From a bacterium (GTDB lineage: Bacteria; Myxococcota_A; UBA9160; UBA6930), in contig JAAELW010000228.1 of the NCBI GenBank assembly GCA_024226235.1, forward strand, positions 1-62,960: DNA of 62,960 nt. Direction: 5' to 3'. The translations under genes were made by a program, and so were the position numbers. Of the stretch, positions 1 to 62,960 are shown piece by piece. The notes under the pieces are model-generated. The model was not told the origin of the DNA. It did not search any database and was given only the letters and a program-made list of their open reading frames with translations. Within the stretch, counting starts at the first letter, position 1. The number at the start of each line of letters is the position of its first letter.

Positions 1-765
1 CACGTCAAGTACTACGCGGATGGCGCCATCTTCAGCCAGCTGATGCAGATGAGCGAGCCCTATCTCGATGGTCACGAGGGCGAGTGGATGATGCCGCCGG
101 ACCAGCAGCGGGCCGTACTCGAATCCTTCTGGACCCGAGGCTGGAGCATCCATATCCACGTGAACGGTGACGCCGGTCTCGACCTGGTCCTCGATCAGAT
201 CGAAGAGATGGAACGAATCCATCCCCGGGCCGCGGATCAGCGCGTGGTGCTGGAGCACTACGGATATGCGCGTGAGGACCAACACCATCGAGCGCACCGC
301 CTGGGAGTGGATGTCTCGAACAACTCCTACTACACCCACGAGCTGGCGCCCATCTATGCGGACAACGGGTTGGGAGTGGAGCGCGCGGAGGACATTTCAC
401 CGCTGGGCGGGCTGGCACGAGCGGGCGTTCCGATCTCGTTCCACTCCGACTACCCGATGGCGCCCGCCGAACCGCTGCGCCTGGCCTGGGTCGCGGTGAA
501 TCGCATCGGAAGTGATGGTCGCACCTGGGGAGAAGACCAGCGTCTCTCTCTCGATCTCGCTCTAAGGGCAATCACGATCGAAGGGGCGCGAAGCCTGGGG
601 CTGGAAGATGAAATCGGGAGCCTCGAAGTCGGAAAACGGGCGGACTTCACCATCTTGGATCGCGATCCCTACGACACGCCTCCTGATGAACTCGCCGACA
701 TCCCGATCTGGGGCACCGTTCTCGGCGGACGACCACACCCCATCACCACGCGCTCGATCGAGTAG
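1..765 (+). CDS. Amidohydrolase family 3 (YtcJ-like) metal-dependent hydrolase, 5' truncated by window edge
   Basis: Frame is open from base 1 (HVKYYADGAIF...). Motifs IHIHVNGD, VLEH, FHSDYP, TIEGA and IGSLEVGKRADFTILDRDP. Confidence 0.85.
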   Translation, partial: HVKYYADGAIFSQLMQMSEPYLDGHEGEWMMPPDQQRAVLESFWTRGWSIHIHVNGDAGLDLVLDQIEEMERIHPRAADQRVVLEHYGYAREDQHHRAHRLGVDVSNNSYYTHELAPIYADNGLGVERAEDISPLGGLARAGVPISFHSDYPMAPAEPLRLAWVAVNRIGSDGRTWGEDQRLSLDLALRAITIEGARSLGLEDEIGSLEVGKRADFTILDRDPYDTPPDELADIPIWGTVLGGRPHPITTRSIE

Positions 766-815
766 GAGTAGCGGCAGGAACCACAGCACGCCGCCAACCA
801 TCTGGAGAGGATACC

Positions 816-1694
816 GTGAAACCGATCACCCAACTTGCTGGCGAACGCATTTCCGTTCGCGCCTACGATACCGGGCGTCCCGTACCGGCCGAACTAAGGA
901 CGAGTCTACAAGAAGCGGTGGCGGCGAGCTGTCTTGGGCCGCTTGGAAACCAGGTGCGCATCGAGTTGGTCGACGTCGACGAACTGGCCACGGGGGAGGC
1001 CCGCCGGCTTGGGACCTATGGGATCATCTCCGGCGCCCGGCTCTATCTCGTGACGGCGATCGAAGACACGGCCTCCGCACGTGTGGATCTAGGGTACTGC
1101 CTCGAAAAGATCATCCTGGAAGCCACGCGACTCGGACTGGGGACATGCTGGATGGGCGGGACTTTTCGTCGGGCAAACTTTGCCCAGAGCATCGAAGTGA
1201 AGGACAGCGAAATCGTCCCCGTAGTGACTCCAGTGGGTCATGCGACCAAGCAAAAGAGCCTGCGCGAGCGAGTGATGCGAAGGCTCGCGGGCTCGGATCA
1301 GCGCCAGCCCTGGGAGTCGATGTTCTTCCTCGAGGGCCGCGACACTCCGCTTCCCCGAGGCGGGCGTTTCGATACTGCGTTGGCCTGCCTGCGCTTGGCC
1401 CCTTCTGCGAGCAACAAGCAGCCTTGGCGGATCGTCGAGCAACGCGGCGAAGAGCGCTTCGATTTCCACCTCGAACGCACGCCGCGCTACAACGAAATGA
1501 TGCGTGGCATCGATCTGCAAATGGTCGATATGGGCATCGCAATGTGCCACTTCGACCTGGCTGCCACCGAGGCGGGCTACAAAGGCGAATTCTCCAGGCA
1601 CTCACCGGCGCCGAAGCTGGATCAAACGGAGTACATCATCAGCTGGCAGATGCGACCGGATTCGGATGCGGAAGTGAACCCTGACCAGCCCTGA
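816..1694 (+). CDS. Nitroreductase family protein (two-domain)
   Basis: RISVRAY, GLGTCWMGG, LAPSASNKQPW and DMGIAMCHF motifs; GTG start after GAGGA. Confidence 0.85.
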   Translation: MKPITQLAGERISVRAYDTGRPVPAELRTSLQEAVAASCLGPLGNQVRIELVDVDELATGEARRLGTYGIISGARLYLVTAIEDTASARVDLGYCLEKIILEATRLGLGTCWMGGTFRRANFAQSIEVKDSEIVPVVTPVGHATKQKSLRERVMRRLAGSDQRQPWESMFFLEGRDTPLPRGGRFDTALACLRLAPSASNKQPWRIVEQRGEERFDFHLERTPRYNEMMRGIDLQMVDMGIAMCHFDLAATEAGYKGEFSRHSPAPKLDQTEYIISWQMRPDSDAEVNPDQP

Positions 1695-1741
1695 TCCGGG
1701 ATTCAGTTGAATCCGCATCGGCCTGCGCCAAGTCCGTCGCA

Positions 1742-2527
1742 CTAGCCGATCGCGACTTCGCGCTTCCGGTCGATCCGCCAGCGGTGAAGGCCGCCCGCTT
1801 GATAGGCCACCACGAAGACGCGACGGCTGGTCTGGGTCCGGTTCGTCTGGGAGCCATGCACGAGATCACGATGGAAGTAGAGCACGCTGCCTGAGGGCAG
1901 CTCGGTTGCAACGGCCTCGCCATCGATCAGGTCGGTATCGGTATACAACGCCCCCAGCACGCCGCGATCTTCGAGACCTTTCAGGTTGCCGTGCTTGTGG
2001 CTACCAGGGATCACCCACAGACATCCGTTCTCCTTGGTCGAATCGTCCAGATAGGTGAGGGTGCTGACCAGGGATTCGAGGTCTTCGGCTCCGTTCTCCC
2101 AGTACAAGCCCTCCTGATGCCAGGGAAACGGTGCTCCACCGGGGCGCTTCACGTTGAGCTTGTCGCTGAAGACGCTGAGGGCGTCACACTGATTGATCGA
2201 CTGGACCGGTTGATAGAGGCGCGGATCGTCGAGCAGGACTTCCAGGCGTGCATCGAGGTGTCCGGTCGGCTCCATCGAGCGAACCGCCACGAGATCATCG
2301 CTCCATTCCCATTTGATCGTCGAGCCCAGCACGGTCTGGTACTTCTGGTTGTCGACCTGGTCGATCGGCCCGGCGTCACTTCGGCCGGCCGCTTCCACGA
2401 TCTGCGAGTGAACGTGCTCCGCGCCCGCCCGCATTCCTTCGAGTTCCTGATCGGTGAAGACCTTCTCCCTGATGAAGAAGCCGAGCTCATCGTATTGCTT
2501 CAATTCCGCGTCTGTCGCTCGATACAC
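1742..2527 (-). CDS. Phytanoyl-CoA dioxygenase (PhyH) family Fe(II)/2OG oxygenase
   Basis: PWHQE (HxD/E), ENGCLWVIPGSH and HGSQTNRT..SRR motifs. Confidence 0.85.
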   Translation of the reverse strand: MYRATDAELKQYDELGFFIREKVFTDQELEGMRAGAEHVHSQIVEAAGRSDAGPIDQVDNQKYQTVLGSTIKWEWSDDLVAVRSMEPTGHLDARLEVLLDDPRLYQPVQSINQCDALSVFSDKLNVKRPGGAPFPWHQEGLYWENGAEDLESLVSTLTYLDDSTKENGCLWVIPGSHKHGNLKGLEDRGVLGALYTDTDLIDGEAVATELPSGSVLYFHRDLVHGSQTNRTQTSRRVFVVAYQAGGLHRWRIDRKREVAIG

Positions 2528-2733
2528 GATCTTCGCCTCCGCTGGCGTTCTGGATTGGGGCTGCGCCGCACATTACTGAATTCTCCAGTGGAGCGAATCC
2601 AGAACCCGGCGCTACTGGGGCAAATTGACCCAGTACTGGTGCCAGACCCCTGGATCGTCCTCGCCAGGCAGTTGGATGCGATACCTTGCTTGCACCGAAT
2701 TGCGGCGGGGCGGGCCGAACGAGGAGGTCGATC

Positions 2734-3447
2734 ATGGCAGATCGGAACCGATTGCATCCCCTGGTGGCCAGACGTGCGATGCGCGCGCTTCGCCAGGATC
2801 CCGACAATACGGCGGCTGCGATTCAGGTCATCGGAGCACTCTCGGGAGATTCGGGCAGACGGGCCTTCAGACGCTTCCAGCGCTCCCCCCAGGGCGAGCG
2901 GATCCTGCGCGAGAAGCAGGACTTGTTCGACGTGCTGACGGATCACGAGCGGCTCCACGCAATGCCAGAAGGTTCGCTCGGCCGGACGATCGTCGATTGG
3001 TTCGAACGCGAAAACATCAGTACGGCCGGGCTGGCGCAGGCCAGCGCGGCCGCACGCGACGGTGCGGTTCGGGAGATTGGTGCGGACGAGGCGATCTATG
3101 GCTTGCGCATGCGCAACCTGCACGACGTGTTTCACGTGGTGGCCGGCTACGACCGCGATCTGCGAGGCGAGGCTGCGGTACTCGCGTTCACGGTCGCCCA
3201 GAGCTTCAACATGGGTGTCGCCTACCTGGTCTGGTCTGCGCTGCGTGCCTCGGGTTGGAACTCAGAGGGCGGCAGATTGATCCGCCAGGGGTTCCGCCGC
3301 GGCAAACGTGCGAAGCAATTGGTGGAGCAGGATTGGGAGGCCCTCTTCGAGCGCCCGATCGATGAGGTGCGTGAGGAGCTCGGCGTCGGAGCGCCGCCGA
3401 TCTACGAGCAGCTCCGTTCGGCAGGAGCCCCCGCGCTGAGCACATAG
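2734..3447 (+). CDS. Coq4 family protein
   Basis: LHDVFHVVAGY...GEAA (HDxxH...E) and MPEGSLG motifs; GAGGAGG RBS at 2721 before ATG 2734. Confidence 0.8.
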   Translation: MADRNRLHPLVARRAMRALRQDPDNTAAAIQVIGALSGDSGRRAFRRFQRSPQGERILREKQDLFDVLTDHERLHAMPEGSLGRTIVDWFERENISTAGLAQASAAARDGAVREIGADEAIYGLRMRNLHDVFHVVAGYDRDLRGEAAVLAFTVAQSFNMGVAYLVWSALRASGWNSEGGRLIRQGFRRGKRAKQLVEQDWEALFERPIDEVREELGVGAPPIYEQLRSAGAPALST

Positions 3448-3550
3448 CGCAGCCGCCCTCGAAGCGAGGCGGCTCCAGTCTTCCACCCATGCATTCCCGG
3501 GTATCCGCCCGGACCGGGCCCGACTCCGTCGCCGTTTCCGCCCGGCGAGG

Positions 3551-3610
3551 ATCTTCGCAGTGAGCCTGAAATCTTCGCTGTGAGCCTCAGATCTTTGCAC
3601 TGGGCCGCTC
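3551..3610. repeat. Three degenerate 20-bp tandem direct repeats upstream of the EPS operon
   Basis: ATCTTCGCAGTGAGCCTGAA / ATCTTCGCTGTGAGCCTCAG / ATCTTTGCACTGGGCCGCTC, read directly. Confidence 0.8.
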
Positions 3611-3668
3611 ATCCACACTGCCCGTCGGGACGATGGGGGAGCGTGGAATCTGCGCGGCCCTCTCGATC

Positions 3669-5225
3669 ATGAAACGTTGTGGAGTACCCATCCTAGACGA
3701 CTCCCTGGGAGGTCTGTCTCCGGAGCTCCCGACCACCGTCATCGGTCCGTCGGGAGCCGGGCGCACTGTGCTCACGCTCGAGCTGCTGCATGCCACGATC
3801 TCCCGCGGCGAGACCGCGGCGCTGATCACCGGAGAGCCTCCGGAGCTCCTTCTCCGTCAGGCGGCAAGCCTCGGATTGACCCTGGAACATGCGATTCAAA
3901 GCGACCTGCTGACGATCCTCGAGCTGGATGCACGTGCCGCAATGCTCGTACGCGTGCACGGCGTCGACGCATTGATCGAAGCCATCGTCGAGGCTGCAGG
4001 CACCCCTGGCACACTCGTCATCGAAGACATCGGCAAACTGACCCAGGAAATCCTCGATGAAGTGACTCTGCGAGGCGTCGTGCGCCGATTGCTCGAGGTC
4101 ACACGGGGTTCGGGCGGAACGACACTGGTCACATCCAGCACATCGCGACTTCGTGGCACATCCGCTCTCGAGCAGGTGCTTGGCGACATGTCGGGAGCGA
4201 TCATCCAGCTGGATCGGGACGACGACGGCGAGAGGACTCTCCTCGTCAATAAATGCCGAATGGGCCGGCCCTTGGCAGAGAACCTCCGGTTCGAGATCAC
4301 CACCGGAGGGCTTCGGCAGTTGGAGCTCCATCCGGCCGTCCGAGAGGCGATCGGGAATGAAGTGGGGGAAACAGCCGAACCGACTCCCGAGTCCTTCGAC
4401 GTCGAAACCCGCCCCCGTATCCTGATCGCCGAAGATGAGCACTTCGAGCGCGAGCGCATCCAGGACATTCTCGGCGACGAGTACGACATCCGCTTCGCCG
4501 AAGACGGATTCGAAGCCCTCTCGGCTCTTCTGGTCGAAACCCCAGACCTCCTGCTGCTCGATCTCGTGATGCCGAGAGTGACTGGGGAAGAAGTGTTGCG
4601 CTCGCTCCGGGCCTCCGGCTCGACCCTTCCTGTCCTCGTCACGTCGAGCCGAGTCGGACGGGCAGCAGACCGGGTCCGCATGCTCTTCCAGGGTGCAGCT
4701 GACGTGATGGCAAAGCCCGTGAATGCCGTCGAGCTCAGAAGCCGGGTCACGACCCTGCTTGCCGCCTCTGCGGGTGGAACTCCGAAGTTGCAGGAGAACG
4801 ATGTCGCCGGTCTCCTGGCGAGGGGCAAGTCTTCGCATTGCCTGGACGAGGATGCCTTCGCGTTGCTCGTGGAACGTGCGAGCGAGTTTGCACGTGCCTA
4901 CCAGATGACATCGGCGCTGATGGCAGTGGAAGGCGAGCCGCAGATCATCGATGCCCTCGTATCCGTCGCAGACGAAACACTCCGCGGAGACGACGCCATC
5001 CTCGCGCTCTCCGAGGGACGAGTGTTGATGCTGCTCGTGTTGACGCCACCGACCACCGCGCAGGTCACTACGCGCCGGCTCGGAGAAGCCTTGGGACGCG
5101 CCAGGATCTCCCGCAAGGCGTTGAAGATCGGGCTCCAACCAGTGAACGGCGAGCCCCTCGAGCCCTTCAAAACCTTCTTCGACAACCTCTCACCCTGGCT
5201 CTCCGTAGAAAAGGGAAGAAAGTGA
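3669..5225 (+). CDS. RecA/KaiC-like ATPase* - REC - degenerate GGDEF* protein (BcsE-like architecture)
   Basis: KaiC/RAD55-like start (GVPILDDSLGG), Walker A variant GPSGAGRT, LVIED, KCR and RFEITTGG. REC: ILIAEDE, LLLDLVMP, VTSS, AKP. C-terminal RGDD-x5-SEGRV. An alternative ATG lies at 3633. Confidence 0.75.
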   Translation: MKRCGVPILDDSLGGLSPELPTTVIGPSGAGRTVLTLELLHATISRGETAALITGEPPELLLRQAASLGLTLEHAIQSDLLTILELDARAAMLVRVHGVDALIEAIVEAAGTPGTLVIEDIGKLTQEILDEVTLRGVVRRLLEVTRGSGGTTLVTSSTSRLRGTSALEQVLGDMSGAIIQLDRDDDGERTLLVNKCRMGRPLAENLRFEITTGGLRQLELHPAVREAIGNEVGETAEPTPESFDVETRPRILIAEDEHFERERIQDILGDEYDIRFAEDGFEALSALLVETPDLLLLDLVMPRVTGEEVLRSLRASGSTLPVLVTSSRVGRAADRVRMLFQGAADVMAKPVNAVELRSRVTTLLAASAGGTPKLQENDVAGLLARGKSSHCLDEDAFALLVERASEFARAYQMTSALMAVEGEPQIIDALVSVADETLRGDDAILALSEGRVLMLLVLTPPTTAQVTTRRLGEALGRARISRKALKIGLQPVNGEPLEPFKTFFDNLSPWLSVEKGRK

Positions 5226-6631
5226 CGCTTCGCCCCATTGCACACGCGCTCCTTGTGATGCTCTTGTGGGCCGGAATGGGCATGGCGGAAGGGACTGCGG
5301 TCGAGGAACGGCTCACCCAGGCCAATCAGTGGCTCGCAGATCGCGAACGTTGGGACGACGCGATCGAAATCTACCGCGATGCACTACGCCAGGACCCGAC
5401 CCTGACGGATGCGAGCATCCGACTCGCTCGGGTGCTCGCCTGGCAGCTCCGCTACGACGAGGCCCTTGCCGTACTCGATACGCTGATCGGCGAAGCCGGA
5501 AACCCGGAATACCTGATCGAACGAGCAGAGATCTACTCCTGGGCGGGCCAGCTCGACGCAGCCGAGAGGGACTTCGACGCAGTCCTCATGCAGGACCCGA
5601 ACCACGCCCGCGCCTACCGGGGCCTTGCCCGCGTCTTCATGTGGTCTGAGCGAAAGAGCGAAGCTGATCGCGCATTTCGCCGGGCTCTCTCTCTCGAAGA
5701 GAACGAGGAAGCGAGACGCGATTGGGACCAGCTCCGATCGAACGACCGTCCCTCCCTGGAACCCAGCATAGAATTCGTGACGGATTCATACGACTTCGAT
5801 GCATTGCGAGTCGGTGCGATAGCCACCTTCTCTCCCGATTTCGAAACCACGCTTTCGATTCGGACAAACTGGTTGAAGATCGACCATCTCGCAGAGCCCG
5901 AGTTTCTCCGTGGCGATACGAGCGAGAAGGGAAGAGAGCTCGGCATCGATCTGGAGCGTGGTCTTTCCGAATTGTGGTCCGGCCGTCTGTCCCTCGCCGG
6001 CCGTTCCTGGCGCGACGCACCGGATCGACTCATCGGCGAGCTGGAATTCGACTATTCCGGGTGGTCGGACATGACATTCCAGATCGCCGCAGGCCACCGC
6101 GATCAATGGGAAGACGCCCACTCCCTGCCGGCGCTTCGGAACGCGATCCAGACTACATACGCACGTCTCGGTGTCTGGCGGCACCTCGGTGAGCGTTCGG
6201 AACTGTATGCAAACATCGAGGGTGGCCGCCTCACGGATGGGAACCGGCTCGTCGGCAGCTACATGGAGGTGGGCTTTGCACCCCTCGAGCAGACCGATGC
6301 GCAACTCGTCCTGTCCGGGAGTTTTGCCAGCTACCACCGCCACGAAGACATCTACTACAGCCCCGAACTCGATGGATCGCTCGGCCTCCTTGCACGCAAG
6401 GATCTGGCCCTCTCGCCGACTCTCGGCCTTCGGCTCGAAGCCGGTGCCGGAATGGGAAGTTCGAGGGAATTCGGTGCGTGGAGCAGCGGCTTGGCGTTGA
6501 GGGCCGCCGGAATCCTCGAATGGAAGTTCGACTCCTGGGCACTGCGCGCGGAAGGCAGATTCGACCAGTCACAACGTGCCGCCACCTACCGTACATCGAA
6601 GGTCGGGCTCGAGCTGAAACGGAGTTTCTGA
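5222..6631 (+). CDS. TPR + outer-membrane beta-barrel polysaccharide export protein (PgaA/BcsC-like)
   Basis: GTG overlaps the upstream TGA. Signal peptide, TPR-like repeats (LARVLAWQLRYDEAL, RAEIYSWAGQLDAAE, LARVFMWS), amphipathic strands, YYSP motif, and C-terminal VGLELKRSF beta-signal ending in Phe. Confidence 0.75.
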   Translation: MTLRPIAHALLVMLLWAGMGMAEGTAVEERLTQANQWLADRERWDDAIEIYRDALRQDPTLTDASIRLARVLAWQLRYDEALAVLDTLIGEAGNPEYLIERAEIYSWAGQLDAAERDFDAVLMQDPNHARAYRGLARVFMWSERKSEADRAFRRALSLEENEEARRDWDQLRSNDRPSLEPSIEFVTDSYDFDALRVGAIATFSPDFETTLSIRTNWLKIDHLAEPEFLRGDTSEKGRELGIDLERGLSELWSGRLSLAGRSWRDAPDRLIGELEFDYSGWSDMTFQIAAGHRDQWEDAHSLPALRNAIQTTYARLGVWRHLGERSELYANIEGGRLTDGNRLVGSYMEVGFAPLEQTDAQLVLSGSFASYHRHEDIYYSPELDGSLGLLARKDLALSPTLGLRLEAGAGMGSSREFGAWSSGLALRAAGILEWKFDSWALRAEGRFDQSQRAATYRTSKVGLELKRSF

Positions 6632-6633
6632 TC

Positions 6634-7941
6634 GTGAACCGGGCAACCTACGCCCTGGCAGTTTCCGGCATCGTCATCCTGCTCGTCGTGCTCTCGTTTC
6701 TGCTCTTCAGCATACTTCTGGACCTTCGCATCGAATTGCCGACGAGGTTCCTGCAGACATCGTTCCTGATGGTCCTGGGCTTCCTCGTGCTGTTGATCAT
6801 GCGCTACTTCGGCCTGCTCTGGTTCTCCTACCTGGCCCAGCTCGAAGGCGAACGGAGCTCAACGACGAAGACCCCCCTGGTGACGATTTTGGTCCCGGCC
6901 TACAACGAAGGCCTGGTGATCCAGGGCGCGATCCGGTCCCTCTTCGAGCTCGACTACCCGCGTTACGAAATCCTCGTAATCGATGATGGCTCGACCGACG
7001 ACACCTACCAGAACGCTCGGGCCTTCGAAGGCGACCACGGACGCGTCACCGTCCGGGTGATCCGCAAGCGCAATGGCGGCAAGTCCTCGGCGCTGAACAC
7101 AGGAATCGCCAATGCCAAAGGTGAGCTGATCCTCTGCATGGACGGCGATTCGCGGCTGTCTCCCGACACACTTCGGAAGGCCGTTCGCCACTTCTCCTCT
7201 CCCTCTATCGCTGCAGTGGCGGGAAGCGTGAAAGTCGCCAACCGGAACAGCTTGCTGGCTCGGCTTCAAGCACTCGAGTACGTCGAAGGCCTCAACATGG
7301 TCCGCAAGGCCCAGGGCTTCTTCCATGCGGTCAACATCATTCCTGGTCCGATCGGCATGTTCCGCCGCGGAGCGCTGGATAGCGCCGGGCGCTATGACTC
7401 GGACACCTTCGCCGAGGATTGCGACCTCACGCTCAAGATGCTGATCGGCGGCTGGCAGATCCACTACGAACCGGGCGCGGTCGCCTACACCGAAGCTCCT
7501 GAACATGCCCTGGACCTGCTCAAGCAACGCTACCGCTGGACCCGCGGCATCCTCCAGGCGATGAAGAAGCATCGACGCACGCTCGTATCCCCGTTCTCGA
7601 CACCGACTGCGTGCGCAACTCTCTGGTACATGGTCTTCGAGGGCATCGCCTGGCCGTTCATGAATGTCTTCGCTCACATCTTGTTCGTCTTCGTGGCCTA
7701 TTCCCATGGGAATGCCCTTCCATTGGTATTCTGGTTCTTGCAGCTCACGATTCTCGACATGGCAGCCGCTCTCTACTGCGTCTCCGCCGAGGAAGAGAGC
7801 ATCGGCCTCGTTCCCTACGCCATCTTCTACCGGATGTTCTTCGCCCTCTGCATCGATTTCGCCAAAGTGTTCGCGACTTTCGAAGAGTTGTTCGGTGTGC
7901 GAATGGGCTGGGGCAAACTCGAACGACTCGGGAGGATCTAG
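6634..7941 (+). CDS. Processive GT2 polysaccharide synthase, PgaC/IcaA-like
   Basis: N-terminal TMs, VPAYNE, DDGSTD, NGGKSSALN, DGD, AED, QRYRW (QxxRW) and C-terminal TMs; no PilZ domain. Confidence 0.85.
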   Translation: MNRATYALAVSGIVILLVVLSFLLFSILLDLRIELPTRFLQTSFLMVLGFLVLLIMRYFGLLWFSYLAQLEGERSSTTKTPLVTILVPAYNEGLVIQGAIRSLFELDYPRYEILVIDDGSTDDTYQNARAFEGDHGRVTVRVIRKRNGGKSSALNTGIANAKGELILCMDGDSRLSPDTLRKAVRHFSSPSIAAVAGSVKVANRNSLLARLQALEYVEGLNMVRKAQGFFHAVNIIPGPIGMFRRGALDSAGRYDSDTFAEDCDLTLKMLIGGWQIHYEPGAVAYTEAPEHALDLLKQRYRWTRGILQAMKKHRRTLVSPFSTPTACATLWYMVFEGIAWPFMNVFAHILFVFVAYSHGNALPLVFWFLQLTILDMAAALYCVSAEEESIGLVPYAIFYRMFFALCIDFAKVFATFEELFGVRMGWGKLERLGRI

Positions 7942-8136
7942 ATGGACCTCGTTCCCGTACTATCCACCGTCATCTTCGTGGCAACGATCGCGACGATGAT
8001 TCTCGCCGTCTTCTCCTACGCGGCGTTCAAGCTCCGTGAGAAGCGAAAGCCGAAGGGATCGGATGAAAAGCCCGTCTTCTTCCATCACTTCAAACTCGCG
8101 GGAGCAGACGAGAATGCCGACGCGGGCCCGGAGTGA
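7942..8136 (+). CDS. Small single-pass membrane protein (64 aa), probable synthase accessory subunit
   Basis: ATG directly follows the GT2 TAG, with a GGAGG RBS inside the GT2 3' end; about 25 hydrophobic residues, then KLREKRKPK. Confidence 0.7.
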   Translation: MDLVPVLSTVIFVATIATMILAVFSYAAFKLREKRKPKGSDEKPVFFHHFKLAGADENADAGPE

Positions 8137-8178
8137 CGGGAACACCGCTCTACGAGCCCTGCCTGGCGATGGTCGAAG

Positions 8179-8991
8179 CTAGCGGCCGCTGAATTCGGGC
8201 CGCCTCTTCTGCAAGAAGGCAGCCACGCCCTCGCTGAAGTCACTCGAGTTGGTGAGTTCCCGCTGTGTTTCGCGCTCGAGATCGAGCTGGGTTCCGAGAT
8301 CCCCGTGCTCGGCGGCCGCAAAGAGACTGCGAAGGCGCGCGAGCGCACGAGTCGGGCCCTCGGCGAGGCGTCGGGCGAGCTGCATGGCCAGTTCCATCAG
8401 CTCATCGTCCGGAACACAGCGCCAGATCAAGCCCCACTCTTCCGCTTTCTCGGCCGACAGGGATTCACCCAACAACGAGAGCCCGAGCGCCCTGGCACGA
8501 CCCACCAGGTGTGGCAGGTAGTAGCTCGAACCGACGTCGGGCACGATGCCGAGTCTCGGAGCGAAGACGAGCTTGAAACTGGCCGAGCGCGCAGCCAGCA
8601 CGAGATCGGCGGATAGTGCCAGACCGACTCCGCCGCCGGCAGCCACGCCGTTCACAGCCGAAATGATCGGCACACGGAGTGCGAAGAGTTCGCGAGCAAG
8701 CGGATTGAACCTGACGTCCATGCTGTGCGCGACTCTGTCGCCCAGAGTCTCGCCTGGCTCCTCGACTCCCGCACCCAGGTCGGCTCCCGCGCAGAAGGCC
8801 CGGCCGGTGCCGGTCACGACGAGTGCGCGCAGCCGCAAATCGTCGCCCACGACGCGCAATGCGCTGCGCAGGTCGTCGATCAGGTCAGCATTCATCGCAT
8901 TCAGCACATCCGGGCGATCGAGGCTCAACAGAGCCACCGCCCCGTCCTGCTCGAGCTGCACGGTCTTCCAATCACCCAGCTTTTCGACCAT
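8179..8991 (-). CDS. Enoyl-CoA hydratase/isomerase (PaaG-like crotonase)
   Basis: GRAFCAGADL, AVNGVAAGGG, LGIVPDVG and EGVAAFLQKR motifs. Confidence 0.9.
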   Translation of the reverse strand: MVEKLGDWKTVQLEQDGAVALLSLDRPDVLNAMNADLIDDLRSALRVVGDDLRLRALVVTGTGRAFCAGADLGAGVEEPGETLGDRVAHSMDVRFNPLARELFALRVPIISAVNGVAAGGGVGLALSADLVLAARSASFKLVFAPRLGIVPDVGSSYYLPHLVGRARALGLSLLGESLSAEKAEEWGLIWRCVPDDELMELAMQLARRLAEGPTRALARLRSLFAAAEHGDLGTQLDLERETQRELTNSSDFSEGVAAFLQKRRPEFSGR

Positions 8992-9164
8992 CGGATCCTC
9001 CCCAAGCACCCGGCAACCGGGGCCGAACGGGATATCCTCCTGGAACTGGCCCGGCCGGTCAACGAGGCCCGGATGGTTCCAGAGGCCCCGATGCGCGGTA
9101 CGCTACGGGCCCGCACGGCCGATCTCGGCCGATCTCACTGACACGAAGGGCGCTGACGGGAAGG

Positions 9165-10406
9165 ATGATGGCCAGTCTCGCCGAGCTGCTTCGCACCGCG
9201 AAGACCCATTTCGACCTGACTGACCCCGGGCATCGGGAGAGCCTCCATCGGCTCACGTCCGAACTACTCGAGCAGGGGCAGATTTCGACAGAGGATGTCG
9301 AAACTGCTGCGCTCGCACCGGAGGCTCCGCTCGAATTCCGGCTGGCGGCAAAGCTCGTGGACTCGCGCCGCTGGCTGCTCGAATGCTCCCGACCGGCGCG
9401 GGTCGGCGTCGTATTTGCGATGTGGGGTGAACATCATCGGTTGCTGCCGCGCGACGCTGCCAACCCCCACGGCGAGGACTCTTTGCATGTGAAGCTGGCC
9501 CAGCTCGAATGGGCGACCGCCGGCACTGCAATCGATTGGAAGTTGTACGCGGTGGACGATGGCTGCCCACATGGGAGCGCCAGGCTTGCCCGACGCCGGG
9601 CTGCCGAGCATTCAGCACGGGATCACGTCAAAGTGCTGGAGCTGGACGAGGCGCTACCAGCCAGTGGCGGCCCGCTGACCGGGCTCACCTCTGTCCAGGA
9701 TTCCCGCAAGGCGGGCGCGATCATTCTCGGCTGCATCCAAGCGCTCGAGGATGGCGTGGATGCGGTGATCTACACCGACGCGGACAACTCCGTCCATCTG
9801 GGGCAGATCGGACTACTGCTGCGACCCTGGGTCGATCGCGACTCAAAGGTGGTGCTAGGCGACCGCAAGCACCGGAAAGCAGTGCTCGTGAAACAGGAGG
9901 CCCGCTGGGGAGAGGGCATCGTCTTGCTGCGCCACATGCAGCGGATGATTGGCCGCGCGATCTATGCGCGGGGGATCCAGGACACTCAGGCAGCATTCAA
10001 ATTGTACGCGAGCGAAGTACTCGGAAGGATCCTGGAGCAGCCGACCGTCTACGACTTCTCGTTCGACAGCGATTGGATCCTGGCCAGCCTCGCGCAGGGT
10101 GTGGAACCGGTCCAGGTGCCGTTCGCATTCATCGATTCTGCAGCCGAGTCCGCCTCCATCGCCCAGGGCCCGATGACGACCTGGGAGGCGCTATTGAAGG
10201 GGCTTGCTTCCGCGGTCCGCCGCCATGGGGTCGAGCACGACCGGGAGATGGCGCGCGTTCTGGATGAAGAAATCCAATCTGCGGACGATCTCGATCGGAT
10301 CATCGATCATCTGCCTCCGGCACTCGCGAATGCCCCATCCGAACGCCTCGGAGACCCGGAGTTGATGTCCCCCTCCGAAATCCGCGATTGGATTCGAAGC
10401 CACTAG
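9165..10406 (+). CDS. GT2-fold glycosyltransferase, polyprenyl-phosphate sugar synthase-like, with N-terminal extension
   Basis: VDDGCP, SRKAGAI, YTDAD, DTQAAFKLY and FSFDSD resemble ALG5/DPM-type motifs. Confidence 0.65.
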   Translation: MMASLAELLRTAKTHFDLTDPGHRESLHRLTSELLEQGQISTEDVETAALAPEAPLEFRLAAKLVDSRRWLLECSRPARVGVVFAMWGEHHRLLPRDAANPHGEDSLHVKLAQLEWATAGTAIDWKLYAVDDGCPHGSARLARRRAAEHSARDHVKVLELDEALPASGGPLTGLTSVQDSRKAGAIILGCIQALEDGVDAVIYTDADNSVHLGQIGLLLRPWVDRDSKVVLGDRKHRKAVLVKQEARWGEGIVLLRHMQRMIGRAIYARGIQDTQAAFKLYASEVLGRILEQPTVYDFSFDSDWILASLAQGVEPVQVPFAFIDSAAESASIAQGPMTTWEALLKGLASAVRRHGVEHDREMARVLDEEIQSADDLDRIIDHLPPALANAPSERLGDPELMSPSEIRDWIRSH

Positions 10407-10457
10407 AATTCTGCCCGTCGTGCGTGACATCACACGAAGCGTGCTTATGCGTATGAT

Positions 10458-11237
10458 ATGGCTACAGGTCCGGACTGGGAAACAATCGGCCCACCTCCGC
10501 TCGGCTTGTTTGCGACCGAGCAGGTCCGGGCGCTGCGTGACCTTGCCTCCGGCCGGGAGCGCCGGAAAGTCGCCCGGCGGGCAGTACGCGGCGACGGGCA
10601 TGCAGTATTGGTTTTGCCCGGGTTGCTGGCGGGGGATTTCTCGACTGCGCCACTGCGCGGGTTTCTGCGCGATCTTTGTTACGACGCACGGGGCTGGAAA
10701 CTCGGAATCAATAGAGGACCGGAACCGGACAAGATTCGCGCGTTGGGCGATCGACTGGAGCATCTGTGCGACCGCCATGGACGCCGCATCAGCCTGATCG
10801 GCTGGAGCCTGGGCGGCATCTTCGCCCGTGAGTTGGCACGCGCTCGTCCGGATCGGGTGCGGCTGGTCATCAGTATGGGCTCACCGTTCCGCGATATCTC
10901 TGCAACCCACGCGACACGGCTCGTGCCGCTCCGCCGTGGCGACACGCCGCACGGTGAGAATCGCGACCTTCATACCTGGCTCCGCCAGCCCCTCGACGTC
11001 CCGACGACCTCGATCTACAGCCGCACGGACGGCATCGTCCATTGGCAGAGTTGCCTCGAAGAGGAAGGGCCAGAGCGCGAGAACATCGAAGTCGATTGCA
11101 GCCACACGGGCATGGGCTTCCATCCGACGGTGCTCGAAGTGATCGCCGATCGGCTGGGGCAGCCCGAAGGCGAGTGGCACCCCTATGCGGACCGGCCCAG
11201 CGGCCCGAAACGGCAGGCACACCGGCGCGCTTCCTAG
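10458..11237 (+). CDS. Alpha/beta hydrolase (lipase/esterase-like)
   Basis: VLVLPG, GWSLGG nucleophile elbow, YSRTDGIV and SHTGMG. Confidence 0.85.
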   Translation: MATGPDWETIGPPPLGLFATEQVRALRDLASGRERRKVARRAVRGDGHAVLVLPGLLAGDFSTAPLRGFLRDLCYDARGWKLGINRGPEPDKIRALGDRLEHLCDRHGRRISLIGWSLGGIFARELARARPDRVRLVISMGSPFRDISATHATRLVPLRRGDTPHGENRDLHTWLRQPLDVPTTSIYSRTDGIVHWQSCLEEEGPERENIEVDCSHTGMGFHPTVLEVIADRLGQPEGEWHPYADRPSGPKRQAHRRAS

Positions 11238-11259
11238 CCTCTCGCGGTAGAATTCCGGG

Positions 11260-12414
11260 ATGACGACACGAACTCTCCGGACCCCGCTCTGTGATCTGCT
11301 CGGAATCGAGTACCCCATTCTCAGCGCAGGAATGGGCCCCAGCCTGATCGGCGAATCTACAGGCGCACCCGTCGAACTGGTCGTCGCGGTATCCGAGGCC
11401 GGGGGCCTCGGCGTGCTCGGCGGCGCCGGCTTCACCGTGGAAGAGATGCGCGACTCGATTCGCGAGATCCGCAAGCAGACGGACAAACCTTTCGGCGTGG
11501 ACCTGCTGCTCCCCGCGCAGCAGGTAGCCAGCGGCGACGCCCCCGCGGAGGACACACACGAAATTCCGCTGAAGGAGGTCCTCCAGAACCTTCCCCAAGC
11601 CCACCGCGAGTGGTTCCTGCATATCCAGAAGGAACTCGACCTGCCTGACACGGAGGCGGTATTGAGCAGCGGCACCACGACGGCCCGCCCCCACGCGGCA
11701 GTGGAGGCCTGCATCGATGAACGCGTACCCCTGTTCTGTGCGGGCCTCGGAAACCCGGGCTTCATGGTCGATGCTGCACACCAGGCGGGCATGAAGGTGC
11801 TCGGCATCGCCGGCAACTCGAAGAACGCGGGACGCATAGCAGCATCCGGTGCGGATCTGGTCGTGGCCCAGGGCCACGAGGCGGGCGGACATACCGGCCG
11901 CGTCGGATCGATGGCCCTGTGGCCTCAGGCGATCGACGCATCCGCCCCGACACCGGTTCTGGCAGCCGGCGGGATCGGCGACGGGCGCGGCCTGGCCGCG
12001 GCATTGGCGATGGGCTGTGTCGGAGTCTGGGTGGGCACGCGCTTCCTGGCCTCGAACGAAGGCGGCGCCCTCGACCTGCAGAAGGCTGCCATCGTCCAGG
12101 CCACCGACGAGGACACACGCCGCACCACGATCTACACGGGCAAGACGTCACGGGCGACCTACAACCGCTTTCACGACCTGTGGGATGAATCGAAGCTGGA
12201 ACCGCTGCGTTTCCCGGTGCAGGTCATGCTGGCCTCGGCCGTGGTGGACATGTTCAACAACGCCGGGAAGGTGGAATACGTGGGACCCTTCGCCGGCCAG
12301 GTCTCCGGGCTGATCCACGAAATCAAGCCGGCAGCGGAAATCGTGAATGACATGGTCGAGGAGGCCGTGGAGATCCTGACCCGCCGTCTGCCAGAGAGCG
12401 TGACCGCCTCATAG
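11260..12414 (+). CDS. Nitronate monooxygenase / FabK-like flavoprotein
   Basis: LLGIEYPI, AGGLGVLG, QGHEAGGHTG, AAGGIGDGRG and VWVGTRF motifs. Confidence 0.9.
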   Translation: MTTRTLRTPLCDLLGIEYPILSAGMGPSLIGESTGAPVELVVAVSEAGGLGVLGGAGFTVEEMRDSIREIRKQTDKPFGVDLLLPAQQVASGDAPAEDTHEIPLKEVLQNLPQAHREWFLHIQKELDLPDTEAVLSSGTTTARPHAAVEACIDERVPLFCAGLGNPGFMVDAAHQAGMKVLGIAGNSKNAGRIAASGADLVVAQGHEAGGHTGRVGSMALWPQAIDASAPTPVLAAGGIGDGRGLAAALAMGCVGVWVGTRFLASNEGGALDLQKAAIVQATDEDTRRTTIYTGKTSRATYNRFHDLWDESKLEPLRFPVQVMLASAVVDMFNNAGKVEYVGPFAGQVSGLIHEIKPAAEIVNDMVEEAVEILTRRLPESVTAS

Positions 12415-12474
12415 AAACGGTTTCCCGCCAACGAGGGGAAAGCCATGACGAGCCCGGCAGGACGCTCTGTGCTC

Positions 12475-13293
12475 CTACCCTGGCGCGTTTCCCGTGAACA
12501 CGAACTCACGCAGGGGGATTCGAAGAGGCGCCGGGCCGAAGTTCTGCTCCAGTTCATCGGCAAGAGCCCGGATGATCGTCGCTGGCGATGCGGTCGCCCG
12601 GTCGCGGATCTCCAAGATGCCAGGGTTTCCTTCGACGAACCCCCGGGCGACCTCCTCAGAGGACGGGCGTTCAATGGTCGCGTCGACGACATGGGCTTGC
12701 ATTGCCTCGAAACCCAGGGTCTCGAAGAGCCCCAGGGTGGAGTCCAGCGGGCAGGAGCCAAAAGGAACCTCGAGGAAGCCAGGCGGCTCCGAGGCGAAGT
12801 AGCGTGCGATGGTCTCATGGGCGATTCCTGCGACCCGGTTCGTCTCGAATGAATCCCAGACGTTGCACCCAAGGAACCCGCCGGGGCGAAGGACACGGAA
12901 CATTTCCGCCAGACCCTTGGCGATATCAGGAAAGAACATGATGCCGAACTGACAAACGACTCCGTCGAACGCCTGGTTCTCGAAAGGGAGGGAAAGGGCA
13001 TCGGCCAGTTCGTATCGCACTCCCGGAAACGCGCCCCGATGCTCCCTCGCGTACTCCAGCATGCCAGGATTGAGATCCGTCGCCACGATCTCCACGTCCC
13101 TCGAGAGTGCCTTGTGAAGAAATTCCGTTCCAATGCCCGTGCCGCAGGCTACTTCGAGAATGCGCCCATGGTCGATCGCATCGGTCACACGTTCGGCCAT
13201 GTCTGCAGCGGAAAACTCGAATAACAGAGGGCCCAGACAAGTGTCATAGACGGCCGGAATCGATCCGGTAAAGGAGGCGTGAGGGTCGCTCAT
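12475..13293 (-). CDS. Class I SAM-dependent methyltransferase (UbiE-like)
   Basis: ILEVACGTG, ATDLN, DALSLPF, CQFGIMFFPD and RVLRPGG motifs. Confidence 0.9.
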   Translation of the reverse strand: MSDPHASFTGSIPAVYDTCLGPLLFEFSAADMAERVTDAIDHGRILEVACGTGIGTEFLHKALSRDVEIVATDLNPGMLEYAREHRGAFPGVRYELADALSLPFENQAFDGVVCQFGIMFFPDIAKGLAEMFRVLRPGGFLGCNVWDSFETNRVAGIAHETIARYFASEPPGFLEVPFGSCPLDSTLGLFETLGFEAMQAHVVDATIERPSSEEVARGFVEGNPGILEIRDRATASPATIIRALADELEQNFGPAPLRIPLREFVFTGNAPG

Positions 13294-13722
13294 GCCGGAA
13301 CCGATCCGACATTGCATGCTAGGTTGAAACCCGGTGTCGTTTGCGATCGGTCCAAGATGTCCTCGATTCGGCTTCTTGCAGTGCCCGCATGTCTTCGCTC
13401 TGCGGATCCGACTTCAGCGACGGGGCTGCCTACTGGCCAATGCCGGTAGTGTGCCCGACCCTACCATGCCTGGACGCGGGCCCGCGTCCCGGCGATGGTC
13501 AGAGTGCTTGGGTCCGTTGCAGAAAGACACTCGCAACCGCAACTGACAAGAGGATGCCTATCCCGATCGTAGCCAGTAGCTGACGGAAAGCGACTCCACG
13601 AGCACACCGGGCTGCGCCAGGTCCGAGACCCCGCGCAGCTGAAGTCACGAAGCCTTGATCGAGTGGTCAGGCCCGCTATTGGATTCTGTTGGACTCCAGC
13701 ACACGCGTCAGAAAGGCAAATC

Positions 13723-14223
13723 ATGGCAACCCTCGACGACAAGATTCTGCAGCGATTCGACCCCGAGGTCGCCAGGACCTTCTTGAAGGCACCGGGTGGA
13801 TTCCTGACCGGCCTGCCCAAGTACCTGGGTGTCGACATCGTCGACGTCGGACCCGGCACCCTTCGCGCCGAGATGACGGTAAAGGACGAGTTGCGAACAC
13901 CTTTTGGCAACATTCACGGTGGTGTGCTCGCAGCCGTTTGCGACCACGTCCTGGGTTGTGTCTGCTACCCGCTGATGGAACGCGGTGCATGGGCAGCCAC
14001 CACCGAGTTCAAGATCAACCTTCTGGCTCCGGTCAGTAGCGGTGTGATCACAGCGGATGCGAAGATCGTCTCGATGACACGGTCGACCGCGGTCGTCGTG
14101 ATCGAGGCCGTGAACGAAGGACGCCTGGTCTGCGTGTCGCAGGGCACAGTGACGATCCGGCCTCCTCGCAAGAAGAACTCGCCCGCACCCGACGGCTCCT
14201 CTGCGCCTGGCAATGAGTCATAG
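13723..14223 (+). CDS. PaaI family thioesterase (hotdog fold)
   Basis: GNIHGGVLAAVCD and TTEFKINLLAP motifs. Confidence 0.85.
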   Translation: MATLDDKILQRFDPEVARTFLKAPGGFLTGLPKYLGVDIVDVGPGTLRAEMTVKDELRTPFGNIHGGVLAAVCDHVLGCVCYPLMERGAWAATTEFKINLLAPVSSGVITADAKIVSMTRSTAVVVIEAVNEGRLVCVSQGTVTIRPPRKKNSPAPDGSSAPGNES

Positions 14224-14324
14224 CGGCGGCTGAAGCCGAGAGCGCGATGCAGCTGGCCGAAGAAGCCCTGCCCCCTGCCTGACCTTGCATGAATGCCGCC
14301 GGGGCTCTTCTTGTTCCGGTCGCC

Positions 14325-15323
14325 TCAGATCGCCGAGAACCATCCCATCGCCCCCCTCTCGGCCATATGGACCTGGTGGGGATGGAACATGTAGCGGCCG
14401 CGCTCGGGCAGGCGGAACTCGATGATCACTCGCTCTGCCTGAGCGAGGCTCACGACATCGGTGTGCTCGTCCGGCTCGAGGCGGGTTCCCGTTCGATACA
14501 CATCGAAGGTTTCGGCATGGAGATGGAAGGACGCCACGGGATCGCCACTCACCATGTTCAGCAAGTAGAGGCGCACGAGTTCTCCGACGGGGACCTTGAT
14601 CGGAAAACGCGCGAAGAAACCCGCGATGCCGTTCCACGCGTAGAGTTCGTTCTTCCCATCACCGTCCAGATCGAAGCCGCACAGCACCAGGCTGAACTCG
14701 TGGGCCGCCGGCCGCAGCGCGGGCGGATCCACGATCAACGCTCCGTAGAGCCCCTTCGCGATGTGCTGTGAGACCGGAAGCGCGTGGCAATGATAGGGAT
14801 GGAACCCAGCCGGGCCGGCGCGAAAACGATAGGTTTCGGATTCTCCGGACGGAATCGGCTGCCAGCCATCCTGACTCACCGCATGTCGTCCGTGGAAGTG
14901 CACATTGTGTGGATGCATCCCCCGATTCTGGAAGTGGATCGCGAGTTCGTCACCCTCGGTCGCCCGGATCAGCGGACCCGGCACGGTATCGTTGTAAGTC
15001 CAAGCGGCGAATTGCCTCCCACCCGCCACCTCGATCGGCCGCTCGTTGACCCAGATCGACACCTCGCGCACACGACCGGGCTCTGGCGGCTCAGCCGGCG
15101 GTGGAATCAACAGCGGATCGAGAGCGTTCGCGCCTAGCCGGTCAGGCGGATCCGCGTCTCCGCCATAGCCGGACTGGACGACGAATCCGGGCATCGGCTG
15201 CATCGGGGCGTCGCTGGCGTCCGGAGCCCTCTCTCCACGCGCCCGCGTTCCGGCCAGACCCGTGCTGGCCGCGACCCCTCCACCCAGGAAGAGCCGCATC
15301 AGATCACGGCGCTGTATGGGCAC
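14325..15323 (-). CDS. Tat-exported two-domain multicopper oxidase (T1 site in domain 1)
   Basis: Tat signal QRRDLM. WTYNDTVPGP, HPHNVHFHG, YHCH-x6-H-x4-L, FHLH and MFHPH motifs. GTG lies 2 nt after the upstream stop. Confidence 0.85.
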   Translation of the reverse strand: MPIQRRDLMRLFLGGGVAASTGLAGTRARGERAPDASDAPMQPMPGFVVQSGYGGDADPPDRLGANALDPLLIPPPAEPPEPGRVREVSIWVNERPIEVAGGRQFAAWTYNDTVPGPLIRATEGDELAIHFQNRGMHPHNVHFHGRHAVSQDGWQPIPSGESETYRFRAGPAGFHPYHCHALPVSQHIAKGLYGALIVDPPALRPAAHEFSLVLCGFDLDGDGKNELYAWNGIAGFFARFPIKVPVGELVRLYLLNMVSGDPVASFHLHAETFDVYRTGTRLEPDEHTDVVSLAQAERVIIEFRLPERGRYMFHPHQVHMAERGAMGWFSAI

Positions 15324-15325
15324 GC

Positions 15326-17194
15326 TCAGAAGCCCGCCAGCAATTGGACGCCCATCATCAAGACGGCCCCGCTCACGATGAGCCCCACCACCAGAACACC
15401 GGCTCCGTAGCGCCACCGGCCGGAGAGCGCGATTCCCAGACCCACCAACACCGAGACCACCGGCAAATAGAAGGACCACCGCAACAGCAGTGAAACCAGA
15501 AGGCCCGGGGCTTCGACTCGGGCGTACTCGGGCAGTTCGACATCGGAACCATCTGCCTTCAGGTAGGCGGCGGCCTCCGGCGGAACTTCCGCCTGATCGA
15601 CGTCGAATTCGAGCCCGTCGAAGACATCGACTGCAGGCCGAACCGGAGCGGATGCGCCACCAGGCAGGGAGGGCTGAACCGGCGGTACAGGCTGCAACCG
15701 GTAGTCAGCGGATTCGAATTCGGGACCGTTTGCCCAACCGACACGGCGATAGATGGCCAGACTCGGGAGCATGTCCCACCCCAGCGGGAGGCGGAGCCCC
15801 TGACAGCCGTGAACGAGTTCCAGCCCGGGCGGAGCACTCGTCTCGAAATCGTTCGCCTCGAAGCAGTTGCCCGTGCTCGTGGGACCAGCGAGTGCGAGAT
15901 CCGCGCGTCCGGAACGTCGAATGAAGTTCTCCCGGACCACGTTGGTCTTTGCCGGCCAGAAGTTCTCGTGTTGGTTGGGCGTGACGAGGATTCCGTGATC
16001 CTGATGGCCCACGATGACATTGCGCTCGACGATATTCTCCACGCCACCCGCAAGGACAATGCCATTTCCGAGGACAGGCCAGGTCAGCGGCAGCGTCGGC
16101 GCGTCCGGGTTTCCGTTGGCCACGACCAGGTTGGCCACGATCGTGGTTAGCCGTTCCGGCGGCAGAAGCTCCGAATCGAGGGTGTTGGGGCCTATTCCGG
16201 CGATGTTGTATCGCCAGATCGAGCTGACGATGTACAGATCTCCACCCGAATTCGTACCGGAGTACCCGAGTGCGTTGTTCTCCGAGATGACGTGGCGAAT
16301 CACCATCTTGCAGGGCTGGCATTGTCCGACATAGAAGCCGGAATCCGGTGACCCCGAGGCCCATGAATGTTCGAAGAGGCCGTCGGTCGAGTCGAATGCG
16401 TAGACGCCGTACAACCCGTTGTTGTAGGCCGTCAAATAGGACGCCCGATAGCCCGTGATCCCGGTCCAGAAGAATCCGTTCTGCACCGCATTTCGCGCGG
16501 TCATGTTCTCGACCGCCACCCCATCCGCCAGAACGAGCACGCCATTGCCGCGCAGGAACTCTCCGTCGATGATGACTTCATTGCGATCCACTCCGCGGAT
16601 CACCAATGAAGGGGTCGTCACCAGGACCTCCTCGCGATACACGCCCTTGTCGACGAGCACGAGATCGCCAGGGTTCGCGGCGTCCACGCCTGCTTGGATC
16701 GTCGGGTAGTCCCCGGGGACATACCGGGTGACACCGGACGGCTCCACGACGACGGCTGGACCTGCGGCTTCTCCCTCCGCGTACTCGACGTCACCGACGA
16801 CGACGACGCCCGCCATCGCGATCCCGCCGGCCGCACCGTGGAATGTACAAAAGTACGGATAGACACCTTCGGCCGTGAAGACGACGGAGGCTTCGGATTC
16901 GGCTGGCATCGTCAGATCGCCGTAGTCCGCTTCGGTGGACCACGACCAGTCATCGGCAACCGCGTTGTGCGGATTGCGCCCGACGTTCACCCAGCTGACG
17001 ACTCCGCCGACGGGGACCCGGACCACCCGCGGATAGAACGTGTTGTCGTACATGTCGACGCGGGTCTCGATCGAATCGGGCGCCTGGACGCTCTGCCGGT
17101 CGGAGGGGTCGCAACCCAGCGCATGCAGGAAGAATCCAGCGAACAGTGCCGCCAAAGAGAGCTTCTTCGAACCCTGACAGACGCGGGATTTCAT
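15326..17194 (-). CDS. Lipoprotein: cupredoxin (plastocyanin-like) + right-handed beta-helix + C-terminal TM hairpin
   Basis: Lipobox ALGC; PHNAV and YFCTFH...AM type-1 Cu ligands; YPTIQAGVDAANPGDLVLVDKGVYRE beta-helix entry, then G/N-rich coils; two hydrophobic C-terminal segments; GGAGGAG RBS. Confidence 0.8.
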   Translation of the reverse strand: MKSRVCQGSKKLSLAALFAGFFLHALGCDPSDRQSVQAPDSIETRVDMYDNTFYPRVVRVPVGGVVSWVNVGRNPHNAVADDWSWSTEADYGDLTMPAESEASVVFTAEGVYPYFCTFHGAAGGIAMAGVVVVGDVEYAEGEAAGPAVVVEPSGVTRYVPGDYPTIQAGVDAANPGDLVLVDKGVYREEVLVTTPSLVIRGVDRNEVIIDGEFLRGNGVLVLADGVAVENMTARNAVQNGFFWTGITGYRASYLTAYNNGLYGVYAFDSTDGLFEHSWASGSPDSGFYVGQCQPCKMVIRHVISENNALGYSGTNSGGDLYIVSSIWRYNIAGIGPNTLDSELLPPERLTTIVANLVVANGNPDAPTLPLTWPVLGNGIVLAGGVENIVERNVIVGHQDHGILVTPNQHENFWPAKTNVVRENFIRRSGRADLALAGPTSTGNCFEANDFETSAPPGLELVHGCQGLRLPLGWDMLPSLAIYRRVGWANGPEFESADYRLQPVPPVQPSLPGGASAPVRPAVDVFDGLEFDVDQAEVPPEAAAYLKADGSDVELPEYARVEAPGLLVSLLLRWSFYLPVVSVLVGLGIALSGRWRYGAGVLVVGLIVSGAVLMMGVQLLAGF

Positions 17195-17376
17195 CGTCGG
17201 ATCTCCTCCGAGCCGGGCCAGTACCGTCTCGATTCGTCGGTGAGAACTCAGCGTTGTACTACTGTAACCGCTTCCCGGTACTGGAAGAATGGTGGGGCAC
17301 ATGCCCCAGGGAACAGAGGGTTCTCGGTGACATGGGATACGGTACGATGCCCGCCGAACCCTGGGAGGAGAAGAAT

Positions 17377-18024
17377 ATGAGGCTTCGTTCGGCCATTCTC
17401 GGCGCGATCGGACTCCTGCTCATACTGCCGGTCGGAGCCGCTGGAGAGGACGAGATCTTCGAGCCCACGGACCACTGCGTTGCCTACGAGACGATCAAGG
17501 ACATGTGGTTCGTCGTCGATACCAGGATCGTTGGCAAGAGCTGCGAGGTCACCGCGGCCCTCGCGGTGAATGCATCCGGTGGCGCTCCCCGGGTCTCGGT
17601 ATCCGTGCCGATCGAGAGTCTCGATTCGAAAAACAGATTCCGAAATGGCGCGGTTGCGGATCTGCTCGGCGTCGAGGCACAGCCCGACCTGCTCTTCGTT
17701 TCGGCACCCCTCGACGCTGAAGGACTGCGCGAGGCCCTCCCCAGCGGCCACTTCACGCTGCCCGGCACATTGAGCTTCGGCGGACGGGAGTACCCTGTCG
17801 AGTTCCCGGTCGAGCTCTCCAGCGACGGCGACCGGCACTACGCCTCCGGCATGCTGGATTCTACCTTCGCAGCCTTCGAAGTCGAAGTGCCGACCATCGC
17901 AGGCGGCTTGATCGCCCGTCCCCAGGAGGGCCTCGGACTGGCCTTCCAGCTCGAATTGGAGCGCGTCAGTGGCCTCGAAGCCTGGGCAGAGCAGGCTGGG
18001 CTGCGTCTGAGCGGTGCGGAATGA
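17377..18024 (+). CDS. YceI-like periplasmic lipid/polyisoprenoid-binding protein
   Basis: Signal peptide, VSVPIESLDSKNRFRN and GTLSFGG..YPVEFPV; GGAGGAG RBS. Confidence 0.65.
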   Translation: MRLRSAILGAIGLLLILPVGAAGEDEIFEPTDHCVAYETIKDMWFVVDTRIVGKSCEVTAALAVNASGGAPRVSVSVPIESLDSKNRFRNGAVADLLGVEAQPDLLFVSAPLDAEGLREALPSGHFTLPGTLSFGGREYPVEFPVELSSDGDRHYASGMLDSTFAAFEVEVPTIAGGLIARPQEGLGLAFQLELERVSGLEAWAEQAGLRLSGAE

Positions 18025-18159
18025 ACCGGCACGAGCCCTGGAGGCGTTGAGAGCTTCCGCCCCACCACCGACTCTTTCCTGGATTGATTCCAGCCAGGAA
18101 TCATGCAACCTCCATCCTGGCCGGCGATGCTGGCCAGCAACCAGAAACGATTGGATCCC

Positions 18160-18606
18160 ATGACGACCCTGCTCGAATTCATGACAGCTGCCCACCGGAA
18201 GTGCGACGAGATGTTCGCCTCCGCCGAAGAAGATGTTTCCGAAAAGAGCTGGACGCTCGCTTCGCAGAAATTCGCGGAGTTCAACGCGGCAATTGCGCGG
18301 CATCTAGCCCAGGAAGAAAACGTGCTCTTCCCCGCGTTCGAAGAGGCGACGGGCATGACGCAAGGGCCCACGGCGATGATGCGGATGGAGCACGAGCAGA
18401 TGCGGAGCTTGCTGGCTCAGCTCGCAGAAGCCGCGGGTACGCAGGATGCCTCGCGCTTCCTCGGCCTCTCCGAGACCCTGATGGTCTTGATTCAGCAGCA
18501 CAACATGAAGGAGGAGCAGATGCTCTACCCGATGTGCGACCAGGCGCTGGCAGAGACCGACGCCATCATCGCAAAGATCGAGGCCTTCAGCGGCGATCCG
18601 GTCTAG
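18160..18606 (+). CDS. Hemerythrin (HHE) domain protein
   Basis: AHRKCD, RHLAQEENVLFP, MEHEQM and QHNMKEEQMLYP di-iron ligand pattern. Confidence 0.9.
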   Translation: MTTLLEFMTAAHRKCDEMFASAEEDVSEKSWTLASQKFAEFNAAIARHLAQEENVLFPAFEEATGMTQGPTAMMRMEHEQMRSLLAQLAEAAGTQDASRFLGLSETLMVLIQQHNMKEEQMLYPMCDQALAETDAIIAKIEAFSGDPV

Positions 18607-18635
18607 CCACGGCGCGGCCCGAGAGAAGCCAAGCG

Positions 18636-18935
18636 GTGACGAAGGAGCGTGTGTTGGATGTCAGCGAGCTCGAACCTCCGGAGCCCTTCCGGATGGCCCT
18701 CGCCGCGATCGATGCACTGGAAGAAGGCGAGTTCCTGCGTATGTGTCACCGCCGCGAGCCATTTCCGCTCTACCAGACGCTCGACCGGATGGGTTTCTCC
18801 TATCGCGTGCGCGCAGGAGCCCGGACCCGCTACGAGATCCTGATCTGGCCCAGCGCCGACGTGGAGCTGACTGCTCATTGCGGGCCCGCATCGACCCCGG
18901 GCGATCGCGCCGGACCGGAACGGGGCCCACGTTGA
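18636..18935 (+). CDS. DUF2249 domain protein
   Basis: LDVSELEPPEPF...HRREPFPLY motif; it is the 3' part of ORF 18084..18935, with a GTG start. Confidence 0.8.
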   Translation: MTKERVLDVSELEPPEPFRMALAAIDALEEGEFLRMCHRREPFPLYQTLDRMGFSYRVRAGARTRYEILIWPSADVELTAHCGPASTPGDRAGPERGPR

Positions 18936-20257
18936 AGCTCACCGGCCTCTCCTTCGACGACATCCCGCCGCTCCACGTCCCCCTCCGTTTCCACATCACG
19001 GCACCGGTCTTCGGACTCCTCGCTGCGTTGTTCCTTCTATGGGAGGGCCCCGAAGCCTGGATGTCCCGTTGGACGACGGGGAGCCTCGGCGCCACACATC
19101 TGTTGACGCTCGGCTTCATGGCGATGGTGATGATCGGATCGCTCTTCCAACTCGTGCCGGTACTCACGGGTCGATCCATCCCTGCGACGAAGTGGGTCGC
19201 ACCCTGGGTACATCTGGGGTTGACCTGTGGCGTCATCGCGTTGACCGTGGCACTGGTTCGGGTCGATCCCGGGATGTTCATCACGGCGATCGCGTTGCTC
19301 GGGGCCGCCTTCGCGGCATTCGTTCCGGCGCTGGTATGGAGGCTCGCCCGCATCCGTGGCGGTGGAGATTCCATCTTCGCGATCCGGCTGGCAGCTGCTT
19401 CCCTGCTGGTGACGATCGGCATGGGCGTCTTCCTGGCCGTGGGACGCGCTTGGCCGGAACTCGAGATTCCATTCCGTAGCTGGACGGATACCCACGTTCT
19501 GTGGGCGCTCTTCGGCTGGGTCCCCCTCCTCGTGATGGGTGTGAGCTACCAGGTCATGCCGATGTTCCACGTCGCGCCGGCCTTCGATTCCCGACTGGCG
19601 CGAGGCATCCCGCTCACGGTCTTCCTTTCACTCGTGCTTCTGGCCCACGCCAGGAGCGACCACCTCGTCACACCCTTTGTCACATGTCTTTGCGCGGCCC
19701 TGCTCGCGTACGCCGCAACCGCATTGCGGGTGCTCGAGAATCGTCGCCGCAAGAGGGCCGATCCGATGATCAGCTTCTGGAGGATCGCGTTGGCCAGCCT
19801 CACGCTGGCGACCGTGACACTCTGGCTTTCGATGGCGACACCGGTCCGAATCACATTGTTGCCCGAGAGCGGCGCGCCTCTGCTGACGGGCGCACTGATG
19901 ATCTTCGGCTTCGCGTGCTCGATGATGATCGGAATGCTGCAGAAAATCGTGCCCTTCTTGATCTTCTTGCATCTCCAACGCCAGGCACTCGGAAAACCAG
20001 CCGCGATGATGCAGATCCCGGCCACGAACGAATTGATCTCCGATCGGGCTGCGCTCTGGCAGCTTCGGCTCCACCTCTGCGCCTGTGTCGGAATCCTGGT
20101 CGCATTGGCCTGGCCGACGATCGGCCGACTGGCCGCGCTCCTGCTCGCTCTCGATTTCGGCTGGCTGCTACGCAGCCTGATTCTCGCTGCGGGAGAGTAC
20201 CGGCGGCGGGCCAGCGCAATCGAGGCAGAGCCCGACCCGATGGCCTCCGGCACCTAG
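18932..20257 (+). CDS. Polytopic membrane protein with His-containing helices (NnrS/heme-copper-oxidase-like, uncharacterised)
   Basis: TTG overlaps the upstream TGA; about 12 hydrophobic segments; PPLHVPLRF, THLLTLGF, GSLFQLVPV, THVLWALFGW and KIVPFL. Confidence 0.7.
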   Translation: MKLTGLSFDDIPPLHVPLRFHITAPVFGLLAALFLLWEGPEAWMSRWTTGSLGATHLLTLGFMAMVMIGSLFQLVPVLTGRSIPATKWVAPWVHLGLTCGVIALTVALVRVDPGMFITAIALLGAAFAAFVPALVWRLARIRGGGDSIFAIRLAAASLLVTIGMGVFLAVGRAWPELEIPFRSWTDTHVLWALFGWVPLLVMGVSYQVMPMFHVAPAFDSRLARGIPLTVFLSLVLLAHARSDHLVTPFVTCLCAALLAYAATALRVLENRRRKRADPMISFWRIALASLTLATVTLWLSMATPVRITLLPESGAPLLTGALMIFGFACSMMIGMLQKIVPFLIFLHLQRQALGKPAAMMQIPATNELISDRAALWQLRLHLCACVGILVALAWPTIGRLAALLLALDFGWLLRSLILAAGEYRRRASAIEAEPDPMASGT

Positions 20258-20319
20258 CAATAACGCGCCCCTCGAAGAAGGTCTGTTCCGGCCGCCGCGC
20301 GAGACCCATGTCGACGGCG

Positions 20320-21465
20320 TCAGGCTCCCCGATCCTGGAGCCATCCCGCCACCAGGTCCGCCACCACCTCTCGTGCATTCCCAGGCCTCTGCAGGTAGTG
20401 GTCTCCGGGGATGAACTCGAGGGTCTTGTCCTCGGCCGCCAGATTGTCGTGAAGAGTGTGAGCGTCCACCGGAAAGACCCCCGTATCCGCCATGCTCTGG
20501 ACGACCAACGAAGGCACCCGAATCCGCTCGAGATGCGGCACCGCCCGACATTGGGAATGCGAGAGGCTCCACATCGAGAGCCAGGTACGGATGGTGTTCG
20601 AATTGCCGATGCCGAACGGGCTGTAGTTGAAGACTTTCGGTGGCCCCAGGTAGCAGACCCCGACCTCCCGATCGTTCGGATCGAGGGATCCATCGAGCAA
20701 TCGCGGGTCTGCCCAGGCCCGGTGCAGGTTGAAGATCCGATCCAGGCAGCCCTCGGCACGGACCCGCTCCAGCTCTTCCAGGGCCCAGGCCGTGATGCGC
20801 TCGTTCCGCGCGACCTGGGCGGCCCGGTAGCGCTGGATGAAGGCCTCCGAATAGGGCGGACCGTTCTCCGGGTTGTACATGTCCAGCGCGGGATCCACCG
20901 AGGCCGGATCCGTCTCGTCGGTGACGGACGGATCGAACCAATCCGTCAGCACCTCGGGGCGGCCAGGGTGGGCATTCGTCGAGACGTAGAGATCACACGG
21001 CGAGAGATCCTGCACCGCGTCCGATACCGGTGCACCCAGCAGGGGCCTCAGGTTCGGATCTGCCGCCTGGGATTGATAGGCGGCCATCAGCGACCCGCCG
21101 CCGGAGTTCCCCAGCAACACCACCGTCTCGGCTCCCGCCTCCTCGCGGAGCCAGCGCACTCCGACGCCGATATCCACCAGCGCATTGTCCAGCGTGAAAG
21201 CGTATTCCAGGCCGCGAAATCGGGTATTCCAGCCGAGGAAGCCGTAGCCCCGAGCAGCCATCAGCTCGCCCATGTAGTGCTCGGAGAAGTCCACATTGTA
21301 ATGCGTGGCAATGATGGCGGTCCTGGGCCGACTCCCTTGCGCGTGGTGATAGACCCCTTGGGTGGGCATGTAGCCGGCGCCATTCCGACCCGCCGTAGGG
21401 GACGGAAGGGAAACGAATTGTCTTTCGATCGAATCCAACGGGGACTCCCGTGTCTGGCAACTCAT
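20320..21465 (-). CDS. Alpha/beta hydrolase
   Basis: LLGNSGGGSL nucleophile, ADTGV and GDHY. Confidence 0.8.
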   Translation of the reverse strand: MSCQTRESPLDSIERQFVSLPSPTAGRNGAGYMPTQGVYHHAQGSRPRTAIIATHYNVDFSEHYMGELMAARGYGFLGWNTRFRGLEYAFTLDNALVDIGVGVRWLREEAGAETVVLLGNSGGGSLMAAYQSQAADPNLRPLLGAPVSDAVQDLSPCDLYVSTNAHPGRPEVLTDWFDPSVTDETDPASVDPALDMYNPENGPPYSEAFIQRYRAAQVARNERITAWALEELERVRAEGCLDRIFNLHRAWADPRLLDGSLDPNDREVGVCYLGPPKVFNYSPFGIGNSNTIRTWLSMWSLSHSQCRAVPHLERIRVPSLVVQSMADTGVFPVDAHTLHDNLAAEDKTLEFIPGDHYLQRPGNAREVVADLVAGWLQDRGA

Positions 21466-21475
21466 CCGGGGAACT

Positions 21476-22141
21476 TCACTCGCCCAGAGGCTCGGCCTCC
21501 GCAAACATGCTCCGATACAGGACCCGAGCCATGGTCTCGATTGCGACCTCATCCGGCAGGGATACGCGATCCGCTTCCCCCCCTTCGATCAACCAGACGT
21601 AGCAGAAGTAGTCCATCATCGAGCCCAGCGCCGAAGCCGTGGCCTCGGGCTCGGGGTTGTGCGCCAGCCCTGCCTGCTCGAGGGCGCGGATGCCCGCAGC
21701 GATCTTCTTGCGCGCATCGAAGCGGATCTCTCGCCAACGTCGTGCGAAGTGCTCGTCCTGCATCGAAGCCTGGAAGATTGCCGCAAGCTCTGCAGAATGC
21801 GCCCTGCAGCTACTCCAGTGGACCGCACACATGTCCCGAATCACTTCGAAGGGTTCGGGCCGCGTCAAGTCGAGCTCGGTCAGGCGAGTCTCGATTTCTG
21901 TCTTGAAATCCTCGGCCATCTGCTCCAACACCTCTTGCTTGTTCGCGAAGTAGGTGTAGAAGGATCCCAGCGCGCGATCGGCTTCACGCGTGATGTCCGA
22001 GATCTTGGTATTCGCATAGCCCTGGCTCTGGAAGAGCCGACGCGCTGCGGCGAGCAGTGCCGCACGACTGCGAACGCCACGGGCAGTCAGCAGTGTTCCG
22101 TCCGCCGGAAGAGCCGGCGCGCCTCCACGTTCCGACGTCAT
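21476..22141 (-). CDS. TetR/AcrR family transcriptional regulator
   Basis: AARRLFQSQGYANTKISDITREADRALGSFYTYFANK HTH. Confidence 0.92.
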   Translation of the reverse strand: MTSERGGAPALPADGTLLTARGVRSRAALLAAARRLFQSQGYANTKISDITREADRALGSFYTYFANKQEVLEQMAEDFKTEIETRLTELDLTRPEPFEVIRDMCAVHWSSCRAHSAELAAIFQASMQDEHFARRWREIRFDARKKIAAGIRALEQAGLAHNPEPEATASALGSMMDYFCYVWLIEGGEADRVSLPDEVAIETMARVLYRSMFAEAEPLGE

Positions 22142-22166
22142 TGGATTCCCGAAACTCCCCGGCGGC

Positions 22167-22718
22167 CTAGACGAGCTTCCCGATGGAGTCCTCTTTACGC
22201 GTCTCTTCCGGAATCTCGCTGGCCGGCAGCCGAAGCAAGCGAAGGGCTTCTTCCTCGGATTGCTCGAAACCCTTCGGGTCCGTCGTGACGCAGTACTCCA
22301 CCATGATGCCGTTGGGATCCATCAGATAGATCGAGGTACACCAGCCGTGGTCGACCTGCATGATCTGCTCGATGCCACGCTCGTGCAGCTGTTTCGTCTT
22401 CACCTCGAGTTCTTCGATCGTGTCCAGGCGGAAGGCGATGTGGTTCACCCAGGGCGGGAGCCCGAGCCCCGTCGAGATGTCGGTCTTGAAGTCCGGCTCC
22501 TCTCCGACCCCTTCGACCTGGAAGAAGGCAAGGGCTTCACCGCCACCCATTCCGAAGAAGAAGTGCCGGAAGTGGCCATCGCCCTGCCGGTGGTTCTCGG
22601 TGCGAAGCAGCGGCATGCCGAGCTTCTGCGTGTAGAACTCATAGGTCGCTTCCGGGTCGCGCGTCGCATACGCCACATGGTGGGCACCCTTGGATTGGAG
22701 GTCGCTCGGACTCGACAT
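22167..22718 (-). CDS. VOC/glyoxalase family protein
   Basis: HHVAY, FYTQKLG, NHIAF and SIYLMDPNGIMVE; GGAGA RBS. Confidence 0.88.
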   Translation of the reverse strand: MSSPSDLQSKGAHHVAYATRDPEATYEFYTQKLGMPLLRTENHRQGDGHFRHFFFGMGGGEALAFFQVEGVGEEPDFKTDISTGLGLPPWVNHIAFRLDTIEELEVKTKQLHERGIEQIMQVDHGWCTSIYLMDPNGIMVEYCVTTDPKGFEQSEEEALRLLRLPASEIPEETRKEDSIGKLV

Positions 22719-22780
22719 GGACTTCTCTCCGATATTGAGGCTCGCCGCAGGCTCGAGCGGCCCCTGGACCCTACTCGGAG

Positions 22781-22834
22781 TTGAATCTGATTTCAATAAG
22801 AGTTGAAATTATGTTCAATTCAAATCCTGTTCAA
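22781..22834. promoter_or_regulatory. Putative TetR operator array, TTGAA-N6-TTCAA x2 plus one degenerate copy
   Basis: 22781-22796 TTGAATCTGATTTCAA, 22803-22818 TTGAAATTATGTTCAA, 22819-22834 TTCAAATCCTGTTCAA; AT-rich island upstream of the VOC-tetR-hydrolase operon. Confidence 0.7.
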
Positions 22835-23291
22835 TTCTATTGGACCCCGGGGCGGGATCCGTTTCGACCGGGAGTCCCTCCTGCTTCCAGCTCCCCATAT
22901 GGCCTTCCAGGAACAACACCTGGCGATCGCTGGCGAGCCAGAGCAGCGCTCGGGCGATCCGCGCGCGGGGTCCGTGCTCGCAGTAGACCACGACGGGCCT
23001 GCTGAGATCGTCGGATGCCTCGTCGATCTCATCCGCAGCACCGAGCAGGCTGTAGAAGGGAAGGTGAATCGCTCCGGGAACATGCGAAGCCTCGTATTCG
23101 CCTTGCGATCGCACGTCCACGATCTGCGGCGCACCGCCGGCCTGGATCTGCTCCCACAACTCGGTCCGGGCCAGATGGTCTGCGCATCCGATCGACACGA
23201 GAAGACAGGCCGAGAGCACCGCGACGGCCCCTCTGTTGCCCGGCGATCTCACGAGGGGCAGGTCTTCACCGCAAGAGGTCAGGAGCCGCAT
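22815..23291 (-). CDS. Rhodanese-like sulfurtransferase, possibly a lipoprotein
   Basis: IVDVRSQGEYEASHVPGAIH, VYCEHGPRA and LEGHMGSW; hydrophobic segment ending SIGC. Confidence 0.85.
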   Translation of the reverse strand: MRLLTSCGEDLPLVRSPGNRGAVAVLSACLLVSIGCADHLARTELWEQIQAGGAPQIVDVRSQGEYEASHVPGAIHLPFYSLLGAADEIDEASDDLSRPVVVYCEHGPRARIARALLWLASDRQVLFLEGHMGSWKQEGLPVETDPAPGSNRIEQDLN

Positions 23292-23848
23292 CAGTCGCCT
23301 AGAAACGCCCGAACGGCCTGTTCGATGGAAACCTTGGTGATTCCCGCTCGCCGTCCGACAGCGAGCGCTTCATCGACACTCATCTCGTGCCTGGCGGCCA
23401 GATGGGTCGCGAGCCAGCCCCCCACGCGGTTGGAGCTTGCGCAGTGCACGAGGATCTCCTCACTGTGGTGCTGCTTCACGAGGGATTCGATCTCATCGAA
23501 GACCGCTTTGTCGAAAGGCGCACCACGAACCGGAACGCTGTAGTAGGTCATGCCCAGTGCCTCGACCGCGGACTTCTCGTCCCAGGCGTGTTCGGATGGG
23601 TCGCGAAGGTTGATCACCACGGCGACACCCTCGGCCTTCGCCTTCTCCATCCCGGCTTGATCCGGCTGGCCGGCAAACCAGAGGTGGTGCAGATGCATCA
23701 CGTTGGAGACACTGCCCCAGGTCACCGGCCCCTCGACCTCGTCCGGCGATACCGTTGCCTCGGCAAGCGCACCGGCGCACAGCCAGACACTTGCGGTCAC
23801 GATCAATACAGCCCGGAGAACCCGGAGCTTTCGGGGACTCGGCTTCAC
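23291..23848 (-). CDS. Exported DUF442/Blh-type sulfurtransferase (PTP-like fold)
   Basis: Signal peptide, AGQP, VINLR and LVHCASSNRVG (Cx5R); TGATG overlap with the rhodanese gene. Confidence 0.8.
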   Translation of the reverse strand: MKPSPRKLRVLRAVLIVTASVWLCAGALAEATVSPDEVEGPVTWGSVSNVMHLHHLWFAGQPDQAGMEKAKAEGVAVVINLRDPSEHAWDEKSAVEALGMTYYSVPVRGAPFDKAVFDEIESLVKQHHSEEILVHCASSNRVGGWLATHLAARHEMSVDEALAVGRRAGITKVSIEQAVRAFLGD

Positions 23849-23987
23849 AATGGTCTCCTCGTGGTTCGAAGCAACGAGTTTAATCTACGAAATCGGGCCA
23901 GACCCATCGTGACTCCCGATTGGGCTAGCCTGCAGGTCCACCAGCCTCAACCCACCGGCGTCTCCGGCCGGACACAGGAAGAAACCC

Positions 23988-24401
23988 ATGAAGAATGTGA
24001 TCGGCAAGAAGAACATCCTCTTCGGGCTCGTCTATTTTCTCGCCACGCTGGGGGCCGGATTGTTCCTGGCGAACAAGGGACAAGCCGGCGACCCCGCATG
24101 GGCAGAGAGTACGACCAAGCATCTGCTGGCCGTCGCCCATTCGCACGGGAATCTCGAATCCCTTCTCAACATCATCTTCGGCTACCTGATCTGCCGCCTC
24201 GCCGACCCGGGGCTCGGCCTGGCCAAGGTCGGCTCGGTGCTGCTGATCGCCGGCGCGGCGCTCCACTCGGGCACGATCTACCTCGGCGCCGCGGGCCTGG
24301 CGTTCGCCCTGAACTTCACCCCGATCGGGGCCATCTCGATGGTGTTGGGCGTAGCGGTGATGATCCCCATCGTGGCCAAGGGGATCCGCGAGGAAAACTG
24401 A
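23988..24401 (+). CDS. Four-TM membrane protein with AHSHGN motif, function unknown
   Basis: Four hydrophobic segments; His in TM2 (AHSH) and TM3 (LHSG); AGGAAG RBS. Confidence 0.7.
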   Translation: MKNVIGKKNILFGLVYFLATLGAGLFLANKGQAGDPAWAESTTKHLLAVAHSHGNLESLLNIIFGYLICRLADPGLGLAKVGSVLLIAGAALHSGTIYLGAAGLAFALNFTPIGAISMVLGVAVMIPIVAKGIREEN

Positions 24402-24445
24402 ACCGGGGGCGGAAAGGGACGGGATTCGCCGAAATCATCCACGCC

Positions 24446-24946
24446 TCAAGTCCGGGTTTCGCAATGCTCCCGAATCGCCTCGAGGGAGTGCCGTACCACG
24501 GAGGCGGCGGTCGGGCGCCCGATCCATCGCGTGAGAAACCCGCCCAGCAGCCGGACATCACTCCAGAGCAGGAGTTTCGCCGTCAGCTGCGTCCCCGGGG
24601 TTCCATCGGCCTGGGCGCGTTGGTCCAGGCTGTAGGTCTCGTCGAAGCCAAAGGGCCCCAAGCGGATGCGCGAACGGAAGGTCTTGCCCTCGGCGACTTC
24701 CACTGGACAGTCGTGGAGGGTCAGGCGAATCGGCCCCAACTCGTAACGCCAGCGGGTCGTCTGACCGGGTTGCGGGTAGTCGGACGCGATCTCGATGGGG
24801 CCGGCGACCCCGGTATCCCAGACGACGACTTCAGACGGAACCGTCAGTGCACGCCAGACACGGGCAGTGTCGGCTGCAATCGCAACACTCTCGGAGAACT
24901 CGACCACGCTATCCGAAGGGGCTTCCGAATGTTGCACCTGGCCCAT
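24446..24946 (-). CDS. SRPBCC (polyketide cyclase/START) family protein
   Basis: SVAIAADTARVWRALT N-terminus and C-terminal helix SLEAIREHCE. Confidence 0.7.
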   Translation of the reverse strand: MGQVQHSEAPSDSVVEFSESVAIAADTARVWRALTVPSEVVVWDTGVAGPIEIASDYPQPGQTTRWRYELGPIRLTLHDCPVEVAEGKTFRSRIRLGPFGFDETYSLDQRAQADGTPGTQLTAKLLLWSDVRLLGGFLTRWIGRPTAASVVRHSLEAIREHCETRT

Positions 24947-25122
24947 GGAGATTCCTTCCCAAGAAAGCCGATCGCACGGCTGGCAGGTCTTTCGGACGGC
25001 TCCGCCCTGAGCGCAGCGACACAGCATTCCGATCAGAACCAGCATACTGTGAATACCCGCGAGAACACGACTGGCCACCAGATCCGCGGCGCTTACAATG
25101 GGGCGGAGATCAGGAGCCCTGC

Positions 25123-25899
25123 ATGCCCACGAACTCCCCTTACGAAATCTCGGTGACTGAAAGCGGTGCGATCCCCCGCATGTGGGTGCTCGCGATCGGC
25201 GTCTTCTCCTACGTCCTGTTCCTGGGGATCTTCCTCTACCTGATCGGATTCATCGGGGGGTTCATCGTTCCCAAGACCCTCGACTCAGGCGCGCAGGGGC
25301 CCGTGCTCCAGGCGGTGCTGATCAACCTCGGGCTGCTTGGACTGTTCGCGATCCAGCACAGCATCATGGCGAGAACCGGGTTCAAGCAGTGGTTGATCCG
25401 TTTCATTCCGGCACCGCTCGAGCGCAGCCTCTACGTCCTGCTGACCAACCTGATCCTGATTGCGTTGGTCTGGCAGTGGCGCACGTTGCCGGGGATCGTC
25501 TGGGAAACGGAGGGAGCGGCGGCGACCCTGCTGCTGGGCCTGTTCTTCTTGGGCTGGGGCATCGTACTGCTCTCGACCTTCCTGATCGATCACATGGACC
25601 TGTTCGGGATGAAGCAGGCCGTCTTCTTTGCGACGGGACGGCCCTACACGAACCCCGAGTTCAAGGAGATCCTGCTCTACAAGGTCGTCCGGCACCCGCT
25701 GATGCTGGGCTTCCTGGTGACGTTCTGGGCGGCTCCGGTGATGACGATGTCGCGTTTCTTCTTCGCGAGCGTCTGCACCGTCTACATCCTGATCGCGCTG
25801 TACATCGAGGAGCGCACGCTAGTCGAATTGCACGGCGATGATTACCGCGCGTATCAGCAGCGCGTGCGGATGTTGCTACCGATCCCGAGGAGCAGATAG
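25123..25899 (+). CDS. mddA: Methanethiol S-methyltransferase
   Basis: YLIGF..VPKTLD, LFAIQHSIMAR..FK, ERSLYVL, WQWR, STFLIDH.DLFG and LYKVVRHPLMLGF match the MddA family; AGGAG RBS. Confidence 0.85.
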   Translation: MPTNSPYEISVTESGAIPRMWVLAIGVFSYVLFLGIFLYLIGFIGGFIVPKTLDSGAQGPVLQAVLINLGLLGLFAIQHSIMARTGFKQWLIRFIPAPLERSLYVLLTNLILIALVWQWRTLPGIVWETEGAAATLLLGLFFLGWGIVLLSTFLIDHMDLFGMKQAVFFATGRPYTNPEFKEILLYKVVRHPLMLGFLVTFWAAPVMTMSRFFFASVCTVYILIALYIEERTLVELHGDDYRAYQQRVRMLLPIPRSR

Positions 25900-25923
25900 C
25901 GAAGCAGGGATGGGGCCAGTAGC

Positions 25924-27144
25924 TCAGTCGGGAGCCTCTCCCAATAGATCTGAAGGCAGTCCTACCGAGACAGGGATCGGGCGGTAGAGCCCGAGTTCGT
26001 CGACCAGGCGGCCCAGCACCTCTCCCGCATCACCATCGGGCCCGGCGAACAAGTTGCATACGTAGGTGAACGTCACACGTCCCGGGGCTGACAGTTGGGG
26101 ATGGGCCTTGGCCGCATAGCAAGCGGTGTGCGGGTCGTAGCCACCTGGCTGACTCGGATCGAATTCCGGCATCCGGAACAGTGGGCGCCTGGGAGACCAG
26201 GGGCCGGATAGTGATGGCGCAGTCCGCACCCAGACCGTGTCGGACGCAAGACCCTCGGGAAAGTCGCCCTGCAGACTCGGATGGGCGTAGAGCGAGAGCC
26301 AGACACCTTCGCTCGGCAGGTAGTGCACGCTCATCTCCGTGGCGTCGTCCTGCATCAGGATCTTTGCTCCGAGCGGCCGCAAGCCCGCTTGCCAGTGGCC
26401 ATCGGTCGCCAGGGTTTCGAGACCGGACTCGAGATCCGACCTTCCGGACTCGAGATGGGCCAGGGGCAGGCGCACGAGAATTCGCGGGTAGGATCTCGCC
26501 TGGCGATCCAGGAAGGTGAAGAAGTAGACGTGCTCTTCGTGAACGACCATCGCACTCACGGGCAGCGCCAACGACCCGTGGCTCAGCCGGAGACGTTCGA
26601 ACCGCCACTCCGCGGGGTCCTGCTGCGGATTGGAAATACGGGCGAGTTCGACTCCGGTGAAGCCGAACGGCATCGCCAGGGGGCCGCGCGGAGGTGCGGA
26701 CTCGACTTCGAGCAAACCGATGTACAGGTCCTCCCGGTACGTGAAGCCGTCGAAGAGCCACCACCACTTCCCGGTTTCGCCGCGATCCAGGAACGCTGCG
26801 GCTCCGTCTGGTCCGGTGCCCCAGCGATAGTCAATGGACCAATGCCCCTCGGCATCGCAATGGGATACTGCAATCGAATTGCGGACGAACGCTGCACCGC
26901 GGCGACTCCGCTGATCCGGCTCCCCAACGAACGTGTCGCCGAACAGCCAGAGGCTCCGGCCGGGTGCGAGTGGCACGGAGAAAGCAGCATCGCCGCCGAG
27001 CCAGCCTTGCTGGTAGGGAAAGGCCGGATCGCAATGCGTCGTTTCGGGCGGCGGCAGCGGAGAGAGGCAGCCCGACAGGCCCACACAGGCGAGCGCGACG
27101 AGTGCCGGCCAGCCGATTGCGAATCGAACGTAGAGGGTTTTCAC
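25924..27144 (-). CDS. DUF4185/DUF5005-like beta-propeller lipoprotein
   Basis: Lipobox LSGC, WLGGDAAFS, LWLFGDTFVG, GPWS and YAAKAHP; start uncertain. Confidence 0.7.
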   Translation of the reverse strand: MKTLYVRFAIGWPALVALACVGLSGCLSPLPPPETTHCDPAFPYQQGWLGGDAAFSVPLAPGRSLWLFGDTFVGEPDQRSRRGAAFVRNSIAVSHCDAEGHWSIDYRWGTGPDGAAAFLDRGETGKWWWLFDGFTYREDLYIGLLEVESAPPRGPLAMPFGFTGVELARISNPQQDPAEWRFERLRLSHGSLALPVSAMVVHEEHVYFFTFLDRQARSYPRILVRLPLAHLESGRSDLESGLETLATDGHWQAGLRPLGAKILMQDDATEMSVHYLPSEGVWLSLYAHPSLQGDFPEGLASDTVWVRTAPSLSGPWSPRRPLFRMPEFDPSQPGGYDPHTACYAAKAHPQLSAPGRVTFTYVCNLFAGPDGDAGEVLGRLVDELGLYRPIPVSVGLPSDLLGEAPD

Positions 27145-27181
27145 CGGCTCCGAACGTAGCGTGGGCGGGTAGACTGGCAGC

Positions 27182-28540
27182 ATGCGGGTATCCGCCGACA
27201 CCCTGGCGCGTCCGTTCGTCGCGTTCGTGGAGCGCTTCTATCCGGATTCGTTCGTATTCGCGATCCTGCTGACAGGCGCGACCTTCGCACTCACAATCGG
27301 GCTCACCGAGACACCGGGAGGGGAGGCGCTCGAAATCTGGGGGCACGGCCTGAAGGGCTTGCTGCCATTCATCACCCAGATCGCATTGACCTTGCTCTGC
27401 GCCCATTCCCTGGCCCACACGGATCTCGTGCGGGCCGCTCTCGAGGCAATGGCCCGCTGGCCGCGAAGCGAGCCCCAGGCCTATGCATGGGTTGCGGTGG
27501 TCGCGGGCGTGGGCAGCCTGATCGCGTGGTCGCTGGGCCTGGTCGTCGGCGCATTGATCGCGCTGGGAGTGGCCCGAGCCGGGCGAACGCGCGGCCTCCG
27601 GCTCCACTATCCGTTGCTCGTGGCCAGCGCCTACGCCGGATTCGTGGTCTGGCATATGGGTTATTCCAGCTCCGCGGCACTCTTCGTGGCCACTCCAGGG
27701 CACGCGCTCGAGGCGATGACCGGCGTCATCCCCGTCACGGAGACGATCTTCGCCCCGTGGAACCTGACCCTCGCCATCCTCACGATCGCCGCAGTCGCGG
27801 CTGTCTGCGCGAGCCTGACTCCCAGGGATGCGGCGCCGGTCGAGTCGGCACCGGTCGAGTGGATCGACACCAGCCCCACACCCGAGCCGAGCGCGCCCGA
27901 TCGCTCGACCTTCGGTCGCCGGCTCGAGCACTCCCGCTGGATCTCGACGGCGATCGGAGCGCTGCTGCTTGCCTATCTGTTCCGCTGGTTCCGAGCCCGA
28001 GGGCTCGAGCTGACGCTCGACGTGGTCAACTGGTCCTTCCTGGGGCTCGGTCTCGTGCTCGCCCGTTCGCCGATCCACTATGTGTCTCTGGTTCAGGGTG
28101 CCGGGCGGACCCTGGGGCCGATCATCCTCCAGTATCCGTTCTACGCCGGCATCATGGCGCTGATGACCGGAACCGATCTGGTCCACCTGTTCTCCGACGG
28201 CTTCGTCGCACTGGCCTCGCCGGAGACACTCGGATTCTGGGCCTTCCTCTCCGGTGGCGCTCTCAACTTCTTCGTACCCTCTGGAGGTGGCCAATGGGCC
28301 GTCCAGGGGCCGATCTTCCTGGAGGCCGCCCAGAAGCTCGGCGTGGCGGCGCCGGTCGTCGTGATGGGAGTGGCCTACGGCGACCAATGGACCAATCTGA
28401 TCCAACCATTCTGGACACTTCCCCTGCTGGCGATCGCGGGCCTCCGGGCCGGCGCCATCATGGGCTACTGCTTCGTGGTGTTCCTGGTGACGTTCGTGCT
28501 GTTCGGGGGCGGCCTGCTGCTGGTCGGGTCCGGAGGTTGA
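27182..28540 (+). CDS. atoE: Short-chain fatty acid transporter
   Basis: PDSFVFA, HYPLLVASAY, WHMG.SSSA, QYPFYAGIM, NFFVPSGGGQW and GDQWTNLIQPFW. Confidence 0.9.
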   Translation: MRVSADTLARPFVAFVERFYPDSFVFAILLTGATFALTIGLTETPGGEALEIWGHGLKGLLPFITQIALTLLCAHSLAHTDLVRAALEAMARWPRSEPQAYAWVAVVAGVGSLIAWSLGLVVGALIALGVARAGRTRGLRLHYPLLVASAYAGFVVWHMGYSSSAALFVATPGHALEAMTGVIPVTETIFAPWNLTLAILTIAAVAAVCASLTPRDAAPVESAPVEWIDTSPTPEPSAPDRSTFGRRLEHSRWISTAIGALLLAYLFRWFRARGLELTLDVVNWSFLGLGLVLARSPIHYVSLVQGAGRTLGPIILQYPFYAGIMALMTGTDLVHLFSDGFVALASPETLGFWAFLSGGALNFFVPSGGGQWAVQGPIFLEAAQKLGVAAPVVVMGVAYGDQWTNLIQPFWTLPLLAIAGLRAGAIMGYCFVVFLVTFVLFGGGLLLVGSGG

Positions 28541-28632
28541 ATCGCGTCGGGCTGGCTACCATTGCTTCCTGATCGGGCCATCGCATTGCGGTGCCCCCCC
28601 GGCAATACGGCCTGAACTGGAGCACCACCCCT

Positions 28633-30246
28633 ATGAGTCTACGAGGTACCGGCCAAGGCGGTCCCCTGCTCCGGACCCTGGAGATCTTCCAGGTCCTGGG
28701 CGATAGCGGCTTCTTGAGCCCGCGCTTCCTGGCAACCCTGCTTCCCGCGGCCAGGAAATTCGGCAGTACCACCGCCGCGGGCTTTTCGGCCGCTGCGGCC
28801 CGCAACCCGAACCAGCCCGCCGTGATCGACGAAGCGGGGACGATCACATTCAAGGAACTCGACGAAACGACCAACGCGATCGCACGGGGGTTGCACGCTG
28901 CCGGCGTCGGGCCGGGCGACGGCGTCGGACTCTTCGCGCGCAACCACAGGGGTTTCGTCCAGGCCCAGATCGCGTTGGACAAGCTCGGCGCCAACTCGTT
29001 GCTGTTGAACACGGGCTTCGCGCCGCCTCAACTGCAGGAGGTCTGCACTCGAGAAGGCACCAAGGTCCTCCTCTACGACGAAGAATTCCGCGCCATCGTC
29101 GAGGGTGGTGCCAGCGACCACGTGGGCTTCCTGACCTGGGCGGACTCGGAGGACGTGCCGGAGACAACGCTCTCCCAGCTTGCGGGCGCCCATCCCACGG
29201 GGCCCATCGACCCGCCGTCACAACCTGGCCGCACCACGATCCTGACTTCCGGAACCACCGGCACGCCGAAGGGTGCCCAGCGCACAGTGAAGAGCCAGGG
29301 CATCGACGGACTGATCGGGCTCTTTGGCCGCATGCCGCTGCGAACCGGGACCCGGAACCTGATCGTGGCTCCCACCTTCCACTCCTGGGGTGGCCTGCAC
29401 CTGCTTCTCGCGTCCCAGCTGGGATGCACAGCGGTCCTGCGCCGACGCTTCGATCCGGAAGACACCCTCGCCGCAATCCAGGAGCACCGGCCGGAAGTCC
29501 TGGCCGTGGTACCGGTGATGATGCAGCGCATCCTGGCGTTGGGTGACGACGTGATCGGCCGCTACGACACCTCGTCGCTCGAAGCCGTCTGCGCCAGCGG
29601 CTCCGCGCTACCCGGCGAGCTGGCCCTGCGTTGGATGAACACCTTCGGCGACAACATCTACAACCTCTACGGCTCGACAGAGGTGGCCCAGGCCTCGATC
29701 GCGATGCCCGACGAGCTGCGTTCGGCCCCGGGTACTGCCGGTCGCCCTCCTCGGGGCGTCACGGTGCGCATCCTCGACAGCCAAGGGCACGAAGTTCCCC
29801 AGGGTGTCACCGGACGTATCTTCGTCGGCAACGACAACCAGTTCGAGGGCTATACCGGCGGCGGAAACAAGGAGATCATCGACGGCCTGATGTCGAGCGG
29901 CGACGTCGGCCATTTCGATGAGAACGGTCTGCTCTTCGTCGACGGCCGCGACGACGACATGATCATCTCGGGCGGTGAGAACGTCTTCCCGCGCGAGGTC
30001 GAAGACCTGCTCGCGGACCACGAGGATGTCGTCGAAGCCGCGGTGGTCGGCGTCCCCGACGAAGAGTTCGGCCAGCGGCTGAAGGGCTTCGTCGTCCTCC
30101 GCGAGGGCGGCAGCGCCGACGAAGCCGCACTGAAGGACTACGTCAAGAGCCACCTGGCCCGCTACAAGGTGCCGCGCGAAATCGCGTTCCTGGACGCCCT
30201 ACCTCGAAACCCCACCGGCAAGGTTCTCAAACGACAACTGGATTGA
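28633..30246 (+). CDS. Acyl-CoA synthetase (AMP-binding)
   Basis: LTSGTTGTPKG, YGSTE, SGDVG, GRDDDMIISGGENVFP and PRNPTGKVLK. Confidence 0.92.
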   Translation: MSLRGTGQGGPLLRTLEIFQVLGDSGFLSPRFLATLLPAARKFGSTTAAGFSAAAARNPNQPAVIDEAGTITFKELDETTNAIARGLHAAGVGPGDGVGLFARNHRGFVQAQIALDKLGANSLLLNTGFAPPQLQEVCTREGTKVLLYDEEFRAIVEGGASDHVGFLTWADSEDVPETTLSQLAGAHPTGPIDPPSQPGRTTILTSGTTGTPKGAQRTVKSQGIDGLIGLFGRMPLRTGTRNLIVAPTFHSWGGLHLLLASQLGCTAVLRRRFDPEDTLAAIQEHRPEVLAVVPVMMQRILALGDDVIGRYDTSSLEAVCASGSALPGELALRWMNTFGDNIYNLYGSTEVAQASIAMPDELRSAPGTAGRPPRGVTVRILDSQGHEVPQGVTGRIFVGNDNQFEGYTGGGNKEIIDGLMSSGDVGHFDENGLLFVDGRDDDMIISGGENVFPREVEDLLADHEDVVEAAVVGVPDEEFGQRLKGFVVLREGGSADEAALKDYVKSHLARYKVPREIAFLDALPRNPTGKVLKRQLD

Positions 30247-30262
30247 GAAGTGGGGCCGCTTC

Positions 30263-31180
30263 TCAGCTCTCCAGGCCGCCGTCGAAATCCATGCCGTTCA
30301 TTCCGGCGTTCTTGCGTGCTTGCTTCACCATGTCGCGCACGATTGGGCCAAGGGTCGTCGGATCGGAAACTGGCGGGACCGTCGGCCCGCGGTGCCAGCC
30401 CTCGGCGATCGCCAACACGCCACCGGAAGCCTCGAATATGCGACCGGTCACGTCGCGCGATTCGGTACTGGCGAGCCAGGTCACGATCGGTGCGATCCAA
30501 CGGGGGCTCTGCGCTTCGCGCATCTCGTCGGTGATCTCGCCGGGCTGGAGATCCTCGGTGAGCCGCGTGAGTGCGCCGGGTGCGATGCAGTTCACCGTCA
30601 CGCCATACCGCTTGAGCTCGCGGGAAGCGATGATCGTAAACGCGGCGATACCGGCCTTTGCCGCACCGTAGTTGGTCTGACCCGCGTTGCCGTAGATTCC
30701 GGAGACGGAGCTCGTGTTGATCAAGCGAGCGTCCACCGGGTTGCCCGCCTTGCTCTGCTCCCGCCAGTAGCCAGCAGCATGATGAGCGGGAGCGAAAGTA
30801 CCCTTCAGGTGGACCTGGATCACCGCATCCCACTCGCTCTCCTGCATGTTCACGAGCATGCGGTCGCGCAGGATTCCAGCATTGTTCACCAACGCATCGA
30901 GCCGGCCATAGGTATCGATGGCCTGCTGGATCATCTCCTTCGCCTGACCGAAGTCGCTCACATCGGATCCATTCGCCACGGCTTCCCCTCCGGAAGCCTT
31001 GATCTCGTTCACGACTTCGTCGGCCGGGCCGAGATCCGAACCGGTGCCATCACGGGCTCCGCCGAGATCGTTGACGACGACCTTGGCGCCGTGGTCGGCC
31101 AACATCAGTGCGTACTCACGACCGATACCTCGTCCGGCCCCGGTGACGATGACAACGCGATCTTCGCAGAAAGTACCCAT
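30263..31180 (-). CDS. SDR oxidoreductase (MFE-2 dehydrogenase-like)
   Basis: TGAGRGIG, VVVNDLG, NNAGILRD and NYGAAK. Confidence 0.92.
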   Translation of the reverse strand: MGTFCEDRVVIVTGAGRGIGREYALMLADHGAKVVVNDLGGARDGTGSDLGPADEVVNEIKASGGEAVANGSDVSDFGQAKEMIQQAIDTYGRLDALVNNAGILRDRMLVNMQESEWDAVIQVHLKGTFAPAHHAAGYWREQSKAGNPVDARLINTSSVSGIYGNAGQTNYGAAKAGIAAFTIIASRELKRYGVTVNCIAPGALTRLTEDLQPGEITDEMREAQSPRWIAPIVTWLASTESRDVTGRIFEASGGVLAIAEGWHRGPTVPPVSDPTTLGPIVRDMVKQARKNAGMNGMDFDGGLES

Positions 31181-31245
31181 GGCTTTGCCTCCATTCGAGG
31201 GCGGGACGGTAGCGCGTCTTGCCGCGCCAGGCTGCCCCTCGCAAA

Positions 31246-32862
31246 TCAGGTGAGCGCCCCCTCGACCACCCCACGCGCCCACTTGTAGTCGGCTTTGCCG
31301 TTCGGCGCACGGCGCACCTGGTCGACCACGAAGATCTGTTTCGGAACCTTGTAGGCCGCGAGATTTCCCCGCGTGAATTCGCGCAGGGCTTCACCGTCGG
31401 TGCTGGCACCTGGACGCAATGAAGCCACCCCCGTGACTCGCTGACCGAATTTCTCGTCTTCGACGCCTACGACCAGACAGTCCACCACATCAGGGTGCTG
31501 CTTGACCGCTTCTTCCACCTCTTCCGGGTAGACCTTCTCACCCGCAGTGTTGATGCAATTCGAACCTCGACCGAGAAGTGTCAAACTGCCGTCTGCCTCG
31601 ACGATCGCCCAGTCACCGGGGAACGAGTAGCGTTTGCCATCGATGGTCTTGAATGTGGCGCGACTCTTTTCCTCGTCCTTGTAGTAGCCGATCGGAACAC
31701 TTCCACCGGCAGCCACCAACCCGGTCTCGCCCGAGCCCGGCACGACCTCTCGCCCGTCCTCGGTGAAGACCTTGGTGGTGGGGTTCATCGCAAACCTCGC
31801 GGTCTGGCCGATGTTTCCACGCGTGGTGACCTGCGTGCCCATGCTGCCCTCGCTGGAGCCCATCGCATCGATCAATACGAACGGGTGGTGCTCGAGCAGC
31901 TGCTCTTTCACTTCGGAAGTCCACATGACCCCTGACGAGACCACGAGCTTCACGCTGCTGGGATCGTAGGGTTGGCCCTTGTCCCTGGCCTCGGCAAACG
32001 CGCGCAGCATCGGCTTGGCAAATGCATCGCCGACGATCACCAACTGGCTCGCCTTCTCCCGCTGGGTGGTTGCCCATAGCTCGTGCGCATCGAATGAGCG
32101 CTCGGTCAGCATCACCACCCGAGCGCCAGTGCAATGGGGAACCATCACACCCAACCACATCCCCGTGCCGTGCATCAACGGGCAGGCAGGAATCGCGACT
32201 TCGCCAATTCCTTCTTCCCGCATCTTCGCCGCGATCTCGGGGATTTCCTGGACCTCGGGAATCCCCTGCGTGCCGAACGTGAATGCGTACCCGATGAAGC
32301 CTTGGAGCAAGCCCCCGATGTCATACATCACGCCCTTCGGCATGCCGGTCGTTCCGCCGGTGTAGAGCATGTAGACATCATCCGATGAGCGCGTGATGCG
32401 GGGTGCCGGATCGTTCCCCGCGACCAACGTCTCGAAGGGGATCGCTCCCTCGACGGATTCCCCGCCGTCATCGACTTCCACCCAGAGCTTCACCTTGGGT
32501 GCCTTGTCCTTCACGCGGGCCACGCGCTCGCCCAGACTCTTGTGGAAGAACAGTGCTTCGGCATCCGAATTCTCGAGCAGGTAGAGAAGTTCGTCGTCCA
32601 GGTAGCGGTAGTTGATATTGATGGGAACGTGACGACCCTTGAAGGCGCCAAACTGCGTCTCCAGGTACTCGGTACCGTTGTACAGATACAGGCCCACCTT
32701 CGAATCCGGCCCGAGTCCGGCGGCGGAGAGTGCGGAGGCAATTCGCGCGGCGCGGTCGTCGTACTTGCTCCAGGTGCGGCGGCTCTGGCCACAGACGAGC
32801 GCCTCGGCATCCCCGATCCGATCGGCGATGCCCTCCCAGAGCGTCGCGAAATGCATCTCCAT
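31246..32862 (-). CDS. Acyl-CoA synthetase, FadD19-like
   Basis: YTGGTTGMPKGVM, NINYRY, IVGDAFAKP, GSSEG and GRGSNCINTAGEKVYPEEVE. Confidence 0.88.
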   Translation of the reverse strand: MEMHFATLWEGIADRIGDAEALVCGQSRRTWSKYDDRAARIASALSAAGLGPDSKVGLYLYNGTEYLETQFGAFKGRHVPININYRYLDDELLYLLENSDAEALFFHKSLGERVARVKDKAPKVKLWVEVDDGGESVEGAIPFETLVAGNDPAPRITRSSDDVYMLYTGGTTGMPKGVMYDIGGLLQGFIGYAFTFGTQGIPEVQEIPEIAAKMREEGIGEVAIPACPLMHGTGMWLGVMVPHCTGARVVMLTERSFDAHELWATTQREKASQLVIVGDAFAKPMLRAFAEARDKGQPYDPSSVKLVVSSGVMWTSEVKEQLLEHHPFVLIDAMGSSEGSMGTQVTTRGNIGQTARFAMNPTTKVFTEDGREVVPGSGETGLVAAGGSVPIGYYKDEEKSRATFKTIDGKRYSFPGDWAIVEADGSLTLLGRGSNCINTAGEKVYPEEVEEAVKQHPDVVDCLVVGVEDEKFGQRVTGVASLRPGASTDGEALREFTRGNLAAYKVPKQIFVVDQVRRAPNGKADYKWARGVVEGALT

Positions 32863-32959
32863 GGTCGTTCCCTTCCCTTTCATGACTTGTGCGAAGCGGT
32901 CGATTGGACTCGACCTCTCCCTCGATGTCAACCTGCTCCATCAGGCGTACCCTCGGGTG

Positions 32960-33598
32960 ATGCACTCGGACGCGATCGACCAGCTCCTGAGCAGCTACTT
33001 GAAGCAGCCCGTCCGGATGAGCTGGAAAGGCGCGGTCGCGGACACGATACGGGGGAGCTTCGAACTGCCGCGGGTGGAGCTGGGTGGGATCGCGACCGCC
33101 TGGGTGCCCTTCGAGGAGGTCGTCCTGGAAGCGGATCGTGTGATCTTCCATCCGGGCATTCCAGCCAGGCTGGCGATCGAGGCCCCTCGAATCGAACTGG
33201 CCGTCGGCCAGATCGAAATCGACCAGTGGATGGACCGTCTCCAGCTCCCCTTCCGACTGGCGCTGGAAGAGACCTCCCTCGTCCTCAAATCGAGTATTGC
33301 TGGCTTCGCGGTCGGAGAACTCGAAGCCAGCCTCGATGTGGTTGGCGGATGGTTCGTACTGAAGCCTCGACGCGCCAGTGTCCTCGGAATTCCTGGATTC
33401 ATGGCACCCTTGTTCCGGACCTACCTTCCGCTGCCACCGCTTCCAAAGGACGCCCGCCTGCTCGCGATCGGGCACGAGCCGGGCCTGCTACGTCTGACCC
33501 TGGAAGCCGACGACTTCGAGGAGCGGATCACTCCGGGTATCGTGGGTCGCTTGCAGAGGCGGATGATGCCGACGATAGGGCTCGGCAGCCCGTTCTGA
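32960..33598 (+). CDS. Hypothetical protein
   Basis: Fills the gap between divergent and convergent genes with protein-like composition; start uncertain (32882-32960). Confidence 0.55.
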   Translation: MHSDAIDQLLSSYLKQPVRMSWKGAVADTIRGSFELPRVELGGIATAWVPFEEVVLEADRVIFHPGIPARLAIEAPRIELAVGQIEIDQWMDRLQLPFRLALEETSLVLKSSIAGFAVGELEASLDVVGGWFVLKPRRASVLGIPGFMAPLFRTYLPLPPLPKDARLLAIGHEPGLLRLTLEADDFEERITPGIVGRLQRRMMPTIGLGSPF

Positions 33599-33648
33599 CT
33601 CCTCTGTCTCCTAGGATGAACACGCCCGCATCTGAACTCAGCCCAGGG

Positions 33649-34254
33649 TCAGGCGAGCAGCCGGCACAGCGTCCCTTGGATGACCACAGATGCACGTGCC
33701 CGACTCAGTCGTTGCTCGGATCGGAGCCGGTCCCAGGCCTCGAACGAAGTCGCCAGCTCGGCCGCGTCGACCAGCTCCGCGTCGACGCGTTCGAGCTCCG
33801 GGAGCCATCGCAGGAGATTCGCACGCAGCTCCCGCACGTAGGTTGCGTGGCTACCTCGAAGGTACTGGGAGTGCCAGCGTTGAAGCGCCGCCGAACGATG
33901 GTAGGGCGCAGCGCGCTCGAAGAGATCTGCCCGCCGCGCGACCAGTGCCTTTACCCGCTCCTCGACTCCGCCCTCGGGCTGGCCGGCTCTCACCAGCGGA
34001 CGAAGCTCCTCCCGCAATTCCGCATCCATCTCGGAGTAAAGGGTTTCCATGTCCGAGAAATGGCGGAATACGGTTCGGATCCCCACGCCCGCTCGCTCGG
34101 CCACCTGCTGCGCCGTGGGACGTGGACTGCCCTCCCCGATCAGCTCCATCAACGCCTGAACGATGGCCTTGCGGCTGCGCTCCGAGCGCCGGGCGCGACC
34201 ATCGGAGCGTTCGGCGTCAGAAGGCGGGGCCGTGTCGGGAGCGGTTCGGGCCAT
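33649..34254 (-). CDS. TetR/AcrR family transcriptional regulator
   Basis: DGRARRSERSR and PTAQQVAERAGVGIRTVFRHF HTH. Confidence 0.9.
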   Translation of the reverse strand: MARTAPDTAPPSDAERSDGRARRSERSRKAIVQALMELIGEGSPRPTAQQVAERAGVGIRTVFRHFSDMETLYSEMDAELREELRPLVRAGQPEGGVEERVKALVARRADLFERAAPYHRSAALQRWHSQYLRGSHATYVRELRANLLRWLPELERVDAELVDAAELATSFEAWDRLRSEQRLSRARASVVIQGTLCRLLA

Positions 34255-34535
34255 GGACAAAAGATGGCAGAAACCATGCCATAACTCGACCCCGGATCCT
34301 GCGGGGGCCTTTCGCACGCTGGTCTGGCGGCCGTTGGATGATTCTCCCAATACGAACAGGAAGCCCGAACAGGAAGCCGGACCGATCCCGGATACCCATC
34401 TGCGCACGAGGTGCGTATCGGACACCCGCAACGCCTGAGCCAAGCATTCGAACGATCATCACATCCACGATTGTGATGACAGTCATGCTTGGACACGGCC
34501 GCTCTTCCGTCGCATCCGACTGGAGGTAGTCGCCG

Positions 34536-35276
34536 ATGATGAAGCGTACTCAGCGGGCCGTGCTCCTGTTGGATGTGGGACAGGGCTCATTTGCGATCCT
34601 TGCCGGGCGCATCAGTAGGCTGGGCTTCCGCGTATTGCGGGTAAAGACACCGGAGGAAGCCATCCCCGTGCTGGCGGATCCGCGCTTTGCCGTGCATGCG
34701 CTGATCGTGCCGCCGGACCTGCCGGTCCCGGACCTGAGGACGACGCTGGCTGCGTTGCGTCTCCAATCGACCCGGGAGGCCCTCGCCATCCTGGTGAGCC
34801 TTCCGCGCAGCACACCGAAGCCGGAGCGCGAGTGGCTTGCCCGCGCGGGCATCGATCTTCCCTTGTTCGACCCGATCAATGCCCACTCGCTTCGTTTTCA
34901 GCTGAACCGCGCGATTGCGGGCGCGATTCCGGCGCGTCGCGAGCGGAACAAACGACGCGCGCCGGCCAGCCACGAGGTGACACTGCACAACCGCCGGCGT
35001 CGGCGGCCGGCGAGGCTCTACACGTTCTCTTCTCGGGGAGCCTTCCTCTGCTGCGAAGCGACCTTTCTCCGCAAGAGCCGCTTCGATCTCGAGCTCGGCA
35101 TCGCCGGGCTTCCTCGTCGTATTCCCAGCGAGGTCGTGATGACCAACGTTGCGGGCAATCTCTCACACAACGCCCTGCCCCACGGCATGGCCGTCCACTT
35201 CGGCGGCCTCGAATCAGAGCAAGAGACTGCGCTGGAGTTGCTCGTAGACAAGGTGTTGAGGCGCCTCGAGCTCTAG
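34536..35276 (+). CDS. Degenerate REC-like + PilZ domain protein
   Basis: RERNKRR (RxxxR), TFSSRGAFL (degenerate D/NxSxxG) and GMAVHF; GGAGG RBS. Confidence 0.65.
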   Translation: MMKRTQRAVLLLDVGQGSFAILAGRISRLGFRVLRVKTPEEAIPVLADPRFAVHALIVPPDLPVPDLRTTLAALRLQSTREALAILVSLPRSTPKPEREWLARAGIDLPLFDPINAHSLRFQLNRAIAGAIPARRERNKRRAPASHEVTLHNRRRRRPARLYTFSSRGAFLCCEATFLRKSRFDLELGIAGLPRRIPSEVVMTNVAGNLSHNALPHGMAVHFGGLESEQETALELLVDKVLRRLEL

Positions 35277-35532
35277 GCCCCGTGTTCGGGCCAGTGTCCG
35301 GTCGGTACCTCGTCGGATTCACTCCGACTTGCACTGGAACTGCGCATCAGGTGCGCAATACCTCGTGAAATTTCAGGAAACACGTGTTTTTGGGGTTAAT
35401 TCCACCCGGCGAATTGCCGAATTCATATGAAACCGAACAGACCTTTCGAGTTACCGCGCGGGCGGATCGGAGCTGAGGCGACAGACGTCTCTCCCGGGCC
35501 GGATCGGACGTGGACCGGAAAGGATTGCTCCG

Positions 35533-36183
35533 ATGTTCCGTCTCTTCCTCGCCTCGATGTTTCTGCTGGCCTCCTCTCAAGCCACGGCCGCAACGATCAT
35601 CACCAGCTCTCTCGATGCAGCACTCTCCGGTGCCACGCTGATCGATCTCGACGGAGAGCCGGATGGCACCGACTTCGTGAACACATCCGTCAGCGGCCTG
35701 ACGGTGCTGAGCAACGCCAACACGTTGCGCTTCGACGACGACTGGGCAAGCCAGTTCGGCACCACCGGAATCGCGCTCGAAACCCGCTCCGGTGGCGCCG
35801 CTGACGACCTCGAGCTGATCTTTGCCGCTCCGGTCACAGCCTTCGGCTTCGATATCAATGCGCTGGATATCGATCTGACGATGATCCTCTTCGATGCAAT
35901 GGACAACGTGATCGATTCGTTCACGATCGCGAACCAGCCTGGGCTGGGCTTGTCCGGCTTCAACCGTCGGGGCTACGCCGGTGCGAGCTCAGTGGCTCCG
36001 ATTGCGCGTGTGCAGTTGGTCAACGCAACGCAGCACGATTGGTTCCTGATCGACAACATCGCGCTGGTCACCGCGGTACCAGAGGCGGCAACCAGCGTAC
36101 TGCTGGCGACGGGCCTGATCGGACTCGCATTGGCCGGGCGCGAAAGATCCGGTGGAGTGCGACGAGAACACAGCAACGGCTGA
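35533..36183 (+). CDS. PEP-CTERM sorting domain protein
   Basis: Signal peptide; C-terminal VPEAAT + TM (VLLATGLIGLALAG) + basic tail. Confidence 0.85.
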   Translation: MFRLFLASMFLLASSQATAATIITSSLDAALSGATLIDLDGEPDGTDFVNTSVSGLTVLSNANTLRFDDDWASQFGTTGIALETRSGGAADDLELIFAAPVTAFGFDINALDIDLTMILFDAMDNVIDSFTIANQPGLGLSGFNRRGYAGASSVAPIARVQLVNATQHDWFLIDNIALVTAVPEAATSVLLATGLIGLALAGRERSGGVRREHSNG

Positions 36184-36217
36184 CCTGCGCCCATCGCTTT
36201 GAGCTACGCTCCCGGCG

Positions 36218-37075
36218 ATGGTTGTTGGACGCATCGCTTCCCTTCATCGTCACCCGGTCAAGAGCATGCGAGGAGAGGACCGCAGGTCGGTCTTCCTCGG
36301 TCTCGCTGGCATTCCGGGCGACCGCTCCTGGGCCGTGCGCGACGAGCAGCGCGGCGGCATCCAGGGAGCGAAGAAGATTCCGGCACTCATGGAGTGTGCT
36401 GCACGATTCCTCGAGGAACCGGAGGAAGGCGCGATCCCTGCGCCAGAGATCCAGCTACCGAGTGGCGAACCATTCCTCGCAGACGCACCCGACGCCGCGG
36501 ATCGGCTCGGAGCCTGCGTGGGCCGGGAGGTCACGCTTTGGCCGCTCGTGCCCGCGGAAGCCCTCGAACACTACCGCCGCGCAGCCCCGGATGACCCGGA
36601 CCTGGAGAAGGAGCTGCGCGCGATCTTCGGTCGCCAACCCGACGAGCCGCTACCGGATCTCGGGAAGTTTCCGCCCGAGCTCCTTCAATTCGAATCGCCC
36701 CCAGGAACCTACTTCGATGCGTTCCCTCTCACACTGATGACGACGAGTTCCCTCGCATCAATGCAGAAGGCGCATCCGGAATCGACCTACGACGTGCGGC
36801 GTTTCCGCCCGAATCTGTTGATCGAAACCAAAAGCGACGAGCCCTTCCCCGAGCTCGATTGGGCCGGCCAGCGGCTGCGCATGGGTAGCGCGGTGATCCA
36901 CGTCGAAATGGAATGCCCGCGCTGCGTGATGACGACCCATGGCTTCTCGGACCTGCCAAAGGATCCGGGCATCATGCGCGCGCTCGTCAGGGAAACGGGT
37001 GGAAACCTGGGTGCCTACGCGAGCATCGAAGAGCCCGGCGACGTGAAGGTCGGCGACGAGGTGACACTCCTCTAG
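36218..37075 (+). CDS. MOSC domain protein
   Basis: HPVKSMRGE, GDRSWA, FDAFP, RRFRPNLLI, CPRCVM and GDVKVGD. Confidence 0.9.
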   Translation: MVVGRIASLHRHPVKSMRGEDRRSVFLGLAGIPGDRSWAVRDEQRGGIQGAKKIPALMECAARFLEEPEEGAIPAPEIQLPSGEPFLADAPDAADRLGACVGREVTLWPLVPAEALEHYRRAAPDDPDLEKELRAIFGRQPDEPLPDLGKFPPELLQFESPPGTYFDAFPLTLMTTSSLASMQKAHPESTYDVRRFRPNLLIETKSDEPFPELDWAGQRLRMGSAVIHVEMECPRCVMTTHGFSDLPKDPGIMRALVRETGGNLGAYASIEEPGDVKVGDEVTLL

Positions 37076-37911
37076 GCCTTCGTCTCCGCCTTGAGCTTGT
37101 CGACGCAGGGCTCGCAGAGCCCGTGCGTGAACTGGGCATCCGAATTCTTCTCGACGAAGAGCTCGAGCTGGTTCCAGTAACCGCGGTCGTCTCGGATGCT
37201 CTTGCATTGGGCACAGATCGGCAGCAGGCCCGACAGCGATTGCACCCGCGAAACGAGATGCATCGCGCGGAACAGTACGAGGACGGCCCCGAGGATTCCG
37301 CCCGTGGTGAGCAGACCGACGAGGAGGCTCGCCTGTTTCTCCTCCTCGCGAAGCCGAGTCAACTCGGCGTGTGCGCTCTCGGAGGCCTGCGCCAACATCT
37401 CGTCGAGGGCCGCCTGGAAGTCCACGCTGGCAGCTTCGGCGGCTGCGGCCTGGGCCTTTGCGTCTTCGAGATTCCCGGCGTTCAGAGCGGAGAACGCCTC
37501 CCGCGCTCGTGCTGCATAGAGGTTGTGCGCGGCATCCAGCTTCGCCACGGGCGGGAGCAGCCCCGCCGCCTCGCCCTCGCCGGGTGCTGCGGAGAGCTGG
37601 CCCCTCACCTGCTGAAGCCCTTCCCAGATGGTTGCCGCTCGCGCTTCGAAACGGCGTTCACCCGCTGACGGCCCGGCTTCGGGACGTGGCTCCCAGAGCG
37701 CTCGTTCCAGGGCCGCGGTCTGCTGGAGGTGACCCGCCGCCACCTGGCCCAACGTCTCGCTCACTTCGAGCTTCAGCGTCACAGCCACCTGGCTGCGCCG
37801 CGCCACCTGATCCAGGGCCCAGATCGAAACCCCGGACGAGGCCGAGCCGAGCACCGTGGCGCCGATCAGCAACACGATGATCCGGTCCTTCAGAGACAGC
37901 GGGCCCAACAT
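37072..37911 (-). CDS. Membrane sensor-like protein: 2 TM, helical periplasmic domain, C-terminal CxxC...HxxCxxC domain
   Basis: GLLPICAQCKSIRDDRGYW...FTHGLCEPC directly after TM2. Confidence 0.75.
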   Translation of the reverse strand: MLGPLSLKDRIIVLLIGATVLGSASSGVSIWALDQVARRSQVAVTLKLEVSETLGQVAAGHLQQTAALERALWEPRPEAGPSAGERRFEARAATIWEGLQQVRGQLSAAPGEGEAAGLLPPVAKLDAAHNLYAARAREAFSALNAGNLEDAKAQAAAAEAASVDFQAALDEMLAQASESAHAELTRLREEEKQASLLVGLLTTGGILGAVLVLFRAMHLVSRVQSLSGLLPICAQCKSIRDDRGYWNQLELFVEKNSDAQFTHGLCEPCVDKLKAETKA

Positions 37912-38035
37912 GGATCTACAAATAGACGCAATGCGTCAAATGTCAACTCGTGATTTTCATGAGTTGTTACAGGGAATTGTGTAGACGCACCCTTCATCTG
38001 GTCGCACAGTGCGTCACAGCTTCCCCGGGGGATCG

Positions 38036-38108
38036 AGCCCACAAGTGAATTGTGAACTCCGGCCCCGCGGGTTCATGAACACCGGCCCCGCGGGTTCAGT
38101 TGTGGGCT
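38036..38108. repeat. Composite element: 14-bp imperfect inverted repeats around two 23-bp direct repeats
   Basis: AGCCCACAAGTGAA (38036-49) / TTCAGTTGTGGGCT (38095-108); TGAACTCCGGCCCCGCGGGTTCA (38053-75) and TGAACACCGGCCCCGCGGGTTCA (38076-98). Confidence 0.8.
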
Positions 38109-41100
38109 ACCAGGTATCGATGCAGGGGCGTTTCTTGCCTGGCCGGGGGGGTGGAGGGGGAGCCGAGCGCAGTGCGCTCATCACCCAGGTGCGGGAGCTG
38201 GCCGGGTCGATGACGTCGTCGATCTCGAAGGTCGATGCGGTGTTGAGGGCCTTCCCGTGCTCGTACATCCGGGCAACCATTTCGTCGTAGAGGACGCGGC
38301 GTTTGGCCGGATCCTGTTCTGCGGCCAACTCTTTGCGGTAGCCGAGCTTCACGGCACCTTCGAGGCCCATGCCTCCGAATTCACCCGTCGGCCAGGCCAC
38401 GGTGAACAGGCCCGCTTTGAAGCTTCCGCCCGCCATGGCCTGGGCGCCCAGGCCGTAGCCCTTGCGCAGCACGATCGTGAAGAAGGGCACGCTCACGCTG
38501 GCGGCGGTCACGAACATGCGGCTGGCGTGACGGACCAGCGCCGTCTTTTCTGCCTCGGGGCCGACCATGATACCGGGTGTATCGCAGAGGAAGAGGATCG
38601 GCAGGTCGAACGCATCGCAGAGCTGCATGAAGCGCGCGGCCTTGTCGGCGCCATCGCTGTCGATGGCTCCTGCCAGGTGGGTCGGGTTGTTCGCAATGAT
38701 GCCGAGTGGGCGACCCTCTACGCGCGCAAGAGCAGTGACCATTCCGGGACCGAAGCCCCGGCGCAGCTCGAGCACTGAACCGGTATCGGCCAGTGTCTCG
38801 AGCACTTCGCGAACGTCGTAGATGCGTAGCCGGTTCTCCGGAATCGCACTGCGCAGCAGACGCTGATCGGCGCACTCCCAGTCTGCCAGTGAGCCCTGGA
38901 AGTAGGAGAGATATTGCTTGGCAACCCGCACGGCCTCGGCTTCGTCGGCGACGGGAATGTCGACGACACCGCTCGGCACCTGGTCGGACATCGGACCGAC
39001 TTCCTCGGGTCGGAACACTCCGAGTCCGCCACCCTCGATCATCGCGGGGCCACCCATCCCGATGTTCGAGCCCTCGGTCGCGATCACGACATCACAGCAG
39101 CCGAGCAGCGCTGCGTTGCCGGCAAAGCAACGACCCGAGGTGATGCCCACCAGCGGCACCAGGCCCGACAGCCGTGCAAAGAAGTAGAAGGCCATGCAAT
39201 CGAGGCCGGCCACCCCCACGCCGTCCGTATCCCCTGGGCGACCGCCGCCGCCCTCGGTCAGGATGACCAGGGGAATCCGCATGTCCTCGGCCAACTCGAA
39301 CATGCGGTCCTTCTTGCGGTGGTTCTGCAAACCCTGGGTCCCGGCAAGCACTGTGTAGTCGTAGGAGAGGGCCACGCAGCGCGAGGCCATTTCTCCGAAT
39401 TCGTCACCATTCACGCTGCCGATGCCCGCCACCATGCCGTCGGCGGGAGTGCGCCGGATCAGATCGTCGAGGCTTCGCCGCCGGCGTTGCGCCGCGATGA
39501 CGACCGCACCGTACTCGACGAAGGAGCCTGGATCGCACAGATCTTCCAGGTTCTCTCGGGCCGTTCGCTGCCCGGTCTTGCGCCGGCGAGCGACGGCCTC
39601 GGGCCGCGCCCCGTCGAAACCCAGCTCATGACGCTGTTGGGTCTCGGCCAGATCCGGCCGGACATGGTCGAGATCGATGGCCTCCGGCTGATCGACCACC
39701 CGATGATCGACATCGGCTTCTTCGAGAAAGAGCAGAGGGTGCCCCTCCAACACCGTGTCTCCCGGAGCCACGGCCAGCGCCCGCACGAACCCGCTGCGAT
39801 CGGACGCGATGACGTGCTCCATCTTCATCGCCTCCATCACCAGCAGCGGTTGCTCCCGGGCGATGGTGTCTCCGACAGCGACATCCACACTCACGATGGT
39901 GCCTTGAAGGGGCGCGGGAACAGGCTCGGAACCAAGCGGCCCGGCCGCGGATGGTTTGTGAACGGCAGGCTCGTCGCTCACTTGCTGCACAGACACGGGC
40001 ACCCCCTTGCCGTGCTCCAGCACAGCCAGGGGATCGTTGCGGTCGAGGCGAGCGCCGGCGAACCCGGCTTCCCCGACCTGCTGCAGGGAATCGGTCGCCG
40101 GGATCGCCGCCAGCAGCTCCGAAAGGTGCGCCTCGACGAAGCGGGTCGTCACCCGGTTCGCAGCGACCTCCGGATGCGACAGCAGGCTTCGAAGCAAAGG
40201 CAAATTGGTCCGTGTGCCCTCGATCCGGAACTCGCCCAGTGCGCGGAGAGCCCTCGCGACCACAGCCCCGAATTCGCCCGAAGGCGAATGGGCGACGAGC
40301 TTCGCCAGCAGGGAATCGAAACGCGGGTTCGTCGCGTAGCCGGTGTAGCCGTAGCCATCCACCCGGATGCCGGGGCCTGCGGGGGGCTCGTAGGCCGTCA
40401 ACACACCGCCCGATGGCCGCAGTGTGCCATCCTCGGCCAGGGTTTCCAGATTGACCCGCGCTTGAAGTGCGAAACCGCGGGGCGCCGGTACATCCTGCTG
40501 ACGAAGCCCCAGGTCTTCGAGCGTTGCGCCGCCGGCGATCCGAAGCTGCACCGCCACGAGATCGACACCCATCACCTCTTCGGTCACGGTGTGCTCCACC
40601 TGCAACCGTGGGTTGGCTTCGATGAAGGCCCAGCCGCCATCCGCCTCGGCATCGAGCAGGAACTCGAACGTGCCGAGGCTGCGGTAGCCGACTTCCCGGG
40701 CCATACGGACGGCAGCTTCGGCGAGCTGTGTGCGCAACCCATTCGACAGGGTCGGACTCGGTGCGATCTCGATCAGCTTCTGGTGCCGGCGCTGCAGGCT
40801 GCACTCGCGCTCGCCGAGCTGCACGATACCGCCCTGACCATCGGCCACGATCTGGATCTCCAGATGGCGAGCAGCGGGCATCAGCCGCTCGACGTAGAGC
40901 GCGTCGTTTCCAAAGGCCGCTCCGGCCTCGGACGCACAACGCGCCCAGACCGCTTCCAGGGCTTCGGCATCCTCCACCACGCGCATTCCGCGGCCGCCAC
41001 CGCCTGCGAGCGCCTTGACCATCACCTGCCCGCCCTCACCTAGCGAAGACAGGAATTCGCGTGCCTCGTCGAGACTGGTCGGCCCGCTGGTTCCGGGCAA

Positions 41101-41481
41101 GACGGGCACTCCAGAGCGCTCGGCCAGCGAACGGGCGGCGGTCTTGTCACCGAGGGCCAGCAGGGTTTCCGACCGCGGGCCGATCCAGACGATGCCCGCC
41201 TCTTCGCAGGCATGCGCCAGCTCCGCGCTCTCGCTCAACAGCCCGTAGCCCGGATGCAGCGCATCGCATCCCGTCTCACGAGCCGCTGCGACGAGCGCTG
41301 GGGCATCCAGGTACGCTGCCGGCCCGGTGCCCGACAGTGCGTGGGTCTCGTCGGCCATGCGCAAGTGAAGGCCGGATGCATCGTCCGGCGAAGCCACCGC
41401 AACCGATCGGATGCCCAGCTCTCCTGCAGCGCGCAGCACGCGCACGGCGACTTCGCCGCGATTCGCAACCAGCAGCTTCAT
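38107..41481 (-). CDS. Single-chain biotin-dependent acyl-CoA carboxylase (BC-BCCP-CT fusion)
   Basis: KLLVANRGE, HPGYG, GGGGRGMR, ECSLQRRHQK, RLQVEH; EAMKM biotinyl-Lys; DYTVLAGTQG, EGGGGRPGD and CDTPGIMVG. Confidence 0.95.
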   Translation of the reverse strand: MKLLVANRGEVAVRVLRAAGELGIRSVAVASPDDASGLHLRMADETHALSGTGPAAYLDAPALVAAARETGCDALHPGYGLLSESAELAHACEEAGIVWIGPRSETLLALGDKTAARSLAERSGVPVLPGTSGPTSLDEAREFLSSLGEGGQVMVKALAGGGGRGMRVVEDAEALEAVWARCASEAGAAFGNDALYVERLMPAARHLEIQIVADGQGGIVQLGERECSLQRRHQKLIEIAPSPTLSNGLRTQLAEAAVRMAREVGYRSLGTFEFLLDAEADGGWAFIEANPRLQVEHTVTEEVMGVDLVAVQLRIAGGATLEDLGLRQQDVPAPRGFALQARVNLETLAEDGTLRPSGGVLTAYEPPAGPGIRVDGYGYTGYATNPRFDSLLAKLVAHSPSGEFGAVVARALRALGEFRIEGTRTNLPLLRSLLSHPEVAANRVTTRFVEAHLSELLAAIPATDSLQQVGEAGFAGARLDRNDPLAVLEHGKGVPVSVQQVSDEPAVHKPSAAGPLGSEPVPAPLQGTIVSVDVAVGDTIAREQPLLVMEAMKMEHVIASDRSGFVRALAVAPGDTVLEGHPLLFLEEADVDHRVVDQPEAIDLDHVRPDLAETQQRHELGFDGARPEAVARRRKTGQRTARENLEDLCDPGSFVEYGAVVIAAQRRRRSLDDLIRRTPADGMVAGIGSVNGDEFGEMASRCVALSYDYTVLAGTQGLQNHRKKDRMFELAEDMRIPLVILTEGGGGRPGDTDGVGVAGLDCMAFYFFARLSGLVPLVGITSGRCFAGNAALLGCCDVVIATEGSNIGMGGPAMIEGGGLGVFRPEEVGPMSDQVPSGVVDIPVADEAEAVRVAKQYLSYFQGSLADWECADQRLLRSAIPENRLRIYDVREVLETLADTGSVLELRRGFGPGMVTALARVEGRPLGIIANNPTHLAGAIDSDGADKAARFMQLCDAFDLPILFLCDTPGIMVGPEAEKTALVRHASRMFVTAASVSVPFFTIVLRKGYGLGAQAMAGGSFKAGLFTVAWPTGEFGGMGLEGAVKLGYRKELAAEQDPAKRRVLYDEMVARMYEHGKALNTASTFEIDDVIDPASSRTWVMSALRSAPPPPPRPGKKRPCIDTW

Positions 41482-41493
41482 GACGCTAGGTCG

Positions 41494-42363
41494 TTACGTC
41501 CTTGCTTCTCGGCGTTTCTTCATCAGCGCGATGATCGGCGAGGGCTCGGCAGGATGCCATTTCGTCTGCTTGGGCTCCTCGTGCCAGACGAAGGGCAGGT
41601 GCTCGACGGTGCCCGGTTCTTTTGCGGTCTCGAACAGCGCAAGGCCTGCGCGCAGCACGCTCCCTTGGGTCTCGGTATCGCCCACATCACCGAAGGGGCG
41701 CCCGAACGGATGCTCGATGGCCGCGACCCGCGGCATTCCAATGGCGCGCTGGAACGGCCATAGCATGTTCAGCGTGACGGTCGGGATACCCCGCGCTTCG
41801 ATCTCTCGTGCGACCAGTCCCACGGACCGGCAACAATCGGGTCAAACCGGCGTGAGGAGCGCCAGGTCGACTTCCTCACTCCGCATGGCCTCCGCGATCT
41901 CAGGGGCACTCTTCTCCACCAGGTCGCTGGAATCGTTGCCCTGGAAACCCATAATGGAGTAGTGGCTCGGAGCGCTGGCACCCACGACGCCTTCGGCCAC
42001 GAGCTCTCGCAGCCGGTCGACCGGAAGCGCCACGTTCAGGTCCCGCTCCACGTACCCCGTATCGATGTGCAGATGGTTCGCATCGATCTCTGCAGCAGTG
42101 GCGTCCGCTCGCAGCCGACGCCAGCTGGAATCTCCCCGGGTCGGATTCTGGCGCTCGAACTCCATGTCGAAGGGTGTGTCTCCCTTCATCGAGAGGCCGG
42201 ACGTCGAAAGCAGCGCCACTTTCGACTGGGCGAGCGGCTTGGTCACCGGCGTCCATGGAATCGGCGGATGATTCGGCTCGTCTGGGATCCCTCCCGAGAG
42301 GATCCTCTCGAGGAACGAACCGGCGAATCGCCACGGATCGACTTCGCGGAGTGTGTTGTTCAT
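41494..42363 (-). CDS. Selenoprotein of the PrdB/GrdB (proline/glycine reductase selenoprotein B) family; Sec at TGA 41844-41842
   Basis: ORFs 41842..42363 and 41494..41823 share a frame, and read-through gives LLTPV-U-PDCCRSVGLVAREIEARGIPTV. Family motifs lie on both sides (KVALLSTSG, GDSSWR, DLNVALP, PRVAA, HPFGRPFG); SECIS-like hairpin. Confidence 0.88.
41813..41831 (-). promoter_or_regulatory. Putative bacterial SECIS element
   Basis: mRNA reads UGA-CCCGAUUGUU-GCCGGUCC-GUG-GGACUGGU: an 8-bp stem (2 G-U) whose loop starts with G 18 nt after the UGA. Confidence 0.7.
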
Positions 42364-42391
42364 GACCAGAAGTTACCACGGCTGCGGCCGA

Positions 42392-43195
42392 TCAGTCTTT
42401 GAACTCCGGCTTGCGCCCTTCCTTGCGGGCCCGGGTGGCCTCTTCGAAGTTCTGGGTCGTGAGCCGCACGAAGAGCTGGGTGTGCTTCTCCATCTCGATC
42501 GCTGCGTCCAGGCTTCCGGTCTCGAGACCCGCCCAGATCATCCGCTTCGTGAGCTGCACGCCCTGGGTGCTCCAGCCGTTGATCTGATCGGCGAGGGCCA
42601 GGGCGGCGTCCATCAGCTCTGCGTCGGGGACGGTCTTCGACACCAGGCCGATCTCCGCTGCCTCTTGCGCAGAAACGTCCCGCCCGGAGAGCATGATCTC
42701 GAATGCGCGGCTGCTCCCGATGGCGCGCGGCAACAGGAAGCTCACGCCCAGCTCCGTGGCCGTGAGTCCGTTGTTGATGCCTGCGGCACGAAAGTAGGCC
42801 GACTCCGCCGCGATCCGCACATCCGCCCCCAGCGTGAGGCACATGCCGCCGCCGATCGCCGCCCCGTTGACCGCACAGATCACCGGCTGAGGCATGCGCC
42901 GCAGAGCCGGCACCAGGTCGGACAAGATCGTCATCGAGCGGGTGGCGATCCGTGTGAGCGTCATGCCTTCGATGTCCGGCGGGGGCTCGGTGCCCTGGGT
43001 GTCTGCCCCGGAGCAGAACCCGCGGCCCGTTCCGGTGAGAACCACGCACCAGGTGTCAGAATCCGCCGCCACCTCTTCGATCGCTTCGTGCAGCGGCATC
43101 GCCAGCTCGAAGGCCAGCGAGTTCATCCGCTCGGGCCGATCGAGGACGATCACGCTGGTATGGAGACCCGGTTTTTCGATGCGGACATGACTCAT
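42392..43195 (-). CDS. Enoyl-CoA hydratase/isomerase
   Basis: LDRPERMN, GRGFCSGAD, AVNGAAIGGG and ELGVSFLLPR. Confidence 0.9.
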   Translation of the reverse strand: MSHVRIEKPGLHTSVIVLDRPERMNSLAFELAMPLHEAIEEVAADSDTWCVVLTGTGRGFCSGADTQGTEPPPDIEGMTLTRIATRSMTILSDLVPALRRMPQPVICAVNGAAIGGGMCLTLGADVRIAAESAYFRAAGINNGLTATELGVSFLLPRAIGSSRAFEIMLSGRDVSAQEAAEIGLVSKTVPDAELMDAALALADQINGWSTQGVQLTKRMIWAGLETGSLDAAIEMEKHTQLFVRLTTQNFEEATRARKEGRKPEFKD

Positions 43196-43204
43196 CGCCG
43201 CGGC

Positions 43205-43651
43205 CTAGAAGAGGATCGAAAGGGCCGAAGCCACTGCCATCCAGAGCGTGATCACGAAACCGATCGCCCAGGCTGCGGTTCGATGCGGCATCAGTCCCTT
43301 CATGTAGAGGACGAGATGCAGAATGCGCCCGATCGGAAAACCCGCGAAGCAGATCCATAGACCGAGTGTGCTCGGCTGGGTGAGTGCATAGACGAACCCC
43401 ACCAACACGAAGGGCAGACCCGCTTCCAGATCGTTCAGGTGCGCGCGCCGCGCACGCTCGACCTCTTCGTCGGTGGCAGTCTGGGGTTCGAGCTTCTGCA
43501 TCTCGTAGTCTTCGGGCGAGGCGAAGACATTCTTTCGGATTCGAATCGAGCTGACGACCATGCCCGTCACCAGGGTCTTCAGTGCCACCACGATGCACGA
43601 AAGCGCCCAAGCCTTGATGGCGGGGTTCGAGAGAAGCTGTTCCCAGAGCAT
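43205..43651 (-). CDS. MAPEG family protein (MGST1/PTGES-like)
   Basis: VFASPED and VERARRAHLNDLE motifs; GRILH; AGGAGG RBS. Confidence 0.88.
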   Translation of the reverse strand: MLWEQLLSNPAIKAWALSCIVVALKTLVTGMVVSSIRIRKNVFASPEDYEMQKLEPQTATDEEVERARRAHLNDLEAGLPFVLVGFVYALTQPSTLGLWICFAGFPIGRILHLVLYMKGLMPHRTAAWAIGFVITLWMAVASALSILF

Positions 43652-43700
43652 GGACGATCCTCCTGCTGAGGGCGACGCTAGCACGTACGCTTGGCGCGAT

Positions 43701-43768
43701 GAATGTGGGTTCCGCTGGCTGCGGGGCTAGCAGGGAATGTGGGTTCCGCTGGCTGCCGGGCTAGCAGG
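43701..43768. repeat. 34-bp tandem duplication (1 mismatch) in a divergent promoter region
   Basis: GAATGTGGGTTCCGCTGGCTGC[G/C]GGGCTAGCAGG x2. Confidence 0.9.
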
Positions 43769-43811
43769 ACCCGACCCGGACGAGGCATGCTCCCACTTGG
43801 AGGAACAAGCC

Positions 43812-44948
43812 ATGTCCGATATCCAACCCTTCCGGATCTCCGCGAGCGACGAACAGCTCGACGATCTGCATCGCCGTCTCCGAAACACCCGCTGGCCGGA
43901 GGCGGAGACACCCGACGATTGGTCCCAGGGCATCCCGCTTGCCTACACCCAGGAGGTCTGCGCGTACTGGGCCGAGAAGTACGACTGGCGTACCCGAGAG
44001 GCAAGCCTGAACCGGTTCGACCAGTTCAAGACCGGGATCGACGGTCTGGGCATCCACTTCATCCACCAGCGCTCACCTCATCAGGATGCACTGCCGCTCG
44101 TGATGACTCACGGCTGGCCCGGGTCGATCGTGGAATTCCAGAAGGTGATCGATCCGCTGACGAACCCGACGGCTCACGGTGGCAACGCCGCTGATGCATT
44201 CCACGTCGTATGCCCGTCCCTGCCTGGCTTCGGCTTCTCGGACAAACCGACCGGGCCCGGCTGGGGAGTTCCAAAGATCGCGGCAGCTTGGGCCGAACTG
44301 ATGCCGAAACTCGGCTATTCGAATTACGTCGCCCAGGGAGGCGACTGGGGCGCGATGGTCACGACCGCGATCGGCATCCAGGACCCGGAGAACTGCCGCG
44401 GCATCCACCTCAACATGCCGATCGTGGCCCCTGACCCGGAGACCATGACCGAGCTCACCGAACTGGAGCAGGCCGCGCTCGCGAGCATGCAGCACTACCA
44501 GGAAAAGGACTCGGGCTACTCGAAGCAGCAGAGCACGCGCCCGCAAACCCTGGCCTACGGGCTGACGGATTCCCCCGCCGGTCAGGCCGCCTGGATCCTC
44601 GAGAAGTTCTGGTCCTGGACGGACTGCGATGGCCATCCGGAGAACGCGCTGACCCGTGACGAAATGCTCGACAACGTGATGCTCTACTGGCTCCCAGCAA
44701 CGGGCGCGTCCTCTGCCCGCCTCTACTGGGAGAGCTTCAACCAGGTCAACATGGAGCCGGTCACGATCCCGGTAGGCTGCTCGATCTTCCCGAAGGAGAT
44801 CTTCCTCTGCTCGCGCCGCTGGGCCGAGAAGCGCTTCACGAACCTCGTCCACTGGAACGAGTTGAAACGCGGCGGCCACTTCGCCGCCTTCGAACAGCCC
44901 ACCACCTTCGTCGAAGAACTCCGGACCTGCTTCCGTCCCCTCCGTTGA
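43812..44948 (+). CDS. Epoxide hydrolase (microsomal/EHN type)
   Basis: IQPFRI, HGWPGS, PSLPGFGFS, QGGDWG and GGHFAAFEQP. Confidence 0.93.
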   Translation: MSDIQPFRISASDEQLDDLHRRLRNTRWPEAETPDDWSQGIPLAYTQEVCAYWAEKYDWRTREASLNRFDQFKTGIDGLGIHFIHQRSPHQDALPLVMTHGWPGSIVEFQKVIDPLTNPTAHGGNAADAFHVVCPSLPGFGFSDKPTGPGWGVPKIAAAWAELMPKLGYSNYVAQGGDWGAMVTTAIGIQDPENCRGIHLNMPIVAPDPETMTELTELEQAALASMQHYQEKDSGYSKQQSTRPQTLAYGLTDSPAGQAAWILEKFWSWTDCDGHPENALTRDEMLDNVMLYWLPATGASSARLYWESFNQVNMEPVTIPVGCSIFPKEIFLCSRRWAEKRFTNLVHWNELKRGGHFAAFEQPTTFVEELRTCFRPLR

Positions 44949-44964
44949 AAAGCGGCCCCGTTTC

Positions 44965-46848
44965 CTAGCGGCCCCGCTTCTTCACTACATCGAGGAGGCC
45001 TTTGCCGAAGCGGTCGGCCTTGGCGGGACCGATGCCGTGGGCAAGGAGGAGTTCTTCGCGGTTTCGGGGGCGGAGGAGTGCTATGTCGCGCAGGGTTCGG
45101 TCGCTGGCGACGACGTAGGGCGGGACACCAGCGGCACGGGCAACTTCCAGGCGGTGGTGACGCAGGGCTTCGAACAGGGCTTCCCCGGCTTCGTCGAGAG
45201 CGTCGGCGACGGCGGTTGCGCGACCCGCCACGGCCTTGCGCCTGGTGGGTGGACGGGCGGGGGGGCGGCCTGCTGCCGGAAGGACGAGCCGAGCGGGTAG
45301 CTCAGCGCGCATCACACGAGCGCCCTCCTCCGTCAGCACGACGACCGGGCGATCACCCCCGATGAAATCGACCCAGCCGGCGGTCACACAGCGGCGCAGC
45401 AGCTTCGTAATCCACAGCTCTGCGTGCTCGGAGAGCACCCCGAAGGTCGGAGTCTGGTCGAGACGGGTTTCGGCGAGTCGTTCGTCCCGGCTGCCGTGCA
45501 GGAGCTTGGCGGCCATCTGCAAGCCGAAGCGGCCGTGCAGCCGCGCGATTCCGGAGAGTGCCTTGCGAACGACCAGCGTGACGGTCTCCTCGTCATCCTC
45601 ACCGCGGGCCACCAGATCGAGGCAGACATCGCAGCGGCCACAGCCTGCCAGGGTCTCTTCTTCATCGCCGAAGTAGCGCAAGATGGCATCGTGGCGGCAG
45701 CTTCCCCCTTCTGCCCAGCGCATCAGCTCGAGAAACAGGTTCCACTTGTGGCGCACGATCTCAGGATCCGGAGCACCACCGCCTGCGTCACTCTCGATCA
45801 GGTATCGCCGCAACGGGAGATCTCCGGCCGAAACGAGCAGCTGGCCGCAAGCCGGGTCGCCATCGCGGCCTGCCCGACCGACCTCCTGGTAGTAGGCCTC
45901 GATCGAGCTCGGCGGTGCGAGATGCACGACAGCCCGCACATCGGAACGATCGATTCCCATTCCGAAGGCGTTCGTGGCAACGACGACCTCGGTCTGGCCG
46001 GCCGAGAAACGCGCGTGCACGGCCTCACGAACGGAACCGCGCAAGCCAGCATGGTAGGCCTCGGCCTGGTATCCGGCTCGGGTCAGGCGTGTAGCTTCCT
46101 GCTCCGTCGACTTCCGCGTGGGCGCGTAGACGATGGCGCAGCCCTCCACCTGACCCGGCGCACCCAACGCCTCGCGCAGGGTGGCATCCACCGATGCATT
46201 CTTGTCCCGCTTCGAAGCCACCTCCCGTGCACCCAACGCCAAGTTGGGCCGTGCAAAGCCTCGCACGAGCTGGGGCGTATCCGCGGGCAATCCGAGCCGC
46301 TCGAGGATCTCGTCGCGTACGACCGGTGTGGCCGTTGCGGTGCAAGCGAGCACCCGAGCATCCGGAATCGTTGCAATCACCTCACCGATCTGCATGTACT
46401 CGGGTCTGAAGTCGTGACCCCACTCACTGATGCAGTGGGCTTCGTCGACGGCGATCAGCGGACACTCGAGATCGGCCAGCAGCGAGCGGAACCCGTCGAA
46501 AGCCAGCCGCTCCGGTGCGACATAGGCAAGCTTGTAGCTCCCCCGGCCGAGCTCGCGCATACGGCGCCGAAGCTCGGCACCCTCGAGGGTCGCAGCCAGG
46601 AAGGTGGCAGGCACTCCGATGGTCTCGAGCGCGGATACCTGGTCTTGCATCAGCGAAACCAATGGCGAGACGATCAGGCTGGTGCCCGGCAAGCTGGCAG
46701 CCGGAAGCTGATAGACGAGGCTCTTGCCGCCACCGGTCGGCGCTACGAGCAGCAGCCTCCCCACGCGCAGCAGTGTTTCAACCGCCTCGCGCTGCCCCGG
46801 GCGGAACTTCTCGAGCCCGAAACGCTCGAGCGATCCATTCAGATCCAT
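44965..46848 (-). CDS. recQ: RecQ family ATP-dependent DNA helicase
   Basis: PTGGGKS, DEAHCISEWGHDFRP, ATNAFGMGID, QEVGRAGRDG, Zn-binding Cys, RQC and HRDC (VPPYVVASD). Confidence 0.95.
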   Translation of the reverse strand: MDLNGSLERFGLEKFRPGQREAVETLLRVGRLLLVAPTGGGKSLVYQLPAASLPGTSLIVSPLVSLMQDQVSALETIGVPATFLAATLEGAELRRRMRELGRGSYKLAYVAPERLAFDGFRSLLADLECPLIAVDEAHCISEWGHDFRPEYMQIGEVIATIPDARVLACTATATPVVRDEILERLGLPADTPQLVRGFARPNLALGAREVASKRDKNASVDATLREALGAPGQVEGCAIVYAPTRKSTEQEATRLTRAGYQAEAYHAGLRGSVREAVHARFSAGQTEVVVATNAFGMGIDRSDVRAVVHLAPPSSIEAYYQEVGRAGRDGDPACGQLLVSAGDLPLRRYLIESDAGGGAPDPEIVRHKWNLFLELMRWAEGGSCRHDAILRYFGDEEETLAGCGRCDVCLDLVARGEDDEETVTLVVRKALSGIARLHGRFGLQMAAKLLHGSRDERLAETRLDQTPTFGVLSEHAELWITKLLRRCVTAGWVDFIGGDRPVVVLTEEGARVMRAELPARLVLPAAGRPPARPPTRRKAVAGRATAVADALDEAGEALFEALRHHRLEVARAAGVPPYVVASDRTLRDIALLRPRNREELLLAHGIGPAKADRFGKGLLDVVKKRGR

Positions 46849-46991
46849 CGACAAGATGTTCCTCGGAGGAGACCGGGGCCGAAGAACGTAGCCATTCGCA
46901 CCGACGGTGGCCCTCCCGGCGTGGAGATTGGTAGCGCACCGTTCGCGAGTGCTAGCTTGTCTGGCCGCCAGAACGCCCAAAGGAGGATCCG

Positions 46992-48227
46992 ATGATCGAG
47001 TGGAGCGAACAGCACGAGATGATCCGAGACGCGGTGCGCCGCTTCATCGAGGAGGAGATCGTCCCGAATCTGGAGGAGCTCGAGCACGGCGATCTCCCGC
47101 CGTACGACATCTTGCGCAAGCTGTACGCCACCTTTGGCATGGACGAGATGGCGCGCAGCCGTTTCGAGCGGCAGATCGCAAAGGCCGAGGCAGGCGAGGG
47201 CAAGGAGAAGAAGACCCAAGAGGGGGACGGCACCGGCGACGGCGCCGCGATGCAGCTGGTCCCGATCATCGAGCTCTGCCGCTACTGCCCCGGCATGGTC
47301 ACTGCCATGGGTGTCTCGGTGGGCCTCACCGGTGCTGCGATCATGTCGAAGGGCACAATCGAACAAAAGAAGCATTGGGGCCTCGACGTGCTCACGCTGG
47401 CGAAAGTAGGCGCCTGGGCGATCACCGAACCCGGCTCGGGTTCCGACGCGTTCGGCGGCATGAAGGCTTCGGCCCGCCGCGAGGGCGACGAGTTCGTTCT
47501 GAACGGCAACAAGACCTTCATCACCAACGGTCCGTATGCCGACACGATCGTCTTCATCTGCAAGCTCGAAGAAGAAGGCGTCGACTCACGGGATCGCAAG
47601 ATCCTGAACTTCGTACTCGATCGTGGCATGCCGGGCCTCGAACAGAGCAAACCCCTGCGCAAGATGGGCATGCACTCCTCACCCACGGGCGAGCTCTTCG
47701 TCAACGATCTTCGCTGCGGAATCGACCACCTGCTCGGCGGGGAGGACGCCCTGACAAAGAGCCGCGGCGCTGGCCGCGAGGGCGCCAAGGACACCTTCCA
47801 GACCGAGCGTTCGGGCGTGGCAGCGATGGCCTTGGGAATCATCTCTCGCTGTCTGGAGCTATCCGTCGAGTACTCCCGCGAGCGTGTGCAATGGGAGAAG
47901 CCGATCGGCGAATACCAGCTGATCCAGGAGAAGCTGGCGCGCATGGAAGTCGCGCGAATGAACGTCCAGAATCTGGTGTTCCGAACCATCGAGCTCTCCG
48001 CTCATGGCCGGAGCATGGGGCTGGCCGAAGCCTCCGCGATGAAGCTCTACTCAGCCCGAGCCGCGGTCGAAGTCGCGATGGAGGCAGTGCAGGTCTTCGG
48101 AGGCAACGGCTACATGGCCGAGTACCACGTGGAACAGTTGGCCCGGGACGCGAAGGTCTTGCAGATCTATGCGGGTACGGACGAGATCCAGATCCGTGCG
48201 ATCGCCCGCGACCTGCTGACCGGCTGA
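46992..48227 (+). CDS. Acyl-CoA dehydrogenase
   Basis: AITEPGSGSD, LNGNKTFITNG, QVFGGNGY and IYAGTDEIQ. Confidence 0.95.
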   Translation: MIEWSEQHEMIRDAVRRFIEEEIVPNLEELEHGDLPPYDILRKLYATFGMDEMARSRFERQIAKAEAGEGKEKKTQEGDGTGDGAAMQLVPIIELCRYCPGMVTAMGVSVGLTGAAIMSKGTIEQKKHWGLDVLTLAKVGAWAITEPGSGSDAFGGMKASARREGDEFVLNGNKTFITNGPYADTIVFICKLEEEGVDSRDRKILNFVLDRGMPGLEQSKPLRKMGMHSSPTGELFVNDLRCGIDHLLGGEDALTKSRGAGREGAKDTFQTERSGVAAMALGIISRCLELSVEYSRERVQWEKPIGEYQLIQEKLARMEVARMNVQNLVFRTIELSAHGRSMGLAEASAMKLYSARAAVEVAMEAVQVFGGNGYMAEYHVEQLARDAKVLQIYAGTDEIQIRAIARDLLTG

Positions 48228-48249
48228 CGACCAGACCGTCGACCCCGTC

Positions 48250-49515
48250 GTGAGCCAGACCGACGAGTCCCGCTCCGTTCTTCTACTCGCGGGGCTGATG
48301 GGCTATTGGGGCTTCGCCGACGTTCTGAATGCTGCGGCCGCGCCCTTTCTCGCACGCGAGTTCGGGCTCGACGATGTCAGCATCAGCCGCACGTTCGGTT
48401 GGATCTCGATCGGCGCCCTCGGCACCTATGCATTGGCGAGATGGGCCGATCGCAGGGGACGGCGCCGGGTACTGCTCTGGACGCTGCTGCTGATGAGCCC
48501 GCTCTGCATCCTCACCGCCCTGGCACCCGGGTTGAAGGGATTCATCGGCGTGCAGGTCTTCACCCAGGCGTTCAAGGGGCTGCTGGTCATCCTGGTACCC
48601 GTCATGGTGACCGAGAGCCTCTCCACGGAGACCCGGGCGCGCGGCCATGGCTGGGTGAGCCTCGCCGGCTCGTTGGGTGCCGGCCTGGGAATGATCCTGG
48701 TCGCTTCTTCCGAGAACGTCCCGGGAACTTGGCGTTGGGTGTGGGGCGCGGCGGCCGCGGGAATCTTGGGAGTACCGCTGCTGCGCCGGGTCCTGCCGGA
48801 GAGCCAGCACTTCGAACGTGCCTCCGCAGCGGGCGACACTGCAAGTGCGATGGTTCGTGACCTGTTGGGCCCGCGCTACCGACGTCGAACCATCGCCCTG
48901 CTGATCGTGTCCGGCCTGTTTCCGATGGTGATCGCCGCAACCCAGACCTGGTTGATCTACTTCCCAGTCCAGCACCTGGGTCTAGAGCCAGTGGTTGCCA
49001 CCGCAGTCGTCATCGGCGGCGGCGGGGTGGCCCTTGTGGGCTTCCCGTTGGGAGGCCACCTGTCGGAGCGCTGGGGGCGCCGGCCGACGTTCCTCGTCTC
49101 GTCCGTCCTCTTCACCGGTGCAACCTGGGGCTTCTATCACGTTTCCGGGGATTTCCCGGTCCATCCAGCCTTTGGGCTGGCCCTGGGCATGGTTGCGATG
49201 AGTTTGTGCTCCTCCGCAGGGGTCGTCCCGCTTCGCGCCGCAGTGACTGAACTCTTCCCCACCGCTCTTCGCGCAACGATCAGCGGTGGCGCTGCGATCG
49301 CTTCTGCACTCGGCGCCATCACCGCCTACTTCGCAACCTCCGTGCTCAGCGCCTGGCTCGGAGGCCTGCCCGCTGCAGCAAGCCTGCTATCCCTCGGAAT
49401 GCCGACGGCTGGAATCCTGTTCTTCCTCGCCCTGCCGGAAACACGCGGCCGGGCCATCGAAGATGAAGACTCCGCATTGTCGACCTCGAGAGAGCATCGG
49501 GAGCCCACACGCTGA
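48250..49515 (+). CDS. MFS transporter
   Basis: About 12 TMs; ADRRGRR, LSERWGRR, ELFPTALRA and LPETRG. Confidence 0.9.
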   Translation: MSQTDESRSVLLLAGLMGYWGFADVLNAAAAPFLAREFGLDDVSISRTFGWISIGALGTYALARWADRRGRRRVLLWTLLLMSPLCILTALAPGLKGFIGVQVFTQAFKGLLVILVPVMVTESLSTETRARGHGWVSLAGSLGAGLGMILVASSENVPGTWRWVWGAAAAGILGVPLLRRVLPESQHFERASAAGDTASAMVRDLLGPRYRRRTIALLIVSGLFPMVIAATQTWLIYFPVQHLGLEPVVATAVVIGGGGVALVGFPLGGHLSERWGRRPTFLVSSVLFTGATWGFYHVSGDFPVHPAFGLALGMVAMSLCSSAGVVPLRAAVTELFPTALRATISGGAAIASALGAITAYFATSVLSAWLGGLPAAASLLSLGMPTAGILFFLALPETRGRAIEDEDSALSTSREHREPTR

Positions 49516-49537
49516 GCGTTCGAGAGGTGACCGACCC

Positions 49538-50656
49538 ATGGAGCCGTTGACCCAGGCGCTACTCGGGGCCTCCGTCGCCCGCGTAGCTGCTCCGAAGCTC
49601 GGCCGACGTGCGCTCTTCTGGGGGGCTGTTGTCGGCATGCTGCCGGATCTCGATGTGCTGCTCGCGCCACTCCATGGCGGCTATGGCGAGCTGCTCTACC
49701 ACCGCGGTTCGACCCACTCGCTGTGGTTCGGACCGGTGGTGGGCCCCGCACTCGGCTGGATCCTGTGGCGGTGGCGGGACCCGAAACGGGAAACAACCCT
49801 GCGCGATTGGGTCCAGGTCTGCATTCTCGCGCTGTTCACCCACCCGCTCCTCGATTGGTTCACGCCCTACGGCACGCAGTTGCTGGCGCCCTTCAGTCGC
49901 ATGCGCTTCTCGTTGAACGGGGTCGGCATCGTCGATCCGTTCTACACCGGCATTCTGGCCATTGGACTCCTCGCGCCTGCGGGGCTGGGCCTCGCTCGAG
50001 CCGCACCGCGCCGCATAGGCTTTGCACTCGCCCTCTCCAGCCTCTATCTGGTGGGGGGTGTCGGCCTGAACCAGCTGGCCCGCTCCGATGTAGCTCGCGT
50101 ACTCGAAGTGGCTCCGGCGGAGGTGCGCGTCTACCCGACTCTCCTGCAACCGCTGATGCGACGGGTGGTCGCGCGCTACGAGGGCAGGGTCTGGGCGGGG
50201 TGGCACACGACACTGGCACTCGGCTGCCCGTTCGGGGAGGGCTTCCCGGAGCCTGCCGCGACCCCGGAATCCCTGGAACTCGAGAGCACGTGGCAGGGCC
50301 AGCTGATGCGCTGGTTCGCGATGGACGACGTGGTCGTCCACACAACCCGACTGCCGAGCGGCGGGGCTCTCGTGGAGATGGAAGACCTTCGCTACAGCAT
50401 GCCGGGCCAGCCCGCAGCGCGAAGCCTCTGGGGAGTGCGGGCACGCTACGACGCAGAGGGACGACGGGTTGGAGAGGTCGAGCGTTTCCGCCGCGCTCCG
50501 GCGGAGCGCACGACGATTGCGGTCCTGGGCGATCTCACCCTCGGGCGTTTCGCTCGCATCGGCATCGAGGCCGATCGCATCGCCGGCTGCGATGGTTCCA
50601 GCACTGCGAACGAGCCGGCTGTGCCACCCTCCGGCAGGCATTCGTCGAACGAGTGA
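49538..50656 (+). CDS. Membrane-bound metal-dependent hydrolase (YdjM/DUF457 family)
   Basis: MEPLTQALLG, LPDLD, HRGSTHS and THPLLDWFTPYGT. Confidence 0.85.
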   Translation: MEPLTQALLGASVARVAAPKLGRRALFWGAVVGMLPDLDVLLAPLHGGYGELLYHRGSTHSLWFGPVVGPALGWILWRWRDPKRETTLRDWVQVCILALFTHPLLDWFTPYGTQLLAPFSRMRFSLNGVGIVDPFYTGILAIGLLAPAGLGLARAAPRRIGFALALSSLYLVGGVGLNQLARSDVARVLEVAPAEVRVYPTLLQPLMRRVVARYEGRVWAGWHTTLALGCPFGEGFPEPAATPESLELESTWQGQLMRWFAMDDVVVHTTRLPSGGALVEMEDLRYSMPGQPAARSLWGVRARYDAEGRRVGEVERFRRAPAERTTIAVLGDLTLGRFARIGIEADRIAGCDGSSTANEPAVPPSGRHSSNE

Positions 50657-50675
50657 AGCCAATAGGACGGAACCC

Positions 50676-51536
50676 ATGAATCGCGCACTGATTCTCTTCA
50701 TCCTCCCCGCATTCTTCGCGTGCTCCGAGCCCGATCTCTACGCCGGCATGCCCGACCACGTGAAGCAGCGCCACGTGGCGCTGGAGGGCGCCCACAACTT
50801 CCGCGATCTGGGGGGATATGCGACCCAGGACGGACGCAAGGTGCGCTGGGGCCGGTTCTACAGATCGGATGCACTCGGAGACCTGACCGACGACGACGTC
50901 ACGGCAATGGGTGAACTCGGCATCAAGCTGGTCTGTGATTTCCGCTCCGCCGAGGAGAAGGCCGAAGCACCAGACCGGTTACCGAGTGATCCAGCGCCCG
51001 AGGTCATGGAGCTTCCGATCAGCGTCGAGGGCGCTGATCTGAACGTGCTCAAGGATCGCATCCTGTCAGGCGATCTCGAAGGCGTGGACCTGGGCCAGCT
51101 GCTTGTCGACGGCAACCGTGCCTTCGTCACGAAGTTCGTCGATCGTTATGCCAGGTTGCTCGAGCGCGTGCAACACGAAGAGAGCCTGCCCGCGTTGGTC
51201 CACTGCACCGGTGGCAAGGATCGAGCGGGCATGGCCTCCGCGCTGATTCTCCGAACGTTGGGTGTTCCAGAGGAGATCGTATTCGAGGATTTCCTGCTGA
51301 CGAACCACTACACGAAGCAACACATCGAGCAGCTCCTCCTGATCATCCGCTTCGCTTCGCTCTTCCGGACCGACCCGGACGAAGTCCGCCCCATCCTCGG
51401 CGTGGAGCGCGCCTACCTGGAGGCCGGTTTCGACGAAATTCGCAAACAGTTCGGCAGCTTCGACAGCTTTCGCCGCGACGCACTCGGAGTGAGCGACGAG
51501 GAATTGGTGGTCTTTCGGGCCATGGCCCTCGAATAG
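50676..51536 (+). CDS. Tyrosine-protein phosphatase (IphP/PtpB-like), lipoprotein
   Basis: FFAC lipobox-like segment, NFRDLGGY and HCTGGKDRAG. Confidence 0.9.
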   Translation: MNRALILFILPAFFACSEPDLYAGMPDHVKQRHVALEGAHNFRDLGGYATQDGRKVRWGRFYRSDALGDLTDDDVTAMGELGIKLVCDFRSAEEKAEAPDRLPSDPAPEVMELPISVEGADLNVLKDRILSGDLEGVDLGQLLVDGNRAFVTKFVDRYARLLERVQHEESLPALVHCTGGKDRAGMASALILRTLGVPEEIVFEDFLLTNHYTKQHIEQLLLIIRFASLFRTDPDEVRPILGVERAYLEAGFDEIRKQFGSFDSFRRDALGVSDEELVVFRAMALE

Positions 51537-51885
51537 CCGGTGCTGGGTCCGTCGATTCGCGATGGATCAACCGTCGGGTGGGGGCAGATTGCCCCACTTA
51601 TGTCGACCCGGCCCCCAGAAGCCCAAGGATCACGGAAGCGGATCCGATGCCACATCCTCGGATTCGGGGGAAAAAGGGGGCATTTCGCAGCGGGGCCGGA
51701 TTCTCGCTTGTCCTTGGGGCCCCCATTTTTCACTCACCTGCAAAATGGCCTGTTGCGTTCCGTGGGCGAGCGTCTAGCGTATCTCCGGTCAGAGGCCCCC
51801 TTTCGTAGCGATCAGGCTCCCGGGTTACCCAGGTTCGTGCATCTCTCGATCGAAGCCTCCTTTACGAACCTGAATCGGAGACCGA

Positions 51886-52191
51886 ATGAGCAAGAAGCTC
51901 TATGTGGGCAATCTGCCCTTCCGCACGAACGACGACGAGTTGCGCGACCTTTTTTCGCCCCATGGCAACGTGCTATCTGCACGCGTCATCACCGACCGTG
52001 AGACCGGTCGCTCCCGAGGCTTCGGCTTCGTCGAGTTTGAAAACGGTGAAGACGCCGACAAGGGCATGCGTGCCCTGGACGGCAGCGACATGGGGGGCCG
52101 CCCCCTGCGCGTCAACGAGGCGGAAGACCGCCGCGGTGGCGGCGGCGGTGGTGGTGGCGGTGGTGGTGGAGGCGGCGGCCGCCGCTTCTAG
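51886..52191 (+). CDS. RRM RNA-binding protein with glycine-rich tail
   Basis: LYVGNL (RNP2), RGFGFVEF (RNP1) and a 15-Gly run. Confidence 0.95.
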   Translation: MSKKLYVGNLPFRTNDDELRDLFSPHGNVLSARVITDRETGRSRGFGFVEFENGEDADKGMRALDGSDMGGRPLRVNEAEDRRGGGGGGGGGGGGGGGRRF

Positions 52192-53855
52192 CCGCCTCTT
52201 CCGAGACTCATCAGGATTTCGAGGCGGACCCGCTCGCGCGGTTCCGTCTCGTCCTGCGTGCGAGCCCGGCGTGCCTCTTCGGCGCGTCGGGCTCGTTTGC
52301 GTTCGGTGCGGCGCCGTTTCACCGCATGAAACCCGTGGCCATCGATCTGGTCCTTCACCGGGCGCGTACCGTGATAGGCGAAGAGATCCGTGCGGCCGTC
52401 TCCATCCGCGTCGATCAGATCGTAGGCCAGCGTCGATTCGAACGGCACCTCCCGATCGGGTGAGCTCGAGTAGCGCGCGTCCGCGTTGCCCCAATAGATC
52501 CGCAGCTTGTCGCCGCCATCGTCCGCGACCAGATCCGCGAAACCATCGCCATCGATATCGGCCCGGAAATCGAGCAGCGGCGCGATGCGACCCGTCGGCC
52601 GTGCCTGGTTGCCGAACAACAGCTTGAGAATGTCGAGCTTGTAGTCGAGCACCACCCGTCGGTCGATCCGTGCGAACTCCTTGCCCTCTTCCTGGCTGTA
52701 GCGTCCGTTGCTTCCCAGCAAGAAGATGCGCAGCTGCCAACGCAAGGCGTTCTGGGTAATCACCTTCACGGCCTGGGACGGTGCGAAGTGGAAGAACGGA
52801 ACCACCAGGTCACGGGTTCCGTTTCCGTCCAGGTCCACCAGGTTGAAATCCGGCGTGACGCTTTCGGAACGCACCCGCTGATCGGGCAACTCCGGATAGC
52901 TGCCGTCGGGACGCGAGAAGAAGATGGCCCGATCCATCCGGGTACGCTCCTCCGAACTCCCCCACTTCGTGAGGATCAGGTCCGCCCGGCCGTCGAGATC
53001 GAGCTGGGCGAAGCTCGTCACTTCGCCGGTGAATGATGAGTCGAGTTCATTGCCGGCCAACGTGCTGCGCTCGATCGTCCGGGAAGGCTGGCTCGGCAGG
53101 CTTCCGACCTCATCCTGCAGGAATACGCGAAGGACATTGTCGAGTTGGGTCACCACGTCCAGGCGGCCGTCTCCGTCCCAATCGAAGACGTGCAGGTCGG
53201 GGGTATTCATCTCGCTGGTCACGCGGCTCTGGAAGCCGCTACGCAGCGCTGCATTCACATCCGCTCCGCGGCTGGCCAGGCGGTAGAGCACGATGGCAGG
53301 GCTCTCCAGCAATTGGGTGCTGCCATCCGGTTTCACCCAGGTGGGTCCATCGGAGCCGGGAAGGAGCAATTCGTCCCGCCCGTCGCCGTTGAGATCGAAG
53401 AGCAGATCGAGGGGGCGCGGAACATCCGGGTCGGTCGCAGTGAAGACGGACGAAACCTCCGTCATCAGGTGACGCGGGCCCAGCCGGCCTGCTTCGAATG
53501 CCGACCAGACGATGCCCGTGGCGGTGACCATCACCAGCTCGGAACCTGGCGCGGGATCCACATTCCCGACATCGAAGGCACGAACGTCCTCGGGGAGGTC
53601 GATGATTTCGCAGCCGTCGAACTTCTTCTCAGGTCGCTGGAAACAGACCGCTAAGTGGTAGTCGTGGCGGTCACCAGGAGCCGCGTGAACCACCAACACA
53701 TCGTGTCGACCGTCCCCGTCGACATCTGCCAGCAGATGATCCTCGATCTTGCCCGGAAACTCGATCTTCGAGCGTACGAAGAGATCCTCTGTTGAACCTG
53801 CAGCAGCACCAGTCACGACCATGAGTACGACGAGCAGTGCCCGTACGCCCGTCAT
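52188..53855 (-). CDS. Exported FG-GAP/VCBS repeat protein
   Basis: Signal peptide; repeated DxDGDGxxD Ca-binding loops (DVDGDGRHD, DLNGDGRDE, DWDGDGRLD, DLDGNGTRD, DIDGDGFAD, DADGDGRTD); ATGA overlap with the permease. Confidence 0.85.
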   Translation of the reverse strand: MTGVRALLVVLMVVTGAAAGSTEDLFVRSKIEFPGKIEDHLLADVDGDGRHDVLVVHAAPGDRHDYHLAVCFQRPEKKFDGCEIIDLPEDVRAFDVGNVDPAPGSELVMVTATGIVWSAFEAGRLGPRHLMTEVSSVFTATDPDVPRPLDLLFDLNGDGRDELLLPGSDGPTWVKPDGSTQLLESPAIVLYRLASRGADVNAALRSGFQSRVTSEMNTPDLHVFDWDGDGRLDVVTQLDNVLRVFLQDEVGSLPSQPSRTIERSTLAGNELDSSFTGEVTSFAQLDLDGRADLILTKWGSSEERTRMDRAIFFSRPDGSYPELPDQRVRSESVTPDFNLVDLDGNGTRDLVVPFFHFAPSQAVKVITQNALRWQLRIFLLGSNGRYSQEEGKEFARIDRRVVLDYKLDILKLLFGNQARPTGRIAPLLDFRADIDGDGFADLVADDGGDKLRIYWGNADARYSSSPDREVPFESTLAYDLIDADGDGRTDLFAYHGTRPVKDQIDGHGFHAVKRRRTERKRARRAEEARRARTQDETEPRERVRLEILMSLGRGG

Positions 53856-54727
53856 AGCGTGAAGTCCCGCTTGCGGACGCCGATCGCCGAGATCGTGAAG
53901 AAGAGAGCGAGGTGACAGCCACATACCACCAACATCCGTTGGATGGGAGGGATCCACCAACTCTCGATGGCGACTCCTGTCGTCAAGTCATCGAGCACAC
54001 CCAGCGGAACCAGTGGCTGCTTCGGCAGGGAAAGGGAGCTGAACGACAGCAAGAAGGATTCACCACCCGACGAGACCGTCAATCCGAGACTCGCGGGAAT
54101 GACGGAGATCGCCCCGAGCACGAAGAAGAAGATGAGTCCGATGATGATGGCCCCGCCCATCGTGCTCGAAAAGGCCGAAACGGCCACGCCCATGGCCGCA
54201 ACGCTGGCGAAGCCAAGGATCAAGAAGAAGGTACCGAGGGCGAATTGTCCGAGTACGTAGCCACCGCTGAAGATCACGTAGCCGTTCTCGGTCAGATCGC
54301 CCAGTCCGTAGTAGGCGGCGCCACCACTGAGTGCCACCGCCCAGAGCAGGGCCACATTCAGTGTCACCATTCCCAGAGCCGTCACATATTTCGAAACGAG
54401 CAGCTCCATACGCGTTACAGGGCGGGTCAAGATGCACTTGACGGTGGAGTTCGACACGTCGATCGCGAACAGGATGCAGACGAGCACGTAGACGATGGGC
54501 ATCGATACGTCGACGAGCCGATTCACCACCGAGAGGGCGAAGTCGTAGCCGGAGTCTGCAGTGACGTTGGCCGTCTGCTCGATCCGGTAGAAGATCATCA
54601 TGCCGGAAACCGCGAGTATCGCGATCGCGACGAAGCCTGAGACCACTACCCAATAGCGTGAGAGTTTCGTCACGTCAGCGCGCACCAGCCGCGCCACGGT
54701 TCGAACAAATCCGAGAAGAGTCGTCAT
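53852..54727 (-). CDS. ABC-2 type transporter permease
   Basis: About 6 TMs, LTRPVTRMELLVSK and C-terminal KRD. Confidence 0.85.
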   Translation of the reverse strand: MTTLLGFVRTVARLVRADVTKLSRYWVVVSGFVAIAILAVSGMMIFYRIEQTANVTADSGYDFALSVVNRLVDVSMPIVYVLVCILFAIDVSNSTVKCILTRPVTRMELLVSKYVTALGMVTLNVALLWAVALSGGAAYYGLGDLTENGYVIFSGGYVLGQFALGTFFLILGFASVAAMGVAVSAFSSTMGGAIIIGLIFFFVLGAISVIPASLGLTVSSGGESFLLSFSSLSLPKQPLVPLGVLDDLTTGVAIESWWIPPIQRMLVVCGCHLALFFTISAIGVRKRDFTL

Positions 54728-55659
54728 TGAATGTCCGACACCTCTCCCGTCAGCTCGACGAAGACCTGTTCGAGGCTGCGTCGCCGGCTGTGCAGGCCAT
54801 GCACGGCGAGCCCTTCCTCGACCAGGACGCGGTTCACCTCGGAAGCTCCGGCTCGACCGTCGACGATCAACTCGAGATGGCCACGGCGGATGCGGCGGGG
54901 CTCGATCTGGAAGCGACGCGTCAACACCTCGGCCGCTGCACTGGTGCGGTCGGGCTCGACCACCAGCTCCACCACACCATCATCCGCCCCGAGCAGTTCG
55001 TCGAGCGAACCCTCCCGAAGCATCCGCCCTTGGGAGATCACCGCAACCCGGTCGCAGATGCGTTCCATCTCGCCGAGCAGGTGGCTCGAGACGAGCACCG
55101 TGGTCTCTCCCTCGTCTCGGATCTGGCGCAGCAGCTCACGGATCTCACGGGTTCCCTGGGGATCGAGCCCATTGGTCGGCTCGTCCAGCACCAGCAGGCG
55201 CGGCTTTTCGAGCATCGCCAGGGCAATGCCCAGACGCTGGCGCATGCCCTGCGAGAAACCGCCGACCTTCTGGCCCGCGCGTCTGAGAAGACCGACCCGA
55301 TCGAGAATTTCGTCGACACGCGCAGCGGGTACACCCCCAGACAACCGCCCAAAAAGCTGGAGATTCTTGTGTGCGGTCAGGAAGGGGTAGAACGCGGGCC
55401 CTTCCACCATCGCCCCGACACAGCGGATCGCGAGCTTGAAGTCCCGGCGGATGTCGTGACCGAAGATCCTCACGCTGCCACCGTCCGGTGCGATCAGCCC
55501 AAGGAGCATCCGGATGGTCGTCGTCTTCCCGGCACCGTTGGGCCCGAGAAAGCCGTAGACCTTGCCTTCCTCGACGGTAAGGCTCAGATCTTCGACAGCT
55601 GAAACGGACCCGAAGCGTTTCTTCAGGTGCTCTGCGACGACCGGCGGGGCGGGGCTCAT
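54724..55659 (-). CDS. ABC transporter ATP-binding protein
   Basis: GPNGAGKTT, FSQGMRQR, LDEPTNGLDP and SSH. Confidence 0.95.
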   Translation of the reverse strand: MSPAPPVVAEHLKKRFGSVSAVEDLSLTVEEGKVYGFLGPNGAGKTTTIRMLLGLIAPDGGSVRIFGHDIRRDFKLAIRCVGAMVEGPAFYPFLTAHKNLQLFGRLSGGVPAARVDEILDRVGLLRRAGQKVGGFSQGMRQRLGIALAMLEKPRLLVLDEPTNGLDPQGTREIRELLRQIRDEGETTVLVSSHLLGEMERICDRVAVISQGRMLREGSLDELLGADDGVVELVVEPDRTSAAAEVLTRRFQIEPRRIRRGHLELIVDGRAGASEVNRVLVEEGLAVHGLHSRRRSLEQVFVELTGEVSDIQ

Positions 55660-55666
55660 GAAGGGT

Positions 55667-57259
55667 TCAAACCTTGCCCAGGGCTTTCTCGCGAAGAATG
55701 AACTTCTGGACCTTGCCGGTCGCGTTCATCGGCAGCTCCGCGACGAGTTCGATCCGCCGCGGAACCTTGTAGTTGGCCATGTGTTCCCGGCACCAGCTGC
55801 GGAGGTCTTCCGACTTGGGCTCGGTTCCCGGCTCGGGGACGACGACGGCCAGCCCGACCTCACCCATTCGTTCGTCGGGGATGCCGAGTACGGCAACCTG
55901 TGCGATCTGCGGGTGCTCGAACATCAACGCCTCGATCTCAGCCGGATAGCAGTTGAAGCCACCCATGATGAACATATCCTTCTTTCGATCCGTGATGTCG
56001 AGGTAGCCCTGCTCGTCCATCACACCGATGTCGCCGGTGTGCAGCCAGCCGTCGGCGTCGATCGCGTTGCGCGTCTCCTCGGCGTCCTCGAAGTAGCCCT
56101 GCATCACGTTGTAACCGCGCACGATCACCTCACCGGGCTGGCCCCGGGGCACCTCCTTGCGCTCGTCGTCGACACACTGAACCTCGACATCGGGAATCGC
56201 ACGACCCGAACTCCTGGCGATGATTTCCGGGGCGTCACCCTCACGGCACATCGTCGCGATGCCTGTCGATTCGGTGAGGCCGTAGCCTGTGATTACCGTC
56301 TCGAAACCCAGCTCGTCACGCATGCGCCGGATCAGCTCGACAGGCGTCGGTGCCGCGCCCGTCACGGCGAGCCGGAGATGCGAGAGGTCGTACTTCTTCC
56401 GATCCGGGTGCATCAGGATCGATTGGTAGAGCGACGGCACACCGGGGAGTGCACTGATCTGCTCTTCGCCCACGCGCCGGAGCACTTCCGGCACGTCGAA
56501 GACCTTGTGGGGCAGGCAGGTCGCGCCACGCATGATGCACGATAGCCAGCCCGCCTTGTATCCGAAGGCGTGAAAGAACGGGTTCACCACCAGGTAGCGG
56601 TCTCCCTCCCGCAGGCCAACCACCGAACTCCACGACTCGAAGCCGCGCAGGTTCTGCTCGTGGGTCGCCATCACGCCCTTCGGGTTTCCGGTGGTGCCCG
56701 AGGTAAACATGATATCCGCCAGATCTGTGGGTCGGGCAGCAGCGATCCGCTCGCGTGCTGCCTCCACGCTGACGGCATCACCCTCGACGAGAAAGGCGTC
56801 CCAGCTCCTGGCCTTTGCATGCGCGCCGGAAAACAACACGATGCTCTCGAGCGCGGGCAGATCCTGACTCGCCACCATTTCCGCATAGCGTTCGCCCAGG
56901 AACTCTTCGACAGTGAGCACCATGCGCGCACCGCTCTTGCGCAACTGGTAGCCGGCCTCGGAGGCCTTGAAGCGCGTGTTCATCGGTACGAGCACAGCAC
57001 CTGCGGACTGAAGCCCTACCGCCGCCAGCACCCACTCGAGCTGGTTCGGCGCCCAGATGGCCACCCGGTCGCCAGGCTCGAGGCCAGCTGCAATGAACGC
57101 CCTGGCGCTTCGGAGCGCGAGCTCGCCCAACTCGTCGAAGCGCGGCTTGCGATCGCCATCTTCGAAAGCGACGCGCTCAGCAAACCGAGAGGCCGAATCC
57201 TGGACGAGGCGCGGAATCGTGCCCACTGAGGAAGGGCGGAAATCAGCGAGTTCGCTCAT
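55667..57259 (-). CDS. Acyl-CoA synthetase, FadD3-like
   Basis: FTSGTTGNPKG, NPFFHAFGYKAG, YGLTE and DRKKDMFIMGGFNCYPAEIE. Confidence 0.88.
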   Translation of the reverse strand: MSELADFRPSSVGTIPRLVQDSASRFAERVAFEDGDRKPRFDELGELALRSARAFIAAGLEPGDRVAIWAPNQLEWVLAAVGLQSAGAVLVPMNTRFKASEAGYQLRKSGARMVLTVEEFLGERYAEMVASQDLPALESIVLFSGAHAKARSWDAFLVEGDAVSVEAARERIAAARPTDLADIMFTSGTTGNPKGVMATHEQNLRGFESWSSVVGLREGDRYLVVNPFFHAFGYKAGWLSCIMRGATCLPHKVFDVPEVLRRVGEEQISALPGVPSLYQSILMHPDRKKYDLSHLRLAVTGAAPTPVELIRRMRDELGFETVITGYGLTESTGIATMCREGDAPEIIARSSGRAIPDVEVQCVDDERKEVPRGQPGEVIVRGYNVMQGYFEDAEETRNAIDADGWLHTGDIGVMDEQGYLDITDRKKDMFIMGGFNCYPAEIEALMFEHPQIAQVAVLGIPDERMGEVGLAVVVPEPGTEPKSEDLRSWCREHMANYKVPRRIELVAELPMNATGKVQKFILREKALGKV

Positions 57260-57314
57260 GACTGGCTCCGATCGGAAGACGTCAGCTGAAAATGGACGCC
57301 AGACGCCCTCACCA

Positions 57315-58703
57315 CTACATGAACCGCTGCGCGATCCGCCGCTTCCGGTCGCTGTACGGTGGGTAGAGGAACTTGAGATCCATCCGGAAGCCGCGCTTCA
57401 GGACCGTCTTGCGGTGGCTGAATGTCTCGAAACTGTATCGGCCATGGTAGGCACCCTGTCCGCTCGGGCCTACGCCGCCAAAGGGAGCACGGGCATCCAT
57501 GATGTGCATCAGCGTGCCGTTCACACACGCGCCACCGGAACTCGTCTCTCGCAGCACTTTCTCGTAGACCGCTTCGTTCTCGGTGAAGACATAGAGGGCC
57601 AGGGGCTTGTCCCTTGTGTTCACGATGCGGATCGCCTCGTCCATGTCTTCCACGGCCAGGACAGGCAGGATCGGACCGAAGATCTCCTCCTGCATGATCG
57701 GTGAATCCAGGTCGACATTGCGCAGCACGGTCGGCGCGATGTAGTTCTGCTCGGCATCGACCTCACCGCCAAAGGCCGGGCTGCCGCTTTCGAGCAGTTT
57801 TGCCAACCGCTCGCAGTGACGCCCGTTCACCACCCGCGCATAATCCGGGGCAGCTTTGGGATCCTCTCCATAGAATCCACGGGTGACGGCCTCGAGCGCC
57901 CCCACCAGCTCTTCTTCGCGATCCCGATGGACGAGCACGTAGTCCGGGGCGATGCAGGTCTGACCCGCGTTCACGAACTTCCCCCAGGCGATCCGCTGCG
58001 CGGTGGTCGCGATGTCCACCTCCCGATCGACCAGACACGGGCTCTTGCCTCCGAGCTCGAGCGTGACGGGCGTCAGGTTCTTCGCTGCGGCTTCCATCAC
58101 GACGCGACCGACGTGACCGTTTCCGGTGTAGAAGATGTGGTCGAAATGCTCCTCGAGTAGTGCGGTGGTCTCGGGCACACCGCCTTCGACGAGAGCAATC
58201 GCTTCGGGGTCGAGGTAGTCCGGGATGAAGCGTGCGAGCGCGGCCGAGGTATGCGGAGTGACCTCCGAAGGCTTCAGCATCACCGCATTGCCCGCGGCAA
58301 TCGCCCCCACCAGCGGCGAGAGCAACAGACCGATCGGGTAGTTCCAGGGCGAAATGATCAACGCCACACCGAGCGGTTCGCGCAGCACGAAAGAGCGACC
58401 GATCAACGGGATCGGCCCGATCCGTTGCGGCCGTGTCCACTTCTTCAGGTTCCGAAGCGCACCGGCGGCCTCCGTCTTCCCCTGGTAGACGTCCATCGCG
58501 ATTGCTTCGAGAGGAGGCTTGCCGAAATCCGCACGCAAGGCTTCCACGAATTCTTCCGCACGATCGGTGCACATCGCCTTGATCCCCTCGAGCTGCTGGC
58601 GGCGCCAGGCGAGGGGACGGGTGCGACCGGAATCGTAGGCGCTGCGCAAGCGCGCCACCGCATCGGGTATCTCGGCGAGATCGGTATGGGGGGCTTCCCT
58701 CAT
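57315..58703 (-). CDS. Aldehyde dehydrogenase (ALDH3/fatty aldehyde type)
   Basis: PWNYP, LKPSE, LELGGKSP, NAGQTCIAPDY and EEIFGP. Confidence 0.95.
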   Translation of the reverse strand: MREAPHTDLAEIPDAVARLRSAYDSGRTRPLAWRRQQLEGIKAMCTDRAEEFVEALRADFGKPPLEAIAMDVYQGKTEAAGALRNLKKWTRPQRIGPIPLIGRSFVLREPLGVALIISPWNYPIGLLLSPLVGAIAAGNAVMLKPSEVTPHTSAALARFIPDYLDPEAIALVEGGVPETTALLEEHFDHIFYTGNGHVGRVVMEAAAKNLTPVTLELGGKSPCLVDREVDIATTAQRIAWGKFVNAGQTCIAPDYVLVHRDREEELVGALEAVTRGFYGEDPKAAPDYARVVNGRHCERLAKLLESGSPAFGGEVDAEQNYIAPTVLRNVDLDSPIMQEEIFGPILPVLAVEDMDEAIRIVNTRDKPLALYVFTENEAVYEKVLRETSSGGACVNGTLMHIMDARAPFGGVGPSGQGAYHGRYSFETFSHRKTVLKRGFRMDLKFLYPPYSDRKRRIAQRFM

Positions 58704-58790
58704 GGGGGTCTCCTTCGGGTGCGTGGAATGTACCCAAAGCCGCGGCCCACGGGGTGAGGATGTTCTTTCCGGATCTGCGCTTCCGCTTCG

Positions 58791-60599
58791 CTACGCGCTC
58801 CAGATCCGGCCTTCCAGGAAGATCGCCAGCAGATCGGAATCAATGCGTCCCCGGCTTGCCTCATCCTGTAACACGTCGAGAGCCTTCTCCAATGGCAGTG
58901 CCTTCTTGTACGGCCGGTCGGCAGCAGTCAGGGCATCGAAGATGTCGACGATCGTCAGCAGCCGGGTCGGAATGGGGATCGCATCGGCCTCGAGACGACG
59001 TGGATAGCCACTGCCATCGAGCTTCTCGTGGTGGCCCCAGGCGATTTCCTCGACACCACGCAGATCCCGCGTCCAGGGGATCTGGGCCAGGAAGCGGTGC
59101 GTGTAGCTCACATGGGATTGGATCTCGAGGCGCTCCTCTTCGGTGAGGCTGCCGCGGGCGACGCCGAGAAACGCCATGTCATCCTCGTCCAGCAGCCGTT
59201 GCTCGCCGTCGCCGGTTCCGAGGAAGCGATAGGCAGCGACTCGTCGAAGCTCCGCCGGTGCCTCTTCCGGAAGGATCCGCGGCTCGTTCGCGCTCCGAAT
59301 CGCTTGTTCGAAACGATCCAGACGAGAGCGTTCCCCTGCCACTTCTGTTTCGAGTCGCTTTTCGAAGAGATCGAACCCATCGTGGCCCGAAGAGAGCAGG
59401 TAGTTCGCGCGTTCGCGGTGGAAACGCGCATCCAGGGCCTCGCGCGCTCTCGCGATGCGGCCGAATACCCGGACTTCGCGAGGCCGGGGGAGTTTGCGGT
59501 CCTTTCCGAGAACCTGCTCCGAAACGAATACCTTTCCGAAATCGTGAAGAAGTGCCGCATAGCGGAGCTCACGAAGCGACTCCCGACCGAAGCTCACCGC
59601 CGCCAGGCGCCCGCGGCTACAGCGGTCTACTGCGCCTGCGAACGTACAGCTGAGCTCGGCCACTCGAACGGAGTGGCCTGAGGTCCCCGGATCGCGCTGA
59701 TCGAGCGCATCGACCGAGGCTCGAACGAAGCCGTCCAGAAGCCGCTCGATCTCGGCCTGGAGGCGTCCATTCTCGATCGAGACTGCGGCTTGCCCGCCCA
59801 ACGCCGCGGCCATTTGTCGATCGCGGCTTCCGTAGCGTCCGGCAGCCGGATTGATCAGTTGGAGCACGCCCACCAGATCGCCGCGGGGGCTCTTCATCGG
59901 AACGACCAGCACGGCACCCGTCCGGTAGCCCGTGGCTTCATCCATTCGAGGGTCGAAGCGATGGGGCGAGTCGGCCGGCAGGGCGTAGGCGTCGTCGATG
60001 CACAAGATCTCGCCGCTGGCGGCCGCGCGACCCGCGAAGCTCGAGGCATCGATCGTCAGGCGGAGGTCTGGTTGCTCCAGGCCCGGAATCGAGGCGTTCT
60101 GGGTGAGCCGGAAGTGGAGTTCACCGTCTTCCACCAGGTAGAGGCTCCCGGCATCGCTGGTCGTCACCCGCCGGGCCTCGGCGAGAATCCGCGTCAACAG
60201 ATGCTCGGGGTCCCGGTCCTGCATCAGTGCGGCGCCCACCGCAGAGAGCTCGGAGAGATCGCGATCCGCCTGCTCGCGCAGCTGCTCCAGACGCCGCATC
60301 TCCGCGAGGCCCGATGCGTGGAGTGCGGCGGCGCGCAGAGCATCCTGCCAGCCCAGATCGGGTGTAGCACCGGGAAGAGTCAGGAAACGCCTGCCTGCTT
60401 CCGACGCCTGTTCCTCAGCCTTTCCCGGGCAGGCCAGCACCACCCAGGCTGCGGGGAGGGCCCGAAGCCACTCGGCTCCACCGGCTAGAACCAGCTCGGC
60501 ATCGAGCACAAGGACGGCCGGCCCTTCGAGAAGGCTCTGCTGGCTCGGGAGTTGCCGGTACTGGCTCGGCAGCACCTGGGGGCGGGGGCCTTCGGGCAC
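58791..60599 (-). CDS. GAF + HD-GYP cyclic dinucleotide phosphodiesterase
   Basis: GAF (AGSLYL, TGYRT, GVLQLIN), TSGHS, LHDFGK, HHEKLDGSGYP and DIFDALT..RPYK; GTG after GGAGG. Confidence 0.88.
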   Translation of the reverse strand: MPEGPRPQVLPSQYRQLPSQQSLLEGPAVLVLDAELVLAGGAEWLRALPAAWVVLACPGKAEEQASEAGRRFLTLPGATPDLGWQDALRAAALHASGLAEMRRLEQLREQADRDLSELSAVGAALMQDRDPEHLLTRILAEARRVTTSDAGSLYLVEDGELHFRLTQNASIPGLEQPDLRLTIDASSFAGRAAASGEILCIDDAYALPADSPHRFDPRMDEATGYRTGAVLVVPMKSPRGDLVGVLQLINPAAGRYGSRDRQMAAALGGQAAVSIENGRLQAEIERLLDGFVRASVDALDQRDPGTSGHSVRVAELSCTFAGAVDRCSRGRLAAVSFGRESLRELRYAALLHDFGKVFVSEQVLGKDRKLPRPREVRVFGRIARAREALDARFHRERANYLLSSGHDGFDLFEKRLETEVAGERSRLDRFEQAIRSANEPRILPEEAPAELRRVAAYRFLGTGDGEQRLLDEDDMAFLGVARGSLTEEERLEIQSHVSYTHRFLAQIPWTRDLRGVEEIAWGHHEKLDGSGYPRRLEADAIPIPTRLLTIVDIFDALTAADRPYKKALPLEKALDVLQDEASRGRIDSDLLAIFLEGRIWSA

Positions 60600-60744
60600 G
60601 ATGGCCTCCAGGCCTGGAACGAGGGCCACAGACGCGAAGAGCTGCTGCTGGTCAAACTGCACGGGCCTGGCATCGGTCGAACCCTCGAGTCCCTGAAACA
60701 CCTGACAGGTCAAGCCAGCGAGGAGTTCGGACGATCGCGACAAG

Positions 60745-62142
60745 ATGACGCCCCGCAATATCCGGAAGCGACAAGCCGCCGTCCGGAAGCTCAAGGACAA
60801 TGCCAGCAAGGCCCTTCGCAAGGGCAAGCTGAAGGATGCCCGGGATGCCTACGAAGAACTCGAGAGGATTGATCCTGAGGAGGGTCAGTGGCCCCAGCGC
60901 CTGGCTGATGCGCTGCGCCGCCTGAACGACCAGGAGGGCTGTGTGCAGGCTTTGGACCGTGCGGCCGACCGCTGGGCCGATGGTGGCTTCCTGTTGAAAG
61001 CGATCGCCGCCTGCAAGATGGTGCTCGATCTGGAGCCGGAACACACGCGCATCCAGGCGCGACTGGCGGAGCTGTATGCGAGCCGGGGGCACAGGCCGAA
61101 GGGCGCTGACGCACCGGAGGCTCTGTCCACAGACCTCGAACCGGGTCGGCCGCTCGAGGAGATCGTACTCACGGAAGTCGTTCCGACCCGCGAGCCGCTC
61201 GAACTCGAACTCGAAACCGACAGCAGCGCGGTCGAAGTCCTGCTGACCCCCGACGAGCTGGGTCTTCCGCCCGAACTCGAACTCAATCCGGCCGTCGAAG
61301 CCCGTTCCGAGATTCGCCGGACCTTGCCCCGCGTTCCGCTCTTCTCGTCCTTGAACGCGGGAAGTCTGCGGCTCCTGATCGACGGCACTGAACGGACGGA
61401 GCTCCGTGAAGGCGAGACGCTCTTCGAAGAAGGTGACCTGGGGGATGCGCTCTACATCGTGGCCGAGGGCGCGGTGGTACCCATCGCACGCGGCGAAAAC
61501 GGACAGCCGAAGCGAATGGCAGTGCTCGAAGAGGGTGCCTTCTTCGGCGAAACTGCTCTGCTTGCAGACCAACCGCGCAACGCGAGCATCGAGGCACTCG
61601 TCGACACCCAGCTGCTGGCCATCGACCGCCGCATCCTGAATGAGCTGCTCGAGCGCGATCCAGAGGTGCTCTCCACGTTACTCGGTTTCTTTCGCGACCG
61701 GCTGATGGAGCGACTGGCTCTGACGAGCGCGTTCCTCGGGCCGCTCGACACAGAGGCTCGTCGGGAGCTGCTCGCGAGCTTCCGCTTCCTCGAGGTCGAA
61801 GAGGGCGGAAGGTTGATTGCCCAGGGTCGGCCGGCACCGGCCCTCTTCGTGATGCTGGCGGGTGAGATCGAGACCGTAAAGCAGCGGGAGGATGCGAGCG
61901 GGCCCACGACACTCGCGACCCTCCAGGCCGGCCACGTGTTCGGCGAGATGTCGATCCTCGAAGACGGGCCAGCAATTGCCTCCTGCATCGCTTCACGGAA
62001 GTGCTGGGTCCTCGCCCTGGCTCGCTGTCACGTCACCGAGCGGATGGCCCGACATCCGGAGCTGCGCGACGCCGCGATCGCACTGGCCAAGCAGCGGCGG
62101 GCGGAGAACCAGACGTTGGCGAGTCGGCTCGAACTCGTCTGA
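60745..62142 (+). CDS. TPR-like + two cyclic-nucleotide-binding domains
   Basis: N-terminal helical repeats (LKAIAACKMVLDLEP); FFGETALL..PRNAS and VFGEMSIL..PAIAS. Confidence 0.85.
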   Translation: MTPRNIRKRQAAVRKLKDNASKALRKGKLKDARDAYEELERIDPEEGQWPQRLADALRRLNDQEGCVQALDRAADRWADGGFLLKAIAACKMVLDLEPEHTRIQARLAELYASRGHRPKGADAPEALSTDLEPGRPLEEIVLTEVVPTREPLELELETDSSAVEVLLTPDELGLPPELELNPAVEARSEIRRTLPRVPLFSSLNAGSLRLLIDGTERTELREGETLFEEGDLGDALYIVAEGAVVPIARGENGQPKRMAVLEEGAFFGETALLADQPRNASIEALVDTQLLAIDRRILNELLERDPEVLSTLLGFFRDRLMERLALTSAFLGPLDTEARRELLASFRFLEVEEGGRLIAQGRPAPALFVMLAGEIETVKQREDASGPTTLATLQAGHVFGEMSILEDGPAIASCIASRKCWVLALARCHVTERMARHPELRDAAIALAKQRRAENQTLASRLELV

Positions 62143-62200
62143 GCGTCGTGCACCATCGGGTCCACCTCTGCGGTACCGTTGGCTCCGCAAAGGAGACCCC

Positions 62201-62960
62201 ATGGGCGAATTCAGCCAGGTCGAGACAGAAGGACACCTCACCCTCGTCACCATCAACCGACCGGAGCGGATGAACTCATTGCATCCGGAGGCGAACCGGG
62301 AGCTCGCGGACGCGTTCGACGATTTCGCCAACGATCCGGAGCAGTGGGTAGCGATCATCACCGGTGCCGGGGATCGTGCGTTCAGCGCCGGAAACGATCT
62401 CAAGCACCAGGCCAGCGGCGGCGAGATGAGTGGCCAGCCAAAGAGTGGATTCGCAGGCCTGACCTCGCGCCACGATCTCGCCAAGCCCGTGATCGCCGCG
62501 GTGAACGGCGTCGCGATGGGCGGCGGTTTCGAGATCTGCCTGGCCTGCGATCTGATCATCGCTGCCGAGAACGCGATCTTCGCGCTGCCCGAGCCCCGGG
62601 TCGGCCTGGCCGCACTGGCAGGCGGACTACATCGGCTCCCCCGGCAGATCCCGCTGAAGCAGGCGCTCGGGATGATCCTCACCGGACGTCGCGTACCCGC
62701 AGCTGAAGGGCAGCAGCTGGGCTTCGTCAACGAAGTCGTCCCTGAAGGCGAAGCCCTGGCTGGCGCCCGCCGCTGGGCCGAGATGATCCTCGAATGCGCT
62801 CCCATCTCCGTACGCGCCAGCAAACAAGCCGTTCTCCAGGGTCTCGAGCTCGCCGGACTCGAAGCCGCCGCTGCCGGCCACTACGACCAGATCCGCCAGA
62901 TGATCAAGAGCGAAGACTTCATCGAAGGCCCGAGAGCCTTCGCCGAAAAACGCCCCCCCG
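62201..62960 (+). CDS. Enoyl-CoA hydratase (CaiD-like), 3' truncated by window edge
   Basis: Missing from the ORF track because no stop falls in the window. AGGAG RBS; MGEFSQVET..TINRPERMN, AFSAGNDLK, AVNGVAMGGG and FALPEPRVG. Confidence 0.9.
   Translation, partial: MGEFSQVETEGHLTLVTINRPERMNSLHPEANRELADAFDDFANDPEQWVAIITGAGDRAFSAGNDLKHQASGGEMSGQPKSGFAGLTSRHDLAKPVIAAVNGVAMGGGFEICLACDLIIAAENAIFALPEPRVGLAALAGGLHRLPRQIPLKQALGMILTGRRVPAAEGQQLGFVNEVVPEGEALAGARRWAEMILECAPISVRASKQAVLQGLELAGLEAAAAGHYDQIRQMIKSEDFIEGPRAFAEKRPP

Follow-up and report, generated by a model that had tools for sequence, protein, structure and literature searches.

Organization of the locus

The window, that is, the whole stretch of 62,960 nucleotides that was analysed, carries an operon led by a gene for a protein of three parts, a KaiC-like ATPase domain, a receiver (REC) and a degenerate GGDEF domain (Table 1). 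This target gene had been singled out in an earlier reading of the letters by themselves (the sequence-only reading), and all the coordinates given there were reproduced on translation of the window. A further in-frame ATG is present at 3633, and the ATG at 3669 is taken as the likely start since homologues start at the same MK(R/P)xGV. No real membrane segment was found in the 518 residues, and the notion of a membrane protein was rejected, the sole hydrophobic window (residues 283-301) being the core of the receiver. No DNA-binding domain was matched in the target by Pfam. Public records name its relatives 'response regulator' or 'hypothetical protein', and the expectation that automated pipelines would settle for the former label is borne out by a 76%-identical homologue so labelled in one source. 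The records also hint at clusters in Acidobacteriota and Gemmatimonadota. A literature search returned no description of a protein of this kind. The public sequencing runs with all or part of the stretch are four DNA runs of one study, and no RNA run is listed.

Table 1. Features of the target gene and its operon (positions in the window).
Feature	Position	Strand	Description
Tandem repeat, 20-bp unit, 2.5 copies	3551..3599	.	about 70 bp upstream of start codon
Target gene	3669..5225	+	518-aa soluble KaiC-like / REC / degenerate-GGDEF protein; operon leader gene
KaiC/RecA-type P-loop domain, N-terminal	3669..4325	+	residues 1-219; PF06745 E 3.4e-19; PDB KaiC E 5.5e-15
Walker A GPSGAGRT	3744..3767	+	Arg32 replaces canonical Lys; aligned to KaiC GTGKT
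Glu56	3834..3836	+	at position of KaiC catalytic Glu pair (alignment to KaiC); invariant 24/24
REC domain	4413..4769	+	residues 249-367; PF00072
Receiver acidic pocket AED (first three of AEDE)	4428-4436	+	residues 254-256
Asp298, phospho-acceptor position	4560-4562	+	invariant 24/24
Ser326	4644-4646	+	invariant 24/24
R331-A-A-D334-R335, candidate second I-site	4659..4673	+	start of receiver helix 4; position of BcsE R306ATD
Lys349-Pro350	4713-4718	+	K349 invariant 24/24
Degenerate GGDEF core	4836..5183	+	residues 390-505; AF2 model, Foldseek, VIA-align
R439-G-D-D442, primary I-site RxxD	4983..4994	+	aligns to RxxD of DgcR (6zxm) and PelD
SEGRV, beta-hairpin at GG(D/E)EF position	5010..5024	+	hairpin = domain-model residues 72-85
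Arg470	5076..5078	+	31 residues after R439; aligns to Arg of PelD and DgcR
PgaA-like outer-membrane component	5222..6631	+	signal peptide, TPR repeats, C-terminal part ending in Phe
PgaC-like processive family-2 glycosyltransferase	6634..7941	+	435 aa, 5 hydrophobic segments, QRYRW motif
64-aa single-pass membrane protein	7942..8136	+	directly follows synthase stop codon

The GTG start of the PgaA-like gene overlaps the TGA stop of the target gene (GTGA), and the synthase gene starts 2 nt past the PgaA-like stop. The synthase matched TIGR03937 (PgaC_IcaA) with an E-value of 1.1e-60 and 205.7 bits, below the 422-bit cut-off of that model. Among 11 related loci, a synthase 65-71% identical to this one lies beside the target homologue in nine, the remaining two contigs ending too early, and PgaA-like homologues are found downstream of the target homologue in six. 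A small ORF homologous to the 64-aa membrane protein occupies the equivalent place in all 11 clusters examined; searches of Pfam and NCBIfam gave only noise for it. The upstream repeat (period 20, 82% matches, score 70 in Tandem Repeats Finder) is possibly an operator for a regulator that binds direct repeats. In a scan of 3300-8300 for promoters and terminators nothing promoter-like turned up, and the two terminator-like sites, both on the minus strand, are no excess over shuffled sequence.

The PNAG synthase of Escherichia coli, PgaCD, is activated by c-di-GMP, the messenger being sensed by PgaC and PgaD themselves. The present operon resembles that system in its PgaC-like synthase and its PgaA-like TPR/porin and, in related operons, in PgaB-like deacetylases; it differs from it in having a separate three-domain putative receptor and the 64-aa membrane protein, with no match to PgaD here. 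The genome as a whole holds 19 GGDEF matches (PF00990), none of them at the target locus, and 23 PilZ matches, and c-di-GMP signalling therefore exists in it. It also contains a second cluster of the same kind, whose paralogue has kept the Walker lysine and lost the receiver aspartate, the opposite decay to that of the target.

Adjacency to a synthase might be only historical, with the target regulating gene expression or some other process unrelated to its neighbour, and we regard this as very unlikely. It could find an argument in BcsE, which senses c-di-GMP for type II cellulose secretion in E. coli and Salmonella and whose N-terminal domain is described as binding Nus factors (PMC7439463), and in the distant relatives with lysine in Walker A (Lys-type), of which some adjoin glycolate-oxidase-like genes. 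In 5 of 10 Lys-type loci no polysaccharide genes are nearby, a point against the reading favoured below. Yet the stop codon of the target gene overlaps the start of the next gene, the synthase is kept in all nine informative Arg-type loci and the protein lacks any match to a DNA-binding domain.

A degenerate GGDEF domain with a conserved I-site

With the full-length model the top Foldseek hits were KaiC chains throughout (E about 1e-16), and the C-terminus was for this reason folded and searched alone. The AF2 model of the C-terminal 147 residues (pLDDT 86.5, pTM 0.82) was compared by VIA-align with 48,161 PDB representatives, and all of the 37 best matches were GGDEF domains or GGDEF-containing proteins (Z 7.6-12.6), with a drop to Z 6.9 at the next match. 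The best was 6khu (Z 12.6), the second-best PelD (4dmz, Z 11.4, 19% identity), and BcsE scored 9.0-9.4. Every match listed by Foldseek for this model was likewise of GGDEF type (best E 8e-5). That the C-terminus should adopt a GGDEF fold had been laid down beforehand as decisive for the sequence-only reading, which thus passed on this point. The alignments behind the models were shallow (14 and 24 rows), and in the full-length model (pTM 0.46) the relative placement of the three domains is of low confidence.

The GG(D/E)EF motif is present in none of 58 sequences, a set made up of the target and 57 representatives of clusters at 50% identity. Judged by this signature the cyclase active site is dead, and an active cyclase was ruled out. 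The reading had placed RGDD five residues ahead of SEGRV, and the intervening AILAL was confirmed. The three residues of the presumptive I-site are the best kept of the whole protein in the alignment, above the sites of the ATPase and the receiver: R439 is found in 57, D442 in 58 and R470 in 54 of the 58 sequences, and the complete triad in 53, compared with 38 for the Walker arginine and 41 for D298. An alignment of 24 family sequences shows R32, E56, D298, S326, K349, R439, D442 and R470 to be invariant, and conservation of this order indicates that the motifs are not a product of chance. The RxxD motif is thus conserved in homologues, as had been anticipated.

Sequence comparisons point weakly to the same type of domain. 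Pfam gave only sub-threshold matches on the C-terminus, PelD_GGDEF (PF16963; E 0.05, 16.5 bits, below the cut-off of 27) and GGDEF_2 (E 0.2), and PF16963 matched 10 of 14 family C-termini at E <= 1, the best at 5.6e-6. Profile alignments place R439, D442 and R470 on the RxxD and downstream arginine of DgcR and PelD, with E-values of 0.5-0.9 for the PDB profiles. In PleD the third I-site residue follows at a spacing of 31 residues (R359 to R390; PMC7288161), and RxxD with an arginine at this spacing is the signature of a c-di-GMP I-site.

In its sequence signal the C-terminal domain is closest to PelD of the Pseudomonas aeruginosa Pel system (4DMZ, 4DN0, 4EUV). The two share a GGDEF fold in which RxxD and the downstream arginine align and GG(D/E)EF is missing, and PelD regulates a synthase-dependent polysaccharide, as the target probably does too. 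PelD is anchored in the membrane and has a GAF domain, as the titles of its PDB entries also suggest; the target, in contrast, is soluble, has no GAF match and possesses an ATPase and a receiver that PelD lacks. Response regulators of the PleD/WspR type resemble the target in having a receiver equipped for phosphorylation ahead of the GGDEF fold and an identical 31-residue spacing of RxxD and arginine, but they are active cyclases with GG(D/E)EF, whereas the target is without the motif and adds a KaiC-type domain.

The receiver and a candidate second I-site

The receiver scored 67.9 bits with Response_reg (PF00072; Pfam cut-off 30.2). The acidic pocket, the aspartate at 4560, the Ser/Thr and the lysine of the KP pair, which the sequence-only reading had reported as retained, were all located in the translation. 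With all phosphorylation residues present, the receiver looks phosphorylatable. D298 is kept in 41 of the 58 sequences of the wider set. Beside the gene no histidine kinase is conserved, and a single locus (L002) has one nearby.

The receiver carries an RxxD motif of its own, at the beginning of helix 4. R331 is kept in 47 of 58 sequences, D334 in 48 (with Glu in a further 8) and R335 in 56. In unrelated receivers such an R..D is rare, occurring at the matching position in 1 of the 121 sites compared. R331 lies 11 residues before a conserved Gly-Ala and 108 residues before the RxxD of the GGDEF domain.

A KaiC-type domain with arginine in Walker A

The N-terminal domain scored 69.6 bits with the KaiC/ATPase family PF06745 (Pfam cut-off 26.6). 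Its Walker A was indeed GPSGAGRT, as had been read, with arginine in place of the lysine that is needed for hydrolysis, and the P-loop thus follows the pattern GxxGxGRT. Position 32 is Arg in all 24 close relatives; of the set of 58, 38 sequences have Arg there, 17 have Lys and 3 have a gap. The Walker B acid is kept in 56 and R197 in 55 of the 58, K195/R197 being preserved alongside the Walker B acid and E56; position 56 is Glu in 45 and Asp in 7. By alignment, the domain retains all residues of the nucleotide site except for the Lys to Arg change. A KaiC of the clock type was rejected, as the protein has a single such domain, arginine in Walker A and no kaiB. The same substitution in RecA, K72R, is described as blocking hydrolysis and leaving nucleotide-dependent assembly intact (PMC3973344). 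By analogy, the KaiC-type domain of the target is predicted to bind ATP, probably without turnover, and to act as an oligomerising scaffold.

Two alternatives to c-di-GMP sensing bear on these domains. The first takes the target for a scaffold driven by phosphorylation, or a slow ATPase, that helps to assemble the secretion machine, its GGDEF-like domain merely binding protein or dimerising. An intact receiver, a KaiC nucleotide site under selection and the protein partner BcsQ that the GGDEF* domain of BcsE is also described as binding (PMC7439463) would all suit it. We nevertheless consider it unlikely, for the best-conserved residues are exactly the I-site triad, a second RxxD is there as well, and one would not expect the triad to be kept at such a spacing if selection acted for docking alone. 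The other alternative assigns the pocket to a different nucleotide that the target would report, be it GTP, pGpG, another cyclic dinucleotide or ATP at the P-loop only. A fold by itself does not fix the identity of a ligand, and the strict conservation of the Arg-for-Lys P-loop in the close family suggests that some real ligand exists. The I-site signature at the PleD spacing and the many GGDEF and PilZ proteins of the genome speak for c-di-GMP instead, which makes another nucleotide decidedly improbable.

Relationship to BcsE

The structure of BcsE is described as RecA-like, REC and GGDEF-like domains in succession (PMC7439463, PMC7840130), in agreement with the architecture given in the sequence-only reading (PMC7439463). 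Two I-sites are reported for it, R415TGD and R306ATD (PMC7840130). The target has its three domains in the same order (RecA/KaiC-like, receiver, GGDEF-like) and RxxD on both the GGDEF-like domain and the receiver, 108 residues apart as compared with 109 in BcsE. The receiver arginine is 11 residues ahead of Gly-Ala in both proteins, and the GGDEF-like folds match at the Z-scores given above. Each gene leads its operon, and in both operons there is a gene for a small membrane protein (about 63 aa).

The differences are equally distinct. The Walker A of BcsE is described as severely diverged and its receiver as not phosphorylatable (PMC7439463), whereas the target has a P-loop intact but for Lys to Arg and a full set of receiver phosphorylation residues. 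Its partners are a PgaC-like synthase without PilZ and a PgaA-like porin rather than BcsA/B/Q/R, so that the context is not a cellulose (bcs) cluster with BcsF, and its host belongs to an uncultured Myxococcota-like lineage and not to the enterobacteria. A search of the whole genome with the Pfam family of BcsE (PF10995, CBP_BcsE, the 'GIL' domain) gave no hit at E <= 0.001, although the E. coli control was found, and the family was unlisted for the target protein even at E <= 1. With hhalign neither the target family against the single E. coli BcsE sequence (probability 0.2) nor the family of the 64-aa membrane protein against E. coli BcsF (probability 0.6) showed significant similarity. Because no sequence method links the target to BcsE, the term 'BcsE-like' is grounded in its architecture, its fold and the geometry of its motifs, which uphold it as it was proposed in the sequence-only reading. 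The RxxD on the receiver, placed like I-site II of BcsE, and the setting in a polysaccharide operon strengthen that proposal. Probably the target is a relative of BcsE that has decayed less and works in a different secretion system.

Proposed mechanism

On the combined evidence of conserved motifs, the structural model and the tight operon, the reading we favour, and hold to be somewhat better than an even prospect, is that the target is a cytoplasmic c-di-GMP receptor which would control the PNAG-like synthase of its own operon post-translationally. As in BcsE, an intercalated c-di-GMP dimer may lie between the RxxD/Arg470 site of the GGDEF domain and the RxxD of the receiver. Since the latter is on helix 4, beside the Ser326 switch, phosphorylation of Asp298 would alter the binding of c-di-GMP or the geometry of receiver and GGDEF domain. 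The target could then be a gate with two inputs, c-di-GMP and the phosphorylation of Asp298 by some kinase. It may be the 64-aa protein that recruits the scaffold to the membrane, just as BcsF does for BcsE. A complex prediction for the PgaC-like synthase and the full target, run without controls, scored 0.00, which counts neither for nor against binding.

The sign of the control is not decided by anything in the sequence. A c-di-GMP-binding brake or local sink, which holds the synthase off or sequesters the messenger until the target is phosphorylated, would draw on the same structural evidence as the favoured reading, and the I-site is described as inhibitory in active cyclases (PMC7288161). 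We think this improbable, seeing that PelD and BcsE, the known degenerate-GGDEF receptors of polysaccharide systems, are described as promoting production (PMC7439463, PMC7288161).

The favoured role as a c-di-GMP receptor can be carried further, and here we are only tentative: the family might be a living intermediate on the way to BcsE, a working response regulator turned coincidence detector, with an ATP-locked KaiC ring tethered at a PgaC-type synthase. In such a protein the second RxxD would move together with helix 4 on phosphorylation of Asp298, and the c-di-GMP dimer would be gripped by receiver and inactive cyclase domain only if both signals are there. The natural K-to-R KaiC ring, tethered by the 64-aa membrane protein, would hold the sensor at the synthase.

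Implications

Receptors with a degenerate GGDEF domain, such as PelD and BcsE, are a known means by which c-di-GMP turns on several secreted polysaccharides. So far BcsE has been regarded as something that enterobacteria added to their cellulose systems, and the origin of its decayed domains is unclear. Its architecture, together with both I-site motifs, is now seen in uncultured Myxococcota-like bacteria beside a synthase of PNAG type without PilZ. The family provides a testable model for the merging of phosphorelay and c-di-GMP signals on one protein, a natural KaiC module that is predicted to be 'hydrolysis-dead', and a route to the former functions of the receiver and the N-terminal domain in BcsE. 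If the reading as an intermediate is true, control in the style of BcsE would be ancient and general to synthase-dependent polysaccharides instead of a speciality of enterobacterial cellulose, and the two paralogues with their opposite decay would show inputs being lost one by one.

A degenerate GGDEF domain with a conserved I-site motif

The gene at window 3669-5225 (forward strand), here called the target, is a real gene: it shows the GC3 pattern typical of a coding frame and encodes 518 residues. All coordinates given in the sequence-only reading were borne out by translation, as were the receiver Ser326 and Lys349-Pro350. Pfam recognised a KaiC-type ATPase domain (69.6 bits) and a receiver domain (67.9 bits), and on the C-terminus nothing except PelD_GGDEF and GGDEF_2, both sub-threshold; NCBIfam returned just receiver and KaiC models, far under their cut-offs. 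In a PDB sequence search the GAGRT of the target aligned with GTGKT of KaiC, and Glu56 with the KaiC Glu-Glu pair.

Features of the target, its operon and related loci
Feature	Location	Strand	Remarks
Walker A GPSGAGRT	window 3744-3767	+	translation
Receiver acceptor Asp298	window 4560-4562	+	translation
RGDD	window 4983-4994	+	translation; followed by AILAL, then SEGRV
SEGRV	window 5010-5024	+	translation; preceded by RGDD-AILAL
TPR/porin-type gene	window, GTG start 5222	+	start overlaps target TGA stop (GTGA)
Family-2 glycosyltransferase (synthase), 435 aa	window, GTG start 6634	+	2 bases past TPR gene stop
64-aa single-pass membrane protein	window 7942-8136	+	ATG 7942 immediately past synthase stop
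Counterparts of the small membrane protein	L001:3089-3325, L003:12414-12629, L010:12488-12736		
Counterpart in the second cluster	L038:7349-7576	-	
Second PNAG-like cluster, same genome	contigs C371 (L038:5540-11945) and C101 (L039:1-3485)	-	minus strand on both
Conserved gene, ~380-465 aa	L003:12626-13969, L010:12733-14130, L011:12512-13897, L009:5400-6548		between small membrane protein and deacetylase

An AF2 model of the full-length target had a mean pLDDT of 84 but a pTM of 0.46, so that the domains are confident and their mutual arrangement is not. Folded alone with 14 relatives, the C-terminal 147 residues reached a pLDDT of 86.5 and a pTM of 0.82, with the topology alpha-beta-alpha-beta-beta-alpha-beta, RGDD just ahead of the hairpin, whose turn holds SEGRV. 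All Foldseek matches listed for this model were GGDEF-type proteins (19 at E <= 0.001). In a VIA-align comparison with 48,161 PDB representatives, ranks 1-37 were GGDEF domains or GGDEF-containing proteins, led by 6khu (Z 12.6) and including PelD (4dmz, Z 11.4, 19% identity) and the E. coli cellulose regulator BcsE (9fnn/6ybb/6ybu, Z 9.0-9.4); the first unrelated chain scored Z 6.9. As modelled, the C-terminal domain is thus a GGDEF fold, and model, structural ranking and Foldseek agree with the earlier claim. The sequence signals linking it to GGDEF proteins are weak though in register. Of 14 family C-termini, 10 gave a match to PelD_GGDEF (E 5.6e-6 at best). The family profile placed RxxD on RKSD of DgcR with the SEGRV-position residues on GGEEF (E 0.5), and on RGLD of PelD with the 'ieRl' Arg on 'LQRL' (E 0.8). 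R439 and R470 are 31 residues apart, as are R359 and R390 of PleD, which are named as I-site residues (PMC7288161).

Family and residue conservation

A search of 5.8 billion proteins yielded no more than 11 homologues of near-full length, at 35-76% identity, plus a single fragment of 340 aa whose sequence is identical to the window; wherever homologues were named, the label was 'response regulator', as had been predicted. Among species-representative genomes, full-length relatives were found at 11 loci, with tandem duplicates at two. The duplicated genes (L007:259-1911 and 2067-3452; L008:773-2455 and 2600-4138) lie 5' of the TPR gene, and in the second L007 copy the P-loop is decayed (SAPGADRT) and the ATPase domain carries a deletion at its end. 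R32, E56, D298, S326, K349, R439, D442 and R470 were invariant in a 24-sequence alignment.

When 1.84 billion cluster representatives were searched with a profile, 2045 proteins matched at E <= 1e-30; among the matches listed under ~240 bits, most were multi-receiver kinases. Conservation was counted in 58 sequences, the target and 57 single-stretch, near-full-length matches. D442 was present in 58/58, R439 in 57/58 and R470 in 54/58, the full triad in 53/58 and GG(D/E)EF in none. On these counts the putative c-di-GMP pocket is the most constrained region of the protein, and the RxxD singled out by the sequence-only reading is conserved among homologues. Elsewhere, the Walker B acid was kept in 56, R197 in 55 and D298 in 41 of the 58, and position 56 was Glu in 45 and Asp in 7. 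The Walker A position held Arg in 38 sequences and Lys in 17, with a gap in 3. The receiver Asp was intact in 34 Arg-type sequences against 4, and in 6 Lys-type sequences against 11, counts which are not independent events since the two types form two clades. An Atlas look-up listed KaiC+REC clusters in Acidobacteriota and Gemmatimonadota, which is a lead only.

A candidate second I-site on the receiver

BcsE binds a c-di-GMP dimer between R415TGD in its GGDEF* domain and a second RxxD, R306ATD, in its degenerate receiver (PMC7840130); both motifs were found in the E. coli K-12 sequence. Where receiver helix 4 starts (residues 332-340 in the AF2 model), the target carries R331-A-A-D334-R335, a motif missing from the earlier reading and a candidate second I-site. 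R331 is kept in 47/58 sequences, D334 in 48/58 (8 others have Glu) and R335 in 56/58. In both proteins the receiver Arg stands 11 residues before the conserved Gly-Ala preceding strand 5, and the spacing between the two RxxD motifs is 108 residues in the target against 109 in BcsE. Elsewhere, R..D stood at the equivalent place in only one of 121 comparable 'GA...KP' sites, drawn from 101 unrelated receiver proteins that our searches had returned. By sequence comparison, the receiver RxxD is the strongest single argument that the target may work like BcsE.

The operon

The target is the leader gene of a compact operon. The product of the following gene combines a signal peptide and TPR repeats with a C-terminal part whose last residue is Phe; its weak matches are to PgaA, BcsC and PEP-CTERM TPR proteins. 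The glycosyltransferase carries a QRYRW motif and five hydrophobic segments, two N-terminal and three C-terminal; PgaC_IcaA was its best model (E 1.1e-60; 205.7 bits, under the 422-bit equivalog cut-off), and hyaluronan and cellulose synthases were among its PDB relatives. This synthase (58-71% identity across 11 sequences) adjoins the target homologue in 9/11 loci, the contigs of L005 and L007 ending before that point. In L009 the homologue sits at the far end of the cluster, whose genes share one strand, and L001 and L002 have the cluster without the TPR gene.

The small membrane protein was present in 11/11 clusters examined, with a conserved PVFF-x-RY tail; it matched no family and could be a PgaD or BcsF analogue. 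It measures 64-82 aa, lies directly 3' of the PgaC-like synthase and follows the pattern MDxxPYLS...SYAAFKLRDKRRPK...PVFFxRY. In L003 and L010 the operon runs on with a ~450-aa gene and a polysaccharide deacetylase; the deacetylase counterparts in L009 and L011 had no Pfam match and share 45% identity with the same genomic deacetylase. Because of the deacetylases in related operons, the polymer is probably a partly deacetylated GlcNAc-type (PNAG-like) polysaccharide. The intervening gene had no match in Pfam or NCBIfam, and no tblastn match above 60 bits in the window's genome.

Within the 220-bp gap 5' of the target, a 20-bp unit (consensus ATCTTCGCAGTGAGCCTCAA) is repeated 2.5 times in tandem at window 3551-3599; the array may be a regulator binding site. 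A simple scan of window 3300-8300 found no sigma-70-like promoter. No conserved kinase neighbour was found among the related loci, a GAF histidine kinase occurring nearby in L002 only.

A second cluster and a Lys-type paralogue

The window's genome (5.07 Mb, 564 contigs, 90% complete) has c-di-GMP capacity, with 19 GGDEF and 23 PilZ matches. Window 34944-35246 (+), within ORF 34530-35276, matched PilZ weakly (E 1.1e-4, 24.6 bits); the 248-aa protein had no Pfam match at E <= 1e-5 and may be a divergent c-di-GMP receptor. A 478-aa protein at window 60706-62142 (+) has two cyclic-nucleotide-binding domains (PF00027, E 2.6e-37).

On contig C371 the second cluster comprises TPR/porin, synthase (58% identical to that of the window), small membrane protein and 602-aa deacetylase genes; its leader gene is split by a contig break, the end of C371 and the start of C101 sharing 97 identical bases. 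This leader is a target paralogue with the opposite decay pattern: Walker A is GGSGSGKS with Lys retained, Gly stands at the acceptor position of the receiver (PDLIVMGARMP), the RxxD of the receiver is gone, RAED and the downstream Arg are retained, and there is an additional tail of ~100 aa. On C101 a PgaB-like deacetylase lies ahead of it. The end of C101 (L039:3594-4259, +) codes for profile positions 1-148 of an Amidohydro_3 protein, its N-terminal part, and window 1-765 (+) for positions 233-470, the C-terminal part. Sequence overlap between the two ends was looked for and none was found; the contigs are probably adjacent, separated by a short gap. The two clusters are then probably arranged back to back, ~8 kb apart.

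Lys-type relatives kept the same cluster at three loci and partly at a fourth, which is cut short; five had no polysaccharide cluster genes inside the fetched flanks, and one further locus was too short to judge. Two of the five adjoin glycolate-oxidase-like genes (FAD-oxidase, FAD-binding, CCG/Fe-S), with the relative (KaiC and a weak receiver match) directly 3' of them (L125:2708-9004, L128:2775-9034).

Proposed mechanism and relation to known receptors

Computation shows the folds of the domains, the conservation of the motifs, the layout of the operon and the genomic c-di-GMP capacity. We infer that the target would bind c-di-GMP, probably in dimeric form held between its two RxxD sites, and that binding would activate or assemble the synthase complex. 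In CheY-type receivers the face formed by helix 4 and strand 5 is the part that moves on phosphorylation. The second RxxD belongs to helix 4 and adjoins Ser326, so ligand binding should change when Asp298 is phosphorylated. The KaiC-type domain retains the Walker B acid, Glu56 and K195-x-R197, with a strictly conserved Arg for the Walker Lys. RecA K72R does not hydrolyse ATP and still forms filaments that pair DNA with ATP (PMC3973344); because this is the same Lys-to-Arg change, nucleotide-dependent assembly without turnover would be expected. BcsF is a short membrane partner that recruits BcsE (PMC7439463), and the 64-aa membrane protein may anchor the target in a BcsF-like manner; it has no sequence similarity to BcsF, so this suggestion draws only on size, topology and operon position.

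The target is a candidate receptor working like BcsE and PelD and is a member of neither Pfam family. Unlike BcsE, it keeps a functional-looking receiver and a near-intact P-loop, and its partner synthase and host are different. Judged from relatives of its RecQ, at 75% identity for the best, the genome falls among MAGs of uncultured Myxococcota or 'Deltaproteobacteria'. Full-text literature searches yielded no account of a KaiC-REC-GGDEF* regulator for a PgaC-type system. As far as computation reaches, the interpretation in the sequence-only reading is supported, and the candidate second I-site, the operon and the paralogue go beyond it. The target is predicted to be a variant on an established type of c-di-GMP receptor.

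Follow-up and report, generated by a model that had tools for sequence, protein, structure and literature searches.

Two open reading frames (ORFs) on the minus strand of the DNA analysed here, a stretch of 62,960 nucleotides referred to below as the window, lie in the same frame and are separated by a single TGA triplet. This locus raises the question of whether the triplet ends one protein, or whether it is a selenocysteine (Sec) codon within one longer gene and, if so, what kind of selenoprotein this gene encodes.

Reading frame and database copies

With translation table 11, the two minus-strand ORFs are listed as proteins of 173 aa (41842..42363) and 109 aa (41494..41823). Translation of 41494-42363 on the minus strand with TGA read as U gives one frame of 289 residues, which ends with TAA and in which TGA occurs only once, at codon 174, within the local sequence ...LLTPV-U-PDC-CRSVGLV.... 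The initial annotation of this DNA, which had described two same-frame ORFs split by a single TGA and joined them to a 289-aa protein, agrees with this translation. The predicted gene and the codon in question are:

41494..42363, minus strand: predicted gene of a PrdB-like selenoprotein (start ATG at 42363; 289 codons, with Sec at codon 174; TAA at 41494-41496)
41842..41844, minus strand: UGA codon 174, predicted Sec (U-P-D-C motif), assigned from column conservation and Cys homologues

The tblastn matches of the relatives span the TGA and cover residues 1-289. In a collection of 5.8 billion proteins, all of the best 120 hits listed are 169-188 aa in length, stop at the TGA and cover 57-60% of the query, as had been expected if standard annotation yields fragments, and these copies of approximately 170 aa are labelled 'hypothetical protein' or, by JGI, 'D-proline reductase (dithiol) PrdB'. 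As judged from its sequence, 41494-42363 on the minus strand is a genuine Sec-containing gene of a PrdB-like family, which has been halved at the UGA by automatic annotation. The gene and hundreds of its relatives are thus represented in public databases only by such fragments, under one or the other of these names, and annotation pipelines still drop the catalytic half of a common selenoprotein.

Family assignment and search for partner subunits

The protein matches the Pfam family GRDB (PF07355) with 35.1 bits (E 1.2e-8, residues 32-171), which is above the gathering threshold of 22, and the gene was likewise above the cut-off when the whole genome was searched with PF07355. Its best NCBIfam match is TIGR04483 (D_pro_red_PrdB) with 158.6 bits, in which residues 31-260 align with positions 14-234 of the 238-position model; this score lies below the equivalog cut-off of 300 bits. 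The score of 56.1 bits with TIGR01918 (various_sel_PB) is also below the subfamily cut-off of that model, 65.45 bits. Three PrdB-like copies are present in this genome and up to five in its relatives, all of them with a TGA and in varied contexts.

D-proline reductase is expected to have PrdA encoded beside prdB. The genome, an assembly of 564 contigs with 5.07 Mb and a completeness of 90.4%, gave no match to PrdA (TIGR04480) or to Gly_reductase (PF09338), the profiles being silent in 14 control genomes as well, and GrdA (PF04723) was also without a match in it, again with a silent control. PF09338 had no match in five relatives, which include single-contig, 2-contig and 3-contig assemblies (controls silent). 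A Pfam scan of the 137 nearest neighbours of 73 loci detected neither PF09338 nor a PrdA-like protein nor any Prd or Grd component, and PrdA is hence not encoded beside the gene at any of these loci.

One might still argue that the gene codes for PrdB itself, the B subunit of a genuine D-proline reductase, whose pyruvoyl subunit PrdA is encoded elsewhere, as TIGR04483 is the best NCBIfam hit and is covered over nearly its whole length, close homologues carry the PrdB name at JGI, and the same name is used for the family in Table 2 of PMC2398784. We consider this very unlikely, given that the score falls short of the equivalog cut-off, that PrdA or PF09338 was found neither in the genome, nor in the relatives searched for PF09338, nor among the neighbouring genes, and that up to five paralogues per genome occur in varied contexts. 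As the protein scores below the PrdB cut-off, and as neither a partner of the PrdA or GrdA kind nor a conserved neighbour was found, it is probably not a D-proline reductase proper. The initial annotation had placed it in the PrdB/GrdB family, and membership in the GRDB/PrdB family stands, whereas an assignment to PrdB itself does not; 'PrdB-like' is the right label, because the equivalog cut-off is not reached and no PrdA partner was found.

Conservation of the UGA codon and of the protein downstream of it

A search for related loci yielded 39 loci from metagenome-assembled genomes (MAGs), which are mostly labelled as Myxococcota or Deltaproteobacteria. Full-length matches were obtained for 33 of these, and 32 of the 33 have an in-frame TGA at the same column; the 33rd, L053, has a frameshift upstream, yet it retains the TGA followed by the same hairpin, and both are also present in the partial locus L054. 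Four loci that end short of the TGA column (L055, L057-L059) were left out of the count, and the TGA is found at the same column in 34 of the 34 related loci that extend to it. No recognisable Sec motif was detected by pattern search in L056, a fragmentary match. The frameshift in L053 (L053:4001-4856, from a Chloroflexia-labelled MAG) is located around residue 125, with the TGA and the hairpin kept in the shifted frame, and is either an assembly indel or a sign of a recent pseudogene.

In a codon alignment of the window copy and 32 orthologues, all 33 rows have the TGA, and majority-residue conservation is 0.735 before and 0.788 after it. As far as this alignment indicates, the part of the protein downstream of the TGA is under purifying selection that is equal to or stronger than that on the part upstream. 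An even sample of the phylum (201 genomes) contained 30 genomes with matches at E <= 1e-10. Exactly one TGA is present in 62 of the 65 matches listed from this sample; one match with two TGAs is a paralogue from this genome, on contig C61, whose own stop lies inside the match, one has three TGAs, and one, an N-terminal fragment that stops short of the column, has none. The paralogue set that we assembled from 40 fetched members of these 65 matches and the two paralogues of this genome (n=42) is uniform, as all 42 have the TGA, followed by P-x-[C/D] and by a hairpin at the same offset.

Of the two paralogues in this genome, one is encoded at C61:39186-39932 on the plus strand (TGA at C61:39597, L061:1951-1998; motif IPV-U-PMC-N) and the other at C371:2038-2769 on the plus strand (TGA at C371:2443; motif VPL-U-PVC-H) of the assembly, which we refer to as G000. 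They share 33-37% identity with the window copy, and both carry the hairpin ACCAGAC-CGUGA-GUCUGGU, again at this offset. In seven of the 42 paralogues (L079, L081, L083, L086, L088, L098 and L100) the motif reads U-P-L-D-H, so that Asp replaces the resolving Cys of U-x-x-C, and this subfamily may use a different chemistry.

For more distant relatives, 1.84 billion representatives were searched exhaustively with phmmer, which gave 1692 hits. From these, 49 full-length hits with 26-39% identity were aligned with the query (50 rows). Among the 49 homologues, the Sec column is occupied by Cys in 35, Ser in five, Gly in four, Trp in two, and Asp, Asn and Thr in one each; the check for Cys or Sec at this column, called for when the locus was first described, therefore had a positive outcome. 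Cys177 is kept in 43 of the 50 rows, and three of the five invariant columns of the family (E189, R212 and G221) fall after the TGA. The two full-length homologues with Trp, P0161 and P0168, may represent Sec codons that were rendered as Trp by gene calling with code 4 or 25 on metagenome contigs.

Predicted structure

The protein was modelled with AlphaFold2 using the 50-sequence alignment (pLDDT 88, pTM 0.84). In the model, the parts before and after the TGA form one domain, with a pLDDT of at least 88 in each 10-residue block between residues 31 and 260. Sec174 is positioned between a strand (167-171) and a helix (175-190), at the N-terminus of the helix, in a Rossmann-like alpha/beta domain. 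Placement at a helix N-terminus is typical of redox-active CxxC and UxxC centres. No hits at E <= 1 were obtained with phmmer against PDB sequences and none at E <= 0.001 with Foldseek against the PDB, and a wide search with VIA-align returned generic Rossmann-like alpha/beta proteins only (LacI-type, SDR and periplasmic binding proteins, Z <= 9.3), so that the fold search provides no functional lead.

These results also bear on the idea that the locus consists of two separate functional genes, one for an N-terminal protein of 173 aa and one for a downstream protein of 109 aa. Both ORFs do exist under table 11 and fragments of around 170 aa fill the databases, but the full-length Cys homologues are single chains that run across the junction, more than half of the invariant columns lie in the downstream part, and the model folds both parts as one confidently predicted domain. 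Two independent genes are therefore extremely improbable, and a single gene that continues through codon 174 is the reading that we follow below.

The hairpin downstream of the UGA codon

The RNA 3' of the UGA is predicted to fold into a hairpin with an 8-bp stem (GCCGGUCC/GGACUGGU) and a GUG loop, which is extended by three lower pairs:

41809..41835, minus strand: predicted SECIS hairpin, from the fold, synonymous suppression and paralogue covariation
41824-41831 with 41813-41820, minus strand: upper 8-bp stem of the hairpin, with the GUG loop at 41821-41823 and three lower pairs

The base of the upper stem is 10 nt away from the UGA, and the distance from the A of the UGA to the G of the loop is exactly 18 nt. 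Taken alone, the 27-nt hairpin has a z-score of -2.66, with three of 200 shuffled sequences being as stable, and neither a 48-nt (z = -1.06) nor an 81-nt stretch (z = +0.16) is unusually stable. Since these longer stretches are unremarkable in GC-rich DNA, fold stability by itself is weak evidence, and the case for a hairpin beyond chance therefore rests on conservation and covariation.

Synonymous codon entropy, which was computed at amino-acid-conserved positions of the 33-row codon alignment, is 0.657 at codons 175-184 compared with 1.266 elsewhere (Mann-Whitney p = 4e-4), and these codons, which lie over the hairpin, are the lowest sliding window of the gene; for instance, Arg179 is encoded by CGG in 30/30 and Gly182 by GGA in 32/33 sequences. 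The helix is 95% paired in the close orthologues and shows 0 compensatory changes among them, and therefore the orthologues provide evidence of conservation, with covariation coming from the paralogue subfamilies only. To describe the latter, we used a hairpin alignment of 54 rows, made up of the window copy, 12 of the 32 orthologue loci, the C61 paralogue (L061) and the 40 fetched paralogues; the 12 orthologue loci were hand-picked for variants, and the other 20, which have near-identical hairpins, were left out. In this alignment the 8-bp stem is 90% paired and in five of the eight pairs both partners have changed (62 cells), with far fewer independent covariation events than cells, because the pair types track the paralogue subfamilies. 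The covariation score is 0.453, compared with 0.175 after shuffling (reached by 0 of 500 shuffled alignments) and with at most 0.136 in slid controls. Pair 19-27, which is UA in 21, AU in 19 and GC in 12 sequences, joins the first base of codon 180 (Ser/Thr/Ala) to the wobble base of codon 182, and in pair 15-31 (CG 34, UA 14, GC 4) the wobble position of codon 178 is coupled with the first position of codon 184 (Val/Ile). As wobble bases are coupled here to the first positions of other codons, selection on the protein does not explain these two pairs. The first base of the loop is an invariant G across the 54 rows and the next base is U in at least 90%.

An Rfam scan of 41650-41950 by E-value returned no SECIS family, the only hit being noise (mir-9441, E 9.3). 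[quoted passage not shown] A hairpin with a G-initiated loop 18 nt downstream had already been noticed in the initial annotation; its fold is reproduced here, and it gains support from the synonymous suppression and from the compensatory changes among the paralogues.

It could be objected that the TGA is a nonsense codon in a once-intact Cys-form gene, that is, a pseudogene or an assembly error, and gene callers indeed output two pieces; we give this next to no credence, as the same TGA is present in every related locus that extends to the column, purifying selection downstream of it appears equal or stronger, and a conserved RNA hairpin with covariation follows it.

Selenocysteine machinery and genetic code

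The suggestion that the machinery for Sec incorporation should be encoded elsewhere in the genome proved correct. In profile searches, selA (508.9 bits), selB (289.8 bits) and selD (254.7 bits) all scored over their cut-offs, and a tRNA-Sec was found with RF01852 (67.7 bits, over the cut-off), which ARAGORN also reports as tRNA-SeC with the anticodon tca, so that the genome has the complete set that defines the Sec-decoding trait. In addition, selB is present in five of the five relatives examined that carry the gene.

TGA is the commonest stop codon of this genome and ends 685 of 1167 long coding-like ORFs; in the window, it terminates four of the nine genes checked, all four supported by Pfam and among them the adjacent hydratase gene. 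A genome-wide reassignment of TGA to Trp or Gly (codes 4 or 25), with a residue other than Sec at position 174, finds some echo in the W of the distant homologues P0161 and P0168, but is effectively excluded by this use of TGA as a terminator and runs counter to the full Sec machinery in the genome.

Gene neighbourhood

The selenoprotein gene lies in a tight run of genes on the same strand, in the order MAPEG, enoyl-CoA hydratase, selenoprotein and carboxylase, with gaps of 9, 28 and 12 nt:

43205..43684, minus strand: membrane protein of the MAPEG family (glutathione-transferase type), upstream of the hydratase gene across the 9-nt gap
42392..43195, minus strand: enoyl-CoA hydratase/isomerase with a TGA stop, upstream neighbour across the 28-nt gap; adjacency kept only in two close relatives (L022, L030)
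38107..41481, minus strand: fused biotin carboxylase-BCCP-carboxyltransferase of 1124 aa, downstream across the 12-nt gap; downstream only in three close relatives (L021, L022, L030)

The run is kept in part, and in three close relatives only; the MAPEG gene is also found upstream in L021 and L022, and adjoins one paralogue (L082). The product of 38107-41481 on the minus strand combines the domains of an acyl-CoA carboxylase in a single polypeptide, as an all-in-one enzyme. All-versus-all clustering of the ORFs of 34 loci and clustering of the neighbours of 75 loci revealed no neighbour family that occurs in more than six of the 75. The Pfam scan of the 137 nearest neighbours found scattered acyl-CoA enzymes (hydratases, thiolases, CoA-transferases and carboxylases), as well as MAPEG, GFA, VTT/DedA and flavin disulfide-oxidoreductase proteins. 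These neighbours are too variable to indicate a substrate, and the context in the window gives a weak hint at acyl-CoA or glutathione metabolism.

There is a weak glutathione theme, as MAPEG genes are near PrdB-like genes in four loci (the window, L021, L022 and L082), GFA (glutathione-dependent formaldehyde-activating) proteins are neighbours in two and a gamma-glutamyltranspeptidase in one. At L097:3429-4907 (plus strand), a paralogue adjoins a gene for a SelO-family protein adenylyltransferase. SelO is a selenoprotein family in eukaryotes.

One might speculate that the PrdB-like selenoproteins of these Myxococcota-type bacteria are a radiating, PrdA-independent family rather than Stickland proline reductases, and that the orthologue in the window, co-transcribed with the genes for MAPEG, enoyl-CoA hydratase and the fused acyl-CoA carboxylase, catalyses a selenium-dependent reduction within the acyl-CoA or glutathione-linked metabolism of non-fermenting bacteria. 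In this full form, we regard the proposal as tentative and rather unlikely to be correct.

Proposed mechanism

Taken together, we are highly confident that the locus is a single gene and encodes a PrdB-like selenoprotein of 289 residues, in which Sec would be inserted at UGA-174 with the help of SelB, and which is most likely a stand-alone selenol/thiol oxidoreductase and not the B subunit of a Stickland D-proline reductase. The stand-alone function is suggested because searches of the genome and of the surroundings of the relatives examined detected neither a pyruvoyl subunit of the PrdA type nor GrdA. During translation, the hairpin 10 nt after UGA-174, with its GU-containing apical loop, would recruit SelB with Sec-tRNA(Sec), and the conserved signals and the machinery suggest that UGA-174 is then decoded as selenocysteine and not as a stop. 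Based on the motif and the model, we propose that the selenolate of Sec174 attacks the substrate and that Cys177, located three residues after it, resolves the adduct, which would lead to the formation of a selenenyl-sulfide. A thiol system, possibly thioredoxin or glutathione, could in turn reduce the selenenyl-sulfide.

Comparison with known systems

The SECIS element of E. coli fdhF consists of a minimal upper stem-loop around 11 nt from the UGA, and the G and U of its loop contact SelB. The hairpin described here is similar to this Escherichia coli fdhF-type SECIS in that it is part of the coding sequence and directly follows the UGA, has a loop G followed by U and is separated from the UGA by a spacer of about 10-11 nt. 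It differs from the fdhF type in the size of the loop, which is 3 nt long in the orthologues of this group (GUG) and 5 nt long in paralogues (e.g. CGUGA, GGUCG), and in that no bulged U is evident. This covariation-supported SECIS of the family could be used to seed a covariance model, with which miscalled genes could be corrected.

With GrdB, GrdF and GrdH (TIGR01917, TIGR01918), the protein shares the C-terminal GRDB domain with Sec in the same place (56-57 bits, approximately positions 216-407 of models of 431-435), whereas the N-terminal half of GrdB (around 215 residues) is missing and the score is below the TIGR01918 cut-off. Compared with the clostridial D-proline reductase subunit PrdB (TIGR04483), reportedly described by Kabisch et al. 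in 1999 (cited in PMC13188914), the protein is homologous along almost the full length of PrdB, and in both the Sec belongs to a U-x-x-C motif in the corresponding place. Unlike clostridial PrdB, the protein has N- and C-terminal extensions (289 aa compared with the 238-position model), does not reach the equivalog cut-off and is not encoded with PrdA, PrdC or PrdD, its paralogues being dispersed in Myxococcota-type MAGs with no prd operon.

The initial annotation spoke of a hidden selenoprotein, which holds true in so far as the gene is a genuine Sec gene; the family is not new and was published in 2005. A selenoprotein family termed 'Proline reductase PrdB' (pfam07355, UxxC) is reported by Zhang, Fomenko and Gladyshev in 2005 (PMC1088965) and by Zhang and Gladyshev in 2008 (PMC2398784). 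With 42 genes it is the third most abundant selenoprotein family in the Sargasso Sea, and the Global Ocean Sampling (GOS) metagenomes contain 235 of its selenoproteins beside 110 homologues with Cys. A further paper lists five selenoprotein copies of 'Proline reductase (PR)' and no Cys homologue for the Olavius delta-1 symbiont (PMC1976440), so that several copies per deltaproteobacterial-type genome are already in print. The family was named after proline reductase with no PrdA partner being shown, and the word 'prdA' occurs 0 times in PMC1088965. Our search for literature on selenoproteins in Myxococcota returned only unrelated papers. For these organisms, the term 'proline reductase', under which one of the most abundant marine selenoprotein families is filed, is probably misleading.

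The protein described here has the properties by which Table 2 of PMC2398784 defines the family, namely a match to pfam07355, the motif U174-P-D-C177 and Cys at the Sec column in 35 of 49 distant homologues. It resembles the Zhang-Gladyshev 'Proline reductase PrdB' in its Pfam family, in its U-x-x-C motif and in the bacterial SECIS right after the UGA, and further shared features are the large excess of Sec over Cys forms, the several copies per genome and the common occurrence in marine metagenomes. Nothing essential differs between the two, apart from the fact that a PrdA partner was sought here and not found, and the gene is thus one more member of a family that has been in print since 2005.
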